A stretch of 31,734 nucleotides of DNA from Paramicrosporidium saccamoebae KSL3 (taxonomy: Eukaryota > Fungi > Cryptomycota): NCBI GenBank assembly GCA_002794465.1, contig MTSL01000125.1, positions 21,648 to 53,381 on the forward strand. Reading direction: 5' to 3'. The notes beneath the pieces were generated by a model. The model worked only from the letters and a program-made list of their open reading frames with translations. It had not been told where the DNA came from and searched no databases. A program made the translations under genes and the position numbers. Below, piece by piece: positions 1 through 31,734 of this stretch; position 1 is the first letter of the stretch; every line of letters starts with the position of its first letter.

Positions 1-95
1 TTCTACCTCTACAGCATGATTTCCATAAGTAATTATTCATGCGGTAATGGGGCCGGAACATAAATACTCGCCCATGCATGACTGCATGACCAACA

Positions 96-1218
96 ATGGA
101 CACGTACATTTCTGAACGTTCAATGATGACCGAGCCCGAGGAGATGGAGGCGAATCCATCTGCCTATGTTGGCGGCGCTGAAGACGATGGGACCATCATG
201 CCTGCAGAAGAGTTGCAGAATCATGGCATCAGTGCAGTTGATATCCAAAAGCTCAAGATTGCTGGTATATGCACCATCAAGGGCGTCAATATGACATCCA
301 AACGAGCACTGCTCAAGGTCAAAGGGCTGTCAGAGGCCAAAGTAGACAAGATTAAGGAGGCGGCGAGTAAGATTCAGGATTCCGGCTTCATCTCTGCGTT
401 GGAGTTTTCGTTGAGAAGGGCTGTGGTCTTTAAGCTAAGCACTGGCAGTGAAGACTTTGATCGTCTCTTGGGCGGTAGGGTTGTGGAGATTGACTGATAA
501 GCTAGGTGGAGTTCAAAGCATGTCGATTACCGAAGTGTTTGGCGAATTTCGCACCGGGAAAACTCAGTTGTGTCTGACTTTGTGCATAGCATGCCAACTG
601 CCCGACGGAAATGGACAGACTGGAAAGGCCGCATTCATCGACACGGAAGGGACTTTGTAACTGGGCTAATGGAGCTATTGATTTTATAGTCGTCCAGAGA
701 GGTTGAAGGAGATTGCCAGCCGATTTGGTATGGATCCTGACGAAGCCCTAGACAATGTAATTTACGCCAGAGCATTTAACACTGAACATCAAATGGACCT
801 GATCACTCTTATTGCGGCCAAGTTTGCCGAACATCCTGGCGAATATCGTCTCTTAGTCATTGACTCGATCATCAGTCTCTTCCGTACCGACTACTCTGGT
901 CGTGGTGAGCTGGGGGAACGCCAACAAAGGCTCAATCAAATGCTTGCCAAGCTGATCCGCGTTGCTGAAGAGTACAACGTGGCTGTCTTTATTACAAACC
1001 AAATGATGGCAGATCCGGGAGCAACAATGACCTTTGTAGCGGATCCGAAAAAGCCAGTGGGAGGACACGTACTTGCACATGCCAGTGCAACAAGAGTAGC
1101 ACTGAGGAAGGGAAGGAACGAGACGAGGATTGCCAAAATCTACGATGCCCCTGATCTGCCCGAAGCCGAGGCCACCTATGCCATCACCAACGGAGGCATT
1201 GATAATGCCACTGATTAG
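96..1218 (+). CDS. DMC1: Meiosis-specific recombinase DMC1; join(96..474,506..656,690..1218), 352 aa
   Basis: Splicing out GT-AG introns 475..505 (31 nt) and 657..689 (33 nt) joins three ORFs into [25 protein letters not shown] ... DTEGTFRPER ... [13 protein letters not shown] ... [25 protein letters not shown] and TMTF.ADPKKP are DMC1-type rather than RAD51-type. Confidence 0.95.
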
Positions 1219-1278
1219 TATAATGTTTGTGGCGAATACTTGTGCGATGCTTGTAATAATTATCTGCTTAATGTTTGT

Positions 1279-1284
1279 AATAAA
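1279..1284 (+). terminator. AATAAA poly(A) signal of DMC1 (representative; equivalents at 2960..2965 minus, 8067..8072, 12907..12912 minus, 19556..19561, 20555..20560, 24616..24621, 26135..26140, 31263..31268)
   Basis: The hexamer lies within about 60 nt after, or overlaps, the stop codon of nine genes, and is usually followed by G/T-rich sequence. Confidence 0.7.
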
Positions 1285-1343
1285 AATCTTTTATTGGAAT
1301 TCCGTGTCCGTAGTGTGGGGGCTGTAGATGTAATGTGCTCGTT

Positions 1344-1441
1344 CCCCCTCTTTCACCCCCTTCCACCCTCTTTACCCTCTTCACCCTCTTCCACCCTCTC
1401 CCATACTCTTACCCACACTTCCCTATCCACATTTACCACCC
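1344..1441 (-). repeat. Purine-rich degenerate 9-10 bp repeat with seven G3+ runs (G-quadruplex motif 1344..1402) between convergent DMC1 and IVD
   Basis: Minus strand reads GGG-AGA-GGG-TGGAAGA-GGG-TGAAGA-GGG-TAAAGA-GGG-TGGAA-GGGGG-TGAAAGA-GGGGG; all loops are 7 nt or less. Confidence 0.7.
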
Positions 1442-1448
1442 CCGCGCA

Positions 1449-2711
1449 CTAACTACTAAAGAGTTTGTTGTACTCGCGCCCAATAATCATTCTTCTAATT
1501 TCACTGGTGCCAGCACCAATTTCATACAATTTTGCATCTCTTAGCAATCTGCCCGTGGGATACTCGTTGATGTAGCCATTCCCACCTAAACATTGAATGG
1601 CACTCAATGCTACCCTTGTTGCATTCTCTGCTGCAAACAAAATCGCACCGGCACACTCTTTAGAGTCGCGCACTCCGGCATCGCAGGCACGGGCAACAGA
1701 GTAGACGTAGGCACGGGAGGCGGATAGACTCGTGTGCATATCTGCAATGAGACCTTGGAGGAGCTGGAACTGACCAATGGGACGGCCAAATTGCTCGCGG
1801 GTGTTTACATAGGGCAAAACGACATCCATACACGCCTGCATAATTCCCAGGGGACCACCTGACAACACGGCCCGCTCGTAATCGAGGCCACTCATCAAAA
1901 TGTACACACCATCGCCCTCCTTTCCCATCAGATTTGCTTTGGGAACGCGACAATTTTCAAAGACGAGTTCACATGTATTGCTGCCCCGCATGCCAAGCTT
2001 GTCCAATTTCTGAGAGGTAGTAAAGCCGGCCATTCCCTTTTCCACCAAAAATGCTGAGATTCCCTTTGGACCGGCAGAGGGATCGGTTTTGGCGTAGACT
2101 ACGAGGACTTCAGCATCGGGTCCGTTGGTGATCCACATTTTGGTGCCATTCAAAACATAGAAATCGCCTTCTTTGGTGGCACTCGTCCGCATGCTGACCA
2201 CATCACTGCCAGCCCCCGCCTCGCTCATGGCCAAAGCGCCCACATGTTCTCCGCTGATCAGCTTTGGCAAGAAGCGCTCCTTCTGTTCCTCATTTCCGTT
2301 TCTGACAATCTGGTTTACGCACAGGTTAGAGTGTGCGCCATAACTCAGAGCAACTGAAGCAGAGGCGCGACTGAGGGCTTCCATGGCGAGGACATGTTCA
2401 AAATAGCCCATCCCAAGACCTCCAGCAGACTCGGGTGCCGTGATGCCAAGAAGACCAATGGCCCCGAGTTGGGGCCAAAGGTCGCGGGGAAAAGTGTTGG
2501 TCTCGTCAATTTTTGCAGCACGTGGTGCCACTTGTTCGTCTGCAAATCGATTCACAGCAGTAACCAACTGACTCTGTAGGTCGTTCAGATGAGCCAACGA
2601 ATACGGATTCAGATGTGAAGAATATCGACGAGTCTGTACAATAGCATTGGCGATGGTAGCAGCAGCAGTAGCGGTGGCGGTAGCGGTAGCGGTAGTGACA
2701 AGTCTCAACAT
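1449..2711 (-). CDS. IVD: Isovaleryl-CoA dehydrogenase, mitochondrial (acyl-CoA dehydrogenase family), intronless
   Basis: [87 protein letters not shown]. First ATG is at 2711 (ORF-track start 2717 is TTG). N-terminus resembles a mitochondrial presequence and contains an (AT)n Ala-Thr repeat. Confidence 0.93.
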
Positions 2712-2829
2712 TAACAATTAAATGTGTAAAATGCTGATATGGGCCATGTCAATGTTAATCCTATTGTGTGGATTACGTTGACGTAGATCAATCAGGATCT
2801 TGGATGCTCAAAGACTTGAAATCTAAATA

Positions 2830-2947
2830 TTCACGCACTCAACTACCCACATCCAAATACCCAAATACCCAACTACTCTCCACAACTCCCAACTATTCCC
2901 AACTATTCCCAACTATTCTCAACTACTCTCAACTACTCTCGACTACA
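2830..2947. repeat. Degenerate 10-bp tandem repeat (CAACTATTCC / CAACTACTCT), G/T-rich on the minus strand just downstream of the PSA1 poly(A) signal
   Basis: aactactctc cacaactccc aactattccc aactattccc aactattctc aactactctc aactactctc seen directly; minus-strand AATAAA at 2960..2965. Confidence 0.85.
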
Positions 2948-2974
2948 CACAGACAAGGCTTTATTACACAGATC

Positions 2975-4090
2975 TTACATAATGATCTGGGGAGTAGCAA
3001 TATTGGTCGAGAGCGTCTTGTTAGGCAGGACAATCGCACCATTTACATAAAGTTCATCCCCCACGGCAACATCATCACCGAGCACAGCTCCCCCTTCCAC
3101 ACGCGACCAGCTTCCCACTGTTGCACGCCAGCCGATAATTGTCGACGACACGAATGCATGGGATTTGATGCGAGCACCTTCCATTACGGCAGAGTTGCTA
3201 ATGCGTGCGCCATCTTCAATGATCACGTTGGCACCCACGGTTACATTTGGCCCGATTAGGCAGCCCTTTCCAATTTGGGCAGTCGAGTCAACCAGGACAT
3301 TTCCCTTGACACACTCGCCCTTGTGCAAGTTTTGGGGCTTCTTCTCCGCCAGGGAGCCGAGGTACAGGCCGAGACCGATGAGATAGTCCTTGGGCTGGCC
3401 AACGTCCATCCAGTATCCCTTCAAGTCCATCGAATGGAGCTCGCCATCCTTGGCCATGTCGGGGAAGACTTCTTTCTCAATGGAGGTGGGTTTGGGTTGG
3501 ATTCGGTCCAGAATCTTGGGATTGAAAATGTAAATACCGGCATTGATGCGATCGCCAACAAATTCCTTTGGCTTCTCAACAAAGCTCTCAATCTGAGTAG
3601 TGCCTGCTGCAGTCACAATGACTCCATACTTGCTGGGCTCTTCGACTTTGGTCACCAGAATGGTTCCCTCGGCACCATGTTTTTTGTGAAATGCAACCAT
3701 TTCCTCAAAGGGGAAATCACAGATAATGTCGCTGTTGAGGACAAAGAAGGGCTCCTCGTCCTTTCCGAGGATTTCTTTTGCGAGCGCCAGCGGGCCTGCA
3801 GTACCCAACGGCTCGCTTTCCACTGAAAAGTGGATGGAAAGTCCGAGCTTCTCCTCATACTCCTTCATGGTGGCCTGCATAATCTCGGGACGGTAGTTGA
3901 CTGCCAGCACTACATCTGTCACGCCCGCCTTGGCAAGACTCTCAATTTGATGCATAATCATCGGCTTGTTAGCAAAGGGCACGAGGGGCTTGGGCAATGT
4001 CAGGGTCAATGGACGCAAGCGTGTTCCAAAACCTACAATCAACCACTCTCACCAGTCCCACATACCTCCAACCAGAATTAGCGCTTTCAT
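2975..4090 (-). CDS. PSA1: Mannose-1-phosphate guanylyltransferase (GDP-mannose pyrophosphorylase); complement(join(2975..4032,4066..4090)), 360 aa
   Basis: Removing intron 4033..4065 (33 nt) gives [33 protein letters not shown]; also EPLGTAGPL, LNSD, EKP, YWMDVGQPKD and a C-terminal hexapeptide beta-helix. Confidence 0.96.
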
Positions 4091-4283
4091 TTGTGTAGTG
4101 ACTACGACTCCCCAGGACGCGGTCTTCTATTTATGGAGCTGTAGCAGGGAATAAAGCTACAAATAAAAGAGTCTCCCGAAATGGACGAATTAAACTCGTG
4201 CCACTATGGCAACCGAAATAGGCTTTATCGATGTGGTGGTTTGCCAGTTTCCCAATATAGTTTACCGGTTTACTAATTGGTGT

Positions 4284-6214
4284 CTAAGCTGCCTTTTTCT
4301 TCCGGAAGGGTAGGAACACTTCTCGGTTGTAAAGCAGCGTGTCCCTTCCAAATAGACGGACCAAATCCGTCATGCACTGGGATCGACTGGTTAAATGGCC
4401 GCCCTTTATAGAAATACCCGATGTGGTCCCAAAATCGTCCACATGCAGCAGCACTGCCGACGGCTTGGACCCCGTCATTCCGCTGACCAGCATATTCATG
4501 GCAATGTCTTCGCAATTCATATTGTCGTCAATGTATTTGTGGATCTTTAGGGGGAGGAGGCAGGTGTAAATGTAGAGAAACTCGGCATTGATGAACATGA
4601 ACTTTGTGAGCATGATAGAGTAGATACGGGGACGGTCAGGCGAGCGGATCTCGTAGTTATAAGTGTTATTGTTAGAGTTGTAAGAGTGGAAGCGAGGAAA
4701 GACTCCAACGAGCGAGTTTTGTCGGCCCTTCCAGACGTCAAATGCATATTCAATGTCGGTAATGTTCACACGGACATCGTCGTCACAGACCAGCAATGCC
4801 TTGGTTTCCAAATTTGGAATCGGATTGAACCGATTGTTAAGCGAATCGTACTTTTGGGGCAATATCTCCACTGGCGGTTTCTTGCGAACCGTCTTGAGAA
4901 ACTCTTCAGGTGGCCGAACACCCGGATTGTGCCAGGTCACGTAAATCTTGTGCACCAATCTGCTCTTTTGATAATGCAGGATCAGCTTCCGCAGCAGTGC
5001 CACACGGTCCCAGGTGCCGATGAGCACGCTAAACTTGTTCTGAATGATAAACTTTTTCGGTGTATAAGAGGTGGATTGCGGAGCGCAAATGTCAATGGCA
5101 CGACGAAGATTGGGCCAGTTGACGTATGGACTGAATTCTTCCCGGTGGACGGCCTGTAGGGCTTGGAGGTGCATCTGGTGCCAGTAGTAAAAGATGATCG
5201 GCTCAAAGTTGAGCTCCCATTCGGGGTGAGCGCGTGTGTGGAAATTCCAGGGCGAGGTGTGCGGTACAAAGTGGAACACTTTGGCATTTCTACGGAGCAT
5301 TGGCCAGACTGCATAGTCCTGAGTAGATTAGCAATGTATAGGGAGTGTACTTTTTGCCTCAAGACGGTATTGTAACGAGCAGAGATGACATTTGTGGTCC
5401 GATTGTGAAAGAACCAGTTGAGAAAGCCTTGCTCCCCGAGAAAATTGGGAGGAGCTAGTTTGTAAACATTCAGCATTTCCTGATATGTCCTGGCCGAGGG
5501 CTCGAGCACAAACATGCCCGTATTAAATTCGTCTCCAACCACCTTTACCGCCGAGAATTCGGGATACTGGAACACTTCATCAAAGTTTTGTACAACGAGC
5601 AGACTGGGATCGAGGAATACGAGCTTGGAATATTTCGTAAGCGACCAAGCATGAATCTTGGAATACTTGCATAATCGCTGGAATGACGGCCGTTTCCCAT
5701 TACTCCTCTTAAATGGAGTGGGAATCATGGACAATTTTTCAATTGTAGCCCCCAATGAAACCAAATCGTCCAATCCCTCGGTTGCAAAGGGCAAAGTCAT
5801 AATGATTAGCGGAAATTGGGCCTTGGCTCGCTTCAACGCATAGGTGAGCACGCGTGCATTGGCGAGTCCTGAATTGTCGCAGAGCAAGGTTACGTATGCA
5901 TAGTTTGTCTTTTCATTGCGTACCAGATCCTTGGGTGCATCAACGGGGAGAAGCACTCCGTGGGCTTCGTGCTCGCGGTGGTCATTGACCATGATGGCGC
6001 CATCCGCCGCATCCAAAAGTGTCTCAAACTCGCTTGAATCGAAAAAAAGACGTCTCTCAACCGCAAGATATATTATCCCCCCAATTAGAAGAGAAATGGC
6101 CCCGAAAAGGAGCACGCTGATCAAGTAGGTGCTGCGCCTGGGTCGCTCTGGGTCGGGGATAACCCGATTCTGTTCCAGAGACCACCGGTTATGGTGGTAG
6201 CGGTTGGTCAGCAT
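4284..6214 (-). CDS. Type II membrane glycosyltransferase, GT8 (glycogenin/PGSIP-like) fused to GT64 (EXTL2/EPC1-like); complement(join(4284..5318,5351..6214))
   Basis: N-terminal TM (LISVLLFGAISLLIGGIIYLAV); GT8 motifs YAYVTLL, YSKIHAWSLTKYSKLVFLD, FNTGMFVLEPS, GEQGFLN; a 32-nt intron 5319..5350 joins in frame to GT64 motifs FSVLIGTW, SLNNRF, CDDD, VG.FPR, YSIMLTKFMF, NCEDIAMN, HL..RS.C. Start ATG 6214 is the first in frame and is uncertain. Confidence 0.85.
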
Positions 6215-6307
6215 CACTGATTACCACCCATAACGCCATCTTCTACCGAGACCTTCGTATAACCAAAGATGGACAAACCGCAAACGAAATGCATTTTGTC
6301 GTTTCTT

Positions 6308-7058
6308 ATGGGCTGTCGTTGTGGAGGTGGTGCCGAGCATGAGCACGCCGTTGATCCAGATGCTGCCTCGGCAAAGTCTCTGCATCAATTTGTAGATTGG
6401 AGACAATCGTTAACAGTCAATGCAAAACGTCCCACTACTCTGGAGAATGTTCTCCGAGCAAAGTTTGCCGCTAGCGGCGACGACGGCGGTAGTGGTGGGG
6501 TGTGTGGCAACATTCTTAAAAGTGATACCGACTCGCAAATGATCATCAAGATACAGTATGGTAGAATGGGGTTTTAATGTTTCTAGATTTACTGGAACGG
6601 TAAAAATCAAGTCACTTTCGATACACTCGGATGGCACCGTGTCCAGCCCTAGCAAGGTCAAGGCGTAATGTTGCAGCCCTGTGCTCACAAGCTTAGATAT
6701 GTGAACATGCCGGATTTAGACTTTTCTTCAATTGAAGGAAAACCGGTTGCCCAGGAATGGGATCTTGTCCACCCGGATGAGCAAACATTAGAGCCCATTC
6801 AGTATCCCACAAAGTTACCAAATCGGGGCAAAGCTTGACTATTTAGGATTTTCAAATTTTCCAACGTAAACCACCTTACATTATTTATTCCGGGCAACTT
6901 TGGAGCACCAGAGACCCACATTTCGTTTATTGGCGTCTATGGCGACTTTTCCCAAGTCAGGATAGGCGCTGTCCATGCCACGTACGAGCTAAAGCCAAAT
7001 GTGGCCGATCATAAGACTGATGCTCATTGGAAGAGCACCTCCCAGTCGGGATTTTAAG
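6308..7058 (+). CDS. PITHD1: PITH domain-containing protein; join(6308..6555,6587..6664,6697..6813,6847..7058)
   Basis: Introns of 31, 32 and 33 nt restore LKSDTDSQMIIKIQFTGTVKIKSL ... PSKVKAYVNMPDLDF ... YPTKIFKFSNVNHLTLFIPGNFG ... VHATYELKPNVADHK. Not visible as a single ORF in the track. Start could be ATG 6269 instead. Confidence 0.85.
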
Positions 7059-7101
7059 TAAACTGTTTTTGTAAGATTGATAGTAAAGACGTTTGATTAT
7101 T

Positions 7102-8071
7102 ATGACGGACGAGGAGACTTTGCTAGAATATGGTTTTTGTCTAGAGAAAGTGTAATTGCAACTGGTGGGATAGTTATAGTGCTAGGAAAAAGGCCTTGAA
7201 GGCTACTGGTAATAGTGGCATTCAGCCTGCTCTAGATTGGCTTGCCGAGAATCAAGACTCTGAAGAGGGCGGATGTGAGAAGGGCGGTTCCGAAGAAGGT
7301 AATCCCAAAAGAGGCGACTCTAAAGGAGGCGACTCCAAGGGGGATGACCCTGAGGATGACGAACCAAAGTCACTGAAATGCAACGATTGTGATAAAACGT
7401 TCTCCTCGGTGGCTATTGCACAATTCCATGCTGCAAAGACTGGGCATCAAGATTTCAGCGAATCCACAGAATCACGTCCGGAATTGACGGCAGAGGAAAA
7501 GACGGCCCGGCTCGCTGAACTCCGCGCACGCCTTGAGGATAAGCGAAAGCTGGACAAGCTGAAGGGAGAGGAGGAAAGGCGAGAGGCAGAGCTACTGCGT
7601 CGCAAATCTGGTCATAATGCGGCAATGGCGAGACGAGAAATGCAGGAAAAGGAAATGGTCAAGGCGGCCGAACAATTACGGAAGGATCGGGAGGAGGAAA
7701 AGCAGATTAGAGCAAAAATTAGAGCAGAGATGGAGGAAGAGAAGCGTCTCCGAAAGGCTGCAGCCGAAGAGAAGCCTATCAAGTCTGAAGAGCCCCTCAA
7801 ACTCGAAGAGCCTCTTAAGCTCGTCTCACAAGACTCGGACAGCGTGAGGATCCAAGTTAAACTGACTGGAGGCGACCATGTCAAGGCCGTGTTCAAGTCG
7901 TCTGACAAACTTGCGGCTCTGTTGGACAAGTTGTCAGAGACGATGCCATTGACGCCCGCAAACAAGTTGATCATCCCGTTCCCAAGAACGTATATTGATA
8001 TTGTAGCAGATGCTGAAAAGACGTTTATGGAACTTGGGCTTTGTCCGAGTGCGTCCCTTGTTCTTGAATAA
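7102..8071 (+). CDS. UBA + C2H2 zinc finger + coiled-coil + UBX domain protein (UBXN1-like Cdc48/p97 cofactor); join(7102..7151,7186..8071)
   Basis: Removing intron 7152..7185 (34 nt) gives MTDEETLLEYGFCLEKVKKALKATGNSGIQPALDWL (UBA-like); LKCNDC...AQFHAAKTGHQDFSES; charged coiled coil; RIQVKLTGG...IPFPR...LGLCPSASLVL (UBX). Confidence 0.85.
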
Positions 8072-8077
8072 AATCAG

Positions 8078-8233
8078 ATGATCAAGTTGAGTGTTAAAGC
8101 TGGGGGCTAAAGTCGGGTGATCAAATTGTGTGGTAAATCCGAGTGACCAAATTGAATAGTAAACTCGAGTGATCAAATTGAGTGGTAAAGTCGAGTGATC
8201 AAACTGAGTAGTAGAGTCGGGTGATCAAGTCGA
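8078..8233 (+). repeat. About 5.5 copies of a 26-bp tandem repeat (GAGTGATCAAATTGAGTGGTAAAGTC-like) directly after AATAAA 8067..8072
   Basis: GTGA(T/C)CAA recurs at 8117, 8143, 8169, 8195 and 8221 (period 26), with a partial copy at 8078. Confidence 0.9.
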
Positions 8234-8317
8234 GCGCTACAACACAAGCGCTACACCACAAGAGCTGCACCACAAGCGTTATACCACAAGCGCTGCACCA
8301 CAAACGCTAAACCACGA
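8234..8317 (+). repeat. Six copies of a 14-bp tandem repeat GCGCTACACCACAA
   Basis: Units start at 8234, 8248, 8262, 8276, 8290 and 8304. Confidence 0.9.
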
Positions 8318-8427
8318 TTTGTAACATTGAATAAGCACGGGATCCTAGCTGTGGGAGAGTATATCATACCTAAAGATCAAAGACTTTTAATCAACGAGAT
8401 ACACTTTTTCCTGCAGGGGCAGCGGTA

Positions 8428-8832
8428 ATGTCGGTGCAGGAGATTCACGGCATTTTCCAGTTTGCCGACGACTTTTTTCCTGAAGAGGATGGAGTGAATG
8501 TTTTTGTTTTACCAGACTATGTACCAAAGACTGTATTTCCGCAGTGGTATCTCGAGGAACAAGACGACCCCTCCAGCGTGTTCAAGGCACGTCTCGATCA
8601 TTTGTATTATACAGGAAAGTACGACGAAGCTTGTGAGCTGGGTCATGAGCACATAAAGTGTGCAACGGGGATCCGGAGGGAGACTTTTGAAGCGGTGCTA
8701 ATGTGTGCCGCGAAGGCAGGGAGGAGGGAACTTTGTTTGCAAATGCTGAACCATCTAGAGTCTTTGGATGTGGAAGATGCAGGACTAGCATATGTTTGTA
8801 GGAAAGCAAGAGATTTGATAGATAAAGCATAG
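8428..8832 (+). CDS. Small TPR-like protein, similar to the N-terminus of metazoan C8orf76-family proteins
   Basis: 134-aa ORF; the pattern F.D.FF.EE......DY..K...PQWY.EE......K...D..YY...Y..A resembles my recollection of human C8orf76 (FEDSVFEE...SYCAKLCEPQWFYEE...KFKGDLAYRRQEY). Not searched. Confidence 0.55.
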   Translation: MSVQEIHGIFQFADDFFPEEDGVNVFVLPDYVPKTVFPQWYLEEQDDPSSVFKARLDHLYYTGKYDEACELGHEHIKCATGIRRETFEAVLMCAAKAGRRELCLQMLNHLESLDVEDAGLAYVCRKARDLIDKA

Positions 8833-8863
8833 TATTTATTGCACTGGTCCGTTGGCATGGGCT

Positions 8864-10092
8864 ATGGGGAGATATTTGGTGCGTTTTGCCCAAATTAGGG
8901 AAGACTTTCGTCTGGACGAACTACGGGCCATTTGTCTCACAGTAGGCGTAGCGTTTCCCGAAAAGGACGCACCAGGCTATTCAGTAGAGGTACTTGAAGA
9001 GTGTTACACTGACTGTAGTCTCCATTTTGGGTGGCCCACTTTGAGAACGATGAGGAGGTTAGAAGGGTGCTTAGTCGAGCTATTCTCATAAGGGAAATTG
9101 TAGAGTTGCTAGCCGAAGGGGACTCGGTGGATTCTCTGGTCGCTTGCACACGTACTCTGCCCACTGAATACTATGAGCCCTACAAGACATTTGCATTCCG
9201 TTTTGTTGTTGATGATTATATGCGCAAGATATGTCTGGAAGAGCAGGTTGCTCTGATTAACAAATTTTCTTTTATGCCGCTACTCGGGCCGGTGTCCATG
9301 ACTGATGCAAAGGTTACCTTTTCAATCCACTGTGACGCAGTTGCCGGTAGAAACTATTTGGGACGGCTGATTGGACCGGGAAGTCGAGACTTGATTGACC
9401 GTTTTAATTTGAAGAAGCGAGGCTATTTGGGAACCACTTCTATGGATTCTGAGTTGTCACTCGTCATGTGCAATCTTGCATGCGTTTCCAGTGGTAATTT
9501 GGTGTACGATCCCTTTGTGGGCACTGGCTCACTGCTTTGCACAAGTGCATTCTTTGGCGGATTTCCCATCGGCTCGGATATTGATGGACGACAGATGCGT
9601 GGCTCAGATGGCCGTTCCATACAATCAAACATGCGGCAGTATAATGTCGAAAATCGCTTTATTGGAGGATGCGTTTTTGACATTCTTCAGCACCCATGGC
9701 GTGACGGGTTTCTTGTGGACGCCATTCTTACCGATCCCCCGTATGGAGTACGCGCGGGCGCAAAAAAGATTGGCTGCAAGTACGAATCGCCTCCGTCCTA
9801 CAGTTGCCGCCTGAGCGCCGAGGAGACGGCTGAGAGATACCCCAAAACCATTCCATACGAAATGGTCGATCTTGCCCAAGACTTGCACCAATTTGCGCTC
9901 AAATTCCTACGGATTGGCGGTCGCCTAGTCTACTGGTACCCCATGGAAATTAATGAAGATGAAAGTCGGTCTACAAAGGACCAACTACTGTCAGTGCTCC
10001 CCAAAGTGGACGGAATTGAAATTGTCTCTGTCATATTCCAACAGTGTCGGCTATTTGATCGTTGGTTAGTTACTTTTGAAAGAACTTGTTAG
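8864..10092 (+). CDS. TRM11: tRNA (guanine-10-N2)-methyltransferase catalytic subunit; join(8864..8989,9019..10092)
   Basis: Intron 8990..9018 (29 nt) gives RYLVRFAQIREDFRLDEL...SPFWV; KRGYLGTTSMDSELS, YDPFVGTGSLL, GSDIDGRQ, DAILTDPPYGVRAG, GGRLVYW. Confidence 0.93.
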
Positions 10093-10402
10093 AGAGGGTT
10101 AATACGTTATAATACTATCTACTTAGAGCATGATTAAACGAAACAATTTGCCCTAACAGCCCTCGTTTAGCGTGTGCGATAAAAGTGCAAGTTGAGGAAT
10201 CACCACGTCATGTGAAGTAAAGGATTGATTTGTTGGCTATATGACGTAGAGGGTTGATTAGTTTGGAAAAGACCTAGTTACCGGGTATTTGAGGACTGAG
10301 ATGTGTATCCATACTATTATAGGATTAGCAGTGGACAAACCCCCCCTTTCCCGCCTGACAGTCCATACTATTTATCCCCACTACGCGACAGTCATATATG
10401 GT

Positions 10403-12727
10403 CTATGGCATGCGTAGTATAACCGTCTGTCTGATGGGATCAGCAGCGATTAGGTCTAACTCTACGGGCTCGCCCAATATTAGCTGCGACGAGCCAGGAA
10501 TATCACCGTATTGACGTAACGCAAAATCTTTGATAAAGACGTGCAGTTTTCCGGTTTGTGGGCTTCTCTCAACGGGAACGACTGTCACCTTGAGAGGCAT
10601 CCATTCATTGGATTGTCCGCACAAGAGTTGTTCTATGTAGCGAATGGTCCAGAATCGTCTTGATGAGCGTTCCAGCTTTTTCAGATATTGTTCATGGCGA
10701 TACACTGTTGGAATTATTGCTTCTATATATTCGGCAGACTTTGGTTGAGTATTTGCATCTAGTGACAATGAGATTTGATGATGAAGGAGAAGATCAAAAT
10801 AGCGCCGTAGCGGACTCGTAGCCTTGACATATGATGCAAGTCCAAGTCCCCAATGTGGTCGAGGATGGATATCAACTGCGGATGCCTTGAAAAAACTCGC
10901 CAATTTTAGTCGATCATACAAGGAGGCCTCACTGCCGTTTTCTCTGACAATATCTAAAAGACGAAGAAACTCTTCACCTCCCTCTTCGCTTGGATCCAAA
11001 TGGTAGCGGAATGGAACAGAGAGTTTTCTGTCTTGCGCAAACAAAGCTGCCACTCTGCCGGCAATAACCATGCATTCTGTGACAAGAGTGCTACTCCAAT
11101 CGTCTTGGCGATCATCAAGAGTGACTTGCAACGTAGGGCCCATGGGACCTTGATTCCAGACGGTGACTTTGCTACTTGGAATATTACAATTGACAATGCC
11201 CTGTTTTTCGCGGTAACGTAAATGACCACTGATTAGGGAAGAAATATTTTTTAGCACCGTGCCCTCTAGAGTGTCGCTTTGAAGAAGCTCGTTGCACTGG
11301 TCCGGTGTGATCCGCCGGAGATGGGTAACAACGCCTTGACTCACACGGTAATCTGCAATATCTCCATCCGACCCCAATCTTGCAGAAAATGTAATGGTTC
11401 CATTGTATTTTTTCTTTGGATCAAGACTGGCTTTCATGCCAATCTCGAGTGGCAACATAAAGTAGCTATTCTGAGGTAAATACAGCGTACTCGATAGACT
11501 GCGGGCTTGTAGATCAACGACTGAATCGCATGAGATTACACGGGCGGGATCCGCTACGTGCACGTGCAGCCACACCTGGTCACCAACAGTCTGGATGGAA
11601 ATTGCATCATCCACTTCAATTGTACTCTCAGAGTCTATGGCAATGGCAAGATTGTCAAACTGCGTCCTCCCAGAAAAGACTGAAGACTCTTCAGTGTCAA
11701 TTCCGGGAAAGGAAGCTACATCATCAAATGACGTGGTGGCGGCGCTAAACCCGAGTCCACTTTGGTGTTTGGGGACGTCAATTTCTAGCAGGCGGCCCTC
11801 AAGGTTGTATTTTCTGTAAAATGATGTCAAGTCTGCTAGATTGACGAGGGGTTCAATGCCTTGGAGCACATTACTTGCAAACTGAAAGAACGGATTCCAG
11901 GCAGAGTCGTGCCACCCACATATGACTGCTTTGTCTATTAGATTTAAAATTGGTTCAAATTCTGGTTGTGTCAACACGCCATCGGTGGTTTTGGGTTTGG
12001 CCGACTGCAATGCTCTGCGGAACCTGTAAATAATGTTGGTATTCTTTTTCCAATCAGTCTTTCGAAGTTCAAGATCCAGAGCGTCATTTACAAGCTGTTT
12101 CATGTCATTTAAAAGTTTCATGTCATTGCGGCATCTCAAGAAATACGGCCCGGCAGCATATGCACTACTCTGAGCATTTCCATGTGCAGGACACTGAGGT
12201 CGATACATGGAATCGCGACCAAACTTTTCAGTGTACGAGTGGAGATACAAATGAGTGGCGTAGAGTTCCTCGGGCTTTGGAGCATTTCCAAAAACCGAAA
12301 CTGCCAAATCCGATTCGTAAAACAGACTTGCTTCGCCAAGGGGCTTTTGAATAGCGGAAGAGGCTTGCTTGGCCACAGCATCCTCTAAAGACCTATATTG
12401 CTCACTCAAAATACTTCTAGACTTGTCTTCAAATTTCTTTAACACTCGTACAGCGGTGAATCTGTCAATTCCTTCTGCGGGTTTCTCACTGAGAAGCTTT
12501 GAAGTGAAGCGAAGAAAATTGGCCTCTACACTTTTAAAGTGCCCATTGCTCTTGAGAACTTCGATTGGGTTGCTCAAGGGATCCTGTGATTTTTCTGTCG
12601 AGGTCACCAGTCCAAGCACTACATTGCCACCAAATTCCGTAAACTCGACCACATTGCCCCATTGAATAAGTGGCCTAAGCGGTACGGGCTCAGTCAATGC
12701 TCTTATCGAAAGCTGACGAACGAGCAT
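10403..12727 (-). CDS. RNase II/RNB-family exoribonuclease, likely mitochondrial degradosome Dss1-like, 774 aa, intronless
   Basis: AIDSESTIEVDDAISI (catalytic acidic motif), LHVHVADP, STLYLPQ, LVTECMVIAG, HWGLGLASYVKATSPLRRYFDLLLH; N-terminus MLVRQLSIRAL is presequence-like. Confidence 0.85.
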   Translation of the reverse strand: MLVRQLSIRALTEPVPLRPLIQWGNVVEFTEFGGNVVLGLVTSTEKSQDPLSNPIEVLKSNGHFKSVEANFLRFTSKLLSEKPAEGIDRFTAVRVLKKFEDKSRSILSEQYRSLEDAVAKQASSAIQKPLGEASLFYESDLAVSVFGNAPKPEELYATHLYLHSYTEKFGRDSMYRPQCPAHGNAQSSAYAAGPYFLRCRNDMKLLNDMKQLVNDALDLELRKTDWKKNTNIIYRFRRALQSAKPKTTDGVLTQPEFEPILNLIDKAVICGWHDSAWNPFFQFASNVLQGIEPLVNLADLTSFYRKYNLEGRLLEIDVPKHQSGLGFSAATTSFDDVASFPGIDTEESSVFSGRTQFDNLAIAIDSESTIEVDDAISIQTVGDQVWLHVHVADPARVISCDSVVDLQARSLSSTLYLPQNSYFMLPLEIGMKASLDPKKKYNGTITFSARLGSDGDIADYRVSQGVVTHLRRITPDQCNELLQSDTLEGTVLKNISSLISGHLRYREKQGIVNCNIPSSKVTVWNQGPMGPTLQVTLDDRQDDWSSTLVTECMVIAGRVAALFAQDRKLSVPFRYHLDPSEEGGEEFLRLLDIVRENGSEASLYDRLKLASFFKASAVDIHPRPHWGLGLASYVKATSPLRRYFDLLLHHQISLSLDANTQPKSAEYIEAIIPTVYRHEQYLKKLERSSRRFWTIRYIEQLLCGQSNEWMPLKVTVVPVERSPQTGKLHVFIKDFALRQYGDIPGSSQLILGEPVELDLIAADPIRQTVILRMP

Positions 12728-12777
12728 ATTTAAAGAGAAATATTTGTGTTTATGTATGGTTCTAATGGGTGGTTATT

Positions 12778-12821
12778 GTGATGTTTATACGCGCATTATG
12801 GTGGTGTTTATACACGCATTA
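12778..12821. repeat. Two-copy 23-bp direct repeat upstream of the RNB gene
   Basis: gtgatgtttatacgcgcattatg followed by gtggtgtttatacacgcatta. Confidence 0.75.
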
Positions 12822-12907
12822 CTGAAGACCTTTGATTCCTAGATAGATGCTCACACAGAGATATATACATTTCGACTTTTATCGACTAGCCCACAATAAT
12901 TTATTCT

Positions 12908-15900
12908 TTATTGGTTGGAAGACCAAGTAGGGGATTGTGATGCACTGGATTTAAACACTGGTCCCGACGATCCCTTAGTGCTGGTTCCAGCACCTGTGGT
13001 TCCTTCAGTGTTGGATCCACCAGTGCTTCCGACAGACTTGTGCGTGTATGTTTGCGAAATGAATCGAGGCTTTCCTGTGCTGCTCGTGCTGGTAAAGTCA
13101 CTTTCAGAGCCAGAGTCGTCGGTGGTTGGCACCTCGGCATATCTGGGTCCGGGTCCAACTGAGCTGGCCAGTGATTGGTCTTCTCGGCCCCGCTTTGATT
13201 TAATTTTGGCAACAAGAGCATTCATCTTTGGATATGTGACCAGAGCAATGGTCAGGATCATGGCAAAGAGCACGGCAAGGGATCGGAGTAGGAAGGTCTG
13301 TAACACACTTCCTCGGCGGTCGCCCACAGTGTAGTAGAGGGGCACCAGCATGGCGGAGAGAATGATGAAATCCAATGTCTAAAACAGAATTAAATAATCA
13401 TGTAAAGCGTACACAAAGGAACAGAAACTCGGCTTCGTCATAGGCGGTTTGAAGATTTCGTGCCAGCAGAAAGAGAATTGCACAGATTAGCAGTAAAAGA
13501 AGATTGTAGCCAACAAAGATGTATGTAGGCCAGCTGTAACTTGCAGTGGTAGAGGTGGCACAGGCAATAAAGACATAGGTGTTATCGACGGTACTCTGAG
13601 CAATGACAGCATCGGGTAGTCCTCCATCAGCGCCAAGGTATAATACCAGGCAGATCAATGAGGGGAGCATCACCAAGAAAACTACCAGCAGTAGCTCTCC
13701 ATTGTGCATAACCATTGAAACTCCTCCCGTGTTTATCAGCACACGGAAGATGCGCTGAACCTTGACAACAATGCATCTAAACGTGTCAAATTATGGCGAG
13801 TGTTTTACGCAGTGATTAGACCCATACCGATCATTCCAAGGATAGACTTGAAAATGCAGATGAAATCAGTCTGTACCAGTGTCCACATGATTAGGGACAA
13901 CAGAATTAAAATGACACCCCCGAACATTAACCATAGCCAGAGGAGATTGGTTCGACGCACCACACGACTCCTTGCAAAGGCGGTGAAAAAGATGAGAATC
14001 GCCAATGCAGCAAATATGGCAAGCCCTGCCATAATAGCCACTATGGTTGGCCAGAAGCCATTGCCGAATTGCGTGTTTTCAGGAACCAGAACGGAGACTG
14101 GATAGACAGATCCCGTCTTGAACTGGAGGAGATCGTTGGCGATAAAGGGGCCGGTAATGTTCCAAAAGCCAATCTGCTCCGTGGCGGCATTGGAGCGGTA
14201 CTGGTAAATGTCAAAGTTGGAGCGACGACGATCCGGCTGGGTGACATTAAACTGAACCGGACCGGTAAGCCCGTTCATTGAAACAAGAGACAGGGCTTTA
14301 ACGTATTCAGCAGGTGTAAATGTCTCCAAGTTGCACAGGGAGGGAACTTTGAGTTTGGCACAGCGGGTGGGGTTGAATAGTGAATCTAGGGCGTTGTACA
14401 TGATACCAACGGCATCCTGGACGTAATTAACTTGAGGCTAGCAGATTAAAAGGTACAGCTGGGTTCTTACGTCAACTGGGAGAGTGGAAAAGTCTTCATT
14501 GCCTGTGCAGCGACATTCCTCTGTACGTTCATCAATCTCTTCGGGACATGGGGGAATGGTGTCGGATGCATTGAATCGGCAGCGGAACTCACTCTCCCAA
14601 ATGTCCTGGAATTCGGGGTATGGTGCAGTGGATGGATCGACTTGAGTCATGCATGCTCGGAATTGTCCCAGCTGGCCAATCTGTGGGATAATTCCAATCG
14701 TTCCTTCGACAAAGGAGAGGGGAAAGGTAGATCCAGTTCTAGCAATGGTGTGGTTGAATGTTCCTGGCTCCTTTAGGATCGCCCATCGATCTGAAGCAAT
14801 GAATGTGAGTCTGGTGTTGGTAACGTTTCTGTACAAGAATGACAATGCATTGGCAGCATTGACTTCGTCCACTAAATAATGAGACCTTTTCCCAGATACA
14901 TACTCCATAATACTACAACCGAGGCATCGCTGCCGGCCACACAATCAGCAAAACTGGACAATCCACTGATTGAGCCAGGATTGATGCTGTTGGCGCATGT
15001 TACTTTGATGCGCTGACGTCCAGTTTGGGATAGCAGAGCAGTTCGTCCTGATGTTCCGTAAGAGTCGGTTGTGAAGAGGGCGGCGACAAAGCTCCAGCCA
15101 AACAATCTCATTACCTCTGCCATTGCGCGGGCCTGAAAATTGTCAGGTGGGATTGTTCGAAAGAAGGACGGATATGTAGTCTTGTTTGACAAGCTTACGG
15201 AGGAGGCGCCGAAGGACGTAAATGACAACATTTCTGGTCCATTGAGGTATCCAACAGCAGGGATTTGATCGTTGACAAATGGCCCGACTGTCATAAAGAC
15301 GTTGGATTGCTGCAAAAGGAATGCTTGCTGTGTTGCGGAGCTGACAAAGAAATCAGTATTTTGAATTCGATAGGTCATGAAGGATCTAGGCAAGACTCGG
15401 GAATTACTGTTGAGAATATTCAATTGGCACTTAAAGGCCTCGACATATTGGACACCTGCGAGCCAAGGTTTACCATCTTTGGTCACGGGCAATAGAGCCC
15501 CCAACTGATAACTCGTTGCGTTTGCTTCAATCTCGAGAGACTCAAAGGCAACATCCTCGGCAACAAAATTGGTGGCCTCTGGCGATGGAGTCAACGAAGA
15601 GGAGGGTGCTTCAAAGTTACCAACAGTCACGGTAGAATTGGTCTCTTCTGCCAAATTGATCGTAGTAACCTCTCCCGATCCCCCGGAACCAGAATTACCT
15701 GTAGTATTATTCGCCGATCCAGTTGCGGTGTTGGACCCAGTATTTGATCCAGTATTTGATCCAGTATTGGATCCAGTATTGGATCCAGTGTTGGACCCAG
15801 TTGCGGTGTTCGACCCAGTTGCAACATTAGACCCAGTTGCAGCGTTGGATCCGGCATCTGGTGGAACAGCACCCGATGGGGCGGCGCCTGGAGGAACGGC

Positions 15901-16557
15901 ACCTGATGGTGCAGCGCCTGGAGGAACTACGCCTGTTGGGGCGGCGCCTGGGGGAACTACGCCTGTTGGGGCGGCGCCTGGGGGAACTACGCCTGTTGGA
16001 CCAAAACCAGACGGAGCAGCACCGGGGGGAACAAGACCAGACGGAACAGCACCTGGGGGAACAAAACCAGGCGGAACAGCTCCCGATGGAACAAAACCAG
16101 GTGGAACAGCTCCCGGTAGACCAAAACCGGGCTGAGCAGCACCTGGGTTGGATCCCCCACCCAATAGCGCGTCAAGATCGTCAATGTCGCGCACTGTAAC
16201 CGTTCCAGTCACGGATGGTGGTAGTCCTTGGCCTCCTGACTCAACGGGCTGGATTACACTGGGCGGAAGGCCTTGGCCTGGAGGAGCAATAGGAAGTGCA
16301 TCCCATGCGCTCTCAAGAACCTGCGCAATTGTAGGGGGCGACTGTTTCACTTGCTCTCCCCAAAATACATTGAATATTTTTTGCCAAAAACCGACTTGAT
16401 TGTCCATCTGGCTATCCAAAACTTTGTTTGCGGGAATGGTCAGGTCATTAAGGTAGTCATCATCCAGCTCTTCTGGAATTGGCTGTTCCTTACCAGTGGC
16501 CGCAACCAGGAAGATGAAACAAAAGAGCAATAGCCACTGTAAAAGGGGACGCTCCAT
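12908..16557 (-). CDS. Class C (family 3) GPCR 'A': signal peptide, Gly/Pro-rich repeat extension, Venus-flytrap (ANF receptor) domain, 7TM_3; complement(join(12908..13378,13413..13776,13809..14437,14471..14871,14904..16557)), 1172 aa
   Basis: Four GT-AG introns (32, 33, 32, 34 nt) join five ORFs with consistent phases. VFT motifs LGALLP, LSNKTTYPSFFRTIPPDNFQARAM, FGW, DSYG, IASDRW, YVQDAV, GLTGPVQF; seven hydrophobic segments with C...G...KVQRI, ARNL...DE and YPK. Confidence 0.88.
15720..16135 (-). repeat. Coding tandem repeats in the GPCR A ectodomain: 30-bp units (PPGAAPTGVV / PPGAVPSG / PPGFVP, about 15860..16135) and 12-18 bp units (TGSN, about 15720..15850)
   Basis: Read directly from the translation and DNA, e.g. 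ggaactacgcctgttggggcggcgcctgg x3 and ccagtatt(t/g)gat repeated. Confidence 0.9.
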
Positions 16558-16710
16558 CGCTAGTCGAGAATCACTAGTCACTGCTTTCTAATCACTAATG
16601 GAATAAACGAACACTTGAATCGAGGAACGATTTTTCCCTATTAGGCAGGTACGATAACCATAAAGGGGAAATATGCCACATTGAACTTTGGGATTCCTCC
16701 CAATGCCCTG
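16558..16710. promoter_or_regulatory. Putative bidirectional promoter shared by the two class C GPCR genes
   Basis: Only 153 bp separate the two divergent ATGs (16557 minus, 16711 plus). The function is inferred from this geometry alone. Confidence 0.6.
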
Positions 16711-19528
16711 ATGCTACAATATCTAGTTGTAGTATTCGTGCTGTTTGTCTGGGCGTGCCCAGTGGATTGCCAAACGACAACCAAGAAGCTGGACTATGAC
16801 ATTGATCCCGACTACCAAAACGTGTTTGATAGTCAACAGGGCGCTGTCCCGCCGGCTACATTTGATGCTGCTCCAGAGACATTTGTTTATGGGGGGATAG
16901 TCAGTCTTTCTGACTCTAAGGGAAACCCAACCTTTTCCGGCTACGAAGATGCCTTGGCAATGCAATGCGCAATCAGCGACATTAACAAGATTGCTGCTGT
17001 CCGTGGTCCAAACACTACGTTTTACTACAACATTTTCAACGATCAAGCCAGCGCGCCTGTGGCCATGAGAGCAGCTGTAAATCTGCTCACCGGTGGTGTC
17101 CCGGTTACCGTTGGGCCCTCTGGCTCTGATTCTGGCGCTGCGGTTGCCTCGCTGTTTGCCGGATTCAACTATACTGTGCTGTCAGGTTCCACCACTGCGG
17201 ACGTTTTGTCTAATGAAGCTGTCTATGGATCATATTTCCGCACTATCCCATCCGATGCCAGCGCGGCCCAAGCCATTGGCGACGTAATGATCTACTTTAA
17301 CTGGACTTTGGTGTGTCCTGTGTACTCGGGAGACACTTATGGACTCAGCGGACAGCGACAGTTTACCAGCGTTGCCATCGAGAAGAACATTCTTGTGACA
17401 TGCGGTCGTGTCCTCCCTCCTGGCCAGATTACCGGTATCCAGAGCACCATCAACTGCCTCTCTGACAGTCAAGCATCCGTGGTTCTGCTATGGATGCCCG
17501 AGGCGCAAGCTGCCGACGTCATTGGTGCTTTTTACAATAGTTCTTTGCTCCCAGATATAACCTTTGTCGCTCCTGATTCCTGGGGGGATGTCCAAGACGT
17601 ACAAGCATTCTCTAGAGGAATGTTTGACGTATCCTATTTGGAAGGAGCCATTAGTGTCTTGCCAAAAAGAGGAGATCAATCGGCGTTCCTTGAATGTGTG
17701 TCCGAGATTCGGCCCGAAGATGAAGTTGTTCCGTTTGTTGTTGATTATTGGGAAGCAAGTTTAAGATGCATTCTATCCAACGACACGGGCATTGACCTAT
17801 GTCCAAAGAGAATTCAAGATCGATCCGCCTATCCAGATCTTAAATGTCGCTGCAACGAGGAAGATCAGCTAGGAATGCTAAACTACACCCACAAGGTGAA
17901 CTATATCTACGATGCCGTCTTTGCCGTTTACAATGCGTTTGACCAGCTGAATAATAACTGCACCAGTCTATCTGAAACTCTGGGAGAGGACGTTTGTGGC
18001 CTGGAAGAGCTGACTACGAGCGATCTTCAAAAAATCGTGTCAGTCTCAGAGTTTGAAGGCCTCACGGGCATTGTCGCATTTAACGGAAACGATCCCACCA
18101 GTACCATTGACTGTTTTGTCTCACTGTTTAGCGATTGCGTATGAAATATTCCAGCGACGAAGCGACGGATTCCTGGTGCTAATCGGGAATGATACTCCAA
18201 CAACAAATTTAACCATTGGCAGTTCGTTTGCTCAGCTCAGAATCGATGATGCCTTTGAAGCACTGAACGCGACGATTGACAGCTCCAATTTTTACTTTAA
18301 AAATGGCGAAATTCCCATTTCAGCCATTATTCCCTCGGAGATTACGTTTAGTGAAACTCTAGGAATCGTAGCTCTCGTATTTATTGTCATTGGGCTGCTC
18401 ATTTCATTCTCGCTGTCTATTTACTTTTATGTGAACAGGAACGAAAAGGTGATTAAGAAGACTAGTCCCTTTTTCTCGCAGCTCATGTTGTTTGGGATTA
18501 TCCTCTGTATTTGTTCGCAGATTTTTTGGGACGTTTCTCAGTCCACTTGGACCTGCATTGTCAAGATTTGGCTGTTGGCTATTGGGTTTGGTCTGATCAT
18601 GGGAAATTTACTGGCCAAGACGTATCGCATCTTTAAAATTTTCAACAATGCCCGTGTCACTTCGCTTGTTATTCGAGACGTCGACTTGCTCAAATTTACT
18701 GCCGCCATTATTCTTCTCGAGATTATCCTCTTGTGCTTGTACACGTTTACCACGGGCCTCCCCACACCCGTTGTTATTCAGAGTACCTCGGACAGCTTGC
18801 TGAAGATTGTCAAATGCCAAGTTCCGAGCTCCTTTGTCCAGACTGGTGGTACCATCTGGTTGCTTGGTGTCAACTTTTTACTTGTACTGGCAGCTGTAAT
18901 CATTGCATATCTGACAAGAAACGTCGACTCTGCCTTTAACGAGTCCAGGTACATTGCCTACACTGTGTACATCTATCTGCTTGTGACGATCATTCTGCTA
19001 CCTTTGTACTATACTGCTGGTGACAGTTCCAGTAGTAACAGCCGTCAATTTATCATCAGAACAATTGCAATTCTAGTTTCCATGTTCTTCACACTGGGTG
19101 CCCTTTTCGCACCCAAACTTTATCTTGTGTACAAGACCAAGAAGGGTGAGCGCAAGCTGGCCCAAGCCAGTGCAGACAAGGACCAAGGACGCCGTATTGT
19201 CGATTTCGGCAGTACCACCGCTCAAGGTGGCCCAACGACTGCCTACGCTGAAGGATCAACTGTGGGTGGAGGAGCATTTTCTCGGGCTATTCGTGGAATG
19301 GGAGGCATGACAACTACAACATCATCTGGATCTGAAAACGAGCCCACCACAGTTATGCCCGGTGGTCCGCGTATGGCTCGTAGCGGATCGGGTGGTGTGT
19401 CGGGTACTGGATCCGGAAGTGGAACAGGCACGGGTACGGGAACGGGAACAACTTCCTCACGTCCCACAGGAGTTGACTCTAACGAATATAGCAATCTCAT
19501 CAGCAGTTTGGCTAAACGCTCGAAATAG
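16711..19528 (+). CDS. Class C (family 3) GPCR 'B': signal peptide, Venus-flytrap domain, 7TM_3, Ser/Thr/Gly-rich tail; join(16711..18100,18132..19528), 928 aa
   Basis: One 31-nt intron 18101..18131. TVGPSGS, SGSTTADVLSN, YFRTIPSD, FNWT, GDTYG, APDSW, KVNYIYDAV, FEGLTGIVAF; 7TM with IKKTSPFF, TCIVKIW, LLAKTYRIFKIF, TRNVDSAFNESRYI, LFAPKLY. Confidence 0.92.
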
Positions 19529-19589
19529 TTGGATGTTTAGTGAACCGGGAATTCCAATAAAGGGGCCAATACTGACGCGTTATTAAGTT

Positions 19590-19771
19590 GTTGTGAGGTA
19601 TGAGGTGTGTGGTGTGTGATGTGTGATGTGTGATGTGCACTATGGGCTGTATGTCGCAGGGTACGGATTACGGATCACACACCAACCATCATTCATCGTA
19701 CATCATGCACCACACATCATATACCATATACCACATATCATACATCATACATCATACACCACACACTACAC
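19590..19771. repeat. G/T-rich simple repeat (GTGTGAT)n followed by a C/A-rich repeat (CATCATA)n, forming a 33-bp imperfect inverted repeat (19605..19637 with 19734..19766)
   Basis: Arm 1 is gtgtgtggtgtgtgatgtgtgatgtgtgatgtg; the reverse complement of arm 2 is gtgtgtggtgtatgatgtatgatgtatgatatg. They match at 29/33 and all four differences are G:T. Confidence 0.9.
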
Positions 19772-19836
19772 TTGGTGGTTGTCATGGTGGCAGAATTTGT
19801 TTTTATATCATGTACAGTAATCTCCACCCAATTACC

Positions 19837-20559
19837 ATGAAAAAGACAAATAGAGCTCTTATCTGCAGAGTCTTTCTTGTAATTCTCGGAATCTCGGCTG
19901 TATTTGGAGCAATTCAAAGTACTTGCAAGGAGAGCGGGGATGTAGCATTGACATTTGATTTCGGTCCTGGTCCATTTACTGGCAAACTCTTGGACATTTT
20001 GTTGGAGAGAAAGATACCGGCTACTTTTCATGTCACCACGGATCTCTTCCGCAATCTAACCCTCACTGAATATGTTCGGAGAGCTCATAATGAGGGACAC
20101 ACTATTGGAATTTTTATACCAGAGTCTCCGGTCTGGGCGGCCATGGACGAGTTCCCGGAAGACGATCCCGTGTTTACCTCTGGTATTATTCAGCAAATTA
20201 CAATTGCATCCAACTGGATCACTTCCATTACAGGAACACAGCCGAGATATATTCGATTCGGAAGCAAGAAGCATATCCCTCTTCAGCTACGCAGAACCAT
20301 TGAACAGCAACTTGGACTCACAGTGACAAAGCCAAAGACGGAAATCCGTGACGAAAGCAACAAGATGGACTCTATCTGGAACTCGCTATCCAAAGGTCTA
20401 CTTAATAGCGATCCCAAAGTGAACTCTTTTATTCTAAGACAGCGCGACACTATGCCAAATTCCGTCGCCAGCGTTGAAAAGATTGTTGAATTTCTAACCG
20501 AAAAAGGATACAACATTGTACCGCTGACCACGTGCGTACCACCACGTCAGCCGAAATAA
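19837..20559 (+). CDS. Secreted NodB/CE4 polysaccharide (chitin) deacetylase homolog, probably catalytically inactive, 240 aa
   Basis: Signal peptide MKKTNRALICRVFLVILGISAVFG; VALTFDFGP, IPATFHV, AHNEGHTIG, KGYNIVPLTTC. The ORF-track start at 19630 lies in the simple repeat. Confidence 0.85.
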   Translation: MKKTNRALICRVFLVILGISAVFGAIQSTCKESGDVALTFDFGPGPFTGKLLDILLERKIPATFHVTTDLFRNLTLTEYVRRAHNEGHTIGIFIPESPVWAAMDEFPEDDPVFTSGIIQQITIASNWITSITGTQPRYIRFGSKKHIPLQLRRTIEQQLGLTVTKPKTEIRDESNKMDSIWNSLSKGLLNSDPKVNSFILRQRDTMPNSVASVEKIVEFLTEKGYNIVPLTTCVPPRQPK

Positions 20560-20657
20560 ATTAGCCATTGTGAGAGCCAGAGTGTAACATGGTGGATTAA
20601 TTGTTTGAGGACAGTGGGGATTTTCACCCATGCTATCCCAAGAGACCAAGATTAGCT

Positions 20658-20812
20658 GTGAACAGTGAGCAGTGAACAGTGAGCGGTGAGCGGTTAGAGG
20701 GTTTTCTCACCGTTTCTCACCGCTTCTCAATGCTTCTCACTGCTTTTTACTGCTTCTCACCGCTTCTCAATGCTTCTCACTGCTTTTTACTGCTCCTCAC
20801 CTGGCTTTTTAC
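20658..20812. repeat. 7-bp repeat (CAGTGAG/CAGTGAA/CGGTGAG, 20658..20695) followed by ten 10-bp units (TGCTTCTCAC, 20701..20800) with a 40-bp higher-order duplication
   Basis: 20721..20760 and 20761..20800 differ at one base; the two arrays share the CAGTGAG/CTCACTG motif on opposite strands. Confidence 0.9.
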
Positions 20813-20982
20813 ACTACGCACCATTTAGCCATGTTTTACGGGGTGGTACAGTACCCTACGTACAGCCATCAAGAGTTGATTTTATTAAATATCGTCTTCC
20901 GATCATTCCTTAAACTCACCCTGGCCCCACATATGCTTGGCTTGCACTAATGTAAATTCGATAATTCTTAACTCGCGGCAAT

Positions 20983-23900
20983 ATGCTTGTCAAATTCGAG
21001 TCGAAAAGCAACCGAGTTAAGGGGGTGGCGTTTCATCCAAAGCGTCCTTGGCTGCTTTCTTCACTTCACAATGGGGCGGTACAGATTTGGGATTACAGAA
21101 TGGGAACCTTGGTGGACCGTTATGACGAGCACGAGGGTAGTGGGCGTGGCAGTGTTATAACTTTTAGGACCGGTTCGTGGCTGTGCCTTTCATCCCACTC
21201 AGCCCATTTTTGTAACTGGTGGGGATGATGGAAAGATTCGCGTGTTCAATTATCAACAGCGACGTTGTCTTTTCACCCTCACTGGCCACATGGATTACAT
21301 TCGCACAGTCTTTTTCCACAACGAGGCGCCATGGATTGTGAGTTCTTCTGACGACCAAACGATTCGCGTGTGGAATTGGCAGTCTCGTGCATGTTTAGCG
21401 GTCCTTACAGGACATAGTCACTATGTCATGTGCGCCCAATTCCACCCTTCGGAGGATATGATTGTGAGTGCTTCCCTTGACCAAACCATTCGTGTCTGGG
21501 ACATTGGGTCTCTTCGTCGCAAGCACTCATCTCCGGCCACAAGTCCATACGATGACCATGGAGCGCGGGTTCCCAGTCCGAGGGCCAGTCAAATTGACTT
21601 GTTTGGTGCGCCCGAAGGCCAGGTCAAGTTTGTCTTGGAGGGCCATGACCGCGGAGTCAACTGGGTCCAGTTCCATCCATCCAAGCCAATCATTGTCTCT
21701 GGATCTGACGACCGGTCTGTCAAGCTGTGGCGCTACAATGAGACTCGTGCCTGGGAGACTGACACTTTCCGCGGCCACTTTAACAACATTTCGTGTGTCA
21801 TGTTCCATGCTCAGTCCGACTTGATTATCAGCAATTCTGAGGACAAGTCGATTCGGATTTGGGATTACACGAAGCGTGGATCCCAGCCGATTGTGCAGCG
21901 TCGCGAATCGGATCGCTTTTGGATTCTCGCCGGACATCCATCGCTCAACCTCATTGCTGCTGGCCATGACAATGGTCTGATGGTATTTAAGCTGGAACAT
22001 GAGCGTCCCTCCTATTGCGTCTTTGAAGAGAATCAGCTCTTTGTTCTCCGTGACCGAACAGTCGTTTCTGTCGACTTGAATGGCGATGAACGAGGGGCAG
22101 AAAACTCGCAAAGTCCAATTATCAATTTGGATCACAAAGTCACCCCGCCTAGCTGTTTGGTGCACAGTGTTGCAGACAATTCCTTGTTACTGTCGTCTCG
22201 AGGAGAGGCTGCCTCCTATGAATTGTTCTCAGCTCGGGGCGGCTCAAGCGACTCGTTGCGAAAGGGACCAGGCGAATCGGCCGTCTTTGTCGCTCGTAAT
22301 CGGTTTGCAGTGTTGGACGAACAGCAAGTACATATCAAAGCCCTAGATAACACTGTTTACAAAACTATTGCATGCGAAAATGCTGAGCGAATTCTGTCCT
22401 GTCCTCCTGGGTCTTTCCTTCTCGTCTCCAAAGAGGATGTGCGGCTTTATGATATCCAGCAGGACAAATTTGTCGCGGAATCCAAATTGGCTGACATTAA
22501 ATACTGCGTCTGGTCATCCGATTCCACCAGCTTAGCCTTGTTTGGCTCCCATGTTCTCTATGTTGTTGACCGTCGCACGCTGGCAGTCAAGTCTACTGTT
22601 CGGGACACGATCAACATCAAGTCTGCTGTTTGGGATGCTCGCGGAATCCTTTTTTTCACCAACTCTCACCATCTCAAATATTTGCTACCTAATGGCGATG
22701 TTGGCGTGGTTTGCACTGTTCAGGCCCCTCTCTATCTCATCCGCGTCAAGGGAGACACTATTGCAGCTCTGGATAGATCCTGTGCTGTGCATCATTTTAA
22801 AATTGATCCTACAGAATTCCTGTTCAAGCTTGCCCTTTGGCAAGGTGACCAGCCCACTATTTTGCACATGATTGAGCACGGTAACTTGATGGGTCAGTCC
22901 ATCATTTCCTATCTTCGACAGAATGGATATGCAGAAATTGCCCTCGGCTTTGTTCAAGAGCCCATTACCCGCTTTGAGCTTGGAATAGAGTGCTGCGACT
23001 TGGAGTGTGCCTACGAGGCCGCGGAAAAGATTGAGAGCGACGACATGTGGAATCGTCTCGCTGACGAGGCAATGATGATTGGAAACTTTATCCTGGCTGA
23101 AAAGTGTCTCCGTCGGGTAGGCAACCACAGTCGCCTGAGTTTCTTGCATCTTCTCACTGGAAACGTGCCCAAGCTTCAGAGTGTAACGGATGAGGTGCGA
23201 GTAAAGGGCGACTTTAATACGCGCATTCAGAATGACCTGTTCCTTGGAGATAATGTGGATCTCGCCAATGCCCTTGTTGATGCCAAAGTTCCATCGTTGG
23301 CTTATCTGGCCTGTAAAAGCTCTGGACTAGAAATTGAGGGCCAGGACATTTTGGATCGCTTCTGTCGCGACAAGAATAATGCCCATTCTCTCCCAGTTGG
23401 ACGAATTGCCCAAGTCGAGCCCCTGTTCCGCCAGTCAGAAGCATGGCCTTTGAGCGCGGATCCGGTAAAGAACAAGATTGCCTTGACCCGCAAGACACCC
23501 ATTTCCCGCAACCCCACCGCCGCCAATGACGATTTGGGCGAGTTGTTGCAAACGGCAGCCTTCCCTGCCAGTGGCGGGTGGGATCTTGAAGAGACTGGCT
23601 TGGAATTGGAATTGGACGATATTCCATCGCCTAGTGCCGATGCCGACTTTTCTAATGTTGTCGAGGATGGGTCGTGGCCGCAACCTGGGAACGCAAATAG
23701 GGACCTGCTGTCCATGGCCAGTTCTATTCCGTACCACTATTTGGCCACTGGTCAAGTAGAGAGTGCCCTTTTATTGATGAAGGAGCAATGTGGAATTGTC
23801 AACTTTGCCCCGCTCGAGTCAATGGTAATGAGATGTCTTCAGGGCAGTTCGGTGCAGATTGAGGGATTTACTCAGATCAACTTGAGCTCTATATGCCAGA

Positions 23901-24598
23901 CTGAAAAAGAGGGTCATGCGGCATCCAGACCCCGACCAGTCTTTACCTTTGAGCTGATGAAGCAGGAATTTGACGCTGCCTTGCAATTAACAACCACTGG
24001 CAAGTTTTCTGAAGCAGTCAAGCTGTTTGAAAATGTTCTCCTGTCATGCCTCTTTACGGTCGTCTCTACAGATGAAGAGGATGAGTTTTTAGAAATTAAG
24101 TCAAAGTGTCGCGAATATCTTTTGGGTCTTCGCATGGAGCACTTGAGAAAGGAGCTTCTTGGCACCGACGAGGCTCGCTCCTTGGCTCTTGCGTGCTATT
24201 TTGCCAGCTGCGATCTACGCAATGACCACCGAATTCTAGCGCTTCGATCGGCACTGACCCAGGCTTACAAGCAGCAGTGCATTGCATTGTCATGTACGCT
24301 CGCTAAACGACTACTCCAGTGCTCTCCACCCGAGGCCACTGCGCTCCAGGCCAGAAAGATTATTGGACTCGGCGAACGATTACCGCTTAACCACGCCGAT
24401 CCAATTGCCATTAGTTTGGGCGATGACAGCGCTCCCATAATCATTGACGCGAGAGACATTGTTCCTCTGGATTCAAAATACATTGAATGTCCGTTCTGTC
24501 AGGCAAAGTACCGCACCGAATACCATGCAAGTGTCTGTACCGTATGTAATGTTGCCTCTATCGGGGCAGATGGAACTGGACTTGTTTGCTGCGAATGA
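20983..24598 (+). CDS. COPA: Coatomer subunit alpha; join(20983..21136,21168..24598), 1194 aa
   Basis: [23 protein letters not shown]; intron 21137..21167 (31 nt) restores HEGPVRG; WD40 repeats, [19 protein letters not shown]-terminal CPFC...CTVC. Confidence 0.97.
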
Positions 24599-24951
24599 AT
24601 TATACTAGGTTCCTGAATAAAAGCCTTGTCCGAGAGCATGGTGTGTGTGATGTGTCAAAGCTTGACTATAGGGCTTGAATACTCTAGGTGATTTTACGGA
24701 ATGTCAGCCTCGCCATAAGCAAAGTTAATTATTGAGCGCATTTTATAAGGGAGAGCAACTGATCTGATTGTGGTTCTAGATAATGATCATGTGTCTTTGA
24801 CGAAGCCGGTTGATCCTTCCCCCTCCCGCGCACGACGGTAGTCTTGGTAACTTTTGTCCAATCACCACTCTATAGAGTATAGACTGTTTATTTCTGGGCT
24901 GGTCACCTACCTAGGACATATACTCTGACGTATCGCGGCTGGATAGTCATC

Positions 24952-26139
24952 ATGACCACAGATAATGAAATACTTGGACTAGTCGCTGCCTTCATCGCTG
25001 CCCTTAGCGTGTATTGGACGAATTCAGATGGCCTCAAACTTGGTCCTATCGCCGTACCTTTTGCTATTTAGCGCTGTCGACAGTGGCAACCTTTTGCGGA
25101 TCAGGTTACTTCTGCGGGAATTCCTGGCTTTCATACCTCATGAGGTCAGGGTTGGCATTAATCCCGTCCGCTGCGCTGTATTCTAGACAAATAATGGATC
25201 GCCGCAGAAAAAGAATACTTGGAAGAATGCACGTTGGACTGCGTCGCCGTACCGTCCTTGGCAGCGATCCGACATTCCTGGGTGCATTGTCGGTAAATTA
25301 TAGAATGGCCCTGTTCATTTCTTTAGGTCGCCTACCACCAATACCGGAACCTTGACGTGTCTTGCGTTCCGGATTTACCTCTAGAAACAATGAGGGATGT
25401 CTTCAATGCTAAGATCCACAGAGGCCAGTGGCTAGATATTGCAGAATTCAAGGTGGAATGCACCCGGAATCTAATGTTCTGGGAGGTGGATCGCTTTACA
25501 AAGATGGCCGGCATCCTTCTGTTTGTCGAGCCGCGAGCCGCAGCCTCATGTCGCAAATGGTTTGTCGAGCACACAATCCTGATGAGATTGTTTAGTGCAG
25601 TAGAGGGTGCCGATTTGGTAGACCTCACAAGGTATATATGGAAGAGTCAGACGTTCAGCCGTGAAATGACATGCGACTCGACTTTAGACGCCCTAGGTCG
25701 TCTGGATGATGCACATGTAAAGGCGTTATGCATCACACTGATGGATGAACATGGCACAAATCGGTGGCTGGCAGAGCAACTCTCCCCTTATGTGGTACGC
25801 TACGACAACATCCAGGCTGCGCCCGTGTCCCCAATCGAAAGCATCAAGCTAAGCTCCTGGTACGTTGAAAGTGACGCAACTGAATGCCCCTTTTGCGGGC
25901 ATAAGCCGCCGCAATCTTTTGTCCCTTGGAAGAATCCGATTGACGCAACCTGCAGACGCCTTTTTAACAGATTTTTGAAATGCGAGTTTTGTAATCTCCA
26001 CACTCCGAGTCCAACGCCAATCGAACAGACAATATCTAATGAACCAAGAAGGGGACCGATGGAGGATGAGGAGAATAGTGATGAAGTTCAAGATGGCCCA
26101 ATTGCAGACCAACACAACAGACTGCCAATCGTTCAATAA
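24952..26139 (+). CDS. Hypothetical protein, copy A of a local duplication, with a C-terminal CxxC...CxxC; 5' gene model uncertain (main exon 25327..26139, probable intron 25293..25326)
   Basis: Long ORF 25357..26139; 34-nt GTAAAT...TTTCTTTAG candidate intron; AATAAA 26135..26140 overlaps the stop; CPFC and CEFC motifs. No family recognised. Confidence 0.55.
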
Positions 26140-26211
26140 AATGGTTTTAACAAAAACGTGACCTGGACGTTACTATACTATCGCGTAACTGGGCGTCCCG
26201 TGGTACTACCA

Positions 26212-27030
26212 TTATACGTTTAAATCGCTTGGGAGAAGATTCTGCATTGACATGCAGCACGGACACGATGGACGCTTCTCCATTTCGAACCAGGCCCGTC
26301 GCATAAAGTCGTCATATAGAACTACGCTAGTTAGGGTCAGGAACAGCTCACCGTCAGGACCCTCCAGAACACACATCATTACGCCAAGTGACTTGCCTGT
26401 GCATGTCATTCCATCCAAGAACTTATTATCTTCCCATCCACGAAATTCTTGAGAGCGATAAAGGAGTGCGGTCAGTTGCATTCCCAGAATAACTCCCATT
26501 AGGAAAAATAAAATGGCAGTGATACCAAAGAAGTAGCCGATACAAAAGAGCGCAATTGATGCAGCGAGCGGGATTGCATCAGTAGATAGGGCTATGAGCC
26601 AACCCAGCCACCTTTTGTACTCTTCTTTATCTCCAAGATTGATCTGCCGTTTGTTCAGACAGAAAACTCTGTCAAACATGTTGTAATATCCCAGGGTGAT
26701 GGTGTCTAGGCTTGGATTGTCCCATACTGAATACAGAAATCCGAGATGCTTCAGGTGACCATTGTTCGTGCTGTTTTGATCATTTGGCTGGTATTTGGAG
26801 GCTTTGAAGGAACGGATCATGAAACGGTCAACGAGCCACAAGATGAGTGGATAAGAGGCGAGGCCGGTCCAGACAAATATGAAAGTTACCCTACCCCAGA
26901 TGGGGAAGAACAGGTTGGCAACATTCCATACAAAGAGCAACATTAGTAGCGCATCTGCAGCAACACTGAGGCATTGCACTAGCCGTGGAATAACTAGGCT
27001 CCCTTTGGAGGGCCTGAACGTGAGGTACAT
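26212..27030 (-). CDS. Hypothetical multi-pass membrane protein (about 4 TM), orphan
   Basis: Uninterrupted ORF; first ATG at 27030 (track start 27051 is TTG); two pairs of hydrophobic segments; Cys-rich C-terminal SCPCC. No family recognised. Confidence 0.65.
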   Translation of the reverse strand: MYLTFRPSKGSLVIPRLVQCLSVAADALLMLLFVWNVANLFFPIWGRVTFIFVWTGLASYPLILWLVDRFMIRSFKASKYQPNDQNSTNNGHLKHLGFLYSVWDNPSLDTITLGYYNMFDRVFCLNKRQINLGDKEEYKRWLGWLIALSTDAIPLAASIALFCIGYFFGITAILFFLMGVILGMQLTALLYRSQEFRGWEDNKFLDGMTCTGKSLGVMMCVLEGPDGELFLTLTSVVLYDDFMRRAWFEMEKRPSCPCCMSMQNLLPSDLNV

Positions 27031-27459
27031 CGGATAGAGACGTCGGGGCAATATAGTCGTCCAATAGAAAGAACTTTTTAATCATGTGGCATAACTATTT
27101 TTAGTATGTTGTGTAATGATTGGTCGGTGTCCTATAAGTAATCACCGTTTATAGGCGGGGAAATTTGGGGCGACTAATAGGAGAGATGGTGTTTTCTAAT
27201 AAGGCTGGATAGTTTAAAGATGATCCTAAAACCATCACATGGTAATAACAAGAATCGACTTTCAAAGCATGCATAAAGTTGCGTATTGCTGACTTGTATT
27301 GCGATGAGCCACGAGTGAATTCCGCGTGGTTGGAGAGCTACAGCCTAGAAGCAAACAAGTAAAGGTCAATTTTGTTTTCGACCTAGCTCTTTTGTAGCTA
27401 TCGCGAATCTGGCAATTTGCTGAATCTAATTAAATGTCAAATAATAGCATTTATGGTTC

Positions 27460-28235
27460 TTTGACCTGTTAATCGAATGTCATGGTTACCTAGCTTCCCT
27501 CACGACAGTAGCTTTGATAACCTTGCCTAATTACCATTTTATAGAGCATGGGGTTGTTTGTTTGTGAGTTTGCCAACTAATTGAAAAGTATGCTCGACTT
27601 AGTGCAGCTGGATAGCCAAAATAGCCACAGTCATTGAAATCCTTGGACTTGTCGCCGCCATCATCACCGTACCGTCCTTGGCAGCGATCCGACATTCCTG
27701 GGAGTATTGTCGGTAAATTATGAAAAGACCCCGTTCATTTCTTTAGGTCGCCTACCACCAATACCGGAACCTTGACGTGTCCTGCGTTCCGGATTTACCT
27801 CTTGGGGCAATGAGGGATATCTTCAATGCTAAAATCCACAGAGGCCAGTGGCTAGATATTGCAGAATTCAAGGTGGAATGCACCCGGAATCTAATGTTCT
27901 GGGAGGTGGATCGCTTTACAAAGATGGCCGGCATCCTTCTGTTTGTCGAGCCGCGAGCCGCAGCCTCATGTCGCAAATGGTTTGTCGAGCACACAATCCT
28001 GATGAGATTGTTTAGTGCAGTAGAGGGTGCCGATTTGGTAGACCTCACAAGGTATATATGGAAGAGTCAGATATTCAGCTCCAAGATGAAGTACGGCTCT
28101 ACCTTAAATGTTTTAGAACGTGTGAGAGCGCCGTGTACCGCGCTGATGGATGAACATGGCACAAATCGGTGGGTTATAGAACACCTTTCCCCATATGTGA
28201 TGCGTAATAACAGCATCCAACTAAGCACTTGGTAC
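27460..28235 (+). repeat. Direct segmental duplication of about 24790..25860
   Basis: 25414..25651 is identical to 27834..28071; the flanks are clearly homologous but diverged. Confidence 0.9.
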
Positions 28236-28259
28236 ACTGCGCACCTCCCTGTCATCTAG
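27621..28259 (+). pseudogene. Copy B of the duplicated orphan gene; 5' ATG appears as ATA and the C-terminal Cys motif is absent; possible pseudogene or truncated paralog
   Basis: Aligns to 25247..25860 at offset 2420. The aligned position of ATG 24952 reads ATA at 27621. Stop at 28257..28259, before the CxxC region. Confidence 0.5.
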
Positions 28260-29458
28260 ACTTTTCAACTTTTCAGACTTGCTTGGCGAAAGTTGGGATT
28301 AATGGAAGATGTAGGTCACCTACTGTTTACGTCGCAGCGGATGGTTTATTTACATGAAGCACGCTAGTGATTGACACGGGAGTTGTCAATGTGATGCTTC
28401 CCCCATGGAATAATGTCAAAACTGGGCAAATATCTTGGCGGAACTGCATTATGGGCGCATTGAAATGTCTAGACCCGCAAGAGCATATATGATCAGTAAG
28501 CTACACCAGTACTTTTCAAGCATCTATAGCGGTGTAGCGACTATAGATGTCTAAAAATTATTGGTGTAATATAGTCGTGATGTAACGGATTGAATACTTG
28601 AGAATAATCCTTTAGTTTGAAAGGAACATGCTTACATGATAGAGCAGAATTTGAGGTGTAGACTACAATTGGTACTTTGCCTAATTGATTGGTCTATCAC
28701 GGAGGTAACTAAAGTGTATAATTAGCAAATGTGGCGCTATGCGCCTCCAAAAAGACAGGCTTCAATCTCCATGGATAGGCTCATGGCGTGTTACGTGTAC
28801 GGTTTGAATATTCTTAAATGGCTAACAAGGCTGTAAAAGCTAGAAGCATTAGTGTGCTCACGTGGATTCTCGAGCAAGATTCATTGGGGCATCCATTGAA
28901 AGAAATCGTCTTGAAAAGACTGAAAAGATGACGTAAAGATGTAAAGTTGTCGACTTGGGTGCTTAGAAGCAGACGTGATTACCTTTCAGGCTGGGAAATT
29001 TTGATGCAATGGGGCCATCATAATCGAGCTCCAGAGATGGTGTACAAGGTTAGAATGTACCAAGCAGAGCAAAGACTCGCCCAAGATGACGGAAGCAACT
29101 AATGTCCAAAATTTGATCATATTGTGGGCTAGCATACCTGTAGTAAAGGTTGTTTATTAATCGCTGTTTGAGATGAATGTTGGACAGGTGTAATCAAGGC
29201 TTCGTACTGTGAGAATGTCAGCTGTCCACAATAGGTGACTGTGCGGGCCTGTAAAGTCGTGTAACGATATTCTTTATTTAAAGTACGATCAGAGGGGGAA
29301 AGCCGCATGACAAAGGACGGTCTATATTTAACAAAACAAGCCCTCGTTAAGCGTGTTAGATGGTGAGTTTCTGCACGCAGGTCGTTGCGTCATCATGTAA
29401 CATTTAGTAAATATCGGCATGGATCGACCAATCACAAGCTTGTAAAATTAATATCTAG

Positions 29459-31236
29459 ATGGCCGCAGCCTTGCCGGGGTTGATGATGTACCCAGTGTTC
29501 TTGCTTCTGCTCGGCCAGTTCGTGAAAGCCCTTCAGTTTGGAAAACTCTTTAAACCCATAGGTTCGAACTATATGGTGACAAGGGAAACTGTCTCTGAAA
29601 TACACATAGATGGGGCAGTGTACTACACTGCACTGCGCTTGGAGGCTGACTCGCTCATTATGCCTTTTGTAAAAGGCATGGGGCTCTGGCACATTCCCAA
29701 AAATAGTGGGGCCATGGTTACTCTAAGCCCTGCTGATGACGAGGTCAAGATGCAACCGGGCGATGTACTTATCATCTACAAATCCGGCTCTGCTACGCCG
29801 GACCTGTACCGAGGCGCTACTGCAGAGAATCTGGAGAAGATGCTTAGAGACAATTCACCCACGGCGGTAGTCTTTGGTGTTGTCATCCAGGATGATTCTG
29901 CACCGAGTAAAAAAGTTGCGCAATCTGCACCAAACTATGGATTCACTGACATGTTCTCCAACGAGATTGGCGGCTCTCCAATGGAAATATCGCAGTCGAT
30001 CGTTCTCGTAAAAGCGATGGGAAAAACACCTCAAACTGCGTATATTGATGCGGATGGAAATCTCAAGGTTACATTAATGAGAAGGCAGTGTGGAATCGCT
30101 CTTTTTAGGGGTGGTGAAAAAGTCGAAAAAGGGTTCTAGATACGAACGGTATCGCAACTATTGGGCAAATCGTGGAGGGCGATTGTTTCATTATGGTGGT
30201 AGCCGTTGAGGGGGGCAATACGGGGAAAGCAATGGTGGAGGAACTGCTAAACAAGCTGCCAGGTGGGTTTGCAGAAAGTAAGGGCGTTCTAACACAGGGA
30301 GAGCATCCTAAACTTGCAATTTTTGGAGCAATGATTACCAACGTTAAAAACTATCTGGAAGAAGTAACAATTGTTGGCGAGGGTAAAGTGACACATGGAT
30401 CGTTTCCCTATCCACCTAGAGAAGCTTCTTGGTTTTTCGATGGCGACACTATGGTTGTCCGAAATCGGGATTTATTAGCTCTTCGCGTCAAGATCAATGA
30501 TAAAGGCGTGGATGGCTACGCCGATAAAAGAAACTTTGCAAAAGAACGTGTTGAATTGTCGAATTTGGAGCCGCGTGACATTGTGGTCATCTTAGGCGAT
30601 AGAGACGATTTAGGATCGGATTTTGACGTGTCCAATTTCAAGAAAAGCCTTTCTAGCTGCAAAAACTCGACGGATCTCCGAGACGTATTGATGAGAGTGA
30701 AAACTAGCGATTCCATCAATATCATGGCGGCCTTTATTACAAACGAAATACCGTCTTCCGTGTTGAAAATGGCCAGTATCACGACTAACCAAGCTGCAAT
30801 TGCCGCCGATCCTCGCCTATCCTGGGCCGCTGATGACTCTGGGATTAGCGTTTCGTTGGCAGGGACGGTGAGCGCCTCTGCCTCGATTAATTTTGTGGAG
30901 CGCAACAAAGTGTCCATCCAACAGAGCGGTGGAGCAATGGCATTAATTTTTGACATTCACGGTGGTCTTAAGCACAGGCTTATAGCACTAGAATCGGTTA
31001 AAGGACGGGCTTTTTACTTGAAAGAGGGAAAAGACGTTTATAGCAATGGTTGCGTTGAAGCAGAACGTGGTGATACCGCCATGATTTTCTTGCCGCTTAC
31101 AGATAAGGTGCACATGTTAGATCTGGAAATTGTTGGCCGTAGTACTATTAGCGACAACTTTGATTCGATTATTTCCAAGTTTTTTCCAAAAGGCACTTTT
31201 GCAGTTGTTGTTGCGCGCATCGGGAGAAGGGACTAG
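29459..31236 (+). CDS. Secreted hypothetical protein with four degenerate ~130-165 aa repeats, weakly PP2C/SpoIIE-like; probably one gene (intron 30111..30139 or 30114..30139, or a 1-nt frameshift)
   Basis: Signal peptide MMYPVFLLLLGQFVKA. ORFs 29459..30139 and 30172..31236 join in frame if a 29- or 26-nt GT-AG segment is removed. Repeated motifs QPGDVLII, EGDCFIMV, EPRDIVVI and ERGDTAMI. AATAAA at 31263..31268. Confidence 0.55.
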
Positions 31237-31734
31237 GATGGATTTAGTTGACACGCCCGATAAATAAACGCGAAATGATAGTGGGACGTAGAAGACTGAT
31301 TAGTTGGGTATTTGAGGATAGTTTCCTAGTTTGGAGAAGGGATAATCAGAACAATTGATGAAGGATAATGAGATCTTTACCATTTGAGGATTATGTTATT
31401 TGTGAGCCTATAAATGGGTCGTTGGATTGACTGAAGAAATTCTCTTCTCACCTAAACTGGGCCGTGGTTGAGTGGGGATCAGTTCATCTGCGTCTATAAG
31501 TAAAGTAGCAGCATAGCTCGTAAATACTCTACCAACATCACTGGTCAGTTTCGGCAATCATGATTGTCACGTGGTGTCTCAACAGCCTACGTAGAGGTGG
31601 TTTTATTATATGCTGGGTTCTGCTGTTGTGTAATGTCGGACAGAGAGGGAAAGATCAGAGGTGGCAACTTATGGTTGGCGGGCTTTGACTTTTCGTCCTG
31701 AGTAAGTGACCTGCTGATCAGTCTACCACAGCGC

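Follow-up and report, generated by a model that had tools for sequence, protein, structure and literature searches.

Head-to-head class C receptor genes in Paramicrosporidium saccamoebae and its relatives: a candidate two-subunit receptor

Do two class C receptor genes that are read away from each other, with 153 bp between their start codons, encode the subunits of one receptor, or two receptors that act independently? The question is raised by the end of contig MTSL01000125.1 of Paramicrosporidium saccamoebae, a parasite of amoebae with microsporidia among its relatives; this stretch of 31,734 nucleotides is referred to below as the window. Two intact genes with a Venus-flytrap and a 7tm_3 domain are placed there head-to-head, gene A on the minus and gene B on the plus strand. 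The first-pass annotation had read them as complete and divergent, and the spliced models, the Pfam matches and the 153 bp between the ATGs (16558-16710) agree with it.

Gene models and domain architecture

The features of the locus are as follows.

12908..16557, minus strand: gene A, A-type class C GPCR, 1165 aa, four introns (spliced model, Pfam)
16557-14904, 14871-14471, 14416-13809, 13776-13413, 13378-12908, minus strand: exons of gene A, including the stop codon (spliced model)
15731..16147, minus strand: tandem repeats of 12 and 30 nt in exon 1 of A (tandem repeat scan, translation)
14195..15441, minus strand: Venus-flytrap domain (ANF_receptor) of A, aa 373-759, split by introns 1 and 2 (Pfam E 9e-32, 111 bits)
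13226..14053, minus strand: 7tm_3 domain of A, aa 807-1060, split by introns 3 and 4 (Pfam E 7e-28, 98 bits)
16558..16710, no strand: spacer between the ATGs of A and B, 153 bp, which must house both promoters and both 5' UTRs (sequence)
16711..19528, plus strand: gene B, B-type class C GPCR, 928 aa, one intron (spliced model, Pfam)
16711-18100, 18132-19528, plus strand: exons of gene B, including the stop codon (spliced model)
18101-18131, plus strand: intron of gene B, 31 nt (spliced model)
16951..18154, plus strand: Venus-flytrap domain (ANF_receptor) of B, aa 81-471 (Pfam E 3e-39, 135 bits)
18344..19117, plus strand: 7tm_3 domain of B, aa 535-792 (Pfam E 8e-51, 174 bits)

The introns of gene A measure 32, 54, 32 and 34 nt, and all four are of the GT..AG type. 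Our model of gene B shares 97% identity with the NCBI protein P0001, which is spliced differently. Both proteins span nearly the whole 7tm_3 profile (PF00003, cutoff 33.5 bits). The two 7TM cysteines (C551 and C638 in B core numbering) are invariant across 8 sequences, so that the TM3-ECL2 pair feature is present, and the alignment places a TM3 Lys and a TM6 Glu in both A and B, which we take, by reference to mGluR structures, to be 3.50 and 6.35. Judged by the 7tm_3 domain, the flytrap, the Cys pair and the Lys and Glu, A and B are class C (Glutamate-family) GPCRs. Gene B further carries the conserved motifs K-T-x-R-I (TM3), NE(S/A)(R/K) (TM6) and PKxY (TM7). Pfam gives no NCD3G match (PF07562) in A or B, and the linker between flytrap and 7TM is free of cysteines, in agreement with published reports, where this domain is given as absent outside animals.

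The two proteins differ most at their N-termini. The repeats in exon 1 of A encode (GSNT)n and a Pro/Gly-rich low-complexity extension, ~350 aa before the flytrap. An extension of 170-350 aa is found in every A-type ortholog, as against 60-81 aa in B-type ones. A single-chain structure model of A is poor (pLDDT 51). The C-terminal tails are rich in Ser, Thr and Gly and carry short conserved motifs (KPxFxSQT in A; RR[IV]V and EYxxL in B; KKXX in B1); inspection of the tails of A and B by eye revealed no coiled-coil or heptad pattern.

A and B share 30% identity over 828 aa (E 5e-96), which upholds their earlier description as old paralogs of low identity; by sequence they are ancient class C receptor paralogs. 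Four introns against one, at non-matching positions, had been counted as a further sign of age. The count is literally true of this genome. Six A-type orthologs share the intron of B (alignment column 927, phase 1), and orthologs of both types have a phase-0 intron near A683-694/B392-409. The mismatch in P. saccamoebae thus reflects differential intron loss.

Recurrence of the pair and its spacer

A search for synteny found the head-to-head arrangement in eight or more related environmental genomes or lineages. The pair is seen in P. saccamoebae, in L002, L003 and L004, in L006/L007, in L008-L010, in L011 and in L013. Identity of the relatives to the window genes is 39-66% for A (46-66% with its orthologs) and 40-72% for B. 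Both types are present on every contig long enough to show both. Two pairs each are carried by L002, L003 and L004 (all 12 genes intact, dN/dS 0.02-0.11 in both domains), and the duplication gave two A and two B genes together. The A tree has the form ((Psac,L006),L008),((A1x3),(A2x3)). The B tree mirrors it, and both duplication nodes have bootstrap values of 96-100%; the pair was duplicated en bloc in one single event. The trees are by neighbour-joining only, and the deep A-type and B-type superclades are supported at 71-79%.

The neighbours of the pair are conserved as well.

10403..12727, minus strand: RNB-domain exoribonuclease gene, conserved flank on the A side (Pfam; synteny in L002-L004, L006 and L008)
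19630..20559, plus strand: polysaccharide deacetylase gene, conserved flank on the B side (Pfam, synteny); the deposited model begins at 19837
21242..24598, plus strand: COPI coatomer alpha subunit (COPA) gene, downstream of B (Pfam, tblastn, gene context)

In the relatives the RNB, deacetylase, COPA and Tmrp11_N-domain genes are found in unchanged order and orientation, and the adjacency of B to COPA is also maintained in L011 and Amphiamblys. Since the flanks are syntenic too, the conserved arrangement of A and B may only reflect slow rearrangement. This is the ground of a possible, if rather doubtful, reading in which A and B are independent homodimeric receptors for different ligands, which arose by inverted tandem duplication and kept their layout in slowly rearranging compact genomes, the shared spacer being a consequence of packing and not a device for stoichiometric co-expression. 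Short spacers are indeed the norm in the window: by the gene calls neighbouring spacers measure ~180-730 bp, so that 153 bp is not unusual here. Of the sequences that entered the tree, one A-type and one B-type gene come from Mitosporidium, and one of each from a probable metchnikovellid (within a Polyrhabdina transcriptome), a co-occurrence that speaks for a two-subunit receptor. The two types can also lie apart. In Mitosporidium they are on different contigs, the upstream neighbour of the Amphiamblys B-type gene is a kinase gene and no receptor gene, and a chromo-domain gene lies opposite the A-type gene P0009. From Mitosporidium and Amphiamblys it follows that linkage is unnecessary for both types to persist. 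Independent homodimers sit less easily with the retention of both members of both duplicated pairs in three species, and with the conserved centre of the spacer in the relatives.

The homologous spacers of the relatives are 98-209 bp long, and at their centre sits an element of the form TTCC-N6-GGAAATAT. The exact motif occurs only in the pair spacers of L002-L004, where the central ~55 nt are 85-100% invariant in the three species, as compared with 25% for introns. With at most one mismatch, GGAAATAT is found in six of seven spacers, a result reached by 7 of 200 shuffles, which points weakly to an element shared across lineages. The copy in P. saccamoebae is the following.

16630..16648, minus strand: CTGCCTAATAGGGAAAAAT, degenerate copy of the TTCC-N6-GGAAATAT element, with two mismatches and not significant alone

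The comparison makes the element clade-specific, with a degenerate form in P. saccamoebae. Across the Paramicrosporidium clade, the spacer of 100-200 bp would be a shared bidirectional promoter region that delivers both subunits together.

Reciprocal constraint and the ligand pocket

Constraint was taken as mean pairwise identity in matched sets of nine A-type and nine B-type genes, and it is reciprocal, with the flytrap more conserved in A and the 7TM in B. The flytrap identity is 0.684 in A and 0.572 in B (p=3e-8; 0.714 versus 0.501 in the C-terminal half), while that of the 7TM is 0.611 and 0.757 (p=4e-11). The domain-by-gene interaction has p=1.5e-17. The contrast between A and B is found in TM3 (0.70 versus 0.95), ICL2 (0.62 versus 0.93) and ICL3 (0.78 versus 0.95), regions that are nearly invariant in the nine B-type genes. 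At short range (L002 versus L003/L004) the reciprocal constraint is clear for pair 1 (A1/B1) only and not for pair 2.

The pocket residues behave in a similar way. The nine A-type genes show no variation at the positions equivalent to mGluR1 D208, Y236 and D318, and the T188 position is conserved in them as Ser. In B-type genes the acidic equivalent of mGluR1 D318 and CaSR E297 has become T, A or S in six of nine, and two B1 copies have C or L at the Y236 position, which is invariant in A; pocket residues are lost in B-type copies only. The S165 equivalent varies among the A-type genes (N/S/D) and among the B-type genes (S/A). The B protein of P. saccamoebae retains the equivalents of T188, D208, Y236 and D318, so it may bind ligand there.

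The long extension and the more constrained flytrap make A the presumed main ligand-sensing subunit, and the canonical 7TM with almost invariant intracellular loops makes B the presumed coupling subunit, acting on a downstream transducer that would probably be a heterotrimeric G protein. Protein evolution suggests, and does not prove, that A senses ligand and B signals, as in animal GABA-B. Reciprocal constraint could arise in two independent receptors too. Its high significance nevertheless speaks against independent homodimers, as does the loss of the acidic residue that contacts the alpha-amino group in six of nine B-type genes alongside nearly invariant B loops; on the other side, both A and B of P. 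saccamoebae keep K3.50, E6.35 and most pocket residues.

Among solved structures in the PDB, mGluR4, CaSR and mGluR2 match best. The 7TM of B matches the solved 7TM domains of mGluRs and CaSR, whereas A matches the PDB through a flytrap stretch only. The flytrap matches are to those of CaSR and mGluRs. The match to GABA-B2 is confined to the 7TM of B (1e-27, as against 1e-37 for mGluR4). That the nearest solved relatives are mGluRs and CaSR, which function as homodimers, again fits independent homodimers. The matches also include the heterodimeric mGlu2/mGlu4 and mGlu2/mGlu3 entries, which, together with the mGluRs being the nearest relatives, would suit a facultative pairing of the mGlu2/4 kind, with functional homodimers and with heterodimers of distinct pharmacology, the linkage only ensuring production at the same stage. 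A and B each look competent in P. saccamoebae, and the asymmetry is graded and not absolute, with pair 1 showing more of it than pair 2. We consider facultative pairing improbable: important pocket positions are lost from the B1 and B2 copies, an argument that in that clade, at least, they depend on a partner, and A has a 7TM that departs markedly further from the canonical form than B's does.

Taken as features of sequence, the kept arrangement, the en-bloc duplication, the mirrored trees, the reciprocal constraint, the pocket loss confined to B and the core of the spacer support a functional coupling of A and B. The first-pass view of a co-regulated two-subunit sensor is therefore sustained in part, in the coupling of the two genes, and not by the spacer motif of P. 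saccamoebae, which lacks significance. The odds that A and B work together as a two-subunit receptor appear about even, which makes this the likeliest of the readings considered.

The receptor repertoire and comparison with known systems

The possibility, raised in the first pass, that this is one pair among many unlinked copies finds no counterpart in a survey of 1357 genomes, the table of which lists for P. saccamoebae one GPCR of 17 classes, in class 16 (Glutamate), and for Amphiamblys two, both of class 16 (PMC12842992). Since the deposited model of gene A has no Pfam match, the P. saccamoebae receptor in the table must presumably be gene B. The A/B pair is thus probably the entire GPCR repertoire of P. 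saccamoebae, with A apparently missed by the survey. The retention of both types as the apparent sole GPCRs in strongly reduced genomes is a further point against independent homodimers.

The presence of class C receptors in early-diverging fungi is well documented and not new. The class had been described as absent from Dikarya and canonical microsporidia and as patchy in zoosporic fungi and Dictyostelium; in both surveys the absence stands (PMC3251606, PMC12842992), and the rarity does not, with 96 sequences reported from early-diverging fungi in 2012 (Krishnan et al. 2012, PMC3251606) and 918 in 2025 (J Fungi 2025, PMC12842992). The 2025 table already has counts for P. saccamoebae, Amphiamblys, Mitosporidium and Rozella (J Fungi 2025, PMC12842992), and gene B already bears the annotation 'GPCR, family 3'. 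The accessible portions of PMC3251606 and PMC12842992 make no mention of the A-type/B-type split, the head-to-head pair, the en-bloc duplication or the reciprocal constraint, and receptors, G proteins and signalling go unmentioned in the P. saccamoebae genome paper. Of the supposed novelty of the locus, what remains is the pair: its recurring head-to-head arrangement, the en-bloc duplication, the mirrored trees, the likely two-GPCR repertoire and the reciprocal constraint are apparently new.

A bolder reading, to which we assign a probability of roughly 0.35, is that the lineage leading towards microsporidia cut its GPCRs to one obligate heterodimer resembling GABA-B, with an origin outside animals, with A binding and B coupling, and that in Paramicrosporidium it is wired by a bidirectional promoter as the sole G-protein-coupled sensor of environment or host. 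For this pair, physical heterodimerisation, a division of labour, co-expression, G-protein coupling and any part in detecting the host or germination cues are inferred.

The class 16 GPCRs of early-diverging fungi resemble A and B in combining ANF_receptor and 7tm_3 without NCD3G; in their available text the surveys give counts and domains only, unlike the present analysis of the pair. The mGluR, CaSR and T1R receptors provide the best solved-structure matches for both domains, and the equivalents of T188, D208, Y236 and D318 in the pocket and the TM3, TM6 and TM7 motifs in B are conserved. A and B differ from them by having no cysteine-rich NCD3G domain, by the S165/S147 equivalent (a contact of the ligand carboxylate), conserved in neither, and by the 170-350 aa extension of A. 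T1Rs are heterodimers with a shared subunit.

With the divergent histone pairs of fungi (H2A-H2B and H3-H4) the locus has in common the head-to-head layout, the short shared spacer, the central spacer element conserved in relatives and the duplication of the pair as a unit. It differs in that the A/B pair is known from sequence alone and that its spacer element is restricted to a clade, with a degenerate copy in P. saccamoebae.

GABA-B is the system with which the proposed receptor is best compared. A and B are nearer to mGluR and CaSR by sequence and fall outside the GABA-B clade, their tails have no coiled-coil evident by eye, and the B protein of P. saccamoebae still has its pocket residues. 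The A and B genes are paired head-to-head, whereas to our knowledge the animal GB1 and GB2 genes are not physically paired in this way, and the heterodimer proposed here is a candidate known from its genes. In both cases there are two unequal class C subunits in which the flytrap is joined to the 7TM with no cysteine-rich domain. GB1 binds GABA and GB2 couples to the G protein; correspondingly, the ligand pocket appears conserved in one subunit (A) and the presumed G-protein-facing surface in the other (B), and the B-type copies lose pocket residues, like GB2.

Gene models of the two receptors

Paramicrosporidium saccamoebae lives as a parasite inside the nuclei of amoebae; it is placed in the Rozellomycota and related to microsporidia (PMC5701793). 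The window covers the final 31.7 kb of its contig MTSL01000125.1 (assembly GCA_002794465.1). The two receptor genes, A and B, were rebuilt by hand, by joining open reading frame fragments at GT..AG boundaries. The features are as follows.

16557-12908, minus strand: gene A, 5 exons, introns of 32, 54, 32 and 34 nt, 1165 aa
15731-16147: tandem 12-nt and 30-nt repeats, encoding the (GSNT)n and Pro/Gly-decapeptide N-terminal extension of A
16711-19528, plus strand: gene B, 2 exons, 31-nt intron at 18101-18131, 928 aa
21242-24598: COPI coatomer alpha (COPA), a large WD40 gene (5372-6223 in the relative contig L011, 10489-13692 in the Amphiamblys contig L015)

The first-pass annotation described a head-to-head pair of Venus-flytrap plus 7TM_3 genes that are old paralogs of low identity, and proposed a domain search; the rebuilt models agree on each point. 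The start codons are 153 bp apart, both proteins carry the Pfam domains ANF_receptor and 7tm_3 well over the curated cutoffs, and A and B are 30% identical across 828 aa. No NCD3G domain was found by Pfam in either protein. In the database record for B (906 aa, named "GPCR, family 3 domain-containing protein"), the 31-nt intron is treated as coding and a longer stretch after it is spliced out (window 18101-18240), so that the segment TIAYEIFQRRSDG..., which all relatives conserve, is lost. The deposited model of A (window 12908-16557) has 1065 aa and no Pfam match on record.

A low-complexity stretch of ~350 residues, Pro/Gly-rich and (GSNT)n, precedes the flytrap domain of A. A long N-terminal extension (170-350 aa) is present in every A-type ortholog, and its sequence is not conserved. 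The introns in the window (13379-14903 and 18101-18131) are very short (31, 32, 32, 34 and 54 nt); in the same genes of environmental relatives they measure 32-90 nt. The C-terminal tail of the A-type proteins (window 12908-13200) contains an acidic Ser cluster followed by KPxFxSQT and a distal RRS, and that of the B-type proteins (window 19140-19528) contains RR[IV]V, PGGPR and a near-terminal, sorting-like (E/D)YxxL motif. An AlphaFold2 model of the A core, calculated from a 4-sequence alignment, has a mean pLDDT of 51 and a pTM of 0.33.

The pair and its spacer in related genomes

Homologs were searched with trimmed cores, since the low-complexity tail of full-length B filled the list with unwanted matches. 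Profile searches gave many environmental relatives, whose genes had been called as fragments owing to their introns. Their contigs were then fetched, and the genes were modeled with a protein-to-genome aligner of our own, which uses dynamic programming and was validated on gene B. All 16 environmental genes modeled have intact reading frames and a consistent exon structure.

The A/B pair recurs in these genomes, which answers the call of the first-pass annotation for a synteny comparison. Contigs L002, L003 and L004 each contain two head-to-head pairs, as against one in P. saccamoebae, in the order COPA, deacetylase, [B-type <-> A-type], [B-type <-> A-type], RNB exonuclease, with a Tmrp11_N-domain gene beyond the exonuclease where the contig extends far enough. 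A single pair with the same flanks is found in L006/L007 and L008-L010, and the A-type and B-type genes of L013 and the more divergent L011 are also arranged head to head. The start-to-start spacers of the pairs measure 98-209 bp. Between the two pairs, no more than ~45-90 bp separate the stop codons of the convergent genes A1 and B2 (L002 12450-12523; L003 12974-13064; L004 6835-6880), so the duplicated units abut almost without a spacer. The WD40 gene downstream of B has precomputed matches to IFT122; we rejected its assignment as an IFT protein, as it encodes COPI alpha.

Neighbour-joining trees, with bootstrap counted on unrooted bipartitions, show the same topology for both types: ((P. 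saccamoebae, L006), L008) and ((copy 1 x3), (copy 2 x3)), with 96-100% bootstrap for the duplication nodes in both trees. Because the trees mirror each other with this support, a single event duplicated the whole pair, later than the divergence from P. saccamoebae. All four duplicated genes are kept in three species, under strong purifying selection in both domains (dN/dS 0.02-0.11 in all four genes). The B1 copies of L002-L004 terminate in KKXX, resembling an ER-retrieval signal.

The overall identity of the spacers, paralogous or orthologous, is that of the intron background (about 55%). In L002-L004, at a distance where dS is already ~0.8-3, the central ~55 nt of both spacers are 85-100% invariant across the three species; the corresponding values are 25% in introns and 25-45% in the flanks of the spacers. 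The two paralogous spacers have in common TTCC-N6-GGAAATAT, GCAAT and ATATTAAT, and the exact TTCC-N6-GGAAATAT occurs nowhere else in those 59 kb. With at most one mismatch, GGAAATAT is present in the spacers of 6 of 7 lineages, a level reached by 7 of 200 shuffles in a k-mer sharing test. In P. saccamoebae the copy (16630-16648) departs from the motif at two positions and by itself does not reach significance; for this reason a shared regulatory element, well supported by sequence conservation in the L002-L004 clade, is only suggested in P. saccamoebae. The palindrome TTCC-N6-GGAA is absent from the spacers of L006, L008, L011 and L013 and was rejected as a general element of the pair.

Age of the A/B split and the receptor repertoire

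An exhaustive profile search gave 14,544 relatives at E<=1e-3 and 754 at E<=1e-30, the named ones including Rozella allomycis EPZ31654.1, Amphiamblys sp. OIR58834.1, two Mitosporidium daphniae proteins and two chytrid proteins. Two complete reading frames, P0048 and P0055, one A-type and one B-type, come from the transcriptome GHVP01, which is that of the gregarine Polyrhabdina sp. (PMC10304595). The B-type frame and the Amphiamblys receptor form sister branches (100% support), which points to a metchnikovellid as the probable source of both frames. Polyrhabdina is a host of the hyperparasite Metchnikovella. If this origin is correct, both receptor types are transcribed there.

By neighbour-joining, A groups with P0007, P0009, P0046, one GHVP01 frame and one Mitosporidium protein (79%), and B with Amphiamblys, the other GHVP01 frame and the other Mitosporidium protein (71%); the Rozella and chytrid receptors fall outside both superclades. 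On these trees the A/B split dates far back in this lineage, and one receptor of each type persists in several reduced parasites. A phase-1 intron at A750/B464, which is the 31-nt intron of B, occurs in all B-type and six A-type genes, and a phase-0 intron near A683-694/B392-409 is also common to both types, in agreement with an origin by duplication at the DNA level. Thus the non-matching intron positions noted at first pass are correct for P. saccamoebae, but they reflect differential loss, since the orthologs share positions.

The A/B linkage is not universal. The A-type and B-type genes of Mitosporidium lie on different contigs, and the Rozella gene has no receptor neighbour. The intronless A-type gene of P0009 (850 aa, compact genome) lies 166 bp from a chromo-domain gene, in head-to-head orientation (L005 79-3082). 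In Amphiamblys sp. WSBS2006 (L015, MKPU01000009.1, 6935-10427), the B-type gene is divergent from a protein kinase gene; it is followed by COPA, which makes this receptor gene the positional counterpart of B. In both L011 and Amphiamblys, COPA comes after the B-type receptor with no deacetylase between them. Amphiamblys is an early-branching microsporidian. In other organisms, several class C genes share one contig (P0059/P0078/P0082/P0086 on 41.8 kb; P0056/P0067 on 17.6 kb).

The presence of class C receptors in this lineage is already known, and the family is well documented in early-diverging fungi. The relevant passages of a 2012 survey report 96 class C (Glutamate-family) receptors in four such fungi, all without NCD3G, and none in Dikarya (PMC3251606); those of a 2025 survey report 918 across 1357 genomes, with enrichment in chytrids and blastoclads and absence from canonical microsporidia (PMC12842992). 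The table of the latter lists one GPCR, of class 16, for P. saccamoebae, two for Amphiamblys (both class 16, no other), three of class 16 and one other for Mitosporidium, and five of class 16 among eight in Rozella (PMC12842992). With one class 16 entry for P. saccamoebae, gene A seems to have been overlooked in that count, and A and B are probably the whole GPCR repertoire of the species. The same tabulated entry argues against the possibility, raised at first pass, that the pair is an arbitrary one among the many copies of a large expansion. Literature searches gave nothing relevant on GPCRs in Paramicrosporidium or Amphiamblys, or on GPCR heterodimers from a bidirectional promoter. The novelty first claimed for the locus does not extend to the family, in view of the two surveys, but a conserved A/B pair, duplicated as a unit and reciprocally constrained, has apparently not been described before.

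Reciprocal constraint and relation to known class C receptors

Constraint was calculated as the per-column mean pairwise identity in nine matched A-type and nine B-type genes.

Constraint by region (mean pairwise identity, Wilcoxon p)
Region; A-type; B-type; p
Flytrap domain; 0.684; 0.572; 3e-8
Flytrap, C-terminal half; 0.714; 0.501; 2.5e-9
7TM domain; 0.611; 0.757; 4e-11
TM3; 0.70; 0.95; 0.00096
ICL2; 0.62; 0.93; 0.0047
ICL3; 0.78; 0.95; 0.12

The domain-by-gene interaction is significant at p=1.5e-17 (nine A-type, nine B-type). Pocket positions, taken to be the amino acid ligand contacts of mGluR1 and CaSR, were assigned from the structures of those receptors and from alignments. At the position of D318/E297, the A-type proteins have Asp (9/9), and the six B1 and B2 copies all have Thr, Ala or Ser. 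At that of Y236, the A-type shows no variation, and two B1 copies have Cys or Leu. The D208 equivalent is universal, and that of S165 is variable in both types. The 7TM domain of B is canonical (174 bits to 7tm_3), with AKTYRIF in TM3, TRNVDSAFNESRYI at ICL3-TM6 and PKLY in TM7, and it matches the solved 7TM domains of mGluR, CaSR and GABA-B2. The 7TM domain of A (98 bits to 7tm_3) has diverged so far that a single-sequence search matches it to none of the solved structures.

The pattern of constraint and pocket residues is as expected if A senses and B transduces, as in GB1/GB2, where one subunit is the sensor and the other the transducer. On these sequence comparisons, we give roughly even odds (about 0.5) to A and B being a two-subunit class C receptor with a GABA-B-like division of labour, in which A would be the main sensor and B the transducer, both expressed from the shared spacer. 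Independent receptors could in principle give the same constraint pattern, P. saccamoebae B still has its pocket residues, and at short evolutionary distances only pair 1 (A1/B1) shows a clear asymmetry. The main alternative, which we consider less probable, is that A and B are two separate homodimeric receptors linked by history; the locus would then be an ordinary, if tidy, example of conserved synteny.

An obligate heteromer would mean that the sensing/signalling split of GABA-B has a non-animal counterpart, convergent or very old, with a bearing on the evolution of asymmetric class C dimers. It would also offer a minimal, tractable system for class C activation, apparently with two receptor genes and no other GPCR, and a candidate sensor of location for an intranuclear amoeba parasite, perhaps for early-branching microsporidia too. 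The conserved spacer would then be a defined place to search for promoter elements, in a group whose promoters have hardly been characterised.

The label "GABA-B homologs" was rejected, given the affinity of A and B to mGluR and CaSR and the position of the Rozella and chytrid receptors outside the A/B split. The proposed division between sensing and signalling resembles GABA-B, but by sequence A and B fall outside the GABA-B clade. Their sequence affinity is to mGluR and CaSR, although A and B differ from the mGluR/CaSR/T1R receptors in having no cysteine-rich domain.

Follow-up and report, generated by a model that had tools for sequence, protein, structure and literature searches.

Two divergent class C receptor genes with unequal ligand pockets in Paramicrosporidium saccamoebae: a putative two-subunit receptor

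The gene pair and its products

The DNA that we analyzed, a 31,734-nt stretch of the genome of the amoeba parasite Paramicrosporidium saccamoebae that is referred to here as the window, contains 2 class C GPCR genes, designated A and B, which diverge from each other head to head on opposite strands. Gene A extends from position 12908 to 16557 on the minus strand and encodes a protein of 1172 aa from exons 16557-14904, 14871-14471, 14437-13809, 13776-13413 and 13378-12908 (stop codon included), with introns of 32, 33, 32 and 34 nt; once spliced, the coding sequence stays in frame and aligns colinearly with both B and class C models. Gene B (positions 16711 to 19528, plus strand) encodes 928 aa from exons 16711-18100 and 18132-19528, with a single 31-nt intron, so that the pair has 5 small GT..AG introns (4 in A and 1 in B), in a window where introns measure 31–34 nt. 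The B product is 96% identical to an NCBI entry, 'GPCR, family 3 domain-containing protein [Paramicrosporidium saccamoebae]', from which it differs only around the intron. The gene models leave 153 bp from ATG to ATG (positions 16558 to 16710), which we presume to be a bidirectional promoter.

Identity between A and B is only 30%; the Pfam architecture of both is ANF_receptor plus 7tm_3, with no cysteine-rich domain. The ANF_receptor matches are nearly full-length in both proteins (2e-33 for A, 3e-39 for B), and the 7tm_3 matches cover positions 7-251 of the 251-position profile in A (7e-28, 98 bits) and 2-251 in B (8e-51, 174 bits). Each protein thus carries the 2 domains, a Venus-flytrap (VFT) ligand-binding domain and 7tm_3, that define class C (Glutamate family) GPCRs. 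In A, the VFT domain spans residues 350-765 (positions 14198 to 15510, minus strand; Pfam and alignments) and the 7TM domain residues 813-1072 (13211 to 14056, minus strand; Pfam 7tm_3); in B, the corresponding segments are residues 58-472 (16882 to 18157, plus strand; HMMER, AlphaFold2 model and Foldseek) and 539-797 (18356 to 19132, plus strand; Pfam 7tm_3). Pfam searches gave no match to the NCD3G cysteine-rich domain in A, B or 10 fungal relatives; PF07562 (NCD3G) is present in all of the animal matches. Ahead of its ligand-binding domain A has an N-terminal extension of ~330 aa, within which the translation shows a low-complexity stretch of P/G/A/V repeats followed by TGSN repeats (positions 15673 to 16284, minus strand). 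Long mucin-like N-termini are found also in A-type orthologues P0014-16 and P0027, and are absent from B-types. The C-terminal tails of both proteins are, by eye, Ser/Thr/Gly-rich and of low complexity, and visual examination of A and B revealed no C-terminal coiled coil, RSRR-type retention signal or other known heterodimerization device.

Pocket residues in A and B

A first-pass annotation of this DNA had proposed that B keeps the amino acid-binding residues of mGluRs and that A has lost key ones. All of the motifs quoted for the 2 proteins were found in their places after intron removal, and the residue equivalences were supported by alignment. HMMER paired GPSGSD of B with GASGSS of mGluR4 (S159), SGSTTAD with SYASTAP (T182), IPSD with VPSD, DTYG with GSYG, APDSWG with GSDSWG, and KVNYIYDAV with KVQFVIDAV; an alignment of A with mGluR2 gave a register identical to that of B, and the pocket residues fell in common columns of a MAFFT alignment of 58 sequences that included animal, chytrid and Rozella receptors. 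In B, read on the plus strand, the equivalents of mGluR1 residues are S139 for S165 (GPSGSD, codon 17125-17127), T162 for T188 (GSTTAD, 17194-17196), D182 for D208 (IPSD, 17254-17256), Y210 for Y236 (DTYG, 17338-17340), D289 for D318 (APDSW, 17575-17577) and K395 for K409 (HKVNYIYDAV, 17893-17895), with D80 in place of R78 (GYEDALAM, 16948-16950), exactly as had been read by hand. The reading for A also held: N429 replaces S165 (GPFVND, codon 15273-15271, minus strand), S452 replaces T188 (SFGASSV), Y371 replaces R78 (GVQYVEAF) and Q687 replaces K409 (PQVNYVQDAV, immediately downstream of the 33-nt intron), and D472 (D208; IPPD), Y500 (Y236; DSYG) and D579 (D318; ASDRW) are kept.

The 5 proximal residues S165, T188, D208, Y236 and D318 are the alpha-amino-acid contacts (PMC2680970). 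When this Acher-Bertrand set was applied, with Ser allowed at T188 and Glu at D318, all 5 residues were present in B; A has N429 at the S165 position and retains the other 4. The proposed loss of key residues by A is therefore correct for S165, but amounts to only 1 of the 5 core contacts, since Ser at T188, which had been counted as a loss, is the state seen in CaSR-like, chytrid and Rozella receptors (SYASS). R78 and K409 lie outside these 5 contacts and govern side-chain selectivity, and Arg at R78, which holds the distal carboxylate, is used by all glutamate-type pockets. Neither protein has the basic pair of a glutamate-selective pocket at these positions (Y371 and Q687 in A, D80 and K395 in B). 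With Asp at R78 in B and Tyr in A, a glutamate-type distal site would be missing from both, and the doubt already expressed about glutamate as the ligand of B is upheld by the replacement of that Arg with D80.

Structural comparison, which had been recommended for these residues, was made for the B domain. An AlphaFold2 model of this domain (pLDDT 89.3) resembled the ectodomains of CaSR and mGluR1/2/3/5 in Foldseek at a TM of about 0.7, which is a whole-fold match, with CaSR 5fbk and mGluR1 1ewk as top matches. In the model, all 7 pocket residues are predicted to lie at the ends of strands or the starts of helices, which is where this fold has its cleft.

Variation, linkage and rates among relatives

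The 7 closest B orthologues (L001/P0002, L006/P0044, L008/P0043, P0040-42 and P0045), whose ligand-binding domains are only about 55–62% identical to that of B, all keep S165, D208 and D318. The core is intact in 5 of them, and the other 2 have one conservative change each, Ser at T188 in P0002 and Phe at Y236 in P0041; at R78, 6 of the 7 have an acidic residue and P0044 has Ser. More distant B-type pockets have decayed: those of L002, L004 and L005 have Ala at S165 and Ala, Thr or Ser at D318, Pfam ANF_receptor no longer matches the ligand-binding domain of the L011 B-type, and Amphiamblys is likewise affected. Among A-type orthologues, D208, Y236 and D318 are almost invariant, except that the L011 A partner is without all 3; the S165 position is occupied by N, D, Y or S, and close orthologues already differ from one another at the equivalents of S164, S165, S186 and K409. 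A complete S-S-D-Y-D signature is present in the second-pair A paralogue of L002, L004 and L005. Since this paralogue is complete and distant-clade B-types lack S165 and D318, the roles of binder and non-binder would not be fixed to the 2 families. The asymmetry claimed for P. saccamoebae is real there but is not constant across the A and B families, and the assignment of binding to B and not to A is, on these residues, plausible for P. saccamoebae and its closest relatives only.

In chytrid relatives (Quaeritorhiza, Borealophlyctis) the mGluR-like set is complete, R78 and K409 included, and Rozella keeps K409, its R78 region falling outside the alignment. The occurrence of this set in the chytrid and Rozella relatives argues that B is conservative and A derived; B retains the whole ancestral alpha-amino-acid signature and is the canonical paralogue. 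When the pocket was compared with the rest of the ligand-binding domain, no significant difference in conservation was seen in either family, the nearest approach being the close clade of A (0.55 for the pocket vs 0.73; one-sided, about 0.05; 3 sequences).

The arrangement of the genes is also conserved. A head-to-head pair of one A-type and one B-type gene occupies the same neighborhood in at least 6 related environmental contigs; every pair that we found was of this composition and orientation, with spacers of 138–214 bp that in one clade share a conserved palindromic core. The order RNB/Trm11 - A / B - polysaccharide deacetylase - COPI-alpha was observed in L002, L004, L005, L006/7, L008/9 and the distant L011, where the pair arrangement is still present at 35–37% identity to B. 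L002, L004 and L005 carry the A+B unit in duplicate, and a crude tree places the 2 copies of each type as sister groups. L003 and L013 have an A-type gene with no B next to it, and the B-like gene of Amphiamblys (L010) is unpaired. Pairing, synteny and en-bloc duplication provide a new context for the asymmetry between A and B and strongly favor the proposal that A is a partner of B. The 2 genes are, by these comparisons, an old, conserved pair that probably forms a two-subunit receptor; as in GABAB, 2 distinct paralogous subunits are inherited together, here at the level of genomic linkage only.

The 2 families differ reciprocally in the domains that they conserve. In 8 comparisons over matching species pairs, each measured against P. 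saccamoebae A and B, ligand-binding domain identity was 58–72% for A vs 42–62% for B, except for L004 pair 2 (49.7% vs 46.8%); A was ahead by 10–17 points in 7 comparisons and by 3 in the eighth. In the 7TM domain the order was the opposite (A 52–63%, B 68–84%), with B ahead by 11–22 points. For L006 and L008, z-scores of the rate asymmetry were 3–4 and 5.5–5.7. The clear purifying selection on A argues that it is a working partner and not a decaying copy.

On the cytoplasmic face, B has KTYRI (18617-18631, plus strand) and TRNVDSAFNESRY (18914-18952, plus strand), for which A has KVQRI (13763-13749, minus strand) and ARNLQTAYDEAEF (13463-13425, minus strand). Each of the ICL2 and TM6 motifs is unaltered in 9 of 10 B-types, and ICL1 hardly differs: 9 carry an unchanged FGLIMGNLLAKTYRIFKIFNNARVT and 9 an unchanged LTRNVDSAFNES, where L005_B3 has one N-to-K change, and NRxEKVIKKTSP has a few variable positions. 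W6.50, as read from the HMMER alignment, is not kept. The corresponding motifs vary among A-types, in which K3.50 and E6.35 are nevertheless kept. Those of A had been called degenerate, and they are indeed divergent, but A retains K3.50 and the FNE Glu, the K and E of the intracellular lock, as well as the KxxRI Arg. As judged from these alignments, pocket and cytoplasmic motifs alike mark A as the derived paralogue.

A putative heterodimer with divided labor

A and B may be compared with several known receptors. Like GABAB (GB1/GB2), they are class C proteins without a cysteine-rich domain, consisting of 2 paralogues with unequal pockets, one having the better conserved 7TM/cytoplasmic face and the other the better conserved ligand-binding domain. 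Unlike GABAB, an obligate heterodimer with a C-terminal coiled coil and a masked ER-retention signal, A and B, a putative heterodimer, are closer in sequence and predicted fold to CaSR and mGluR, combine the intact pocket and the canonical cytoplasmic face in B in P. saccamoebae, and are encoded by adjacent, divergent genes, which the GABAB genes are not. The T1R heterodimers (T1R1/T1R3, T1R2/T1R3), whose partners differ in what they bind, were among the sequence matches and share an amino-acid-type signature with Ser at S165 and T188 in some members; T1Rs, however, have the cysteine-rich domain and form separate clades in the crude tree, with no orthology. The best sequence (E about 1e-37) and structural matches were to mGluR and CaSR, and KTYRI and FNES of B resemble KTNRI and FNEAK of mGluRs, yet A and B differ from these in lacking NCD3G, in their R78 residues, in not keeping W6.50 and in coming as a pair. 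The Dictyostelium GABAB-like (Grl) receptors, some of which reportedly respond to GABA or glutamate, are likewise non-animal class C proteins without a cysteine-rich domain, from a different lineage, and are set beside A and B here by description only. Also comparable is the fungal 'Glutamate class' (Class 16) described from chytrids, Blastocladiomycota and Rozella (PMC12842992) and likewise by Krishnan et al. 2012, as cited there; ANF_receptor plus 7tm_3 without a cysteine-rich domain is seen again in our Quaeritorhiza, Borealophlyctis, Rozella and Amphiamblys relatives, which are 30–34% identical to B. These surveys, the earlier one as represented in the later, are gene counts in which paired A/B genes, pocket asymmetry and a heterodimer are not described, and receptors go unmentioned in the paper on the P. 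saccamoebae genome.

We propose that A and B are the 2 protomers of a fungal (Rozellomycota) class C GPCR, encoded as a divergent pair, co-expressed from the short shared promoter and physically associated as a heterodimer with divided labor, and we give this reading a probability of a little under one half (roughly 0.45). B, the canonical protomer, would most likely bind an L-alpha-amino acid in P. saccamoebae, probably not glutamate, because the distal-carboxylate Arg is Asp, and more likely one with a neutral or basic side chain; B would most likely also activate the G protein. In the derived protomer, A, the pocket is remodeled (Asn/Asp at the carboxylate-binding Ser, an aromatic residue at R78 and no Lys at K409); A may serve as an allosteric or co-receptor subunit or have a different ligand of its own, possibly a cationic one. 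G-alpha genes have been reported in the lineage (PMC13393502), and an amino-acid sensor would make sense in a parasite from which several amino-acid pathways are absent (PMC5701793). Several observations count against the proposal: not all of the B family retains the canonical pocket, as aligned here; the A ligand-binding domain evolves more slowly than would be expected of a silent partner; conservation of the pocket does not differ significantly from that of the surrounding domain in either family; there are unpaired A-type and B-like genes; and no known heterodimerization device was visible by eye.

Some of the same observations could indicate that the roles are reversed, by GABAB-like trans-activation in which A senses a non-standard ligand (for example, an amine, polyamine or cation in its Asp/Asn-rich aromatic pocket) and B mainly couples the G protein while its ligand-binding domain drifts. 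The better conserved ligand-binding domain of A and 7TM domain of B, the near-invariance of the B cytoplasmic motifs, the decay of distant B-type pockets beside the steadiness of D208, Y236 and D318 in A-types, and the full signature in the second-pair A paralogue would all fit. Yet the complete canonical signature is in B, not A, in P. saccamoebae and its closest relatives, 4 pocket positions of A vary among close orthologues, and the L011 A partner is without those 3 residues, and we consider a reversal unlikely, if not strongly so. To the possibility of 2 independent homodimers with their own ligands, adjacent only through an inverted duplication and a common promoter region, we assign a somewhat lower likelihood still. 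Although mGluR and CaSR are homodimers, A and B both have complete ligand-binding and 7TM domains, and singleton genes exist, this explanation must contend with an arrangement retained at an A-B identity of only 30% and as far as L011, with duplication as a unit instead of gene by gene, and with a reciprocal domain-rate asymmetry that is hard to explain for self-sufficient receptors. Improbable, and the least favored by us, is the idea that neither domain binds amino acids, the B residues being inherited structure in a receptor that is constitutive or responds to ions, pH or a host nuclear metabolite (nucleoside or polyamine). Repeated loss of the signature from retained genes, a pocket not significantly more conserved than its background, and the use of the same fold and core residues by CaSR for sensing cations are consistent with it; the joint presence of the 5 core residues in B and in 5 of its 7 closest orthologues, with T188S or Y236F alone in the other 2, in domains this divergent, is not.

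The proposed A/B heterodimer could also be viewed more broadly, although we regard this wider version as tentative and rather doubtful: an ancient class C heterodimer of the Rozellomycota/early-microsporidian lineage, independent in origin of animal GABAB and T1R, might be encoded by a bidirectional cassette that duplicates as a unit, with the B-type as the fixed G-protein coupler and the sensing role or the ligand shifting between A and B by lineage. If this wider version is true, the parasite would sense host amino acids or amines through the A/B receptor.

Structure and neighborhood of the A and B genes

The region from 12.9 to 19.5 kb of the window contains two divergently transcribed, opposite-strand genes, A and B, which encode class C GPCRs and whose initiator ATGs are separated by 153 bp. 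We built models of both genes from frame changes, GT..AG boundaries and the colinearity of the 2 proteins. By these criteria, gene A (12908-16557, minus strand) has five exons, with introns of 32, 33, 32 and 34 nt, and encodes 1172 aa; gene B, on the plus strand of the same region, has two exons and a 31-nt intron (18101-18131), and encodes 928 aa. Both proteins have an ANF_receptor plus 7tm_3 layout, neither has an NCD3G cysteine-rich domain detectable in a Pfam domain search, and they are 30% identical to each other over 765 residues. All five introns (13379-14903 and 18101-18131) are 31–34 nt long, with donors GTA(T/A/C)G.. and acceptors (T)TAG, and the A intron at 14470-14438 is in frame with a stop codon inside it.

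The B protein matches the NCBI entry 'GPCR, family 3 domain-containing protein [Paramicrosporidium saccamoebae]' at 96% identity. This public model (P0001, 906 aa) leaves the 31-nt intron unused, is about 22 residues short in the last strands of the Venus-flytrap ligand-binding domain (VFT), and appears to be mis-spliced there; our junction, 18100/18132, is backed by homology to FDIYQYRS in A, YDIYQY in mGluR4 and INYEIFQRRSNG in the orthologue on relatives' contig L006. A protein search with A as the query returned no P. saccamoebae entry for A among its matches, and the same kind of search with B retrieved B's own entry; public annotation of the genome may lack A or model it poorly. We considered that A might be a pseudogene or decaying copy, and rejected this in view of its intact reading frame over five exons, full-length Pfam domains and 58–72% identity to orthologues. 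We likewise rejected the idea that the 31.7-kb window is prokaryotic or viral DNA, given the GT..AG introns, the eukaryotic housekeeping neighbors and the 96% P. saccamoebae protein match.

A also carries some 330 additional low-complexity residues at its N-terminus, with GAVPPG-like and then TGSN repeats encoded at about 15673-16284 (minus strand). The A-type orthologues have mucin-like N-termini of 200–450 aa, after which comes a conserved stretch, 'TTVDL..TNST.TV', that is N-glycosylation-rich; the mucin-like N-terminus is absent from B-types.

The housekeeping genes in the window encode an acyl-CoA dehydrogenase, GDP-mannose pyrophosphorylase, GT64, UBX, a Trm11-like methyltransferase, RNase II (RNB), a polysaccharide deacetylase and COPI-alpha. 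The local gene order is RNB (10403-12727) - A / B - polysaccharide deacetylase (19630-20559) - COPI-alpha (21242-24598). We observed the same microsynteny in the contigs of uncultured relatives (L002, L004-L008, L010, L011 and L014), and the adjacency of B and COPI-alpha is kept as far as the metchnikovellid Amphiamblys.

Conservation of the head-to-head arrangement

In Logan, JGI and ENA assemblies, protein searches brought up numerous fragments that belong to uncultured relatives. We fetched the corresponding contigs and stitched tblastn matches into pseudo-proteins; P0001 served as the B query in the search of representatives. Assignment of each GPCR to A-type or B-type by summed score was clean. 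Head-to-head pairs of an A-type and a B-type gene, 138–214 bp apart, were found in L002, L004, L005, L006/7, L008/9 and the more distant L011, and the neighborhood of these six is that of the window (RNB/Trm11 - A / B - deacetylase - COPI-alpha). Two such pairs stand in tandem in L002, L004 and L005; by a crude neighbor-joining tree, their B copies are sisters and so are their A copies, which indicates that A and B were duplicated together, as a unit. Sequences from outside Paramicrosporidium (an Amphiamblys protein, one from a transcriptome and several environmental ones) separate the A and B clades in this tree, so that the A/B split is old. Singletons were also observed: A-type receptors with no adjacent B-type in L003 (3404-6250, by Rpb5/Rad51) and L013 (5282-8288, by Utp11), and a B-like gene beside COPI-alpha in Amphiamblys. 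Neither a profile-based scan nor a degenerate AKTYRIFKIFNNA DNA pattern revealed further pairs in metagenome contigs.

The presumed shared promoters of the duplicated pairs retain a candidate palindromic core, CTTCC-N6-7-GGAAATATGG, with TATATTAAT after it (L002 8993-9161 and 15483-15696; L004 3312-3481 and 9848-10000; L005 9530-9696 and 16030-16243). The intergenic region of the window, 16558-16710, has a similar candidate element, CTGCCTAATAGGGAAAAAT.

Pocket residues in the window and among relatives

The first-pass annotation had proposed, from motifs that are all present in the window, that B keeps the mGluR amino-acid-binding residues and that A has lost key ones. The residue equivalences themselves (mGluR1 numbering) were upheld. 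HMMER placed B S139 and T162 over S159 and T182 of mGluR4 (chain numbering corrected by 32), the known agonist-binding Ser and Thr, and B D182, Y210, D289 and K395 over the mGluR4 VPSD, SYG, SDSWG and KVQF motifs; A could be aligned to mGluR2 and to CaSR with no shift in register relative to B. In a 58-sequence alignment of animal mGluR-like, CaSR-like and fungal relatives, B D80 and A Y371 share a column with mGluR R78 and CaSR W70. An AF2 model of the B VFT (pLDDT 89.3, pTM 0.87) best matched CaSR (5fbk) and the mGluR1/2/3/5 ectodomains (TM ~0.7), and in this model the seven pocket residues are predicted to lie at strand ends and helix starts, where the cleft would be expected in this fold; cleft placement was judged from secondary-structure position together with sequence and profile alignment. 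Prediction of the A VFT from its spliced sequence without an alignment was unusable (pLDDT 34).

For the five proximal residues and what they do we follow PMC2680970, which cites Acher and Bertrand 2005: Ser165, the most conserved, contacts the carboxylate, and Thr188, Asp208, Tyr236 and Asp318 contact the amine. R78 and K409 are selectivity positions outside this alpha-amino-acid core. A has Ser (S452) at the T188 position, which had been read as a lost ligand residue; however, CaSR-like, chytrid and Rozella receptors have the same Ser (SYASS) in the 58-sequence alignment, so that S452 is the ancestral fungal state, not a loss. With S452 ancestral and Y371 and Q687 at selectivity sites, A departs from the core only at N429, the S165 equivalent.

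Read in the order S165/T188/D208/Y236/D318, the B-type pocket is STDYD in P. saccamoebae, L006 and L008, and their A-types are NSDYD, DSDYD and DSDYD, respectively. In the distant clade, the B-type and A-type residues are ATDCT and NSDYD (L002 pair 1), ATDYA and SSDYD (L002 pair 2), ATDYA and NSDYD (L004 pair 1), AADYA and SSDYD (L004 pair 2), ATDLA and NADYD (L005 pair 1), and ATDYS and SSDYD (L005 pair 2). The asymmetry is therefore real for P. saccamoebae and its nearest relatives but is not a fixed property of the A and B families; the second pair of the distant clade shows the reverse, with the full signature in the A-type. S165, D208 and D318 are kept in all seven close B orthologues, the exceptions at the other core positions being Ser for T188 in P0002 and Phe for Y236 in P0041; at the R78 position, five of the seven have Asp, P0045 has Glu and P0044/L006 has Ser. 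The A-type L013 clade has Tyr at S165. In L011 (5100-10448) the head-to-head pair is kept and most pocket residues are lost from both VFTs; its B-like protein, P0047, is 35–37% identical to B and has a VFT that no longer matches Pfam ANF_receptor, although KTYRI and NES are still present. The mGluR-like set is complete in chytrid relatives, with R78 and K409 included, and Rozella has the five core residues plus K409, with the R78 region not aligned; from these sequences we take the full set as the ancestral state. Conservation of the pocket did not differ significantly from that of the VFT background in either family (14 positions, 10,000 resamplings).

A reciprocal asymmetry was observed between domains. 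Across the same species pairs, identity to P. saccamoebae in the VFT was 58–72% for A (49.7% in one of eight comparisons) and 42–62% for B, whereas in the 7TM it was 52–63% for A and 68–84% for B; the A-versus-B differences for L006 and L008 amount to 3–4 and 5.5–5.7 standard errors. The cytoplasmic face of B is highly conserved: 9 of 10 B-types share an identical FGLIMGNLLAKTYRIFKIFNNARVT, 9 of 10 share an identical LTRNVDSAFNES, NRxEKVIKKTSP varies at a few positions, and these motifs resemble those of other fungal class C receptors. The A equivalents vary and are divergent, but A keeps both the Lys and the Arg in KxxRI, and the Glu in FNE.

A probable partnership of unequal protomers

The conserved, co-duplicated, divergently transcribed arrangement and the reciprocal rate asymmetry are best read as a functional partnership of A and B, and by these comparisons an A-B heterodimer is the likeliest form. 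B is the canonical protomer and most likely supplies the G-protein-coupling face; A would be a derived yet constrained partner. As B has the only complete amino-acid signature in the P. saccamoebae pair, it is favored as the predicted L-amino-acid sensor, for which glutamate is an unlikely ligand given Asp at the R78 position. The main rival is a GABAB-like split in which A is the sensor; this accounts better for the rates and for the distant pairs, but agrees less well with the pockets of P. saccamoebae. Possibly, A and B are instead independent homodimers, or the ligand is not an amino acid.

Inequality between the protomers of a class C dimer, as in GABAB, T1R and mGlu2/4, is a central theme in GPCR pharmacology, and the studied cases are, to our knowledge, all from animals; a class C division of labor may have arisen independently in this lineage. 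Fungal 'Glutamate class' GPCRs are already known from surveys (PMC12842992), and A and B are ordinary members of that class; the literature searched described no paired arrangement, pocket asymmetry or heterodimer among them, and a search on Paramicrosporidium GPCRs found no paper. The new elements are the conserved A/B cassette and the way in which its asymmetries are distributed. P. saccamoebae is without several amino-acid pathways, and its genome paper makes no mention of receptors or G proteins (PMC5701793); short-branch Microsporidia are reported to have two G-alpha genes, metchnikovellids one and derived Microsporidia none (PMC13393502). The missing pathways, the few receptors and the two G-alpha genes of the lineage suggest the A/B pair as a leading candidate for host sensing in this parasite of the fungal lineage. 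The relatives form a natural variant series: in some pairs B alone has the signature, in others A alone, and in others neither partner. Such a series could test which residues give a VFT its amino-acid sensing and which of the two protomers has to couple.
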